A stretch of 32,000 bases of DNA from an uncultured archaeon (GTDB taxonomy: Archaea > Asgardarchaeota > Thorarchaeia > Thorarchaeales > Thorarchaeaceae). The position numbers and the translations under genes are program-made. Location of the stretch: the NCBI GenBank assembly GCA_964354495.1, contig CAYHAA010000011.1, positions 76,811 through 108,810 on the forward strand. The letters run 5' to 3'. Positions 1 through 32,000 of this stretch are shown in pieces (within the stretch, counting starts at the first letter, position 1; every line of letters starts with the position of its first letter). The notes beneath the pieces are model-generated. The model saw only the letters and a list, made by a program, of their open reading frames with translations. It was not told the origin of the DNA and searched no databases.

Positions 1-249
1 GTCTCCTTGAACCTCGATATTGATTGGCTTGAATTCCACGACCTCTGTTCTTGTCACTTTGCATCCGAGAAAGTGCGAGGTTTCATGTAGCGCAACACCA
101 GGCCCGACCAACATGAACCATAGACGTGTTCCTGGTTTCTGCGTTGTTCTAAGCAGAACATGTGAGAGTCTCTCAAGCAGCCATCCTAGTCCCCAGACCA
201 GGAAGAATAGACCTACACCAAGTACCACAATCATGAAGTATGCGTTCAA
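1..249 (-). CDS. Membrane zinc metallopeptidase, M50/M50B-like (N-terminal part, runs off the window edge; absent from the ORF track)
   Basis: Manual translation from TTG 249 (or ATG 234): LNAYFMIVVLGVGLFFLVWGLGWLLERLSH...MLVGPGVALHETSHFLGCKVT... A hydrophobic N-terminus is followed by an HExxH motif in the PGxxLHExSH context. The frame is open to base 1. Confidence 0.7.
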   Translation of the reverse strand, partial: MNAYFMIVVLGVGLFFLVWGLGWLLERLSHVLLRTTQKPGTRLWFMLVGPGVALHETSHFLGCKVTRTEVVEFKPINIEVQGD

Positions 250-277
250 AGCGTGCTTTCCCCTGATTCTTGAAACC

Positions 278-769
278 CTATTTGTCTAGTCCAAGTTCTC
301 TACGTTTTTCTTCCCCAACACGCTCTATCTCACGCGCTTTCTGTTCTTCCATCTCTCTGGCTTTATCTTTCTTGGCTCTTTCGACAAGCTTCTCTTTTTC
401 CTTGTCGAGTTCACGGAAGCGTTTCTCCTTGACTTTCTCAGCGTCCTTAATGCGTGTCTTGAGAATCTCTATTGCTTTCTTCTTCTCCGATACAGTCTTG
501 TCTCTTCGCTTCAACTGATCTTCGTATTTCTTGTCTGCATCTCGCCATTCTTGCTCAACAGATTTCAGTCGACTTCTAAGAGACTCGTATGCCTCTCTCT
601 TTGAGCTCACTGCCGCTGCATGTGGTGCTAGCTCAGCGTCAAGTTTCGACTCAAGTCCCTCTAGTTCCATCTCTTCCCTTTGAAGGTCCGTCTTGAACGT
701 TCTAATATCGGCATCAATCTTCTCCACTTTTTTATCCTGCGAATATTCTGAATCGACCATAGCAATCAT
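278..769 (-). CDS. Highly charged coiled-coil protein of unknown function
   Basis: E/K/R-rich helical ORF (track 278..796). The start is more likely ATG 769 or 760 than GTG 796. It lies co-oriented between the HTH regulator and the peptidase. Confidence 0.72.
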   Translation of the reverse strand: MIAMVDSEYSQDKKVEKIDADIRTFKTDLQREEMELEGLESKLDAELAPHAAAVSSKREAYESLRSRLKSVEQEWRDADKKYEDQLKRRDKTVSEKKKAIEILKTRIKDAEKVKEKRFRELDKEKEKLVERAKKDKAREMEEQKAREIERVGEEKRRELGLDK

Positions 770-809
770 GCGACGATGAACACTGTGGTATTTCACCTTT
801 ACCCAAGTT

Positions 810-1466
810 TCACTCTAGCCTTCCTATGCCTGAGGAGAGGGCAAATTCCCTCATTATTGTCCTCTCGGCTCGTCTAAGACGTTCTTGAAAGGCTACTCGT
901 CTAATTCCGACACCATTCGCAAGTTGTTCGATTTCGCATTGGCGAGGTATCTCATAGTACCCCCTCATGTAGGCACTCCCGAATGCTTCCTCTTGCTTGC
1001 TCGTGAGCAACCAGGTACTCATTCTACTCGGATGTCTACGTATGCCCTCCAGTGCAACTGAGGTGAACCTGCTTCTGAGATTGTCATACAGTCTGGAGAA
1101 CTCCTCTTGTGATGGAGCGAGAATCGTATGTGTTTGCTTCCCATCTGCAATGATGATTGGAAGTCTTGTCATGCATCCGCTCTCCAACACAGTTTCGTGA
1201 ATCGACTTGTTTCGCATGTGATGAATCGCTCTTGTCCAGTACTGTGTTTCTGATCGATGAGAAATCTCAAACTTGCGAATGCTCTTCGAACGTTTCATGA
1301 ATTTGACATATTGCTTCAAAGGGGTTTCTGTGCCATCAAGTGATTCTATAATACCGAATCCCTCTGGTCCGTTGATCGCGATGAGACTTACCCTGACTGG
1401 AATGGCTCGAGTAATCTCACATGAATAGTAATTCTCTGATGCGATTCGGAGTACCGCCTCTATCAT
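810..1466 (-). CDS. Bacterio-opsin activator-type (HTH_10) transcriptional regulator
   Basis: C-terminal LTSKQEEAFGSAYMRGYYEIPRQCEIEQLANGVGI...FQERLRRAE matches the LTxxQ..A...GYY..PR..L...LRRAE pattern. Start placed at ATG 1466, with GGGTG 7 nt upstream. Confidence 0.85.
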   Translation of the reverse strand: MIEAVLRIASENYYSCEITRAIPVRVSLIAINGPEGFGIIESLDGTETPLKQYVKFMKRSKSIRKFEISHRSETQYWTRAIHHMRNKSIHETVLESGCMTRLPIIIADGKQTHTILAPSQEEFSRLYDNLRSRFTSVALEGIRRHPSRMSTWLLTSKQEEAFGSAYMRGYYEIPRQCEIEQLANGVGIRRVAFQERLRRAERTIMREFALSSGIGRLE

Positions 1467-1548
1467 AATTAAGCACCCGTCGTGTGACGGGTATAGGTAT
1501 ATCCCCACTTTAGGTTATCGATGAACCAAGATATTCTCGGAGCCACGA

Positions 1549-2493
1549 GTGTTGATTGAGTCTGGGCCTGAACCCAAGGAAGCGAATCCACGAGTTCGTC
1601 TGATTGCTGTCGTTGAGGCATGCTTTGTGGCTTTCCTTTGGTCCACTTCATGGGTAATCATAAAATTCGGGCTTGAAGAGATACCCCCTTTGATCTTCGC
1701 TGGACTCAGGTACTCCATTGCTTCTGTACTTCTACTAGTCGTGATTGGAGCTCGTTCTCACACCCGAGCATCCTTGCGAGGAAGGCCAAGAAGGTGGTGG
1801 CTAACTATGCTACTCTACGGAGCCATCTACATTGCAGCAACTCAGGGCACGCAGTTCTTGGCATTGAAGTATCTCCCTGCCATAACACTCGCTCTTCTGT
1901 TGAACCTCACGCCTATCTTCGTGTTAGCGATGGGGATTGCATGGCTCAGGGAAGTCCCATCCCCGCTTGAGTTCCTTTTTATCATGATTGGAATAGCTGG
2001 CGTTCTAATCTACTTCTACCCTTTAGATCTGGTTGAACTTTCTGCTATCGGGCTCTTAATTGGTATTATCAGTCTTGCCGCAAACTCAGTTTCGGCCATC
2101 ATAGGTCGAGCTGTCAATCGAGCACAGGATACGCCAGCCATCATCGTCACCGGAATTAGCATGACCATAGGTTCAGTGATGCTTCTGGCATTCGGGTTCG
2201 CATCTGAAACTACCAACGTCCTTTCCACGACATCTTGGCTGTCCATTCTTTGGTTGGCGGTCATCAACACCGCGGTGGCGTTCACACTTTGGAACAGGGC
2301 AATGCGGGAACTGAGAGCGATTGATACCACCCTCATGAACAGCACAATGATGCCGCAGATTGTCCTCCTATCAATTATGTTCTTGGGCGAGTTCCCCGAT
2401 TTCACAGGTTGGATAGGTCTCATACTCCTAACCATAGGAGTAACTGCTGTACAGATTCTTCAGGTCAAACGAAAAGGCGACAAGACTGATTAG
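1549..2493 (+). CDS. EamA/DMT family transporter
   Basis: About 10 hydrophobic helices in two repeats. Typical WSTSWVIIK...PPL.FAGLRY start and LGE motif near the C-terminus. Confidence 0.9.
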   Translation: MLIESGPEPKEANPRVRLIAVVEACFVAFLWSTSWVIIKFGLEEIPPLIFAGLRYSIASVLLLVVIGARSHTRASLRGRPRRWWLTMLLYGAIYIAATQGTQFLALKYLPAITLALLLNLTPIFVLAMGIAWLREVPSPLEFLFIMIGIAGVLIYFYPLDLVELSAIGLLIGIISLAANSVSAIIGRAVNRAQDTPAIIVTGISMTIGSVMLLAFGFASETTNVLSTTSWLSILWLAVINTAVAFTLWNRAMRELRAIDTTLMNSTMMPQIVLLSIMFLGEFPDFTGWIGLILLTIGVTAVQILQVKRKGDKTD

Positions 2494-2670
2494 CACCGAT
2501 TATACAGCTGAAGTTAGAATGACGTCACGAATAGGGTCATTCGGAGCAGTAAATCATCAATGCTCGTCATCTACTTCTCCATCATACGGTCTAGACCGTC
2601 GCAGAACTGTGCCTTTCCCCCTTGAGAAAGACTAAAGTGTCACTTTTCCCCTCCTAATCTTGAAGGGACC

Positions 2671-3198
2671 ATGCTTTTGGAGTACAGCAAGCTCAAAGAA
2701 ACAGAGCTGTTTTCATTCTTCAACTTCACAGAGATTGGACGTAAGCCTCAATCCAGCGGCATGATGGAAATTCATCTGAAACCTGGTGGTTTTCAGGAAT
2801 TCATAGATGTTGCAATGAAAGTTGACAGATCAGAAGGAGTCCATGAAGGCACACTTGTTCTCGATCGGGAATGGATTGGCGGACCCATGACCATCAATCC
2901 CTTTGGCAAGGATTTAGCCAAGAGCTTTGTCGAAGCAGTGACGCATCCGGTTGACAAAGAAAAGGCAAGCTCAGTGATCTCTACGATTTGGGGTCTTTCG
3001 GGTTCGGCAGACAAAATCCTCTATCTGAGTGAGAAACCAGAGGCTGAGCAAGAGCAAATTGAGAATCTGGCCAACGTGTACTTTGGCGTGGAGAAGTGCT
3101 TTTCCTTAGAACTCGACAAATGCAGGATTCTCATAGAGAATATTCGTGATGTTGGCCGCTCACGACTTCGCATAGTGATTACTTCTCTGGAGAAATGA
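2671..3198 (+). CDS. Hypothetical protein
   Basis: 175-aa ATG-started ORF with globular composition filling the gap. No motif recognised. Confidence 0.75.
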   Translation: MLLEYSKLKETELFSFFNFTEIGRKPQSSGMMEIHLKPGGFQEFIDVAMKVDRSEGVHEGTLVLDREWIGGPMTINPFGKDLAKSFVEAVTHPVDKEKASSVISTIWGLSGSADKILYLSEKPEAEQEQIENLANVYFGVEKCFSLELDKCRILIENIRDVGRSRLRIVITSLEK

Positions 3199-3207
3199 GA
3201 GAAGCAG

Positions 3208-3489
3208 TTACTTACTCAATGAAGCTTTTTCGATTGCTTTAGCAATATCCACACTGGTCGCACCGATGAGAACTGCTTTGTGCTCATCAAGGACGCTCTG
3301 GATTTTCGAGGACAGAATCTGAACATCCACACTGCAGCCAACTATCTTGTCTTCTATTGCTTCAATGGTTGATTCCGGGTGAAGAAAGAAATCGCCTAGT
3401 ATTGTTATCGACTTGATCATCTTGCCCTCTAGGTTCATCTTGATTCTCAACATCTTTCCTCCTTGGACTTTGTAGTCAGCGATTTTCAT
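3208..3489 (-). CDS. lplB: Lipoate-protein ligase accessory subunit (stand-alone C-terminal domain, LplB-like)
   Basis: K..GGK.LRI...I.GDFFLHPE..IE.IE pattern of the LplA C-terminal domain, 6 nt downstream of the catalytic subunit. Confidence 0.85.
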   Translation of the reverse strand: MKIADYKVQGGKMLRIKMNLEGKMIKSITILGDFFLHPESTIEAIEDKIVGCSVDVQILSSKIQSVLDEHKAVLIGATSVDIAKAIEKASLSK

Positions 3490-3495
3490 GAAAGT

Positions 3496-4263
3496 TCACC
3501 TCTTGAAGTTCCATTCTCGAGTTGAGTATTTTTCTACAACCAGACGACTGGCTGTGTCCCGTTCGTTCTTGGTGAGATGTCCTCGAACCAGTTCTATGCC
3601 TAATGCCTCCGAGAAACCAGTCTGCAATGCGTTTCTAAGTTCATTCATTGAAACTTTTCTACCTAGAACCTCTCTGATTGAGGTCACACGTTGCTTTACG
3701 TCTGCTATCATCTTGTCAGAGATCTTTTCCTTGGGAACCTTCAAGGCTTGAAACATCATGTTGACATCTAGGTCTAGCAGTACTGTTCCATGTTGAAGTA
3801 TGCAGGAATGCCGCCTCGTTTGAGCATTACCTGACACTTTCTTTCCCCCTACTGTGACATCATTGATCGGCATGAATTCCGACTTGATACCCAAGTGGTC
3901 AAGTCCAGAAATTAGACCGTTGCAGAGGATTCGATAGGAGTCATTTATGTCATCTGGTCCCAGTCTGTGTTCTCTGGGAATAATGATACTATACGTGATT
4001 TCTCCCGCACAATCGTGATAGACTGCCCCGCCGCCCGTTATCCTACGAATAACATCAATGTTCTGAGAATGACAGAATTGTGTATCCACCTCATCCATCA
4101 TGCCCTGAAAAGTACCAATCGATACTGCAGAAGGAGACCATCGGTAGAGTCGTAGCGTTGGTCCTGCGTTGCCATCTTTCATGCAGAGCATGACTGCTTC
4201 ATCAATAGCCATATTCTCAAAGGCTGTATGTGCTTTTAGGTCGATGAATCGGAACTCCTCCAT
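3496..4263 (-). CDS. lplA: Lipoate-protein ligase catalytic subunit
   Basis: NMAIDEA, LRLYRW.P.AVSIG.FQ, RRITGGGAVYHD, KKVSGNAQ and QHGT motifs of the BPL/LplA/LipB family. Confidence 0.92.
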   Translation of the reverse strand: MEEFRFIDLKAHTAFENMAIDEAVMLCMKDGNAGPTLRLYRWSPSAVSIGTFQGMMDEVDTQFCHSQNIDVIRRITGGGAVYHDCAGEITYSIIIPREHRLGPDDINDSYRILCNGLISGLDHLGIKSEFMPINDVTVGGKKVSGNAQTRRHSCILQHGTVLLDLDVNMMFQALKVPKEKISDKMIADVKQRVTSIREVLGRKVSMNELRNALQTGFSEALGIELVRGHLTKNERDTASRLVVEKYSTREWNFKR

Positions 4264-4266
4264 AGC

Positions 4267-5250
4267 TCACACCAGCTGGGTCTCTTGAATTGCAGCAAGG
4301 ATTTCCTTCTTGTTCAATGGTCTTGGATAGTTATACATTGGACCTTGAGGTCTCTCGTTATAATATGGCCGGTTGCATCCTTCGCATCCCGTCACCTGAA
4401 ACGCCTCTCCGGAAGACAAAGCGCTAGTCATCGATTTGTGTTCGATATCTATCGTCAGTCTTCCGTTGTCATCTTTTCCGATTTGTTTGGAGCTAAGGCC
4501 TCCTTTGGAGGCGAGATGTCTGACGACTTGGATTCTTCTGTACGAGGACAGAGATGGAGGTTCGGCTCTCTCTAGGGAAGTACCTCTGATGCTTGTGAAT
4601 GCAAAGAGGCCCACACCAATCCCCATTTTGTACATCAGCAGGATGAAATCCGCTGCCTCTTTCTCAGTTTCCCCCAGACCAATGATGAGATGTGTTGTAA
4701 CATTCCCCTTACCAAAGACCTCTAGTGCCTCTCGTAGAGCATTAACATGGCGATCCCATCGATAAGGAGTGCCACGCCTTTCACCCTTTATTTCTTCGAA
4801 GAGTGACGGGGTACTCGCATCAAGTGCAATCCCGATATTCGTTACGCCAGCCTCTCTCAGTCTGTTGAGGTCATCTCTATCCACAGGATGAATTGCCACT
4901 GATATCGGGAGCTTGGTCAACTCACGTAGTCTTCCCACAATATCGACTACATCGTCCACGACAGATGCATAGCAGATGGTCTGAATACAAACACGTCTGA
5001 ACTGACTGCGTTCGGGCCAGGCTCTCGTGACTTCATTGATATTATAATCCGGCCAAGATATTCTGGATAATCTATCCGATGCAGAAGAGCTGTCCCTAGC
5101 TTGAGGGCAAAACGCGCAGTTCGATTCGCATTTGCCATCACGATAGGTCATCAGAAAGGCAGTTGTGAAATATGGGTTTGAAGTACCTGTTTCTAGTCCA
5201 AACTCGATAGCTGTTCCTATCGATAGACGCACTCTCTCAACCACTGGCAT
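4267..5250 (-). CDS. lipS2: Radical SAM protein, LipS2-type archaeal lipoyl synthase subunit
   Basis: CxxxCxxC (CESNCAFC) plus C-terminal TGCEGCNRPYYNERP, resembling the TxGCPxC(N/D)RP motif described for LipS2. Directly upstream of lplA. Confidence 0.78.
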   Translation of the reverse strand: MPVVERVRLSIGTAIEFGLETGTSNPYFTTAFLMTYRDGKCESNCAFCPQARDSSSASDRLSRISWPDYNINEVTRAWPERSQFRRVCIQTICYASVVDDVVDIVGRLRELTKLPISVAIHPVDRDDLNRLREAGVTNIGIALDASTPSLFEEIKGERRGTPYRWDRHVNALREALEVFGKGNVTTHLIIGLGETEKEAADFILLMYKMGIGVGLFAFTSIRGTSLERAEPPSLSSYRRIQVVRHLASKGGLSSKQIGKDDNGRLTIDIEHKSMTSALSSGEAFQVTGCEGCNRPYYNERPQGPMYNYPRPLNKKEILAAIQETQLV

Positions 5251-6236
5251 CAACTCTCATGACGATCTTCATGCCTTGTCCGATCTCGCACAGGCTCTAT
5301 TTCTAGTATGCCGGTATTATCGTCTTCAAGGAGGTGTCTGAAACCCCCATAACGTTTTGGAATAAGGATGAGTTGAGGCATGCCCCTCCTCTTGTACTGA
5401 GGCGGATAGAGGAAACAGGACAATCCACGCAACTCAATTCCGTCAAACGAAGTCCTTATTGAAGGCCCTCTTCTGAAGTAGGTGACTCGGCCCCGACTAG
5501 ATGCAGCAGTACCTACTTGGTTGTTCCCTACACAGACAGCCTCCCCGGCATCTATGCTGTTTCTGCCCAGGACACCACCGTGCTGGTAATGGGACAGCCC
5601 TCCATCGATGATGCCCATTGCGGAGCCGCTTGCATCTTGCGCGGATAGACCACTGAGATCACCAATCTCTGTGTGAATGTCTTGTTGAGGATATCCAATG
5701 GCATGGCCATCAGTGACCTCTGTGATTATCATCTCTATGTTTGATGGAGCAGTGCCTACTCGATGAGGCTCAATCTCCATTCGGACGTCAAGAAGTATTG
5801 ATTTGCTCGAGCGTGTGAAGTTGCTTGCTGCCATGGATTCGACGTGATAATGCGGACCCGTCCAATAGTTGAAGTATCGAGACCGAATCGTGCGCCCGAT
5901 TTCGTCTCCCTCGTCGACCTTGTTACCTTCACGAACTGCAGGCGCAACATGCATTACTCGCACGATATCCGATTCTGCATTCTCTGGTGCGAGCGCAATA
6001 CCGTAATCGAAATCGTCTGTAGGAAATGGCTTGATACTTCCCATGTGTAGCTTCTTGATCCTTATTACTCGACCTGAAACAGGAGCTAGGACAGGACCAC
6101 CCCATTCCTGATGTCGAGGATAGATATCGACAGCAGTTCCAAGACCATGTCCAATGTATGGGCTATTGAAATAGGAGAAGTACGCATCATCTGGAGCTCG
6201 TATCTCCATTCCCTTCGCGGCTGCAACAATGCGCAT
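5250..6236 (-). CDS. Conserved archaeal protein with M23/LytM-like metallopeptidase features
   Basis: H(x6)D in YIGHGLGTAVDIYP, APVSGRV, MHV...V.EG..V..GD.IG and GPHYHVE (HxH). Start at ATG 6236 (GAGGAG upstream) or 6275. Its TGA overlaps the lipS2 ATG (TGATG). Confidence 0.6.
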   Translation of the reverse strand: MRIVAAAKGMEIRAPDDAYFSYFNSPYIGHGLGTAVDIYPRHQEWGGPVLAPVSGRVIRIKKLHMGSIKPFPTDDFDYGIALAPENAESDIVRVMHVAPAVREGNKVDEGDEIGRTIRSRYFNYWTGPHYHVESMAASNFTRSSKSILLDVRMEIEPHRVGTAPSNIEMIITEVTDGHAIGYPQQDIHTEIGDLSGLSAQDASGSAMGIIDGGLSHYQHGGVLGRNSIDAGEAVCVGNNQVGTAASSRGRVTYFRRGPSIRTSFDGIELRGLSCFLYPPQYKRRGMPQLILIPKRYGGFRHLLEDDNTGILEIEPVRDRTRHEDRHES

Positions 6237-6310
6237 CAGATGCGTCTCCTCATTCCTAGCTGGCGAGAGATCCATGCATGCCCAATCGATATGAGTATGC
6301 CGTCTACCTC

Positions 6311-7681
6311 CTAAATGACTCTGGCTGCATCATAGAGGAGCGCTACCCTCCCTTTCCATGCTGAAAGTCCTCTTGGAGAATCAGGATATTGTGCGTAGAG
6401 CGCCCGAATATCATTCATCAATTTGGCAACCTTGGATACACGAAGCAAGAGGGGCACTTTCCCAAAACCAGCGACCAACCGCTTGAACTTCTCACCCGCA
6501 CCGAACTTAACTTCTCCAGTCATTGATGTGTCGAGGAGGTCGCTTGCCTTGATTATTCGCTTCTTGAAAGCAAAGTCAATGTCCTCATTTGTGACATTAA
6601 GCAAGAACCACCTGAATATATCCAAGGCTGCTTGCTTGGAACCATAGCTCTTGTGATATCTGGGATTGTATGCCCAGAGCGACTCAATTGAAGTATCATT
6701 TCCTTCTATGGCCTCTGAAGCTGTAATCCCTGCGTGTGCGCCTCCAAGCATCGAAGATCCTATGCCACCTCCATGTACCGGATTGACCTGGCACGCTGCA
6801 TCTCCGACAAGCATGAAGTTGTCATCGACCATCGTATCAATCGGTCTACGAATCGGGGCGACTCCACCACCACTGTCAAGGACCCTGATCTCTCCCCACA
6901 TATCCATCCATATCTTCTTGACGAAATCGTATTGAATGTCCTTCGGATTGCGGTGACCATCTATGGTCATAACGCCATTTCCGACGTTGACCCGATTTCT
7001 ACCCTGAGGGAAGACCCATGTGTAGCCGCCTAGTGTTTCTTGCTGGTTCCAAAATATCTCGAGTATATCGGGGGTTTCAAAGTCGAAGTCAGGAGTTTCA
7101 TAGATGTCTCTCCAAGCAACCATCCTGTCTTCATTCGCAATCTCCCTTTCTACTGGCGAAGATTCCGGCATTTGTCTTCTTAGCAGCCCTGAAGCTCCAG
7201 TGGCATCAACAACAATGCGGGATGTGAATTCCTTCTCTGATTCTCCCTCTCTCGTAGCCCTTAAACCTGAAACCTTGCCACCCTTGAAAAGCAGCTTATT
7301 GACACGAGTACATGACATGACCTCAGCTCCTGCACTCTCAGCAAGGCCAACAAACCATTGTCCCATCTTGAGCCTGTTGAATGACATACCTACCGTTGTG
7401 GGTCCTGCCATTCGCATTCTGTGGTCTCTATCTGGAGCAATGAGATCAATTCCGTTCACCTCGTATTCGACAATGTCCTTGGGGAGTTCAGGTATACCAA
7501 CTAGTTCCCTGAGTTCATGAATGTGATGAGACCCTAGAGCATCGCCACAAGTCTTCTTCCCTATACTATCACGTTCCTTTTTGTCAATAAGCAGAACTGT
7601 GTGTCCTCTCTTGGCTAGGGTATATGCAGTCGTTGCGCCCCCGGTACCGGCGCCTGCTACAATTACGTCATAGTCAAACAT
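6311..7681 (-). CDS. Geranylgeranyl reductase (digeranylgeranylglycerophospholipid reductase), Sulfolobus type
   Basis: FAD-binding GAGTGG, IGKKTCGDA, GGYTWVFP, GDAA..VNPVHGGGIG, YG.KQA.LDIFR and YP.SP motifs closely follow the Sulfolobus acidocaldarius GGR as I recall it. Start at ATG 7681. Confidence 0.88.
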   Translation of the reverse strand: MFDYDVIVAGAGTGGATTAYTLAKRGHTVLLIDKKERDSIGKKTCGDALGSHHIHELRELVGIPELPKDIVEYEVNGIDLIAPDRDHRMRMAGPTTVGMSFNRLKMGQWFVGLAESAGAEVMSCTRVNKLLFKGGKVSGLRATREGESEKEFTSRIVVDATGASGLLRRQMPESSPVEREIANEDRMVAWRDIYETPDFDFETPDILEIFWNQQETLGGYTWVFPQGRNRVNVGNGVMTIDGHRNPKDIQYDFVKKIWMDMWGEIRVLDSGGGVAPIRRPIDTMVDDNFMLVGDAACQVNPVHGGGIGSSMLGGAHAGITASEAIEGNDTSIESLWAYNPRYHKSYGSKQAALDIFRWFLLNVTNEDIDFAFKKRIIKASDLLDTSMTGEVKFGAGEKFKRLVAGFGKVPLLLRVSKVAKLMNDIRALYAQYPDSPRGLSAWKGRVALLYDAARVI

Positions 7682-7683
7682 AG

Positions 7684-8418
7684 CTATTCCTTCCTTGATG
7701 ACTTCCAACTCTGTTCCAGAAACCCTTCAAGCTGCGTTGAGATTAGAGCATTATCGGCCCAACCGCACACTGTTAAATCAGGCATTGAGATTAATGCTTC
7801 TATTGAATCTATCACCAAATCAACCGCGTGAGTATCTGTTCTTGTCCGATACTGTATTCCTAGTTGTGAGGTATCCGGTCTTCTTCCCAGTATTGCTCGA
7901 ATCTTGACTCTTCGCTCCCTCGCCTCTAGAAGTTTTTCATGAACCATCATACCCAGAGAGTCAAGGTCCGGAGCAACAAGGAATATCGATTTCTCCGCTC
8001 TGCCAATCATAGCGATTATTTTCGCAAGGACGTCTGTGCTGCCTCTAATAGTATAGATAAGGGCAGGTATCGTAATTCTTGATATGCTTGATTCTTGTAG
8101 GTATTTCAAATCCTGAAGAAGCTGCGCTATCTTGGAAGAAAACATCTCCTCAATATGAGCGAGGGGCGCAAATTGGTACACCTTCGGTCTACCTTGCTGA
8201 AGAACGACTAGCCCTCTCCCAATTAGTGTGTCAAGAACAGCATACAGATTAGCATGATGTATGCCCGTTTCTGCGTAAATATCAGCAACGGTTGCTGGTT
8301 TTTGACCGATTAACGCCAGAATCACTGCAGTTTCATGAGCACCAAAGCCCAATTCTCGCAAACACGAACTTGCTCGCGTCCTGATCTCATCAGCAGTCGT
8401 ATCACTTGAAGTGGCCAT
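7684..8418 (-). CDS. TrmB family transcriptional regulator
   Basis: N-terminal wHTH (LGF...E..V...L..ATV.DI...TGI....LY.VL..L..RGLV...GRP..Y) followed by a PLD-like effector domain (A.KSI.L, RGV.IR-like RRVKIR). Confidence 0.85.
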   Translation of the reverse strand: MATSSDTTADEIRTRASSCLRELGFGAHETAVILALIGQKPATVADIYAETGIHHANLYAVLDTLIGRGLVVLQQGRPKVYQFAPLAHIEEMFSSKIAQLLQDLKYLQESSISRITIPALIYTIRGSTDVLAKIIAMIGRAEKSIFLVAPDLDSLGMMVHEKLLEARERRVKIRAILGRRPDTSQLGIQYRTRTDTHAVDLVIDSIEALISMPDLTVCGWADNALISTQLEGFLEQSWKSSRKE

Positions 8419-8447
8419 AATCTCTCTTTTTGAGTAGTTTTTGCTAC

Positions 8448-9365
8448 TTATATTCTTTGTGAAAGTGCGAATCCAGCAAGTAGCTCCTTCAATACATCTC
8501 GTGCAGCGATTGCAGTGATTCCTGTTGAATCCACGAGGGGATTGAGCTCCACAATATCAGCATACTTGACCTTTCCAGTTGAAAACGCAACTTGGAGCAG
8601 CTTCACTAGCTCTTCCATCGAGAGACCGCCTGATTCGGGATGGCTCACACCTGGCGCAGTTTGAGGCGCGAGCACATCAAGATCAATAGATACGTAGAGT
8701 ATATCCACCCGTTGGCCGAGTTCAGTGATGCGTGCTGAAACTGGGGACTTACTGTACCCATCGAGCTCCTCGCGTTGTTCAGGTACGGCTGACCTAATGT
8801 CATACGCGACGATATCACTTGTTTTCACAATTCCGTTGTCAATGATACGTCTCACAGTGGTAGCATGCGACAACTGATATCCACCCATATCTGAATACAG
8901 GTCTGCATGCGCATCGAGGTAGACCAAGCCGTACTTCGAAGGCCTGCCTCGCTTCAGTCCCTTCATTATTGGGTACGTGATGAAATGGTCACCTCCTAGG
9001 AAGACGAGAGAGCTTGGTCGAGTGGCAAGTTTCGCGCATGCCTCAGAAATGTCAATTGCCGCGGCATCTGGCATGCGCAGAACAACCTCGAGGTCGCCTA
9101 CATCTTCAAGAGTGATGCGTTTGGAAAGCGGCTTCGGTGATGATGCTCTATCGCCGATGGATAGTGGATAGCTGTGCGACCTCTCACTGTCCGTGGCTTG
9201 CCGAATGGCATCAGGTCCAAAGCGATTACCCGGCATATAGCTAGATGCAAGATCGTAAGGCACCCCAATGATGCCAACATCAGGTTCTCCTTTCTTGGGC
9301 GAAGGTATACCAAAGAATGTTCGCGGCAATCGTAGGTAACCGTTGAGTTCATCTTTGAGGGGCAT
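8448..9365 (-). CDS. speB: Agmatinase / ureohydrolase (arginase superfamily)
   Basis: GVPYD, G.RFGP.AIR, GGDH.IT, DAHADL, SIDLDVL.P..APG and ELNP motifs. Substrate inferred from family only. Confidence 0.82.
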   Translation of the reverse strand: MPLKDELNGYLRLPRTFFGIPSPKKGEPDVGIIGVPYDLASSYMPGNRFGPDAIRQATDSERSHSYPLSIGDRASSPKPLSKRITLEDVGDLEVVLRMPDAAAIDISEACAKLATRPSSLVFLGGDHFITYPIMKGLKRGRPSKYGLVYLDAHADLYSDMGGYQLSHATTVRRIIDNGIVKTSDIVAYDIRSAVPEQREELDGYSKSPVSARITELGQRVDILYVSIDLDVLAPQTAPGVSHPESGGLSMEELVKLLQVAFSTGKVKYADIVELNPLVDSTGITAIAARDVLKELLAGFALSQRI

Positions 9366-9366
9366 A

Positions 9367-9377
9367 GTTCAATTGAA
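9367..9377. promoter_or_regulatory. Candidate operator GTTCAATTGAA immediately upstream of the agmatinase start
   Basis: Contains the 10-bp palindrome TTCAATTGAA and is identical to the core of the 11883..11900 palindrome. It lies between a TATA-like CTTATCTT (9395..9388, minus strand) and the ATG. Confidence 0.4.
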
Positions 9378-9417
9378 ACTCACGAGCAAGATAAGCAATG
9401 CTATGCAATCAAAGAGG

Positions 9418-9465
9418 AAAAAATGAAGAAGGGAATCCCAGCAGATTAGAAATCTTGCTGGGATT
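9418..9465 (-). terminator. Hairpin plus pyrimidine/U-tract terminator-like element after the surface-protein gene
   Basis: AATCCCAGCA (9434-9443) pairs with TGCTGGGATT (9456-9465). On the minus strand it is followed by CCCTTCTTCA-TTTTTT. It begins 15 nt after the stop at 9481. Confidence 0.6.
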
Positions 9466-9480
9466 ACTCTTTAGCTAGAC

Positions 9481-11130
9481 TTATACTTGGTACGATGCGC
9501 CACCGTGGGCGCCCCTGCCTCGAACCATCAAGGCAATGTTGAGAAAGGCTCCCAGTCCTACTACACCAACTGCAATACCTGTGAATGGCATTCCGTCATT
9601 GAACATCTGAGTCAAGAGACCCAATGGGTCTGCACTGACAGTGTAGCCATCGATGTGTGTTGACTTCATGTAAGTGGTTGCATTGTATGTATAGATCATT
9701 TCAGCAGGCATGAATGCATACCCACCTTCATACGCGAATGTCACTGTGTATGTGAAATTCAACCATCCTCCTGCAGGAATGCTTCCTGAGGTTGCGAGAG
9801 TATCTCCTGTGACATTGACAGAGTCGTAGGTTTCTCCAATCTCAATATCTACAACTGTGACATTGGTGATTGCCCCGGGCCCGTCATTATGTACTGCAAC
9901 GACAACATCGACAGATTCTCCAGGAGTTACTGTGGCAGGACTGAACTCACGTGTGACGGTGACAAGGGGTGGGAAATCTCCTTCAATGAAGTTGACAGTG
10001 TAGTCCGTTTCTGTGGAGGATGTTGCATTCCAAAACACCATACCTGATTCGTTGTCATAGTGTGTTCGATTCAAAGCTTCATACTCAGGACTGTAAGATG
10101 TGATATTCACGGTTTGGGGCATGGATAATACTACGAACGATTGACCGTCGTCCAGGCCACTCACATTGCCACTTGACTTTCCAAGAAGATCCTCAAAGAT
10201 ATTGAGTTCTGTGGAGGAAGTAGTCAGGACCTGGTCTCCGATGTATCCTGCAAAAACGACTGCAAGTGGACCATCAAGCTCCGGCATCTGGGAGAGTGCG
10301 AATGACGACGCTGAAGGTGTACTGTTCGTAAAGCCACCAATGAGGTCTGCCAACGCACCGAGGTCAGGTATGGCCACAAGTCCAGCTCCCGAGGCTCGAG
10401 CCTCAGAAAAGATCGTTTCATCAATAGAGCCCAGAAAACCTGAGTCGTCCATCACGCTAAACACGCTGCTGACAGCTTCTCCAAACGTATTGCTGACTTG
10501 AGAGATGAATACATCAATGCTCTCGAAGGGTAATGTGACAATCATTTCTGGCGGGAAGAAGCTCTCATCAATCCTCAGATTGAGTAGGTCTGAGAACACG
10601 AACCCGAAGGCAAGATTGAGATGAGCCTTTATGGCTGCCATATTCGTCTGAGCAGCTGCTGCCTCTGCATTCACAAAGATATTGACGAGAAGGCTGAAAT
10701 CAGTTCCGAGCATGGCAAGCAATGAATTCACATCGAGACCACCCTCTCCGAACTGAGTTGCAGAGAACTCTCCACCGCCACCGGTGATATTGAGAAGATC
10801 TGAACCTATGAAGTCGATTATGTAGTCCAGAAGCTCACCCTGCGTAGCAACTAGGGCCATCACCATACAGTCTGTGTACATAGGTTCGGTCAGGCCTAAC
10901 GCATCTGACGGAATACCCAGCTGTGCATAGATCACTGCAGGTTCGCCCTGTGGCCCGATAGCTGCGAAGACCAACTCGGCTCCGTTTTCAAGGAGACCAG
11001 TGAAGAAGTCCTCATCGAAATCCTGAGATAGTGCGACTCCACCTGAATTGGCTGCAGCCACATTTGGTGCGGCTAGCAAGAAGCCTATGGCAATTGCTAC
11101 AATTAGTGCGTGCTTATGATTAAGTGTCAT
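9481..11130 (-). CDS. Cell-surface/secreted protein with signal peptide, Ig-like domain and C-terminal membrane anchor
   Basis: Signal peptide MTLNHKHALIVAIAIGFLLAAPNVAAA, acidic and N-x-S/T-rich body, a V.PGE.V.V.V.V.N.G...I.NV.V.D Ig-like (DUF11/BatD-like) segment and a C-terminal hydrophobic helix. GGAGGC SD 8 nt upstream. Confidence 0.8.
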   Translation of the reverse strand: MTLNHKHALIVAIAIGFLLAAPNVAAANSGGVALSQDFDEDFFTGLLENGAELVFAAIGPQGEPAVIYAQLGIPSDALGLTEPMYTDCMVMALVATQGELLDYIIDFIGSDLLNITGGGGEFSATQFGEGGLDVNSLLAMLGTDFSLLVNIFVNAEAAAAQTNMAAIKAHLNLAFGFVFSDLLNLRIDESFFPPEMIVTLPFESIDVFISQVSNTFGEAVSSVFSVMDDSGFLGSIDETIFSEARASGAGLVAIPDLGALADLIGGFTNSTPSASSFALSQMPELDGPLAVVFAGYIGDQVLTTSSTELNIFEDLLGKSSGNVSGLDDGQSFVVLSMPQTVNITSYSPEYEALNRTHYDNESGMVFWNATSSTETDYTVNFIEGDFPPLVTVTREFSPATVTPGESVDVVVAVHNDGPGAITNVTVVDIEIGETYDSVNVTGDTLATSGSIPAGGWLNFTYTVTFAYEGGYAFMPAEMIYTYNATTYMKSTHIDGYTVSADPLGLLTQMFNDGMPFTGIAVGVVGLGAFLNIALMVRGRGAHGGASYQV

Positions 11131-11131
11131 C

Positions 11132-11701
11132 TTAGAGTGCCTCCTTTTTCCTCACCACTGCTCCTAATATTGCAGCGATGATGACGATTATGATGGGAGT
11201 CAAGAGCCAGATGATCAATGGTGTCAATAGTGCCATGATGTCCAGACTTCCACCAAGACCACTGATCAATGGCAGAATCTGCTCAATGGCTCCCTGAATC
11301 AGGGGAATTGATAGAACATCAGCCAGTGACGATCCCGGTGGGACTACGAACGACCCTAGTGCAATACCTCCTTGAAGAAGCAGGTATCCACAGAGCACAA
11401 CCAGCCCAAGGCATGAGAGCCAAGTCATTAAACCTACCACAAAGGCGCCCTTCTTGGTTCCAGCCATCATTCCTCCGACAAAGCCAGCTCCTGCCCAGAC
11501 AAGGACCATGGTGATGTTATTCAAAGGATTAACGAGCATCAAATTGACCATGACCATCGTCGGCCTCATGTAGTTACCAAACTGAGGTGCCAGAATTGCA
11601 ATTAATGTATTATAACCATCTGGCAACAAGAACCAACCGCCAAGGATGACAATGGCTAGTGCAATAAGCCATCCGAAATATTTGCTTGAAAATGATGAAA
11701 T
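11132..11701 (-). CDS. Multi-pass membrane protein, probably starting at a non-canonical ATT
   Basis: Track ORF 11132..11629 is hydrophobic. The same frame stays open upstream through FGWLIALAIVILGGWF to an in-frame ATT at 11701, 8 nt after GGAGGT. Its stop is 1 nt from the next gene's start. Confidence 0.72.
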   Translation of the reverse strand: MSSFSSKYFGWLIALAIVILGGWFLLPDGYNTLIAILAPQFGNYMRPTMVMVNLMLVNPLNNITMVLVWAGAGFVGGMMAGTKKGAFVVGLMTWLSCLGLVVLCGYLLLQGGIALGSFVVPPGSSLADVLSIPLIQGAIEQILPLISGLGGSLDIMALLTPLIIWLLTPIIIVIIAAILGAVVRKKEAL

Positions 11702-11882
11702 TGTGTTAAACCTCCTTGCGATTAAAGGATTCTATCCTATTCCATAATTGAATGCTATTAACACTTTGGCAGATGTTCCTGTGTCTACGGAACGTTTTTG
11801 TTACACTATCAGGAAAAGAGAAATACCTCCATGAGAAGTGCGGGGCAACCTTTTCTATCCCCTGAAAAGGAGTACTCGGTAA

Positions 11883-11900
11883 TGTGTTCAATTGAACACA
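11883..11900. promoter_or_regulatory. Perfect 18-bp palindrome TGTGTTCAATTGAACACA, probable operator
   Basis: Exact inverted repeat in the divergent intergenic region, 28 nt upstream of the wHTH regulator start. Confidence 0.6.
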
Positions 11901-11928
11901 AGCAAGTAATAGTAGGGTCGGAGAAGAA

Positions 11929-12282
11929 GTGGAGAACAACACCGAATCAGCTTCAGTGTATGAGTTAATCCAGATGATGTCGTCCCTGAACGACACGAGA
12001 AGGTCAATTCTCAACGCACTAGCCCATATCTACCCGAGAAGTGTGAGCGGTGTTCAACTCAGTCGTCTGATTGGGTACAGCGGCAAATCAAGAAGTCTAT
12101 ACAGGGGCGTTATCGCGCACCTCACGGAGCTCGAGATGATACAGATAGACCAGCTCACGCCAAAGCTCTATGCCATTCGCATCAACAATGAGCATCCACT
12201 TCTGTCTGTCCTCGTGAATCTGTGTAGGATACATGGCGAGCAATCCCGTAATCTCTACTTGAGAGCTCTGGGGGAAGAATGA
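11929..12282 (+). CDS. Winged helix-turn-helix DNA-binding protein (ArsR/MarR-like)
   Basis: TRRSILNALA...SGVQLSRLIG......VI.HL..L....MI.......Y.I has wHTH spacing. GTG start. Confidence 0.68.
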   Translation: MENNTESASVYELIQMMSSLNDTRRSILNALAHIYPRSVSGVQLSRLIGYSGKSRSLYRGVIAHLTELEMIQIDQLTPKLYAIRINNEHPLLSVLVNLCRIHGEQSRNLYLRALGEE

Positions 12283-12884
12283 ATATGGAAGACGATCTTC
12301 TGAAGCAAGCAAGGGCCTTGTACAAGGACCGCTTACGCATTGCTCTATCTGCCATGCTGATTGTCTTCACTACCACGTGCTACGTGTTTTACAATCTCGC
12401 TCTCAGCGGAACGGATGTTCCAAATGGTCTTCCAGGTGGGTCGACGCAGGGCTTTCAGGCTGCTGTTTCTTTCAATACAATTGGATTCACCGTTTCCATA
12501 CTTCTAATGGCTCTTGTCTTTCGATTCTGGTCCTGGGCATTTCTCCCTGGTCCTGCCGCCATATTCACACTTGGGTTGCTGGAGGGAATTCTCGGACCCA
12601 GAGTGGTCATTGAGCAAGTAATAGGCAAACGATTCAAGGTCACGCTTGAAAATGGGATGCAATTTGAGGTGAGTTGCAGAACCAGAAACAGAGGAACTGA
12701 TGAGTGGTTCAGCTACAGGTTGGTCACAAGCCCACTGCAAGGAAGCGGCCTGAGAGAAGTCGCGCTACGACACGGTTTTGCGTTGAAGGATGACAGGTTC
12801 GTCGCAACTGTCAGCAGTGACGAATTGCATCAACGTACTTTCCTCCTCACGAAGGCCATGATGGTTGCAAGATCGACCATTTGA
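12279..12884 (+). CDS. Hypothetical membrane protein (two N-terminal TM helices plus a soluble domain)
   Basis: Two hydrophobic segments in the N-terminal half. ATGA overlap with the wHTH gene indicates coupling. Confidence 0.72.
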   Translation: MNMEDDLLKQARALYKDRLRIALSAMLIVFTTTCYVFYNLALSGTDVPNGLPGGSTQGFQAAVSFNTIGFTVSILLMALVFRFWSWAFLPGPAAIFTLGLLEGILGPRVVIEQVIGKRFKVTLENGMQFEVSCRTRNRGTDEWFSYRLVTSPLQGSGLREVALRHGFALKDDRFVATVSSDELHQRTFLLTKAMMVARSTI

Positions 12885-12998
12885 AGTCATTCCCTCGCCC
12901 GATATCCGACATACTCAAGAAACCTATTTCTACGATTGCTGACATTCTACACTGATTCTAAGATGGTCATCCGTGTAAAGCGTACGATTGACATAGCA

Positions 12999-13355
12999 AT
13001 GGCAAACTACACCGAGATAATTGGCTTCAGTGTCTTCACCTACGAAGGTCGGGTGGCCTATGCAAGTGATAACATGGACATTAGTGGTGAGATTGGTGCG
13101 ATCATCCAATCTTGGAACGGCCAATCTCAGCAGTTCATGTTGAAGGGAATTTCCCTTATCGCAGCTTTGACGACGAATCAAGGTTTCGTGGCAATCAATC
13201 CCGATGGAGCTGTAAGTTTCATATGTGGTACAGGAAAGGGAGTCTGGTTTGTTTCTGTATTTGCACCAATGGACGTAGACAAGCAAGGGATTCTTCGAGA
13301 GTGTGTGCAAGCTGCAAAGAATCTTGAGACTTCAGTGTCAATCTTTGACATCTGA
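12999..13355 (+). CDS. Probable profilin-fold protein (divergent Asgard profilin-like)
   Basis: About 118 aa from ATG 12999: IIGFSVF..EG......NMDI..EI..II.SW....F.L.GI....T...FVAIN..G...FI....WF....P......IL.E...AA..L parallels the Asgard profilin pattern. Track ORF 12936..13355. Confidence 0.55.
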   Translation: MANYTEIIGFSVFTYEGRVAYASDNMDISGEIGAIIQSWNGQSQQFMLKGISLIAALTTNQGFVAINPDGAVSFICGTGKGVWFVSVFAPMDVDKQGILRECVQAAKNLETSVSIFDI

Positions 13356-13367
13356 TTCAGAAGCTTA

Positions 13368-13814
13368 TTATTTCGCATCCATCAAGGGCTTCTGTTCAGC
13401 GATTATCCGGGCTACAAAAGCAAGGATTGCGCCAACCCAACCAAAAGACTGCTGGAGCTGCATTGTCATATCCATCGATAGTGTTCCAGTCATAACACTC
13501 TGAACAAGTATCATCAGAAGACCGATGATACCCACTGCAATTGCCAAGTTGACGATTATTCTACCTATTCTTACCTCGGAGGTTGTTAGTATCACTCCAC
13601 CTATGATGACAACGATTCCTGATATGATGGTGATCGAAGCAAGCCCTGCCATGATATTCTCAAGTGTCAGAACCAGGGAAAACTCTAGAATCTCGCGAAG
13701 GGCTTCTGCAAGTTCATCGATAAGACCGATTACGCCACTGGCTCCGGATGCGAAGAGCAGGACTCCGCCGACAAGGCAGAGTATGAATGCGTTCCTATTG
13801 TGAATCTTCATCAA
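13368..13814 (-). CDS. Hypothetical four-helix membrane protein
   Basis: Four Gly/Ile/Leu-rich hydrophobic segments. TTTAAA box at 13846..13841 upstream. Confidence 0.78.
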   Translation of the reverse strand: MMKIHNRNAFILCLVGGVLLFASGASGVIGLIDELAEALREILEFSLVLTLENIMAGLASITIISGIVVIIGGVILTTSEVRIGRIIVNLAIAVGIIGLLMILVQSVMTGTLSMDMTMQLQQSFGWVGAILAFVARIIAEQKPLMDAK

Positions 13815-13845
13815 GAACTGCTATCGCCAACTGATGTTGTTTTAA

Positions 13846-13864
13846 AGATACCCACTTGGTATCT
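13846..13864. promoter_or_regulatory. 7-bp inverted repeat AGATACC-cactt-GGTATCT abutting a TATA-like box
   Basis: Directly visible in the divergent intergenic region between the membrane protein and the hydrolase. Function not established. Confidence 0.3.
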
Positions 13865-13950
13865 CCTCTAGGATCCCTCACCTACTCATCGTGCATTAGA
13901 ATATAGATTCTCCCATTCCCAAAAATGCTTTATTCTGGCACGTCGAGCAA

Positions 13951-14694
13951 GTGACTGTGTCACTGAACTGGGAAGAAGCTGGCAAAGAGAAAAAGCCCAC
14001 TGTGATTCTGGTTCACGGAGCGGGAGCATCTGCTGCAACATGGACACTGCAGCTCAGAGGGCTGTCCAAGCATTGTCATGTTATCGCCATTGAACTGAAT
14101 GGCCATGGAAGATCTCAAGACAAATCTGACAGCGCCGTTGCAGACTCGTATCTTGATGACATTGACCAAGTAGTATCAATCTTTCAAACTCCTATCCTCG
14201 GTGGGCATTCTATGGGCGGTGCTCTCACACAACTCTATGCTCTCCGAAACCCTGAGAAGTTAGGCGGAATCATATTGGTTGGGACGGGAGCTCGTCTGAG
14301 AGTGACTCCAGTGGTCTTTGAACTACTAGATACTGATTTTGAAGGCTATATTGAGGCATTGGGCGAGTTCATGTTCCATCAGAGTGCATCAAAAGAATTG
14401 GTCGAATCATCGCGAGAGGAGGCGCGAAAATGCCCGAAACATATCATTCGCAGGGATTTCGAACTATGCGATCACTTCGACATCATGGAACGCGTTTCAG
14501 AGATCATGATTCCTACACTAATCATCGTCGGGGATAATGATATGATGACTCCTCTCAAGTTCTCGAACTATCTTCACGAGAGAATCAAGAATTCGAAGCT
14601 CCAGACCGTCAAGTATGCAGGGCACATGGTGATGCTCGAACAACCATTGAAAGTCAACTCCGCAATCAGGAAATGGATAGAAGACACTATCTAG
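13951..14694 (+). CDS. Alpha/beta hydrolase
   Basis: LVHGAG oxyanion motif, GHGRS, nucleophile elbow GHSMGG, acid in VGDNDMMTP and His in AGHMVMLE. Confidence 0.9.
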   Translation: MTVSLNWEEAGKEKKPTVILVHGAGASAATWTLQLRGLSKHCHVIAIELNGHGRSQDKSDSAVADSYLDDIDQVVSIFQTPILGGHSMGGALTQLYALRNPEKLGGIILVGTGARLRVTPVVFELLDTDFEGYIEALGEFMFHQSASKELVESSREEARKCPKHIIRRDFELCDHFDIMERVSEIMIPTLIIVGDNDMMTPLKFSNYLHERIKNSKLQTVKYAGHMVMLEQPLKVNSAIRKWIEDTI

Positions 14695-15113
14695 AGATCG
14701 ATTAGTCGTTGGTCCCGACGCCTCTTCTCAACTGCGGCAAGAAGTCGTGATCTATCGAAGTAGACCTCATTTCGGACTATCTTCCTTCCTTCGATTTCGA
14801 CTATATCGAGACCTGTTTCGTGAATTACTTCAGTTCCTGTGGGAATGCTGTTTTTCCATTTGACAATAGCACCTGTCTTGATTGGGAAAACCTCAATTGG
14901 CTCCCATTTCCATTCCCGGTAGAAATCAAGAAGCTTGACAAAGTATCTTCGAATCTCTTCATGGCCCTTGAGCCCTTTTCTATGAGCTGGGTCTGAATAT
15001 ATGGCGTCCTTGTGGTAGTATTCTAATAGCGCATCCGGGTTGTTGCCCGTCCATGTTGCCAGCCAATCTCTGCAAAAAGCTTGGAGCTCCTTCTCATCCA
15101 TACTCGTCCACAT
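14691..15113 (-). CDS. SnoaL/NTF2-like protein
   Basis: W...W...NPDALLEYY..DA.Y.DP.....KG.EEIRRYF and G.DIVEI.G.KI.R..VYFD pattern. Start at 15113 or 15101. Confidence 0.8.
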   Translation of the reverse strand: MWTSMDEKELQAFCRDWLATWTGNNPDALLEYYHKDAIYSDPAHRKGLKGHEEIRRYFVKLLDFYREWKWEPIEVFPIKTGAIVKWKNSIPTGTEVIHETGLDIVEIEGRKIVRNEVYFDRSRLLAAVEKRRRDQRLIDL

Positions 15114-15262
15114 CTGATTTCTGCTTTTGATTCATTGCCTGAATTCATCTGGTACCTCTTATCCTTTGCCCATGAAGCACTGTCGTCTACCGGAAAAGCA
15201 ACTTACCGAGCCATTATATAGAGGATGAGTTTGTCATTTGCCATCTTTCTCTTGAAGGAGGA

Positions 15263-16669
15263 ATGGAGAATTTGACAGAAAATACAGCAATCGATGTTGT
15301 TCCAACAGATCGAAAGGAACGTGTAGCTTGGTATCTCTATGATTTTGCTAATACAAGTTTCACCGTTCTTATCGTAACTGCTCTGTTTCCAATCTACTTT
15401 GGGTATTTAGTCTGGAATGAAACACTTGGTGGTGCCTTGTGGGGATATGCTGGCAGTATCACCATGTTGATAGTTGCTTTGACAGCGCCAATTCTTGGTG
15501 CAATTGCAGATTATGGCGGATCCAAGAAGAAGTTCGTGATGTTTTATTCGTCAGTGTGTATTGCCTTTACTGCATTCATGATATTTCTACCTGGCATCCG
15601 TCAATCGCAGATTCCTGTTCCGAGACCTGAGCTATCTCCCTTTAGTTTTCCACCGATTTTGGGTCTTGATGTCTGGGTCTGGGCGTGGATCATTTTCATC
15701 ATTGCTAACGTTGGTTTCCAAGGAGCACTTCCGTTCTACGATGCATGGCTTCCGGAGATAAGTACGGAGGAGAATATTGGGAGAATAGGCGGCTATGGAT
15801 ATGCAGCTGGTTATGTTGGAGCCTTGGCAACAATCGTCATGGCCCTCATAACGATTCTGATGGACCTGCCGTACACTTATGCATTCTTCTTCAGCGCAGT
15901 TTTCTTCTTGGTTTTTGGAATCCCTAGTATCTGGAAATTAAAGAACCGGCCGGCAAGAAAATTCCCGGGCGAAGAGGGGCAATCTCTGGCAGTCTTGGGC
16001 TACAGGAGAGTCCGGAATACTATCAAGAATATTCGCAAGTATAAGGGATTACCTCTCTTTATTCTTGCTTATTTCCTCTTTAGTGATGCAATAACAACCG
16101 TGATCTACTACGCTGCGATTTTCGGGGTAGCAGTCTACCAATTCAGTACTACAATGACTCTCGTCTTCTTTGCGGTCACACAGTTTGCAGCCATCCCTGG
16201 TGCATTTGTCTTTGGATACGTTGCGGACAGAATCGGGACTAAGAAGACATTGATCACTACCCTATTCATCTGGGTTATTGCTCTGCTTGTTGCCTATTTC
16301 TTTGTATCTTGGGGGGCACTCATCTGGTGGACAGTCGGAATGATAGCGGGAGTTGGTATGGGATCATCCCAGAGTACTGCTCGAAGTATGTATGGTCAAT
16401 TCATCCCTGAAGAGAACAAGTCCGAAATGTTTGGCTTCTATGCCCTTAGCGGCAAGTTTGCGGCAATTCTCGGACCATTCGTCTATGGTACAATCCTTTT
16501 GCTTGCGAACCCGACACAGAACCCAGCTCTTATCGTAAATGCTCACCTAACTTCAATGCTTTCAGTACTGCTCTTCTTTGTAGTAGCCATACTGCTATTG
16601 TTGAAGGTACGACAACCTGTCAAAGGTGAAGCTCACGTATTTCTAGAAGACGACCAGCCTTTTGTCTGA
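15263..16669 (+). CDS. MFS transporter, UMF1/Atg22-like family
   Basis: AW.LYDFANTSF, APILGAIAD, FY.AWLPEIS..E..GR.GG.G...GY.G and QS..RS...FIPE....E.FGFY...GK motifs, about 12 TM helices. Confidence 0.9.
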   Translation: MENLTENTAIDVVPTDRKERVAWYLYDFANTSFTVLIVTALFPIYFGYLVWNETLGGALWGYAGSITMLIVALTAPILGAIADYGGSKKKFVMFYSSVCIAFTAFMIFLPGIRQSQIPVPRPELSPFSFPPILGLDVWVWAWIIFIIANVGFQGALPFYDAWLPEISTEENIGRIGGYGYAAGYVGALATIVMALITILMDLPYTYAFFFSAVFFLVFGIPSIWKLKNRPARKFPGEEGQSLAVLGYRRVRNTIKNIRKYKGLPLFILAYFLFSDAITTVIYYAAIFGVAVYQFSTTMTLVFFAVTQFAAIPGAFVFGYVADRIGTKKTLITTLFIWVIALLVAYFFVSWGALIWWTVGMIAGVGMGSSQSTARSMYGQFIPEENKSEMFGFYALSGKFAAILGPFVYGTILLLANPTQNPALIVNAHLTSMLSVLLFFVVAILLLLKVRQPVKGEAHVFLEDDQPFV

Positions 16670-16681
16670 AGCATATTCGAT

Positions 16682-16714
16682 GAGGAGAGAGATTTTCTCC
16701 TCTATCTTTTTTTT
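16682..16714 (+). terminator. Hairpin plus T8 tract after the MFS gene
   Basis: GAGGAGA (16682-16688) pairs with TCTCCTC (16696-16702), followed by TATC and TTTTTTTT (16707-16714). It begins 12 nt after the stop. Confidence 0.65.
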
Positions 16715-16854
16715 CCTGCCATTGGGCAGCAGAAGAGAGATGTTTATTTCGAGCAGATGCAGTTACGCATAGTAGTTCAGGAACTTGCATGGAGATGGCT
16801 TGAGAAAGCGATCACTGAGATTGCACATGCCTGAAAATCCTAGGGGAGAAGGAC

Positions 16855-17816
16855 ATGAGAACAATCGAGAAGCTCAGGTGGCAGCCCAGGTGGGTTTCAC
16901 ATCTAGGATGCATTGAGGGATGCCTGAAGTACTTGAAGAGCAAGGTGCCGACAGCTTGGTTGTACGGAAGCACTGGTCACGCCTTTGCCCTCAACCTTGC
17001 ACAAGACCTTTGTCCGAGTGGACCTACAGCTTGGAGAACAGACATGCTCTTCAAGTTGGCGCCCAACTTGGGGTACAAGGTCGAAGGAATGCTTACTTTG
17101 AAGAGCAACCCCAGGTTTTCAGAGCAGCAGGAAAGAGCTTGGGCGTTTGTCAAGAATTGCATCGACAATGGTGTTCCCTGCTACGGCTGGGAGTTGGATG
17201 TGGCAGAATACGATGTCATCAATGGCTATACTGACGGAGGTTACATTTATTCTCGTCCCGGACACGTTAAAGAGACTGGACTACTGCCTTGGAATGAACT
17301 AGGCACATCTCCTATTGGCATCCTGGAGATTCATTCAGTTCATCCTACAGACACTGCTGATTCTAGCAAAGCAATCAAGGAGTCCTTTCAGAATGTACTA
17401 TACCATGCGGGCAATCCCTCAGATCTAATACTCCCCAGCTATCGTTCGGGCATTGCTGGCTATGATTGGTGAATTGCTGCGATAGAAGATGGCAGTGACT
17501 TTCATTTGGTCATTCTTACAATGCTGCTGTCTGGTCGGAGTGCAGAAGGTATGCAGTTGCGTTTCTGAAAGAAGCGTGGAAGCACGTTGACAGCGAGGCT
17601 AGGAATCTGCTGGACGAAGCCCGTACATATTACGAAATTGTCGCGAGGAGCTTGGAACACATCACAAGAGAGTATCCGTTCTCGCCATCACTTCAGCAAC
17701 AGCCTATAGGAGTCGATGGGAGGACTGGCCCCGCAGTTGAAGCCATTAGAAGCGCAAGAGAGGCAGAGAAGAATGGCTTGAGAACACTGACGAGTCTGGT
17801 AGATGTTCTAAGCTAA
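16855..17816 (+). pseudogene. Disrupted hypothetical protein (weak BtrH/C39-like papain-fold resemblance)
   Basis: The 205-aa ORF ends at TGA 17470 in GYDW*IAAIEDG. After a 1-nt shift near 17505 the frame continues GHSYNAAVWSECRRYAVAFLKEA...LVDVLS to TAA 17814-17816. Confidence 0.78.
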
Positions 17817-17907
17817 GGATGTCCCCGAAGACTTGTTCTGTCTATGTGCGCGGGGTTTTCATCCACATCTGCCCCTACTGAGCTTTGCCGTTGCTCCATC
17901 AGTACGC

Positions 17908-18354
17908 TCACGCTGGCACAATCTCAAGCGCAATTCTGACTGCGCTTTCGACATATGCTGGGCAGAGTTTGGCAAATGTGCCATTTGCGAGAGCAGCTTT
18001 TCTGGCCTTGGCATCTGCCATGTTAATCCCGGTCAGGTCATTGCACAATATGCTACCATGCTTCTCCTTGAATCTTCGAATGAACTCCTCCCCTGAACGG
18101 TTCGTTGCCTCCTTGTGTGCCTGTACGTCAGCAAAGTCCTTGCTCTTGAGTACTCCAATGGCTGCGATGGCTCCCGAAACTGCTCCGCAGACGCCTCCTT
18201 CATGAACCATTCCTCCTCCGAATCCTGCTGTTAGGGGTATGACTTGTTCAAAGTCGAGATTCATTTCAGTGAGGATTGCCTTCATGACTGACTGAGCACA
18301 ATTGTGTTTCCCTGAGAAGAACTTCTTCGCCCGTGCTGCTGCATCATCGATCAT
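17908..18354 (-). CDS. C-GCAxxG-C-C family putative redox protein
   Basis: HNCAQSV, FGGGM..GGVCGAVSGA, HGSILC.DL and a final C...V match the four-Cys signature. Confidence 0.88.
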   Translation of the reverse strand: MIDDAAARAKKFFSGKHNCAQSVMKAILTEMNLDFEQVIPLTAGFGGGMVHEGGVCGAVSGAIAAIGVLKSKDFADVQAHKEATNRSGEEFIRRFKEKHGSILCNDLTGINMADAKARKAALANGTFAKLCPAYVESAVRIALEIVPA

Positions 18355-18454
18355 GATTCTTTTTAAAGCAGGTCACAGGATTATCAGGTTTTCTATCAGC
18401 AGACTCTCCTCACTAGCAGATCTTCTTCGAACGAGTAGTCGGCTTTCTTACATC

Positions 18455-19198
18455 TTACCTTCTGCGCCAAAATACAAGTGCGACGACAGCAATAACAGCT
18501 ACTGAGGCTACTCCAATGATCATCGGTGCATAATCGCCACCAATCTCAATGGTATCATAGACCATTACATTGTCGAATGCCCAGTCATCCCAAGTATAGA
18601 ATCCGAAATACTCGGTTGAATTGAGGTCTGTATTAGCGGCCTGGAGAATCAACGATGAATTCAGATATACCGACATCTGACCATCATTTGACCTAGTAAT
18701 CGCAAAATGCTGAAGAACCCCGATGAAGGTCGGTCTTGCTTCACTGATTTGGGTGTCGAGGATCACCTTTGGAAGACTATTCGTGAACTTCTCCAGGGTA
18801 TACGAGTATCTCGCGCCCTCTTCGCCCCCCGCATGGACAATGCTAAACGCATAGTAGTCCGAAACGGTCGGTAGACCTGAACTCATGAAGAAGATTTTGC
18901 AAATATCTAGTTCCTCATCGAATTCATTGCACTCGGTCAAATCAAACTTCCAAGTGCCCACACTGATATTGCTGGGACGATAGGCTCTGACTGCAGAAAT
19001 GTGATCTCCATCAACACCTCTCAACGCACCATCCTCAAGTCTACAAGATAGCAGGGTGGTCCACACTTCATGATCAAGCTCATCGAAAGTTTCGCTCCAG
19101 ACCAAAGTCGCAGCAACTTCCAGAGGTGTACACAAAAGGAAACCGAGAAGTGCGACGAGCCCGAATGTGATGCAATACCTGCGGTTCGCTCTCTTCAC
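18455..19198 (-). CDS. Secreted beta-sandwich (concanavalin A/LamG-like) protein with C-terminal membrane anchor
   Basis: Signal peptide, VWSETFD, GTWKFD, HFAITR..DG.MSVYLN..LIL.A and FDNV.V, then a TM helix and WRRR. Start probably GTG 19198 (track 19225). Fold call is by pattern only. Confidence 0.68.
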   Translation of the reverse strand: MKRANRRYCITFGLVALLGFLLCTPLEVAATLVWSETFDELDHEVWTTLLSCRLEDGALRGVDGDHISAVRAYRPSNISVGTWKFDLTECNEFDEELDICKIFFMSSGLPTVSDYYAFSIVHAGGEEGARYSYTLEKFTNSLPKVILDTQISEARPTFIGVLQHFAITRSNDGQMSVYLNSSLILQAANTDLNSTEYFGFYTWDDWAFDNVMVYDTIEIGGDYAPMIIGVASVAVIAVVALVFWRRR

Positions 19199-19272
19199 TT
19201 GCTTTCCCGAAACCGCAGATATCAAATGGCTATTATTCTGTTTTTCTTTCGGAGCAAACGAGCTCCAATATG

Positions 19273-20223
19273 CTATGCTGGCCTCTCTTTCTCGTAGTTA
19301 GTGCCAACTGCCTTTGGTGGCCTTGCCCTACCGATTCCTGCGAGAGCAATCACCACCAGAATGTATGGTATCATTTGAATGAAGTTATTGTACGGCAGAA
19401 GTTCAGGCACTACCAAGGATATGAATGATTGAAGAGCATCAAGAAATCCAAAGAACATGCCTGCCAAGAAGCACCCTATAGGTCTCCAACCACCGAATAT
19501 CAATGCTGCGAGTGCTATAAAACCTCGTCCTGAGGTCATGAGTTTCCCGAACCTTGAGCTGAATCCAATAGAGAGGCAAGCTCCTCCAAGTCCTGCAAGA
19601 CAGCCGCTTATGATGACAGCAACAAATCGAATTGTTTCCACGTTGACGCCAGCAGCATCTAGCGTGCTCGGGTCCTCGCCAGCGGCTCTGAGTCTCAGAC
19701 CAAAGGGAGTTTTGTACATAATCAGCCAACTAATAATGACTGCAAAGAACATCATATAGATCATGGGCGACAGAGAGCCAAACACTTCACCTATGATAGG
19801 AATTCCTTGAATTCCTGGAATCATGACTTGTGGTACTCTTGTAACTTCATCCGATATACCACGAGCCTGCCAAATCACCTCTAGCATCAGAGTTGTGAAA
19901 CCCGTCGCGAAAAGAATCACTCCTGTTCCACTGACAATATGGTTTCCCTTCAGCTTCACAGTTATTACTGCATGGACAGCAGCGAGCAGCCCGCCAGCTA
20001 CTACGGAGACAACGATGCCAATCCAGGGATTGTTTGAGAAGTATGTGGCCGCTACAGCCCCAAATGCCCCAATCAACATCATTCCCTCAAGTCCGATGTT
20101 CACAATACCTGATCTCTCACTGAACATCCCACCCAATGCAGTCAAGATGAGAGGAGTCGCCATTTGGAGGGTTGTCTCAATCAGCCAGGCAATCATTACA
20201 ACAGAAAACGGATCTACTTGCAT
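19273..20223 (-). CDS. ABC transporter permease (nucleoside/BMP-associated CUT2 type, second permease)
   Basis: ATPL.L.ALGG.FSERSG.VNIGLEG, TPFGLRLRAAGE.P.....AGVNV, GRGFIALAA.IFG.W and PYIL...AL motifs. Confidence 0.92.
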   Translation of the reverse strand: MQVDPFSVVMIAWLIETTLQMATPLILTALGGMFSERSGIVNIGLEGMMLIGAFGAVAATYFSNNPWIGIVVSVVAGGLLAAVHAVITVKLKGNHIVSGTGVILFATGFTTLMLEVIWQARGISDEVTRVPQVMIPGIQGIPIIGEVFGSLSPMIYMMFFAVIISWLIMYKTPFGLRLRAAGEDPSTLDAAGVNVETIRFVAVIISGCLAGLGGACLSIGFSSRFGKLMTSGRGFIALAALIFGGWRPIGCFLAGMFFGFLDALQSFISLVVPELLPYNNFIQMIPYILVVIALAGIGRARPPKAVGTNYEKERPA

Positions 20224-21701
20224 TAGTCAGCCGCCTCCTTCTGTTCATCCCTGTGAGGCTCGAATCTCATCAGTAGAATTGAGATGATCAATCCAAATCC
20301 TGCTAATGTAAGCGCAACAGAAACCACAGAAGATGCTGCCATGGACAGGCCCGAGAGAAGCACCAAAGCCCAGAGAAGAGCCACGATCCAAGTTACTCTA
20401 GTTCGCCGCCAGTCTCTCTTGAAGTGAAATACAGCTACAACAAGGCCTCCAATACTGGTCACAAAACCCAGAAGAAGCAGTGAAAAGTTCGTTGATACAA
20501 ATTGACCGGTGACTAATATTCCCATGAAGGCTCCAAAAACACCGTATGAGAGTGCAATTAGACTCAGAAAGCCTATTCTTGGTCCATCCTTTATCCATCT
20601 TGCATAAGCGACTCCATGGCCTGAGAACCAATCTATTAGGCGAGGTGCAGCGACAAACAGCACAACAAGACCTTGGATGACCTGCACCATCTCGCTTGGC
20701 ACCTCAGCATTTGTCTGCATGAACAGCCCACCTGCCTTGAGAGCGCCGAAGAATATGGCTCCCCCTAGGACTCCCCAAGGGTTATTCCTGCCGAGGACTG
20801 CTACGGTAATACCATCGAATCCCAGACCAGCTGACCAGCCATCGTAGAATCTATGATAGTAACCTTGGACCTCGACAGCACCAGCAAGACCTGCCAGTCC
20901 TCCGCTCAATCCCAGAGCAATTGCCATGCTGCGTTTGGCATCAATCCCTGCGGTTCTAGCGGCATCTTCATTGGACCCAACTGCTCTCATTTCGTAACCC
21001 ATGACAGTCCTACTGATGAAGAAATCCACAAGCACGACGAGTAGTACTGCTATGATAAACCCCCAATGCAAAAATGCACTTCCAAGGATTTTGGGAATTT
21101 CAGCAGAATCGAAAATGACCGGAGAAACACTCCTCCAATCACCAGGATTGTGCATTGGACCCTGTGAAACCATCCACTGGGTGAAGAACACTGCGGCATA
21201 ACTCAACATCATTGTCGTGACAACTTCATGGGCACCCCTGTAGGCTCTGAGTAGACCTGGTAGAAACGCATAAAGGAAACCAACACCGGCACCAATAACC
21301 AGACAAGCTAATTGGTGAACAACAATAGGAAGGGCTATCATATATCCTACGGCAGTTGCGGCTAGGGAGCCCATGTACAGCTGACCTTCGGCACCTATAT
21401 TGAAGAGCCCGCACTTGAAGGCCAAAGCTACTGATAGTCCTGCGAGGAGGAGCGGGGTTGCTCTCCATAGTACTTGGTCAAAATTCAGAATTGCTCCCAA
21501 CGCTAGAGCTGAGAATGCATCAAGTGGATTATATCCTGTCGCGAGCATGATAATGGCTGCTGTGCCCAAAGCAAGTATGATCGATGCAAAGGTATGCAAG
21601 ATATTTCGATGTAGGCTCCTCGAACTCAATCTCATCACAAAACGATCAATGAATGTGAGTTTCGATGTCTGCTCCACCGGAGGAGCACTTTCTTCAATCA
21701 T
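20223..21701 (-). CDS. ABC transporter permease (CUT2 type, first permease) with C-terminal multi-TM extension
   Basis: GLFNIGAEGQ, EV.TT.ML.Y, GYE.RAVG.N..AA..AGI and GFDGI.VA.LGRNNP motifs. The core ends near aa 355 and about 130 further hydrophobic residues follow. Confidence 0.9.
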   Translation of the reverse strand: MIEESAPPVEQTSKLTFIDRFVMRLSSRSLHRNILHTFASIILALGTAAIIMLATGYNPLDAFSALALGAILNFDQVLWRATPLLLAGLSVALAFKCGLFNIGAEGQLYMGSLAATAVGYMIALPIVVHQLACLVIGAGVGFLYAFLPGLLRAYRGAHEVVTTMMLSYAAVFFTQWMVSQGPMHNPGDWRSVSPVIFDSAEIPKILGSAFLHWGFIIAVLLVVLVDFFISRTVMGYEMRAVGSNEDAARTAGIDAKRSMAIALGLSGGLAGLAGAVEVQGYYHRFYDGWSAGLGFDGITVAVLGRNNPWGVLGGAIFFGALKAGGLFMQTNAEVPSEMVQVIQGLVVLFVAAPRLIDWFSGHGVAYARWIKDGPRIGFLSLIALSYGVFGAFMGILVTGQFVSTNFSLLLLGFVTSIGGLVVAVFHFKRDWRRTRVTWIVALLWALVLLSGLSMAASSVVSVALTLAGFGLIISILLMRFEPHRDEQKEAAD

Positions 21702-23533
21702 TGAAGCACCTCCTCCAAGTGTCCGGCCATTAGCAGTCCCAACTCTTGCGGCGTAGTCGTTTCAGGATCTCTTATTGCAACTATTCGACCATCGAATATG
21801 ACTCCGATCCTATCCGAAAGGTTACGTATCTCGTCAAGCTCAGCTGAGATTAGGAGTACACCGACACCTGAATCTCTAAGGAAGATGAGTACATTATGGA
21901 TGTATTCAGTTGCGCCAACATCTAAGCCCCTTGTTGGTTGAGCAGCTACTAGGACAACAGGCTCAGAGCTGAGCTCCCTTGCAACGACTAGCTTTTGCTG
22001 GTTACCACCTGACAGGGTATCTGCAGTATCTGTAACCCTACCTGCTTTAATGGAAAAGCCACGAACAAGCTTCTCCGCATTTCTCTGAATTGCATTGAGA
22101 TTCAGAAAACCTGGGAGTCCTGCTTTCTTGAAAGAGTACGGTGGACGATAGTGGTTTCCCAAGGCCAAGTTCTCTTCTATTGTGAATGGAAGGATGAGAC
22201 CTCTTTTATGGCGATCTTCTGGAATATGGGCGATGCCTGCCTCCCTCATTGTTCTTGGGGCTTTTCCGACAACATTCTTGCCGTTGACATAAATGCTTCC
22301 TTGTTCGGATTTCAGGAGACCTGTTAGAACCTCAACTAGCTCTGTTTGTCCGTTTCCCTCAACCCCGGCTATACCGAATATCTCTCCCGCTCTTACTTGG
22401 AAGGTCACGCCCTTTACTGCCGGCAATCCTTGTGCATCGTTTGCGACAATGTTTTGAACATCCAGCACGACATCCCCAGGGGTAGCAGGGCCTTTCTCAA
22501 CCCGAAACACCACGGGTCTCCCGACCATCATTTGGGCTAATTCCTCGGGGGATGTATCGGCTGTATTCACTGTCCCGACGAGTTCACCATCTCGAAGCAC
22601 ACTGATTCTATCGCACAGGGCCATGGGTTCTCTGAGTTTATGCGTTATCAGGATGATTGTCTTGCCGCTCTCTTTGAATTTCTCCAATGTGACAAAGAGT
22701 TCGTCCACTTCTTGAGGGGTGAGAACGGAGGTTGGTTCGTCAAGTATCAGTATCTCTGCTTCCCGATAGAGCGCCTTGATGATTTCAACACGCTGTTGAA
22801 GACCTACTGAGATGTCAAGGATTCTTGCGTGTGGGTCTATGGCGAGGCCGTTTTCGTTCGCAATTCTCATTATCTTCTCAGCTGCTTCCTGAATTCCCAA
22901 GGGGATGAAATTCATGATGAAATATCGGAAGGTCATCGATATCGAATACAGAAATCGGGCGATTAAGCCCACAATTCCGCTGGTCTTGGTGCGAGGGTAC
23001 AGCTTCTCTATCAGGTAGTTCATGATACTATAAGATCTGTAAGCAGCAATGATGACAAGGATCAGAGCAACTGAGGTTACCAGCGCAGGAATGAATCCGA
23101 CAAATAGAAAGAAGAGAGAAACAGTGAAGGCCAAGACAAGCAAAGTTGTAACGAGGGCAGTTATGTTGTGGCTCCTGCCAGGCGACTCATATCCCATCAT
23201 GATGTTCTCAGTCACAGTAAGTGGTTGTATGAGTTTGAAATGCTGATGCACCATTCCAACTCCTCGGTTTATCGCATCTTCTGGGGATCGAAGAACGACT
23301 TCCTGCTCCTTTATCTTGACAGTTCCAGCAGTGGGTGAGAGGAGTCCGTACAAGATGTTCATTGCAGTGGACTTACCAGCCCCGTTTTCTCCCAATAGCC
23401 CGTGGACCTCACCTTGTTCGATTCTGAGCGTGATGTTCTTGTTCGCCTGAACGCCCCCGGGGAATATTTTAGTGATGTTTTCGAGCTCTACTGCGTAGAT
23501 AGCATGCACCTCCAAGTGGCTGCACTGCGCCAT
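21698..23533 (-). CDS. ABC transporter ATPase, tandem NBD (CUT2 type), with hydrophobic insertion
   Basis: Walker A GENGAGKS, Q-loop MVHQHF, ISVGLQQRVEI, LILDEPT; the second NBD has GVEGNGQ, LSGGNQQK and AQPTRGLD. The start may be ATC 23500 rather than ATG 23533. Confidence 0.92.
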   Translation of the reverse strand: MAQCSHLEVHAIYAVELENITKIFPGGVQANKNITLRIEQGEVHGLLGENGAGKSTAMNILYGLLSPTAGTVKIKEQEVVLRSPEDAINRGVGMVHQHFKLIQPLTVTENIMMGYESPGRSHNITALVTTLLVLAFTVSLFFLFVGFIPALVTSVALILVIIAAYRSYSIMNYLIEKLYPRTKTSGIVGLIARFLYSISMTFRYFIMNFIPLGIQEAAEKIMRIANENGLAIDPHARILDISVGLQQRVEIIKALYREAEILILDEPTSVLTPQEVDELFVTLEKFKESGKTIILITHKLREPMALCDRISVLRDGELVGTVNTADTSPEELAQMMVGRPVVFRVEKGPATPGDVVLDVQNIVANDAQGLPAVKGVTFQVRAGEIFGIAGVEGNGQTELVEVLTGLLKSEQGSIYVNGKNVVGKAPRTMREAGIAHIPEDRHKRGLILPFTIEENLALGNHYRPPYSFKKAGLPGFLNLNAIQRNAEKLVRGFSIKAGRVTDTADTLSGGNQQKLVVARELSSEPVVLVAAQPTRGLDVGATEYIHNVLIFLRDSGVGVLLISAELDEIRNLSDRIGVIFDGRIVAIRDPETTTPQELGLLMAGHLEEVLQ

Positions 23534-23608
23534 TTCCGAGCGGATTTCATGTCAAAAGCAAAAAACATACGCGAGTATTTAACATTGAGGTATCTGTGAA
23601 ACAGGGAG

Positions 23609-23641
23609 AAAAAAGAGAGGAAGAGGGGATTATTCCCCTCT
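23609..23641 (-). terminator. Intra-operon hairpin plus U tract between the BMP gene and the ATPase gene
   Basis: Minus strand AGAGGGGA-ATAA-TCCCCTCT (23641..23622), then TCCTCTC-TTTTTT. It begins 12 nt after the BMP stop. Confidence 0.55.
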
Positions 23642-23653
23642 GATACACTAAGC

Positions 23654-24718
23654 CTATGTCCAGTACACATCGTTTGGAACTACGTAGGTTCCGTTCATGA
23701 TCCCGGTTCTGACCATCTCGACCTGAGTAATGACATCTTCTGGCAATGTGAGCAGAGCTTCATTGACCTCGTAGTCGTGTCCACCGTTCGATAGATCGTA
23801 GAACTTCAATCCACTTACCCAGGTGCCGATGACTGCATCATGCATGAGATCGTATGTTGCAATATCAACGCGCTTCAGCATTGAAGTCAGGCAAACTGTT
23901 GGTGGTTCCGGACTGGTTGTGTTTTCGCAACCCAAGTACATCTGAGGCGAGTCGACTCCGATGACCCACAATGGATGCGGTGAGGTCTCATTGTCTTCCT
24001 TAGCCGCTTCAAAGGCACCGAGGCCTGATCTGCCGGCTGCAGCAAACACAATGTCTGCATTACCAGCGTACATGCCCGATGTCATTGTTTTACCAGTGGC
24101 GGTGTCTGCCCAATCACCCACATACTGAGCTACTTTATCAATACCTGGATTCGTGATGTTCGCTCCATAGACATAACCTGCGTAGAACTTACGGATAAGT
24201 GGAATATCCATGCCACCAAGGAAACCGATCTTATCAGTCGTGGTCATGAGGCCAGCAATCGCACCAACAAGAGCTGAGCCCTGGTTCTCAGTGAACAGGA
24301 CTGACGCCACGTTAGTGTAGTTCGTTGGGTCAATGAACATGTCTATGATTGCGAATTCCTGGTCAGGATAGTCATCAGCAACTGCCATTACAGCATCGGC
24401 CTGATCAAAGCCAACGCTGATAATGAGTGCATAGGGCTCGATTAGCCCAGCATGTGCTGCATACCCTCTGAGCAGTGATTCGTAGTCAGATATTGCCGCA
24501 GGCTCTGAGTACGTGAAGTTGATATTGTAGTCATTGTGCGCTTCTGTGGCACCCTCAAGTACACCGTCATTGAATGACTTGTCGCCCAATCCACCCGTTG
24601 CAAATACTATTGCAACCTCATTCGGATTGTGCACTGGTTGAATCATGAGGTATACGCCGACACCAGCGACGCCAATGACCACGATTAGAACTATCGCGAT
24701 AATTGCGTTCTTATTCAT
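23654..24718 (-). CDS. BMP-family (PnrA/TmpC-like) ABC substrate-binding protein, N-terminally membrane anchored
   Basis: GGLGDKSFND, F.IID, G.LVG.IA...T.T.KIGF.GG..IP....F..GY..GA, AD.VF.AAG.SG.G, IGVDS.Q and SMLKRVD motifs. The N-terminal hydrophobic helix has no lipobox Cys. Confidence 0.92.
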   Translation of the reverse strand: MNKNAIIAIVLIVVIGVAGVGVYLMIQPVHNPNEVAIVFATGGLGDKSFNDGVLEGATEAHNDYNINFTYSEPAAISDYESLLRGYAAHAGLIEPYALIISVGFDQADAVMAVADDYPDQEFAIIDMFIDPTNYTNVASVLFTENQGSALVGAIAGLMTTTDKIGFLGGMDIPLIRKFYAGYVYGANITNPGIDKVAQYVGDWADTATGKTMTSGMYAGNADIVFAAAGRSGLGAFEAAKEDNETSPHPLWVIGVDSPQMYLGCENTTSPEPPTVCLTSMLKRVDIATYDLMHDAVIGTWVSGLKFYDLSNGGHDYEVNEALLTLPEDVITQVEMVRTGIMNGTYVVPNDVYWT

Positions 24719-24767
24719 ATTCAGTCTCTCCTAAGAGTTAGCTAAGTGTAACCCGCAAGCTATCTCA

Positions 24768-24785
24768 AGTCAATAGCTATTGACT
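24768..24785. promoter_or_regulatory. Perfect 18-bp palindrome AGTCAATAGCTATTGACT, probable operator of the ABC operon
   Basis: Exact inverted repeat 49 nt upstream of the BMP start, just downstream of the TATA-like TGTAAATA (24797..24790, minus strand). Confidence 0.6.
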
Positions 24786-24960
24786 GGGCTATTTACACAA
24801 CACGCACCCTAAAAAAGCCTACCAATTGGTGAGAAAGTCTTGCGCAACCTGCAGGATGGCTTAAACCAACCGCTTGAGTTGATTATCTGAAATTTGACGG
24901 ACAAAACGTATGTGCACTGAATCACTATTAGATGTTGATGGTTGCGTCGTTTGATTTGGT

Positions 24961-26465
24961 ATGAGGCCACGAGTACATCTCACTGGAGCTTCTTGATCCA
25001 TGGTGGGCGAGGCCTTCAGGGAGATTCTAAGACAACGTTCAAAATACGAAATAGTGTTGATTCTCAGGCCCTCTAGGGCAAATCTGAAGATGTTCAGAGA
25101 ATACCATTCAAACAATCATCTGGCACCAGGTCAGAACGGCGTCGTCGAAGACAATGGAATAAGGATAGCATGGGGCGACCTGAGATGCTACAATGATGTG
25201 CTCAAAGCTGTAGAGGATGTTGACTATGTCCTTCATCCCGCGGCACTCATCGCTCCTGCAGCGGACCACAATCCCGAACCTGCGGAGAAGGTCAATGTTG
25301 GTGGCACTGAGAACATTATTCATTCCGCCAAAGCGCAGGAGGATGGAGCCGCTCGAATCAAGCTCGTGTACATCTCTACGGTGGCAATCTACGGTGACAG
25401 ACTTGCACCAATCTATTGGGTGCGTGCAGGACATCCGTTGAAACCAGGTGTATATGATTTCTATGCGACTACCAAAATACGAGCAGAGCGAGCTGTCATC
25501 GAATCTGGCATAGGACACTGGGTCTCCATACGGCAGACCTACATAGCGATTCCTGATGCAGTGAGTCTCCTAGATCCTATTCTGTTCCATCAGCCTATTG
25601 ATCAGCACATTGAGATGGTTACTGCTGAAGATGCTGGATTTGGGCTCGTTCAATGCCTCGAAATCCCTGATGAGTTCTGGGGCAGGATATACAATATGGG
25701 AGGAGGTCCCTAATGCCGGTTCATCTTCTTTGAGTAAGAGAACGGATAATGAGGAATCTAGGTCTAGGGAACTATCGCAGAATCATGCATCGTCGCTGGT
25801 TCTGTGCACGCAATTTTCACTGTGCATGGATCTCAGATAGCGATGTTCTCAATAGATATCTAGGACATTGGCGTCATAGTCTGGAAGATCACTATCAACA
25901 GGTCAAAGACGCCGCTCCTTGGTACATCAAACTTGCCAAACTCGTTCCATCAAGCGTTATCAAGAGTAGATTCACAGGGAGGATGACCAAGGGAAAGGAC
26001 GGTACGATGCATTGGATACAGGCCAGTAACGAAGGGTGCATTTCAGCATTCTGGGGTTCTCGGGAGAAATGGGAGGAGATACCAAGCTGGTATGAGGACA
26101 TGCCTGATATCGATGCGAAGGCATACATGCTCGACCATGGATATGATGAGAGCAAGAGCGAGGATGATTTGGCAATAGAATATATGCAGGGAGCGACTCG
26201 ATTTCGTGGAGGCGAATGTTTCTTATCAGTCTTTGAAGCTATGAGAGAGAAACTGAGGTGGAGATGCGCCTTTGGACATGAGTTCGAAGCTACTCCTGTC
26301 CTGATACTGAAAGGAGGTCATTGGTGTCCTGAATGTCTTCCGCCACTGTGGAATTATGACAAGATAGCAATGAGGAATTCTTTCTTCGCACAGATATACT
26401 ACACTAACCACGATGAAAATGAAAGCAATTACTACGATAGGAATTGTTACGAGGATATCCTCTAG
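24961..26465 (+). pseudogene. Disrupted NAD-dependent epimerase/dehydratase (extended SDR) with C-terminal zinc-ribbon-like domain
   Basis: ATG 24961 reads MRPRVHLTGAS*SM, with TGA 24994 in the Rossmann TGASG motif. YxxxK (YATTK) is present. TAA 25711 and a 1-nt shift near 25735 separate it from the 25749..26465 part (WRCAFGHEF...GGHWCPEC). Confidence 0.85.
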
Positions 26466-27331
26466 AAGGTCCAGCCAAAATCGAAAGCTCGCCTGTCGTC
26501 ACTCTCTGGTGCACTGAAATAGTGTCCCACTCTGAGGGGCAAGCAAACCGACTTGTCCCGTGCCCAAGGTACATCCAAGGTCACCTTGATGTAGGTCTTA
26601 TTCGATAGAATTTCCCGGCTGAACTCAGAGGGCATATTCTCGTTGGTTTCTAATTGAACATCAATCCAGAGGCCACGCTCTATCATAGCATTCTCGAAAT
26701 ACTCCTTCGCAGAAGTGGATCTGAAGGTCCGATGATGATGCTTTGTGCTGGCTTCTTCTTCAGATATCAGCTCGACTCTTACTCCCCTTATCTTCACATC
26801 ATTCGCCGCGCAGAATCTCAGTCTAATGGGAGTGCCAATGCTACATACATCGTCCTTGATCTCAACATCGAGAATAGGAACTCCATCTTTTTCAATCGAG
26901 GCATGTTGCGGCTGGGAAGAAGGCATTCTCTCATGGCTCTCGACTTCGATAGAAACTTGTTTTCTTGCATCTCTTGCAAGAGATCTCTCAATAATGCCTG
27001 TGAGCGTGTATTCTATCCAACCATGAATTCCGCCGTAGCTTGAAGGTATGGATTCTGGAAGCTGAAAACGAAAATGAAACTGCATACCCTCGATAGTCAT
27101 AATTCCCTCACCTTCTATTTTGAGCCTGTCAGAGAAGTACACTCTCTCATCTGTATGCACAGTTGAAGTCTTTCCGTGCTGAACGACTATTCGCGTGTGT
27201 TCTCTTCCCATGAAGATAAGTTGAATCGCATTATACCGGAACTCCTCGTCAGAAGCTATCAGCATATCCCCTTCGACCGAGTCGCCTGGACTGTACTCTT
27301 TACGGTCCGTTACAATCTCTATGCGCCGCAA
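26462..27331 (-). CDS. Arrestin-fold protein (arrestin N and C domains; alpha-arrestin/Vps26/SpoOM-like)
   Basis: Y.PGD.VEG.., I.L.F.G.E.T, F.F.FQLP..IPSSY.G..G.IEY.L...I.R pattern, followed by a second beta-rich domain. TTG start 8 nt after GGAGGA. Confidence 0.8.
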   Translation of the reverse strand: MRRIEIVTDRKEYSPGDSVEGDMLIASDEEFRYNAIQLIFMGREHTRIVVQHGKTSTVHTDERVYFSDRLKIEGEGIMTIEGMQFHFRFQLPESIPSSYGGIHGWIEYTLTGIIERSLARDARKQVSIEVESHERMPSSQPQHASIEKDGVPILDVEIKDDVCSIGTPIRLRFCAANDVKIRGVRVELISEEEASTKHHHRTFRSTSAKEYFENAMIERGLWIDVQLETNENMPSEFSREILSNKTYIKVTLDVPWARDKSVCLPLRVGHYFSAPESDDRRAFDFGWTF

Positions 27332-27403
27332 CCAAGACTTCCTCCTGATTTCAGTCCTTCTATGTTGCGAAGCCTTTTGATATTTCGCTATTTGAAATCG
27401 AAC

Positions 27404-28600
27404 TCAGAATCTCAGGTATGAAAGGAACACGTCAGCAGGGAAGATTGCTTCAAGTTTCGATGCCGCTTGACTAGTACACTCTATCTCATCAAAGGCTCTA
27501 AGCATGGTGGCTGATGAGAGACCGGAAACCACCTCTGAGAATTGAAACTCACTGAGTGTAATATCAGGAGCCTTATCGACACGGTCAGCCACGAGTTTCC
27601 CTTTCTCAGGCGTTAGAGTGTATACTCCAGAATTCCATGGACATTGGCTATCCTTGAGTTCGATTGTCACCCCTTCGGTAGCCTGTTCCGGAATTCGAAT
27701 CCTTCGGCAATAGCCCTCAATGTCAATAACCCTCATCATCATTGAGCCAATGTCGTAGGTTTCGGCGTTCAACTCAAGGAAGAAATGGCGTAGCGGCACT
27801 TCTGAATCTGTCCACCATGTTATCGTCTGCACATTCGCAACGTAGTTGTAAACGAGGTCCAAAATTGCTGGTAGCACACCATCAGTCTTGTATCGAGTCA
27901 GTCCAATCTGCAAATCCAGACCTTGACCCGTGCTGTCATGTTTTCGAAATGTGAAAGCGACCGTTCCGACTGGCTCTGAATCTCTCTCGAGAATGTGCAG
28001 ATTTCCCTGTTTCATGGCATCCTCCCAAGTCCTTCTAGGCATGAAGAAACGAGAGCCAAATCTCGCCATAGACTTCTCAACTTCTATTGCTTTGTCAATA
28101 TCGTCTTGGTCCATAGCTTCGTGAGAAGCAATATCTGACGGTCCTACCACTCTCTTTAGTTGCTGTCGCGTGAACACGTGCTTCGATCGCTTCTCTGCAA
28201 GTGCGTAACCGAACTTCTCATAGAAAGGTCGATAGAAGGGATCAAGGATTGTTAGTACTGCTCCTTCTTCATGCATCTTTGGGAAGGATATGTCGAAGAG
28301 CCTACGAACAAGTCCACGCCTTCGGTAGTGAGGCTCTGTGGCCACCGCCCACACTCCGCCGAATGTCACTGGTTTGCCTCGAATCACGTCATTATCGGTG
28401 ACAAAGAAGGACAGGTTAGAGACGACCCTGCTATTGTCGACTGCGACGTAAGCCCAATCACTCTTCTGGGGCTGATGCCAGTTTTTGAACCAGTCAGCTT
28501 TCCGTATGTCCTCAATACTCTGTGTTGCCTCAAATGCTCTCCAAAGAACTCGCAGGACTGACTCTCTGTCTTCTTCTCGAGCCTCTCTAATCTCTATCAT
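27404..28600 (-). CDS. Eis-like GNAT acetyltransferase with C-terminal SCP2-like domain
   Basis: GGVWAVATEPHYRRRGL, L.PF..PFYEKFGY, MMRVID.EG and L.D..CPWNSG.Y motifs. Confidence 0.88.
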   Translation of the reverse strand: MIEIREAREEDRESVLRVLWRAFEATQSIEDIRKADWFKNWHQPQKSDWAYVAVDNSRVVSNLSFFVTDNDVIRGKPVTFGGVWAVATEPHYRRRGLVRRLFDISFPKMHEEGAVLTILDPFYRPFYEKFGYALAEKRSKHVFTRQQLKRVVGPSDIASHEAMDQDDIDKAIEVEKSMARFGSRFFMPRRTWEDAMKQGNLHILERDSEPVGTVAFTFRKHDSTGQGLDLQIGLTRYKTDGVLPAILDLVYNYVANVQTITWWTDSEVPLRHFFLELNAETYDIGSMMMRVIDIEGYCRRIRIPEQATEGVTIELKDSQCPWNSGVYTLTPEKGKLVADRVDKAPDITLSEFQFSEVVSGLSSATMLRAFDEIECTSQAASKLEAIFPADVFLSYLRF

Positions 28601-28732
28601 TACTCTTCTGGCGAGATTTCTAGTAAAAAAGTCTTTTCGGCCAGCACATTTGTCGAATTTGACTTATCAGCAAATCTGGAAATCAGGCAATTCTGAGGAT
28701 GCGTTTAAATCCCGACACAATAGCGGCCCCCT

Positions 28733-29533
28733 ATGCATCCAGCTTTCCTTCCAATGGCCGAGGCTATTCTAAATCGCCGTTCTTGTAGACACTTCCGTCT
28801 AGTCACCTTGACTCCTGAACATGAGGCGCAGGTTAGGCGGTTCTTGTCTGAAATTACAGCCCCATTCGACCATCAAGTATCACTGACCTATCACGTTGTG
28901 CCTGAAGACAAAAGCATCGTGTACTTCGAGGGGCCGAAGCAGTTCGTAGCTCTATCATCAATAGAAACGCCAGTTGAACAAGCTAAGCTGGGATTTCTGG
29001 GAGAGCCATTGATACTCTATAGCGAGAGTATTGGAATCAGAACCTGTTGGATGGGTCATTTTAGAGCCAAGGAAGTTCATGATATTATGTTAGCTACCTC
29101 AATGCCATAGGATGATCATTGACTATTCTCCATCATTCTCCTTGGATATATTCCAGAGAAGACAGGTTTCTTGGACCGTTTCTCCATGAAACGCATGTCC
29201 AAGAAGAATAGGCCTCTGGAGTCTTTCCTTCATGAGGAATCGTTGACTGAGTTTCCCGATTTCATCAGGTCATCGCTTGAACTTGCATCAAGAGCACCTT
29301 CTGCCATGAATTCGCAGAAATGGTACTACCTAGTAAGGAAAGCTAATGATGCCTATTCGATTGAGCTTAGCAAACCCAGAAGGTATCAACATTTCAAATG
29401 GAAACACTATGACATTGATGTTGGAACAGCGGCTGCGCATCTTTGGCTTGGTCCAAAGACCAAAGGGAAGAACGCTGAAGTAAGTGTTGTCGATGGTGGT
29501 GGAGATGCAGTATGGAGATTCCTTTGTACCTAA
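28733..29533 (+). pseudogene. Disrupted nitroreductase-family protein
   Basis: AI..RRSCR, G.LGE..IL.....GI.TCWMG, LGY.P and APSA.NSQ.W motifs lie in one reading frame broken by TAG 29108 and TGA 29120. Confidence 0.75.
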
Positions 29534-29570
29534 GAATCAACGAAATCAACTGGGGACACTCACCTCATTT

Positions 29571-29705
29571 GAGGCCTGTAACCTTCCTCGGGTAGTATCG
29601 ATGCAACCATCACATCTTCTATCAAGATATCTTTCGCATCAAAGAAGAAAATGCCTGTATCAGTGCTTGTCATTTCTCGACAAGAGAGGCCTGTAACCTT
29701 CTTCG
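29571..29705. repeat. 20-bp direct repeat (one mismatch), copies at 29571..29590 and 29686..29705
   Basis: GAGGCCTGTAACCTTCCTCG versus GAGGCCTGTAACCTTCTTCG, 115 bp apart. Both read EEGYRP on the minus strand. Confidence 0.7.
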
Positions 29706-29911
29706 AGTTTTTGGCGCACCCTCTGTGCAAGGAACAGCTCCGCTGCATTCATACTGGGGAACTCTCGAGAACCTCGATGACCAGGAGTACCCACCTTGCC
29801 GAAGTGGACTGTGACCGACTTACCATTGAGCTCGGCATTCCAGAATTGCTGAGTCCCATTGATAGGATCGACTTGTATCAATTGCCCAGTGCTCTTGGAG
29901 TTGGTACCCAT
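29660..29911 (-). CDS. Stand-alone WGR-domain protein
   Basis: LIQVD....QFW...L.G.SVTVHFGKVGT.G....EF.S...A......QKLEEGY matches the WGR pattern, with FGK in place of WGR. Confidence 0.75.
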   Translation of the reverse strand: MGTNSKSTGQLIQVDPINGTQQFWNAELNGKSVTVHFGKVGTPGHRGSREFPSMNAAELFLAQRVRQKLEEGYRPLLSRNDKH

Positions 29912-30129
29912 CGCAGTTCAGTCCCGTCGCAACGGATGGTGGTTACAAACAATGAACCAATCATATAGTTTACGATAGGGCGAACCATTAGGAGCATCAT
30001 GGGCTTCAGGGGTGTAGGTAGCGCCTATACTTGAATAATTACACGAGGATAACTGTTATAATAGATTGCACACCATTGTAGCAAGCTGATACCAAGTATC
30101 TGAAGTAGCGCCGCAGGAGTACCATCCCG

Positions 30130-30714
30130 ATGAATTCGAATTCTACCAATGAGGCAATGTACAAGTTAGTCCTTGTTGGAGATGGGGCGGTCGGCAAGAC
30201 AAGCATACGTCGAAACTACTTGGGGAAGGGATTCATCTCAAGCCACATCGCTACGATTGGCGTCGATTTCGCCCAGAAATATGTGTCTGTAGGCCAGCAA
30301 GCAGTGCGGTTAGTCATTTGGGATCTCTCTGGCCAGACCAGCTTCGAGCGAGTCAGAAAGCACTACTACCAGGGCTGCAGGGCACTTCTTCTTGTGTACT
30401 CTGTGGTGGAGCGTGAAACATTCGATAATCTGACAAGATGGTTGACAGAGGTCTACAGGTATATCCATGAGATACCTCCTACGGCCATTCTTGGAAACAA
30501 AAGGGACCTACGAAGTTCCGAGGTGCAAGAAAGCGAGGTTTCAACTGAGGATGGCCTCAGATTCAGAGATCTGTTCGTCGATAAGTTGGGTGTTCCTGCA
30601 GTGTTCCACGAAACCAGTGGGAAAACGGGAGAGAACATTCAGGAGGCATTCTCAGAGATTACCAAGATACTACTCAATGAAGACTCAAAGAAGCAGGCAA
30701 AGGCTCCTCATTGA
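30130..30714 (+). CDS. Rab-like small GTPase (Ras superfamily)
   Basis: G1 GDGAVGKT, switch I TIGVDF, G3 WDLSGQ, YYQG, G4 NKRD and G5 ETSGK. No C-terminal prenylation Cys. Confidence 0.92.
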   Translation: MNSNSTNEAMYKLVLVGDGAVGKTSIRRNYLGKGFISSHIATIGVDFAQKYVSVGQQAVRLVIWDLSGQTSFERVRKHYYQGCRALLLVYSVVERETFDNLTRWLTEVYRYIHEIPPTAILGNKRDLRSSEVQESEVSTEDGLRFRDLFVDKLGVPAVFHETSGKTGENIQEAFSEITKILLNEDSKKQAKAPH

Positions 30715-30796
30715 GACATGTTGACTGTCCAGAGAGATTCTCTCCAATCTCCGTCGAAAGAAGCTTGATATTCTCACAATACTCCCATTCTCGCGT

Positions 30797-31708
30797 TTGA
30801 CGTTGAAGGTTTCCACAGTGGAGAAGGAAATACGCGTTTACAGTTTCTGCCCTTGTTTCAAGGATTTTGAGGGCGAGCTGATATGCTTGAATAATGATAG
30901 TCTCAATGATGTCGAGCATACAATATTCGCTCCGGACATCTTGAACCGTGATGCCTCACTCAAAAGCATCAAAGGTTTCGAGATCAGTGACGGTCGCACC
31001 TGCTATTCTTCTGTCTACACATATGACGGATGTACCTACTGCTCCTCACAGGGAGACAGAATCAGAATTCATAAGACTGACATCGCTGCAAATATGCTTG
31101 AATCAGCAATTAAGTTCTATTCACTTGGACCAACTGAGATTACCGTGGACTGCGCCTCGTGCATCTATGGCATACTTCTTGCACTAGTTCTTACGCAAGA
31201 CCAAGCATCGGTCAAACGGTACCTAGATGAGTTTTCCCTGAAGATTGCCATCAGGTTCTCAGAATTAGAACTTGACGAGATAGATGAGAATACCCCCTAT
31301 TTTGATGTTATCCAGGAGTATCTGGTAAAACTGCTTGAAAACGAGTACTATTGGAAAGAACTTCACGAAAGACTCGTTGCGAGTCATGGACAGGCACATC
31401 TGATAAGGTTCGTAAGTATGATGGAACAACTGGATCGTTTGCAGTTTCTCTTCTACAGTCAGGTCATTAATATCCGCAGCGTTCAAAACTCTCGATTGCT
31501 CGTAAGAATGCTCTCTCAGATTCTTCGAACATCAAAGAACATTCTTGACCTTAATGGCGAAATCCATTCCCTTGTCGCCTCCCAGGCAATCAGAGGGAGC
31601 GATGAGGATAGCTTGCTCATTTCGAGGATAGAGGAATACAAAGGAAAGAGTAGGACTATAGACCACTTCTTCGGAAACATCGCGGACATCATGAAGGGCT
31701 CGAGGTAA
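30797..31708 (+). CDS. Hypothetical protein downstream of the GTPase
   Basis: 303-aa ORF with a Cys-containing N-terminal half and a helical C-terminal half. The frame is open upstream to an in-frame CTG at 30725. Confidence 0.68.
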   Translation: MTLKVSTVEKEIRVYSFCPCFKDFEGELICLNNDSLNDVEHTIFAPDILNRDASLKSIKGFEISDGRTCYSSVYTYDGCTYCSSQGDRIRIHKTDIAANMLESAIKFYSLGPTEITVDCASCIYGILLALVLTQDQASVKRYLDEFSLKIAIRFSELELDEIDENTPYFDVIQEYLVKLLENEYYWKELHERLVASHGQAHLIRFVSMMEQLDRLQFLFYSQVINIRSVQNSRLLVRMLSQILRTSKNILDLNGEIHSLVASQAIRGSDEDSLLISRIEEYKGKSRTIDHFFGNIADIMKGSR

Positions 31709-31763
31709 TGCTCCTGAGCAGCTGCAAGAAGAGGTGGTCAACAATTCCTCTTCGAATATTCGT

Positions 31764-32000
31764 CTAAAGAGACTTCTCGAACATCTTGACAAACTCAGAG
31801 AACTGGTCAATACCCTTCTGCCAGAACTCCTCAGCAGTGATGTCGAAGCCAATTTCCGCTGCGAGGTCTCGTGGCGATCTACTAGAGCCAGCTGCCAGAA
31901 GCGTCTTGAGCTTTGGAACGAATCCCTTTCCCTGCTCCTTGTACAGTCTGTACATTGCATAGACGAAGAGCTGGGCATAGACATACGGATAGTTGTAGTA
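31764..32000 (-). CDS. pepF: M3 family oligoendopeptidase F, C-terminal end (gene enters from the window edge)
   Basis: YYNYPYVYAQLF...Y..Y...G..F......L.AG.S.SP.DL...GFD.....FW..G matches the PepF C-terminus. The frame is open from base 32000. Confidence 0.85.
   Translation of the reverse strand, partial: YYNYPYVYAQLFVYAMYRLYKEQGKGFVPKLKTLLAAGSSRSPRDLAAEIGFDITAEEFWQKGIDQFSEFVKMFEKSL

Follow-up and report, generated by a model that had tools for sequence, protein, structure and literature searches.

The DUF8155-family gene that overlaps lipS2 in a contig of a thorarchaeote (Thorarchaeota, Asgard archaea) encodes what we infer to be a soluble, cytoplasmic, two-domain enzyme, whose N-terminal domain has the M23/LytM fold. 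Genes of this family adjoin lipoate genes in at least eight archaeal lineages, a linkage that is reported here; a cytoplasmic M23-like enzyme in such a position may therefore well assist, as a hitherto undescribed component, in the attachment of lipoate to proteins. We give an even chance to the reading that DUF8155 is a hydrolase accessory to the lipoate-protein ligase of archaea, putatively zinc-dependent and acting most probably on N6-acyl-lysine amides. Since the residues expected in an active zinc hydrolase are kept and adjacency to ligase, synthase and GcvH genes recurs in four phyla, the protein is a concrete, testable candidate for this role.

Archaeal lipoate assembly, which involves LplA/LplB and LipS1/LipS2, has been elucidated only recently. 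The archaeal ligase uses free octanoate or lipoate only, and does not accept octanoyl-CoA (PMC13692748, PMC10332631). Archaea are without ACP; where their octanoate comes from is an unanswered question, as is the recycling of mis-acylated or damaged carriers (PMC13692748, PMC10332631). If the proposed role is correct, a cell-wall peptidase fold would be at work in the cytoplasm of peptidoglycan-free organisms. To our knowledge, Asgard archaea have no peptidoglycan.

The gene, its product and the M23/LytM fold

The features discussed below lie in the window, by which the whole analysed stretch of 32,000 nucleotides is meant.

5250..6236, minus strand: DUF8155-family gene, encoding 328 aa when read from ATG 6236; the longest ORF reaches ATG 6275
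6246..6251, minus strand: Shine-Dalgarno-like motif (GAGGAG), 9 nt ahead of ATG 6236, read directly from the sequence
5781..6236, minus strand: N-terminal M23/LytM-fold domain, model residues 1-152
6126..6149, minus strand: H43-x6-D50, putative first zinc-ligand motif, invariant in both alignments, codons checked
5949..5951, minus strand: H109, position of the M23 catalytic His ('YxH' His), invariant in both alignments and aligned to 'YLH' of ShyA
5844..5852, minus strand: H142-Y-H144, HxH motif, from the alignments, the M23 profile alignment and the codons
5292..5768, minus strand: C-terminal all-beta domain (DUF8155_C) with a conserved G-I-L-D-G-G-x-P-H-Y motif
5248..5252, minus strand: TGATG stop/start overlap of the DUF8155 gene and lipS2
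4267..5250, minus strand: lipS2, encoding a radical SAM subunit of lipoyl synthase (NF053743, 340 bits; cut-off 270)
3496..4263, minus strand: lplA, catalytic subunit of lipoate-protein ligase (PF21948, E 4e-57)
3208..3489, minus strand: lplB, encoding the small ligase subunit (Lip_prot_lig_C; PF10437, E 1.7e-7)
6311..7708, minus strand: GGR-family flavoprotein directly upstream of the DUF8155 gene, from profile matches; the pairing is conserved

The longest ORF at the locus (5250-6275, minus strand) encodes 341 aa. The alignment with homologues, which are about 322 aa long, begins at Met14 of this ORF, and the GAGGAG motif precedes ATG 6236; the likely gene is therefore 5250-6236 (328 aa), in agreement with the coordinates of the earlier note. 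The TGATG overlap reported there is also present, with the TGA (5252-5250) and the lipS2 ATG (5250-5248) sharing position 5250, and the score on NF053743 confirms that the overlapping gene is lipS2. The 1-nt overlap is confined to the source genome and its closest relative, the gap between the two genes being 16-1034 nt in other Thorarchaeota. The protein is cytoplasmic, as had been proposed: the 328-aa sequence has neither the signal peptide whose absence had been noted nor a transmembrane segment, the maximum Kyte-Doolittle mean over 19 residues being 0.55.

The AlphaFold2 model of the protein (pLDDT 92.6, pTM 0.90) consists of two domains. In both structure searches the top ranks are taken by M23 chains, with EnpA first, followed by LytM, lysostaphin and ShyA; EnvC, DipM and SpoIIQ are also among the structural matches. 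EnpA matches the N-terminal domain with a Z of 13.0 and an rmsd of 2.4 over 116 residues. VIA-align over model residues 1-152 gives Z scores of 13.0 (6smk), 11.4 (2b0p) and 11.3 (4lxc), and the Foldseek matches of the M23 fold have E values of 5e-5 to 1e-3. The fold that had been proposed from sequence is thus borne out by structure prediction and structure searches. The PF01551 score of the protein, 22.8 bits, lies below the Pfam gathering threshold of 28.7, and a PDB sequence search with the single protein returned chance Roundabout matches only.

Residue conservation was analysed in one alignment of 41 homologues and in one broader set of 17 sequences (P0001 numbering). Four of the positions (H43, D50, H109, H144) show no substitution in either; H142 is invariant in the 41 sequences and is replaced by Pro in one of the broader set, a copy from ANME-2, so that all five catalytic-position residues are kept in 41/41 and 16/17 sequences. 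Conservation of this degree at the His and Asp positions is well beyond chance. In a profile alignment the HxH and 'LH' motifs match the M23 motifs of 6yj1, SpoIIQ and ShyA. All three sequence features described earlier, H(x6)D, HxH and the V.EG..V..GD.IG strand, are found in the protein. The first motif reads H-x6-D throughout, free of indels, in place of the HxxxD that is canonical for M23, and is putatively equivalent to it in function.

The resemblance to peptidase family M23 (LytM, lysostaphin, EnpA, ShyA) comprises the barrel fold (Z 10-13), the order His, Asp, His, HxH with similar spacing, and a 'G-D-x-I-G ... G-P-H-x-H-x-E' signature. DUF8155 differs from this family in its cytoplasmic location, where M23 peptidases are secreted or periplasmic and act on peptidoglycan cross-bridges, in its occurrence in archaea without peptidoglycan, in its first motif and sub-threshold Pfam score, and in having its own C-terminal beta domain, an N-terminal FS-x-F-N-S-P-Y motif and a lipoate gene context.

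Gene neighbourhoods across archaea

The linkage to lipoate genes takes at least six arrangements, in differing orders and orientations, in at least eight lineages of four phyla. The order GGR-DUF8155-LipS2-LplA-LplB is found at 44 loci in Thorarchaeota. In Jord/Freyarchaeia, DUF8155 is followed by LplB 71-114 nt on at 10 distinct loci; in the two of these genomes that were searched whole (G117 and G115), the paired LplB is the sole free-standing LplB, and in G117 the free-standing LplA lies 90 kb from it. Bathyarchaeia have one DUF8155-LipS2-LplA-LplB operon and five further loci in which the gene is convergent with LplA, with LplB beyond LplA where the contig extends. On Hadarchaeota-type contigs, LipS2-LipS1-LplA-LplB is situated 1.2 kb from DUF8155, while in ANME-2 one strand reads LplA-LplB-LplA-LipS1-LipS2-LipS1-DUF8155-GcvH-GcvH. 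In Haloferax, DUF8155 has a divergent LplA/LipL-like neighbour, the LipL-like match being weak. The linked states sit in separate supported clades of a quick maximum-likelihood tree, and lipoate genes are the one neighbour theme to recur across lineages. The linkage provides a first functional context for DUF8155, a Pfam domain of unknown function.

Linkage is absent in about half of the lineages: none of the 13 distinct loci of Lokiarchaeia shows it, nor do Hermod, several Bathyarchaeia and Desulfurococcales. The radical SAM neighbours in Desulfurococcus and at L157 were considered as LipS and rejected, as they are neither LipS nor homologues of one another. When genomes of 90% completeness or more are considered, six Asgard families (f5, f13, f19, f21, f28 and f29) have LipS2 without DUF8155, which is therefore accessory rather than core, and dispensable for lipoate assembly. 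Of 400 Asgard genomes, 382 carry LplA-type genes (LplA-B_cat), which makes phyletic co-occurrence with DUF8155 uninformative.

No LipS2 was found in the Jord/Frey genomes with DUF8155-LplB pairs; the recurring partner is therefore the LplA/LplB ligase and not LipS2. The earlier note's suggestion of a link to lipoate assembly accordingly survives as a non-random association in at least eight lineages, with LplA/LplB in place of LipS2 as partner at the level of the family, and its suggestion of a new pathway component survives for gene linkage, the LipS2-bearing families without DUF8155 excluding a core role. The alternative link to lipid metabolism is not supported, its sole source being the GGR-family neighbour, which is confined to Thorarchaeota.

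Proposed function and competing readings

As an accessory hydrolase, DUF8155 would have H43, D50 and H144 as the ligands of a single zinc ion, with H109 and H142 activating water and stabilising the transition state in the manner known from LytM and lysostaphin. The all-beta C-terminal domain, specific to the family, may recognise the substrate. Its partner system would be LplA/LplB, plus LipS1/LipS2 where present. The likeliest reaction would be hydrolysis of the lipoyl- or octanoyl-lysine amide on peptides or carrier proteins, yielding the free acid, the sole type of substrate accepted by the archaeal ligase; alternatively, the enzyme may clear wrongly acylated carriers. More tentatively, DUF8155 could be an octanoyl-/lipoyl-lysine amidohydrolase and, as such, the first lipoamidase of M23 fold, supplying or recycling free octanoate or lipoate for the ACP-less LplA/LplB system, which would mean that a peptidoglycan-peptidase fold has been reused for intracellular cofactor salvage. 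The relation of the M23 barrel to lipoyl domains also raised the idea of a lipoyl carrier, which was rejected because no Lys is conserved and the metal residues are; neither a conserved Cys nor a conserved Lys is present in the alignments of 41 and 17 sequences.

The unlinked copies bear on a different reading, that of a general cytoplasmic peptidase (acting, for example, on Gly-rich or small peptides) with no lipoate-specific role, its adjacency to lipoate genes being hitch-hiking. The Loki, Hermod and L060 copies lie near Aminotran_3, L060 also near Peptidase_M19, RidA and PALP, and L161 near Peptidase_M20, PALP and S8, and many families that have LipS2 do without DUF8155. These amino-acid gene themes are, however, limited to one or two related lineages, whereas linkage to LplA/LplB/LipS/GcvH recurs across four phyla in varied orders and orientations, and by a rough estimate about 1-2% of random genes would have a lipoate gene within 5 kb; we regard a general peptidase as unlikely. 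It is less probable again that DUF8155 is a non-hydrolytic adaptor or activator like EnvC and NlpD, regulating the ligase or lipoyl synthase or presenting carrier proteins. M23 domains are often reused as regulators, the LytM factors EnvC, NlpD, DipM and SpoIIQ having put the fold to use outside classical peptidoglycan cleavage, and three of these are among the structural matches; moreover, the ANME-2 copy lacks the first His of HxH, and the partner of the Jord/Frey gene is LplB, which is not the catalytic subunit. Yet those factors are extracytoplasmic and have lost their catalytic residues, degenerate ones being without metal ligands, whereas DUF8155 retains all five positions in every sequence but one.

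Amidotransferases that would replace LipL have been postulated by Tanabe et al. (PMC10332631), and DUF8155 might be considered as one of them, relaying octanoyl or lipoyl groups between carriers (GcvH to E2 domains). The ANME-2 copy stands immediately before two GcvH genes and the Haloferax copy adjoins the weak LipL-like gene, but M23 chemistry employs zinc-activated water without an acyl-enzyme intermediate, and the lack of a conserved Cys or Lys argues in the same direction; we consider a relay slightly less probable than an adaptor. A role in isoprenoid lipid metabolism, together with the upstream flavoprotein, would have the support of the GGR-DUF8155 adjacency (5-336 nt) in every Thorarchaeota locus with a left flank, which is kept in L098, L109, L114 and L116 (more than 1.5 kb of downstream flank, no LipS2 there); no GGR is found near DUF8155 outside Thorarchaeota, and we consider such a partnership highly improbable. 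The flavoprotein and a 35%-identical paralogue each reach about 435 bits with the DGGGPL_reductase model, below its cut-off of 580, and the flavoprotein may be either a lipid reductase or a LipT-like reductase. In the latter case it may belong to the lipoate clusters (PMC10332631), which would speak against a partnership in lipid metabolism. LipT may be GGR-like; the word 'geranylgeranyl' is absent from the text of the eLife 2018 paper.

Related systems and the C-terminal domain

The accessory hydrolase proposed here would share lipoyl-lysine amide hydrolysis with lipoamidase Lpa of Enterococcus faecalis and the sirtuins CobB and SIRT4, a likeness of proposed function only. Lpa is a Ser-Ser-Lys amidase of the amidase signature type and the CobB/SIRT4 lipoamidases are NAD-dependent sirtuins, with folds and chemistry unrelated to those of DUF8155. 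Neither an amidase-signature nor a sirtuin domain was matched in the DUF8155 protein by Pfam or NCBIfam, nor was the BPL_LplA_LipB catalytic fold (PF21948/PF03099), the fold being M23. In being non-core members of lipoate clusters with inferred or unknown roles, lipT, lipX and lipY of the bacterial sLpl(AB)-LipS1/S2 clusters are comparable to DUF8155, but they belong to FAD reductase, glutamine amidotransferase-like and transporter families; no M23-like gene is mentioned in that work (PMC10332631).

The C-terminal region of about 170 aa, described earlier as of unknown type, remains so after modelling and fold searches. It has no match in the PDB (best Z 5.0 in the wide VIA search; best Foldseek E 0.066, with scattered 3C-protease-like rows), matches only DUF8155 clusters in the Atlas at TM of at least 0.67, and in Pfam at E of at most 10 gives a single TOBE match (E 0.045, in a Frey copy). 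No fused forms of 600-2000 aa were found in a search that is itself weak evidence, and no paper on the family was found in the literature. Pfam already holds the family as DUF8155 and DUF8155_C (PF26482, PF26483), giving no function; PF26483 and PF26482 are both in the precomputed annotation of the window's protein (P0005, 99% identity, 100% coverage) and of most homologues. The two-domain architecture of about 300-330 aa is seen in the model and in the Atlas clusters, and Synergistota are among the taxa of one of these clusters, which may serve as a lead.

Gene, predicted fold and candidate metal site

The protein and its homologues are assigned to DUF8155 and DUF8155_C (PF26482, PF26483) in precomputed annotation, the gene is single-copy in the genome of the window, and its nearest named relatives are from Thorarchaeota. 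The longest minus-strand ORF spans 5250–6275 (341 aa). Since homologues, which are about 322 aa long, align from Met14 of this ORF and a GAGGAG motif lies 9 nt 5' of the ATG at 6236 (−), the gene is placed at 5250–6236 (328 aa), as the earlier note had it. The genes around it are as follows.

Genes around the DUF8155 gene (window coordinates)
3208–3489, minus strand: LplB
3496–4263, minus strand: LplA
4267–5250, minus strand: LipS2 (NF053743, 340 bits, cut-off 270)
5250–6236, minus strand: DUF8155 gene, 328 aa
6311–7708, minus strand: GGR-family flavoprotein
7684–8418, minus strand: TrmB-family regulator, upstream of the DUF8155 gene
8448–9365, minus strand: arginase/agmatinase-family protein, upstream of the DUF8155 gene
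9481–11130, minus strand: 549-aa protein, upstream, with weak TRAP_beta/DUF11/CARDB matches

The reported TGATG overlap with lipS2 is present, with TGA (5252–5250) and ATG (5250–5248) sharing an A; this 1-nt overlap is a local feature, the gap being 16–1034 nt in other Thorarchaeota. Within 5248–5253 an ORF lister places the lipS2 start at TTG 5253; initiation at ATG 5250, within the overlap with the stop of the gene before it, is more likely.

The Pfam M23 match is sub-threshold (22.8 bits vs 28.7), but the M23 resemblance noticed in the sequence holds in the predicted structure. The AlphaFold2 model, built from 41 sequences, has a pLDDT of 92.6 and a pTM of 0.90, and its residues 1–152 match EnpA (Z 13.0, rmsd 2.4 over 116 residues), LytM (Z 11.4) and lysostaphin (Z 11.3). 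M23 peptidases are the sole matches at the Z 11–13 level, biotinyl and lipoyl barrels reaching only about 5–6. The C-terminal half, modelled by itself (pLDDT 90.8), is, as had been supposed, of undescribed type: nothing in the PDB resembles it convincingly (best Z 5.0, best Foldseek E 0.066), and in the ESM Atlas it matches other DUF8155 clusters only. The protein has no hydrophobic segment (maximum 19-residue Kyte-Doolittle mean 0.55), in keeping with the cytoplasmic location proposed for it.

The ligands suggested in the earlier note, H43-x6-D50 and H142/H144, are invariant in 41 sequences (P0001 numbering), as are, among others, H109, E146, W138, R155 and a family-specific F-S-x-F-N-S-P-Y motif. 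A second, taxonomically broader alignment of 17 sequences (ANME-2, Haloferax, Desulfurococcales, Hadarchaeota, Bathyarchaeia and Asgard lineages) keeps H43, D50, H109 and H144 invariant; its single H142 substitution is a Pro in the ANME-2 protein (L160), whose C-terminal domain is also poorly conserved. In LytM, zinc is bound by H210, D214 and H293, with H260 and H291 catalytic, and positions 43, 50, 109, 142 and 144 mirror LytM 210, 214, 260, 291 and 293 in order and spacing. The sole departure from the M23 pattern is the invariant H-x6-D in place of H-x3-D. A profile search likewise pairs ‘G-P-H-x-H-x-E’ and ‘R-I-L-H’ with their counterparts in the phage 2638A M23 domain, SpoIIQ and ShyA. 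From these residues we infer that the protein binds zinc.

Distribution and gene neighbourhoods

The family is rare: clustered at 50% identity, it has 289 representatives in a set of 1.84 billion proteins. All named records retrieved are archaeal. Carriers are found in Asgard archaea (139/400 genomes; Thorarchaeota, Jord/Freyarchaeia, Loki/Promethearchaeota, Hermod-, Heimdall- and Ranarchaeia), in Thermoproteota (Bathyarchaeia, Desulfurococcales/Acidilobales), in Hadarchaeota and in Halobacteriota (ANME-2/Methanosarcinales and one Haloferax). One ESM Atlas cluster, ‘Peptidase family M23’ (304 aa, 84 members), carries the taxa line ‘Archaea 57%, commonest Synergistota’. Within Thorarchaeota (L002–L030 compared with the window), DUF8155 identity is 38–58% outside the nearest relative, against 63–85% for GGR, 54–71% for LipS2 and 57–79% for LplA; it diverges much faster than these neighbours.

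Neighbourhoods were searched by tblastn with the LipS2, LplA, LplB and GGR of the window and the LipS1-like protein of its genome, together with Pfam-annotated contigs. Linkage to lipoate genes recurs in several archaeal lineages, in differing arrangements. Thorarchaeota have GGR-DUF8155-LipS2-LplA-LplB on one strand (44 distinct loci). In Jord/Freyarchaeia (L031–L035, L119–L135; G117:C1:968837-969983), LplB follows DUF8155 after 71–114 nt in 10 distinct loci. In two Jord/Frey genomes searched whole, G117 (a complete Frey genome) and G115, the sole free-standing lplB follows DUF8155, with coaBC divergent beside it and lplA distant (in G117 the free-standing lplA is 90 kb off). Bathyarchaeia have one DUF8155-LipS2-LplA-LplB operon with LipS1 convergent, and five loci in which DUF8155 converges on LplA, with LplB beyond LplA where the contig reaches. 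A Hadesarchaea genome and two related contigs carry LipS2-LipS1-LplA-LplB 1.2 kb downstream on the opposite strand (LipS2 353 bits, LipS1 272 bits). The ANME-2 locus (L160:2079-8861) reads, on one strand, LplA-like, LplB, LplA-like, LipS1-like, LipS2, LipS1, DUF8155, GcvH-like, GcvH, with DUF8155 beginning at the base after the end of the preceding gene. In Haloferax sp. DFSO60 a divergent LplA-B_cat gene lies 55 nt from DUF8155 and has a LipL-type octanoyltransferase model as its best, weak match. In the Asgard genome G002, LipS1 and LipS2 lie 4–5 kb away. All-against-all clustering of neighbours found no family besides lipoate genes recurring across lineages; CoaBC is present in Jord/Frey and G002, and a class-III aminotransferase in Loki/Hermod and one other contig.

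By a rough estimate, a random gene would fall within 5 kb of a genome's few lipoate loci about 1–2% of the time; given the repeated linkage in differing arrangements, chance is not the explanation. In a quick ML tree of 102 sequences the linked states belong to different clades, each supported (Thor 100, Jord 99, Frey 99, one Bathyarchaeia clade 98); as its deep branches are not resolved, the tree does not set how often linkage was gained independently.

Linkage is absent in Lokiarchaeia (0/13 distinct loci), in the Hermod copy and in several Bathyarchaeia, Desulfurococcales and others. Of five unlinked genomes checked, the four from Loki and f30 have a LipS2 that scores over the cut-off, and G397 (family f32) has a sub-threshold match only. 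In genomes of 90% completeness or more, bona fide LipS2 occurs in Asgard families without DUF8155 (f5, f13, f19, f21, f28, f29) and is missing from DUF8155-bearing Jord (0/3) and Frey (0/5). Jord genomes have LplA-containing ORFs in its place, about 540 aa long and so of a length with LplA-LipA fusions. LipS chemistry therefore does not need DUF8155, nor is DUF8155 confined to it. Thus the proposed coupling to lipoate assembly stands, but lipS2 is not the family's partner (LipS2 in 0/8 Jord/Frey genomes); the common partner is the ligase, LplB in particular. Co-occurrence with LplA-type genes is uninformative, since these are nearly universal (382/400 Asgard genomes).

Proposed function and alternatives

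The bonds that M23 enzymes cut are amides, among them cross-bridge linkages to side-chain amino groups. DUF8155 is probably tied functionally to lipoate attachment. An N6-acyl-lysine amidohydrolase would account most simply for both M23 chemistry and linkage to the ligase, a specific reaction that we put forward only tentatively. Such an enzyme might serve salvage, freeing lipoate or octanoate for re-ligation; alternatively, it might serve editing, stripping wrong or dead-end acyl groups off carrier proteins. In that case the acyl or carrier binding site would be made up of the C-terminal domain together with the S-P-Y motif near the N-terminus. Archaeal ligases use only free octanoate or lipoate, ACP is lacking in archaea, octanoyl-CoA is not used by the Thermococcus ligase, and amidotransferases of unidentified kind have been postulated (PMC13692748, PMC10332631).

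A generic peptidase, set beside the recurrent lipoate linkage, seems unlikely. A non-catalytic, LytM-factor-like adaptor is less probable again, the residues matching both ligands and catalytic histidines of LytM being so widely conserved. A LipL-like relay would recall the weakly LipL-like neighbour in Haloferax sp. DFSO60; we consider it slightly more doubtful still. Partnership with the GGR paralogue would suit the GGR-DUF8155 pair, found in all Thorarchaeota loci with a left flank and kept in L098, L109, L114 and L116, where the downstream flank exceeds 1.5 kb and holds no lipS2. This last alternative is very improbable.

Some DUF8155 records are auto-annotated as ‘M23 family metallopeptidase’ or ‘murein DD-endopeptidase MepM’, which is surely wrong as to substrate. 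The family has a DUF entry, and no publication on it was found; lipT, lipX and lipY are named in the main comparative study of LipS1/S2 clusters, which has no ‘M23’ or ‘peptidase’ in its text (PMC10332631). What is new is the probable tie between a cytoplasmic M23 fold and the attachment of a cofactor.

Other lipoate-related genes of the genome

The synthase subunits are unlinked in the genome of the window (G000): its LipS1-like radical SAM gene, at C20:719-1525 (L051; 211 bits on NF053742, cut-off 230), does not share a contig with lipS2. Three clear GcvH-family genes (C3:136178-136537, C1:435092-435427, C7:83144-83482) and a weak fourth are more lipoyl carriers than one glycine cleavage system needs. 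Among 12 GGR paralogues, the copy in the window (6311–7708) and a 35%-identical one (C1:560966-562306) each score about 435 bits on DGGGPL_reductase (cut-off 580), and one of the two may be a LipT-like reductase of lipoate clusters.

Follow-up and report, generated by a model that had tools for sequence, protein, structure and literature searches.

The window analysed here is a stretch of 32,000 nucleotides (G000:C11:76811-108810) from a 3.3-Mb assembly that is 97.7% complete. Positions 12963-13355 of its forward strand hold a gene for a diverged profilin paralogue of 130 amino acids plus stop codon, here designated PFL130. The preliminary description had placed an open reading frame of about 118 amino acids at 12999-13355 of the same strand; this frame is real, but the start was set 36 nt too far downstream, at the internal Met13, so that helix alpha1 was cut off. 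No stop interrupts the frame between 12936 and its end at 13355. In a protein alignment of the PFL130 family, the 12 residues ahead of Met13, MVIRVKRTIDIA, hardly vary; they form helix alpha1 in the structural model and align, in the family profile, with the N-terminal helix of Loki profilin-1. Changes among orthologues at codon positions 1, 2 and 3 number 10, 12 and 26 in codons 1-12, and 115, 77 and 255 in codons 13-130. In a word-indexed search, 201 homologues were found at 70-92% identity, nearly all of them 128-130 aa long. Sequence comparison further revealed a TATA-box-like element, CTATTTCTA, at 12924-12932 (+), about 35 nt before the ATG and preceded by a purine-rich stretch. Its sequence and distance are kept at 21 of 22 orthologous loci from 13 genera, the sole deviating locus having CTATTAATA in its place, and the consensus over these genera reads CTATTT(C/T)(T/A)A with the purine-rich stretch ahead. 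Apart from this element, no conservation was found among the loci from the 13 genera in the DNA just 5' of 12963. Thus, the conservation of the upstream residues, the third-position bias and the position of the TATA-like box together set the gene at 12963-13355. As the box is conserved in both sequence and distance, we infer that PFL130 has an archaeal-type promoter of its own, with a leader of only a few nucleotides.

Upstream of PFL130 lie two genes on the same strand, and the position given for PFL130 in the preliminary description, downstream of a winged-helix and membrane-protein pair, is correct in this respect. The first of them (11929-12282, +) encodes a soluble protein of 117 aa and shares 4 nt, at its stop codon, with the beginning of the second. 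This second gene (12279-12884, +) encodes a membrane protein of 201 aa, in which three long helices precede a C-terminal alpha/beta domain of about 90 residues. The winged helix of the 117-aa protein, on the other hand, is a lead from a protein language model (protein atlas) only, according to which it is possibly of the MarR type; Pfam gave nothing significant for this protein (best E 0.14), and a sequence search of the PDB gave nothing. On the other side, PFL130 is followed by a convergent gene for a 148-aa polytopic membrane protein (13368-13814, -), a conserved downstream neighbour. The conserved order of the whole block is an agmatinase-type gene (-), a TRAP-beta-like surface protein of 549 aa (-), a 165-aa membrane protein (-), the 117-aa protein (+), the 201-aa protein (+), PFL130 (+) and the 148-aa protein (-), with a divergent arrangement between the 165-aa and the 117-aa protein. 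The 117-aa protein is a conserved neighbour that also occurs without PFL130. Similarly, the 201-aa protein is conserved across Thorarchaeia and their sister family, including genomes without PFL130. Its model (pLDDT 83) matched no PDB fold significantly (best Foldseek E 0.012) and did not point to any connection with profilin or actin; the weak top rows were type III secretion chaperone-like and Csm1-like proteins.

Some further features of the block were noted in passing. The 549-aa protein (window 9481-11130, -) has an N-terminal signal-like helix and a C-terminal anchor, and its residues 386-485 match Pfam TRAP_beta (translocon-associated protein beta) above the cut-off with an E-value of 5e-6; as DUF11 and CARDB weakly overlap this region, the match may be to an Ig-like surface domain. 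The window holds exactly two copies of the decamer TTCAATTGAA, within 11883-11900 and at 9368-9377. One copy is the core of the palindrome TGTGTTCAATTGAACACA, which precedes the 117-aa gene by about 30 nt, and the other is located just upstream of the agmatinase-type gene on the opposite strand. Allowing one mismatch, four matches to the decamer were obtained, which is not above chance (21 of 100 shuffles).

Judged by its homologues, PFL130 is evidently far more than a chance open reading frame. The named ones are nearly all from Thorarchaeota, all annotated as 'hypothetical protein' and without a Pfam domain (e.g. RDE15346.1 and TFG28156.1), and scans of the PFL130 protein with Pfam and NCBIfam likewise yielded nothing, with no Pfam match even at E 10. 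The profilin model PF00235 has no match in the whole genome above its curated gathering cut-off of 25 bits, PFL130 included. With Asgard proteins this model generally performs poorly: the canonical Thor profilin of the same genome likewise remains sub-threshold at 19.9 bits. Searched against the PDB as a single sequence, PFL130 gave one relevant match, to 7PBH (E 3e-3, residues 7-110); a family profile of 17 members improved this match to E 1.7e-6 and also weakly recovered Loki profilin-1 (5YED). Matches to designed 'Cake' propellers in the PDB search were rejected as an artefact of a shared 'AINPDG'-like word. An alignment of 61 PFL130 members against 19 canonical Asgard profilins, comprising the two Thor paralogues and proteins from eight other Asgard families, by hhalign extends over 124 columns with one gap of a single residue (probability 98.2%, E 4.9e-14), so that homology to the profilin superfamily is found at the level of family HMMs. 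Similarly, the clusters of the ESM Atlas nearest to PFL130 are those of Thor profilins, with scores of 0.94 and 0.92, and among characterised proteins, significant sequence matches were to profilins only. A search of 1.8 billion representatives returned just the clusters of PFL130 itself and spurious repeat proteins with an 'AINPDG'-like word. Longer, fused forms of PFL130 were sought and none was found. The protein has no hydrophobic segment and is, for this reason, taken to be soluble.

Structural modeling points to the same relationship. An AlphaFold2 model calculated from the family alignment (pLDDT 86, pTM 0.79) shows the topology alpha1(2-14)-beta(21-26)-beta(31-34)-short alpha(41-51)-five strands(57-102)-alphaC(107-124), with a central helix of 11 residues and seven strands in total, followed by a C-terminal tail, SVSIFDI, which is conserved but left disordered and at low confidence in the model. 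The pattern quoted in the preliminary description is recovered in the translation and reads, in the numbering of the 130-aa protein, G21-F-S-V-F..E28-G, N37-M-D-I, S50-W51, F58.L.G-I63 and F75-V-A.N79..G82, followed by the terminal helix. In a Foldseek search of the PDB with the model, profilins occupied the first 13 ranks with E-values of 1e-9 to 1e-8, among them Odin profilin (E 1.3e-9, TM 0.80/0.86) and Loki profilin-1 and -2 (TM 0.82-0.84); yeast profilin and 7PBH were also listed. An exhaustive structural comparison, which is independent of Foldseek, placed profilins in the first nine positions with Z-scores of 12-17.8: Odin profilin (5ZZA_P) at Z 17.8 with an rmsd of 1.9 over 119 of 119 residues, Loki profilin-1 at 16.8, mouse profilin IIa at 14.2 and 7PBH at 12.1. 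The best roadblock or MglB structures followed at Z 12.0-11.0, and longin, Ragulator and GAF-type folds at 8-10. The proposal of a profilin-like protein is therefore upheld by the sequence homology and by both structural searches; the AlphaFold and Foldseek comparison that had been suggested as its check returned profilins as the best matches rather than a non-profilin, and the roadblock, longin or GAF-like folds that had been named as alternatives fall behind (Z 12.0 or less as compared to 17.8). We regard the profilin fold and the profilin homology of PFL130 as established.

PFL130 is not the only profilin of its genome. A genome search with the PFL130 protein produced a weak second match on another contig, C16 (E 1e-3, 27% identity), which carries two tandem genes for canonical profilins. 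The first of these (G000:C16, L002:1441-1824) is the orthologue of thorProfilin and is about 80% identical to the 7PBH sequence in the alignable core, as estimated by eye; the second is its sister gene of 124 aa. Because this canonical tandem pair is located elsewhere in the same genome, PFL130 represents a third paralogue, and the earlier suggestion of an additional, diverged paralogue annotated as hypothetical proved correct. At least one canonical profilin was identified in 82 of 87 Thorarchaeia genomes, including all 24 of high quality, and nearly all of these possess both tandem copies. PFL130 is present as a single copy in 62 of the 87 genomes (17 of the 24 of high quality) and in 13 of 17 genera. 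The 313 other Asgard genomes gave no strong match. Across all 400 Asgard genomes scanned, matches with E-values below 1e-47 were confined to one family-level taxon; those from other Asgard lineages ranged from 1e-11 to 1e-4 and were, on inspection, ordinary profilins of the NWD/GIKY type.

In a maximum-likelihood tree of 54 sequences, PFL130 forms a single clade (support 100/100) whose stem measures about 3.5 substitutions per site, and the Thorarchaeia profilins A and B group together (98/94). As the stem has no firm attachment point, the duplication is either specific to Thorarchaeia or older. Across genera, the identity to the PFL130 of the window is 46-66%, and in the same genomes profilin A shows 60-76% and profilin B 40-48%. 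PFL130 appears to have evolved fast once and has been under ordinary purifying selection since; it might be envisioned that the copy changed very rapidly after the duplication and was then frozen. The gene is gone from between intact neighbours in two genomes (G022 and G014), where the genes for the 201-aa and the 148-aa proteins are about 75-120 nt apart. In another genome (G023) a different open reading frame takes its place, and in a further one (G079) only a faint remnant is found (E 1.5e-4). A genome of the sister family (G001) has the pair of 117-aa and 201-aa proteins but no PFL130. PFL130 is thus an accessory gene that has repeatedly been dropped from an older conserved neighbourhood, and it is dispensable in several lineages that retain actin and both canonical profilins. 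In a genome of the same genus (G043:C172:264-651), the orthologue is split into two overlapping parts and has several stops, and in another (G086:C6:11062-11445) it has one in-frame TGA; these copies are possibly pseudogenes or assembly errors.

Compared to canonical Asgard profilins, PFL130 differs at positions that are otherwise strictly kept. Four residues are invariant in the 19 canonical sequences, the N and W of NWD, the Y of GIKY and the second G of G.GH, and PFL130 retains only the N; the W is replaced by M or L, the Y by F or L (L in this genome) and the G by V or T, so that three of the four hallmark residues of the canonical proteins are replaced. The Lys of GIKY, which corresponds to Loki K71 and Odin K58 in our alignment, is Ser or variable in the PFL130 family. 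Loki K71 and Odin K58 have been equated with human K69/K90, which are predicted to bind phosphoinositides (PMC8410842). PFL130 lacks this Lys predicted to bind PIP2. Human profilin K69 also contacts actin.

Of the residues implicated in the function of characterised relatives, a part is maintained. In heimProfilin, mutation of G63, F95 or G104 weakens the inhibition of filament elongation (PMC8410842). The equivalent of F95 is kept as F75, which is at least 90% conserved in PFL130, the Gly equivalent to G104 is lost, and the position of G63 is Gly in this genome but not conserved across the family. The polyproline site of thorProfilin has been proposed by superposition to consist of V24, Y28, T29, W53, K139, L141 and I145. 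Five of these seven positions are similar in PFL130 (V5, Y33, K119, L121 and V125), Y33, K119, L121 and V125 being aligned with W53, K139, L141 and I145; at the places of Y28 and T29 it has I9 and D10. The retained equivalents F75, Y33, K119, L121 and V125 would fit an ordinary profilin activity. PFL130 also has an invariant set of its own, consisting of R7, N15-Y16, the INPDG turn (78-82), the hairpin loop CGTGKG (88-93), PMDVDK (102-107), much of the C-terminal helix and the tail SVSIFD(I/V). INPDG, CGTGKG, PMDVDK and the C-terminal helix presumably lie on the actin-facing side of the profilin fold, going by eukaryotic profilin-actin complexes and our alignment. These strongly conserved loops and the C-terminal helix suggest that PFL130 may have a conserved partner. 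Net charge and pI, when compared, did not separate PFL130 from canonical profilins. Given that three of four invariant residues are replaced and that the Lys of GIKY is not kept, it is uncertain whether PFL130 binds actin; since Asgard profilins are poorly conserved in general, the loss of the hallmarks is no proof that actin binding has been lost.

With regard to a possible partner, Thorarchaeia possess essentially one highly conserved actin (PF00022) per genome, with or without PFL130. A diverged actin paralogue as the partner of PFL130 was considered and rejected, as the rare second actin-like genes (G007, G012, G013, G017 and G027) do not track PFL130. Other observations on actins and profilins were made along the way. 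In this genome, the one actin gene is divided between two contig ends (G000:C12:94148-95206 and G000:C37:3-98). In six other Thorarchaeia genomes (G009:C24:27517-28650, G016:C90, G008:C13, G003:C3, G007:C1 and G027:C103), the actin-family match is 30 nt longer than elsewhere (1134 instead of 1104 nt) and is interrupted by one in-frame stop only, TGA or TAA, which suggests a short insertion, an intron-like element or a recoding site inside the gene. Many Asgard genomes outside Thorarchaeia have a profilin domain that opens a frame of 205-245 aa (L035:619-1250, L036, L041, L042, L037 and L033; Asgard families f22, f21 and f19, probably of Lokiarchaeia type). The profilin domain is followed there by a low-complexity linker rich in Pro, Gln and Ser and then by a well-conserved C-terminal segment of about 50 residues, IDPxLKxEIQxFLDWIKDxEGLAGYIxYYLQQNN... 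Other matches are located in frames of 413-445 aa. This could be a profilin to which a further domain has been added.

Among characterised proteins, thorProfilin (Thorarchaeota TFG12995.1) comes closest to PFL130; its structure has been solved by NMR (PDB 7PBH; bioRxiv 10.1101/2021.08.06.455371; PMC8410842). It binds polyproline weakly and slows the elongation of rabbit actin (PMC8410842), and it co-localises with actin in HeLa cells. PFL130 resembles thorProfilin in fold, length class and phylum, and both have the AAK.L motif of the C-terminal helix. However, the identity is only about 22-27%, PFL130 lacks the disordered N-terminal extension of 20 residues, and NWD and KY of thorProfilin are NMD and SF in PFL130 (SL in this genome). 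In addition, PFL130 is located at a separate locus behind what is probably its own promoter, and a quarter of the genomes lack it. In structural terms, the best matches are Odin profilin and Loki profilin-1 and -2 (5ZZA, 5YED/5YEE and 5ZZB), with TM values of 0.80-0.86 and an rmsd of 1.9-2.5 A over 119-133 aligned positions. Here the identity is as low as 13-15%, the Loki loop is missing from PFL130, and the NW, GIKY and G.GH elements that Odin and Loki profilins have in common with other Asgard profilins are mostly replaced. The Odin and Loki profilins are said to have been crystallised with actin by Akil and Robinson in 2018.

PFL130 is a true profilin homologue, a soluble, cytoplasmic third paralogue specific to Thorarchaeia and probably transcribed from its own promoter. 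We consider an explanation in which this homologue is also remodelled in its specificity fairly probable (roughly 0.6). The protein would then act as a profilin-type one-to-one binding protein with shifted specificity, and it would serve as an accessory regulator beside the two housekeeping profilins rather than as their replacement. A re-purposing for a different conserved partner has in our estimate not quite an even chance, and an altered mode of binding to the one Thor actin, which is very conserved, is conceivable at a chance that falls noticeably short of even; what is left goes to an entirely conventional isoform or to other outcomes. It might further be speculated that PFL130 is a profilin-fold adaptor which has lost canonical actin binding and in which the remodelled, strongly conserved face of sheet and loops formed by INPDG, CGTGKG and PMDVDK, together with the conserved C-terminal tail, binds a different conserved partner in Thorarchaeia; we put this forward tentatively, as plausible but somewhat short of probable. 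A more conventional explanation would be a third isoform that binds actin monomers by the usual face and modulates polymerisation in the manner of thorProfilin, with differences only in expression or affinity. The complete profilin fold, which is collinear with that of the actin-bound Odin and Loki profilins, the retention of F75, K119, L121 and Y33 at positions implicated in characterised relatives, and the one very conserved actin per genome, which could be the conserved partner, are in line with such an isoform. We nevertheless regard it as rather unlikely, given the replacement of three of the four canonical invariant residues, the loss of the Lys of GIKY and of the Gly equivalent to heimProfilin G104, the very long stem branch and the dispensability of PFL130 in several lineages with actin and both canonical profilins.

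The remaining explanations concern the genes next to PFL130, its fold and its being functional at all. PFL130 might be the soluble subunit of a module with the 117-aa putative regulator and the 201-aa membrane protein, docked, for example, on the cytoplasmic alpha/beta domain formed by about residues 108-201 of the latter. The gene order is conserved at 12 of 12 loci drawn from other Thorarchaeia genomes that span nine further genera, and 61 of the 62 genomes with PFL130 also have the 201-aa protein, the sole exception ending at a contig edge. Such co-occurrence of adjacent genes is expected anyway in fragmented assemblies, however, and as the agmatinase-type gene belongs to the same conserved block, the synteny may be mere inheritance. 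Moreover, PFL130 has the conserved promoter element of its own, its distance from the 201-aa gene ranges between 67 and about 300 nt, with 2 kb in one genome (G027), PFL130 is missing between kept neighbours, and the 117-aa and 201-aa pair is unchanged both where PFL130 is deleted and in the sister family lacking it. For these reasons we do not read the block as an operon, and with no informative fold match for the soluble domain of the 201-aa protein, a common module is in our view improbable. Far less probable still is a protein of roadblock/LC7 (MglB-like), longin or GAF type that merely resembles a profilin. Asgard roadblock/LC7 proteins (PDB 7F8M and 9JUE; PMC10933270) do have the same alpha/beta core, against one face of which the N- and C-terminal helices pack, and roadblock and MglB structures, which share this core with profilin, reach Z-scores of 10-12. 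According to a structural comparison of Asgard proteins, it is a short central helix with extra strands that separates profilin from roadblock (PMC10933270). This is the topology of the PFL130 model, from which the long dimerising central helix and the five-stranded sheet of roadblock proteins are absent; in addition, profilins score about 5 Z units higher with the whole chain covered, and significant sequence matches are to profilins only. Finally, there is hardly any reason to assume a decaying duplicate without function. Losses in several lineages, the broken copy in G043 and the in-frame TGA in G086 would be in accordance with decay, but about 60 genomes from 13 genera carry the gene as one full-length, open copy, and an identity of 46-92% within the family, the third-position bias and the conserved promoter element all argue strongly against it.

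Many homologues have been reported in surveys of Asgard profilins, together with gene duplication and loss in their history (PSI-BLAST, 256 sequences); structural clusters that are 'siblings' of profilin and absent from catalogues have also been described (bioRxiv 10.64898/2026.10.28.762692). The PFL130 family is described in none of the texts found, in a literature scope that excludes the BioEssays 2023 AlphaFold paper on Asgard profilin interactions and the 2018 Nature paper. The accessions of six PFL130 members occur in no paper searched, and the five that were checked against the supplements of PMC8410842 are not present there. Few eukaryotic signature proteins have biochemical support. 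Asgard profilins belong to these few and serve as an argument that actin cytoskeletons were regulated before eukaryotes arose. Most Thorarchaeia have three genes for proteins of the profilin fold and not two, the third being missed by Pfam and annotated as hypothetical everywhere; PFL130 thus bears on the counts of such proteins and on the reconstruction of how the profilin family expanded. If PFL130 still binds actin, three profilins would serve a single actin, which would provide a simple system for the specialisation of isoforms. If it no longer does so, a profilin fold would have been recruited to a new partner, and an adaptor of this kind would be the first example of profilin neofunctionalisation within the Asgard archaea.

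Follow-up and report, generated by a model that had tools for sequence, protein, structure and literature searches.

A predicted membrane hairpin nested in the first nucleotide-binding domain of a Thorarchaeota BMP-type importer ATPase

Results

The importer operon

The features of the locus are listed in Table 1, with positions given in the window (the whole 32,000-nucleotide stretch of DNA that was analysed). The genes for a binding protein, an ATPase and permeases A and B are adjacent and co-oriented in an operon whose gene order is kept in 20 related genomes, and by their Pfam assignments they make up a set of the NupO/RbsA type, in which a Bmp-family binding protein is accompanied by two BPD_transp_2 permeases. 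The ATPase, P0001, also resembles NupO of the Bacillus subtilis NupNOPQ system and RbsA of RbsACB in having two nucleotide-binding domains (NBDs) per chain, with one consensus and one degenerate ATP site (PMC11466899). Its membership of the ABC ATPase superfamily is clear from two stretches matching Pfam PF00005 (ABC_tran, E 1.8e-47) and from the presence, in order, of the Walker A, Q-loop, signature, Walker B and H-loop motifs, which are invariant in 70 homologues. The top NCBIfam matches are tandem CUT2-like ATPases, none of which reaches its equivalog cut-off (best score 415.9 bits versus a cut-off of 670), and P0001 falls outside all of the named equivalogs (the putative B6 ABC ATPase NF047930, AraG, XylG, RbsA, MglA and others); we therefore assign no substrate to the importer. 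The BMP binding protein is likewise under its own NCBIfam equivalog cut-off. P0001 is the sole ATPase of its type in the 3.3-Mb genome (E≤1e-20), and its close homologues are labelled Candidatus Thorarchaeota by their sources.

The earlier note had described all of the catalytic motifs as intact, and this holds for some of them. The Walker A and Walker B motifs of NBD1 and the signature of NBD2 (LSGGN) are canonical, but the NBD1 signature is degenerate, as are the NBD2 Walker A, which is without its Lys, and the NBD2 Walker B, which is without D-E. This is the usual pattern of the family, with one consensus and one degenerate site (PMC11466899).

Table 1. Features of the importer operon and of the ATPase insertion.
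Feature	Window position	Strand	Basis and remarks
Tandem-NBD ABC ATPase gene (611 aa, P0001), BMP/PnrA-type importer	21698..23533	-	ORF; Pfam ABC_tran x2
NBD1 Walker A GENGAGKS, residues 48-55	23369..23392	-	Canonical; invariant in 70 homologues
Clade-specific insertion, residues ~117-189 (~73 aa), NBD1 helical subdomain	22967..23185	-	Motif spacing
Predicted TM helix 1, residues 124-144	23102..23164	-	Helix in two AlphaFold2 models; mean Kyte-Doolittle (KD) value 1.78 (aligned columns, 46 homologues)
Predicted TM helix 2, residues 147-166	23036..23095	-	AlphaFold2 helix 147-165/182; mean KD 2.10 (46 homologues)
Amphipathic helix continuing TM2, residues 167-182	22988..23035	-	Tyr/Lys/Arg-rich; hydrophobic moment 0.35, mean hydrophobicity ~0
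Third helix, residues 187-207, back into the NBD	22913..22975	-	Hydrophobic moment 0.47; C-terminal part aligns with insert-free relatives
NBD1 signature SVGLQQ, residues 242-247	22793..22810	-	Degenerate as in NupO/RbsA
BMP/PnrA-family substrate-binding protein, N-terminal TM anchor (354 aa)	23654..24718	-	Pfam Bmp E 5.5e-53; first hydrophobic segment residues 1-30
Permease A (492 aa)	20223..21701	-	BPD_transp_2 core residues 75-350; ~135-aa C-terminal extension with extra TM helices
Permease B (316 aa)	19273..20223	-	BPD_transp_2

Several other features of the operon were noted. Between the genes for the binding protein and the ATPase, which are 120 nt apart, is a terminator-like hairpin (window 23622-23641, minus strand) with an 8-bp stem, 5 G-C pairs and a T-rich tail, a possible intra-operon attenuator giving a surplus of binding protein. 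Directly downstream of permease B (window 18455-19225, minus strand) is a gene whose product (256 aa) has a signal or transmembrane (TM) segment at the N terminus, a TM anchor at the C terminus and no Pfam match; it adjoins the operon in the closest relatives only (70% and 56% identity). Away from the operon, the genome has a second Bmp-family binding-protein gene (G000:C1:617716-618711; open frame of 387 aa), with the tandem ATPase of the P0001 type still single. At the start of the ATPase gene (window ~23495-23533), the nearest species (L067:2518-2700, G340) has an in-frame TAG at codon 10 and its next canonical start only after Walker A, and the gene calls of several relatives begin at M-N-I-L-Y-G and hence are without Walker A. 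A GGAGGTG motif is found in both species, 6 nt ahead of an in-frame ATC, and translation may in fact begin at this ATC (Ile12), a non-canonical start; residues 1-11 of P0001 have low pLDDT and are unconserved.

Position and anatomy of the insertion

The segment of interest, at window positions 22901-23173 (minus strand), corresponds to residues 121-211 of the 611-aa ATPase, and NCBIfam tandem-ATPase profiles are split across it at profile position 110/111, opposite residues ~115/215. The length of the insert was gauged from the spacing between the T-x-x-E-N-I motif that follows the Q-loop and the S-x-G-x-Q-Q-R-V-E-I of the first signature. This spacing is 130 aa in P0001 and 57 aa in insert-free Thorarchaeota relatives, from which a clade-specific insertion of ~73 aa is deduced, located at the start of the NBD1 helical subdomain; a further ~16 residues, around N-F-I-P-L-G, are common to P0001 and insert-free Asgard relatives. 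The ~90 extra residues counted in the earlier note are thus right relative to the general family, in which 79 bacterial and archaeal relatives from many phyla have a spacing of 38-47 aa and no TM segment. Insert-bearing relatives have a nearly fixed length of 117-132 aa, and 74-75 aa is found in a minor group whose insert is short and soluble. P0001 therefore departs from ordinary relatives of the NupO/RbsA type (NupO and RbsA themselves lie outside the alignment), and the picture of a peripheral subunit with a short loop after the ENI motif and no TM segment does not fit a protein with this spacing and two hydrophobic helices of ~20 residues.

The hydrophobic character of the insert is pronounced. 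Values for a 19-residue Kyte-Doolittle window are above 1.6 throughout residues 122-171, with a peak of 2.7, and elsewhere in P0001 one window only (548-566, 1.65) barely tops 1.6. An AlphaFold2 model of the full-length protein places helices at residues 124-144, 147-182 and 187-207 with pLDDT of 72-93 (91-93 in the hairpin), and in a model of NBD1 only the hairpin pLDDT is up to 95-97. In 46 homologues the layout is the same. A polar N-terminal flank with K/R leads into a hydrophobic helix of ~21 residues, and a turn of ~4 residues, in which Gly, Pro or Asp is frequent, connects this to another hydrophobic helix, ~18-20 residues long. A boundary rich in Tyr, Lys and Arg comes next, and then a pair of amphipathic helices, of which the first (residues 167-182 of P0001) is probably interfacial. 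The turn has an average K+R content of 0.00 in these homologues and the insert flanks are enriched, with averages of 1.5 and 2.65 K/R, a distribution that fits the positive-inside rule for an in-out-in hairpin with two cytoplasmic ends. The proposal of a membrane hairpin inside the first NBD is thus supported by a predicted two-helix structure that is conserved in the NBD1 helical subdomain.

Database comparisons do not connect the insert to a described domain. A Pfam scan of residues 112-215 alone returned no family at E≤0.01, including RDD (PF06271) and PLDc_N (PF13396). None of the solved NBDs aligns over the insert (at most 243 of the 336 residues of the NBD1 model are covered), and no solved structure of such a transporter was found by sequence or fold searches.

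The hydrophobic helices could alternatively be non-spanning, either as a monotopic or interfacial wedge or as a buried contact with another protein or with a second ATPase copy, a reading favoured by the very short turn of 4 residues and by the extension of TM2 into a long continuous helix in the AlphaFold2 models. We consider this very unlikely, because two segments of ~20 residues with KD values of ~1.8-2.1, charge-free turns and K/R-rich flanks typify spanning hairpins, and because recognised integral-membrane domains occur at the same loop in other lineages (see below).

The insertion is genuine and under selection

The insert is in frame and is encoded in dozens of independent assemblies, and contigs from three other studies cross its boundaries or lie within it with no indels or joints. 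Misassembly is rejected on the strength of the independent assemblies and of these contigs. An intein is rejected as well: inteins are at least ~130 aa long, with an N-terminal Cys/Ser and a C-terminal His-Asn plus Cys/Ser/Thr, and the insert is ~73 aa, hydrophobic, without border residues of this type and without a Pfam match. In comparison with the nearest species, dN/dS is 0.23 for the insert, 0.18 for the two helices and 0.055 for the rest of the gene (approximate values, as dS is near 1), which indicates purifying selection on the insert. The rate of evolution of the hairpin is 4-5 times that of the remainder of P0001, which fits a lipid-facing anchor and also a loosely constrained appendage, and identity within the insert is 15-45% among the 46 homologues with the architecture kept. 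An artefact or non-protein element of any kind, including an intervening sequence cut out on the way to the mature protein, has only the unusual location in its favour, and the intact frame, the multiple assemblies, the indel-free contigs, the purifying selection and the size and composition of the insert make it extremely improbable.

Distribution in Asgard archaea

We scanned 400 species genomes of the phylum and inspected loci fetched in addition. ATPases with TM inserts are confined to the Thorarchaeota family to which the window itself belongs, in 7 genera and about 18-20 of 86 species; none was present among 26 ATPases sampled from 11 other Asgard families. A search with a profile of the insert against 1.84 billion representatives gave four matches, none outside this family, and among 59 NBD-bearing ORFs in the source genome only P0001 has TM segments inside an NBD. 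In an Asgard tree built without the insert columns, the 81 rows with an NBD1 insert all group in a single clade, in which the insert is never lost (FastTree SH-like 95), and an IQ-TREE analysis of 72 rows gives one change of the NBD1-insert trait (SH-aLRT 70). Insert-bearing and insert-free forms coexist within one genus, and sometimes within one genome, so that they behave as alternative operon lineages.

TM inserts are also found in NBD2 of relatives from the same family, where at least four gains are indicated, two of them atop the NBD1 hairpin and two without it. These inserts lie between the strand that follows Walker A and the I-P-E-D-R-H segment and are of two sizes, 64 aa (two TM helices) and ~167 aa (four); carriers include P0067 and P0072 (697 aa), P0071, P0088 and L047 (768-776 aa), P0076 and P0093, and L050 and L052. 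P0079 (862 aa) has four helices in NBD1. We note that in the genome G317, whose ATPase bears both NBD1 and NBD2 inserts, permease A (L076:4856-6925) is 690 aa long and is extended at its N terminus by ~190 residues, hydrophobic segments among them. We also note three ABC-like ORFs on contig C13 of the source genome G000 (68684, 12641 and 14945), with ~120-150 residues from the Walker A part to the signature/Walker B part; the extra residues are without hydrophobic segments, and these may be soluble insertions or divergent ABC ATPases.

Parallel insertions in Chloroflexota

A shape search of the ESM Atlas identified as its top hit a bacterial cluster of 60 members, with Chloroflexota the commonest phylum, whose 627-aa representative aligns over 578 of the 611 residues of P0001 compared with 502-513 for ordinary ATPases. 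With the NBD1-only model, 287 of 336 residues align to this cluster versus 242-246 for ordinary ATPases; in an ESM Atlas feature search with residues 100-245 every score was below 0.9. We then classified 119 long relatives, obtained by a search with a Chloroflexota NBD1 profile, limited to proteins longer than 579 aa, and 88 of these Chloroflexota-type BMP ATPases have TM segments at the same NBD1 loop. The inserts are 70-230 aa long, contain 2-6 hydrophobic segments and are of several unrelated sequence types; P0223 has an entire RDD domain as its insert (PF06271, E 1.5e-23), and the insert of P0159 matches PLDc_N (PF13396) above the cut-off. Both of the two examples checked are in Bmp-ATPase-permease operons. 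The statement that CUT2 ATPases have only a short linker here therefore stands for the 79 sampled relatives described above, but not for these long Chloroflexota proteins. One Chloroflexia MAG (L167:8354-10564) has an operon in which the ATPase bears a multi-helix NBD1 insert of ~170 aa and the second of the permeases is 736 aa long, roughly double the normal size.

The Chloroflexota ATPases (among them P0223, P0159 and P0141) share with P0001 the protein family, the operon type and the insertion point after an x-L-G-x-E turn, but their inserts are unrelated to it in sequence and often larger. In a joint tree the Thorarchaeota rows are one clade (SH-like 100), separate from the bacterial forms, and well-supported branches require at least five trait changes. 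Because the sequences are unrelated, the insert profile is confined to its own family and the clades are separate, we conclude that the Thorarchaeota and Chloroflexota inserts are independent in origin. These comparisons indicate that the NBD1 loop is a hot spot at which membrane segments have been gained independently many times.

Relationship to the permeases and binding protein

The earlier note had linked the insert with the extended permease and the TM-anchored binding protein, and this link did not survive comparison of the operons. The 10 insert-bearing and 10 insert-free operons compared are alike in their anchored binding protein and in permeases A (~490-523 aa) and B (~316 aa), which rules out co-variation of the hairpin with either the permease extension or the anchored binding protein. 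The C-terminal ~135 aa of permease A (window 20223-20621) provide extra TM helices in all 20 of these operons, and this extension is a family trait of the Thorarchaeota importers rather than a partner of the insert. Derivation of the insert from a permease helix pair was likewise rejected, as hhalign comparison of the insert profile with the permease A and B profiles revealed no similarity. A complex prediction with NBD1 residues 12-340, permease A residues 31-360 and permease B scored 0.54, and a control with permease A swapped scored 0.61.

Discussion

Membrane helices and an NBD are found in one polypeptide in ABC half- and full-transporters, for example those of the ABCB and ABCG types, where the fused TMD is placed terminally and makes up the pathway. 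The hairpin of P0001 differs from these in being small and nested within an importer NBD fold, with the pathway formed by separate permeases. NBDs are also known to tolerate large insertions between Walker A and the signature, as in the UvrA domains, the Rad50/SMC coiled coil and the regulatory insertion of CFTR NBD1; these are soluble, and that of P0001 is a predicted membrane hairpin. We found no description in the literature of TM helices nested in an NBD, and a paper on the Asgard transportome is silent on them too (PMC7997004). Of the concern that such inserts might be both widespread and already described, the first part is borne out in the Thorarchaeota family and in Chloroflexota and the second is not, and an NBD-nested membrane hairpin in a BMP-type importer ATPase is apparently undescribed.

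Of all parts of the NBD, the helical subdomain varies most; it touches the permease loops and rotates upon ATP binding (PMC6906923). We think it likely that the insert of P0001 is an in-out-in hairpin that spans the membrane and fixes NBD1 to the bilayer alongside the permeases; its composition, charge bias, modelled structure and conservation make the self-anchoring importer ATPase of the earlier note the best reading. The hairpin would be rooted in the alpha-helical subdomain of NBD1, near the cleft that docks a permease coupling helix, and would keep the ATPase subunit permanently embedded in the membrane beside the two permeases. That this loop is membrane-proximal is supported by the recognised integral-membrane domains at the same position elsewhere. 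The hairpin could be inserted co-translationally as an internal signal-anchor pair and pack on the periphery of the permease dimer, and its main role would be in assembly of the ATPase and its retention at the transporter. Since the helical subdomain turns as the ATP cycle proceeds, passing on or damping this movement may be a further function of the hairpin. The occurrence of insert-free orthologous operons in sister species indicates that it is not essential for transport chemistry.

A more active function is conceivable, in which the hairpin is a coupling rod to the permease helices or a sensor of lipids or membrane state that gates ATPase activity. In its favour are the position of the insert in a rotating, permease-contacting subdomain (PMC6906923), the conservation in type of the Tyr/Lys/Arg-rich amphipathic helices after TM2, and the repeated gain at one loop in two domains of life. 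However, sequence conservation inside the helices is low (15-45%), the presence of unrelated inserts of 2-6 helices (RDD, PLDc_N) at the same loop points to a generic rather than a specific contact, and the insert-free sister operons are otherwise identical; such a function is thus unlikely for P0001, and anchoring is the reading we prefer. We count at least five gains of NBD-nested membrane inserts in Thorarchaeota and several more in Chloroflexota, and we can only speculate, as a doubtful generalization, that they form a recurrent, selected and unrecognised class of ABC importers in which the hairpin provides coupling or lipid-sensing beyond a tether. If so, the rotating helical subdomain would have a direct link to the bilayer.

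In the textbook view of ABC importers, the ATPase subunits are soluble and contact the membrane subunits via coupling helices only. The ATPase described here is predicted to be integral to the membrane in its own right, with helices emerging from a subdomain that is mobile in the ATP cycle. Proteins of this kind are named simply "ABC transporter ATP-binding protein" in the databases, and this generic annotation is why the architecture has been overlooked; membrane proteome predictions and transporter classifications should allow for TM helices nested in NBDs. The repeated evolution of this architecture in Asgard archaea and Chloroflexota suggests that selection favours it in a general way, perhaps through an effect on assembly, coupling or retention, and the natural sister operons with and without the insert make this advantage testable.
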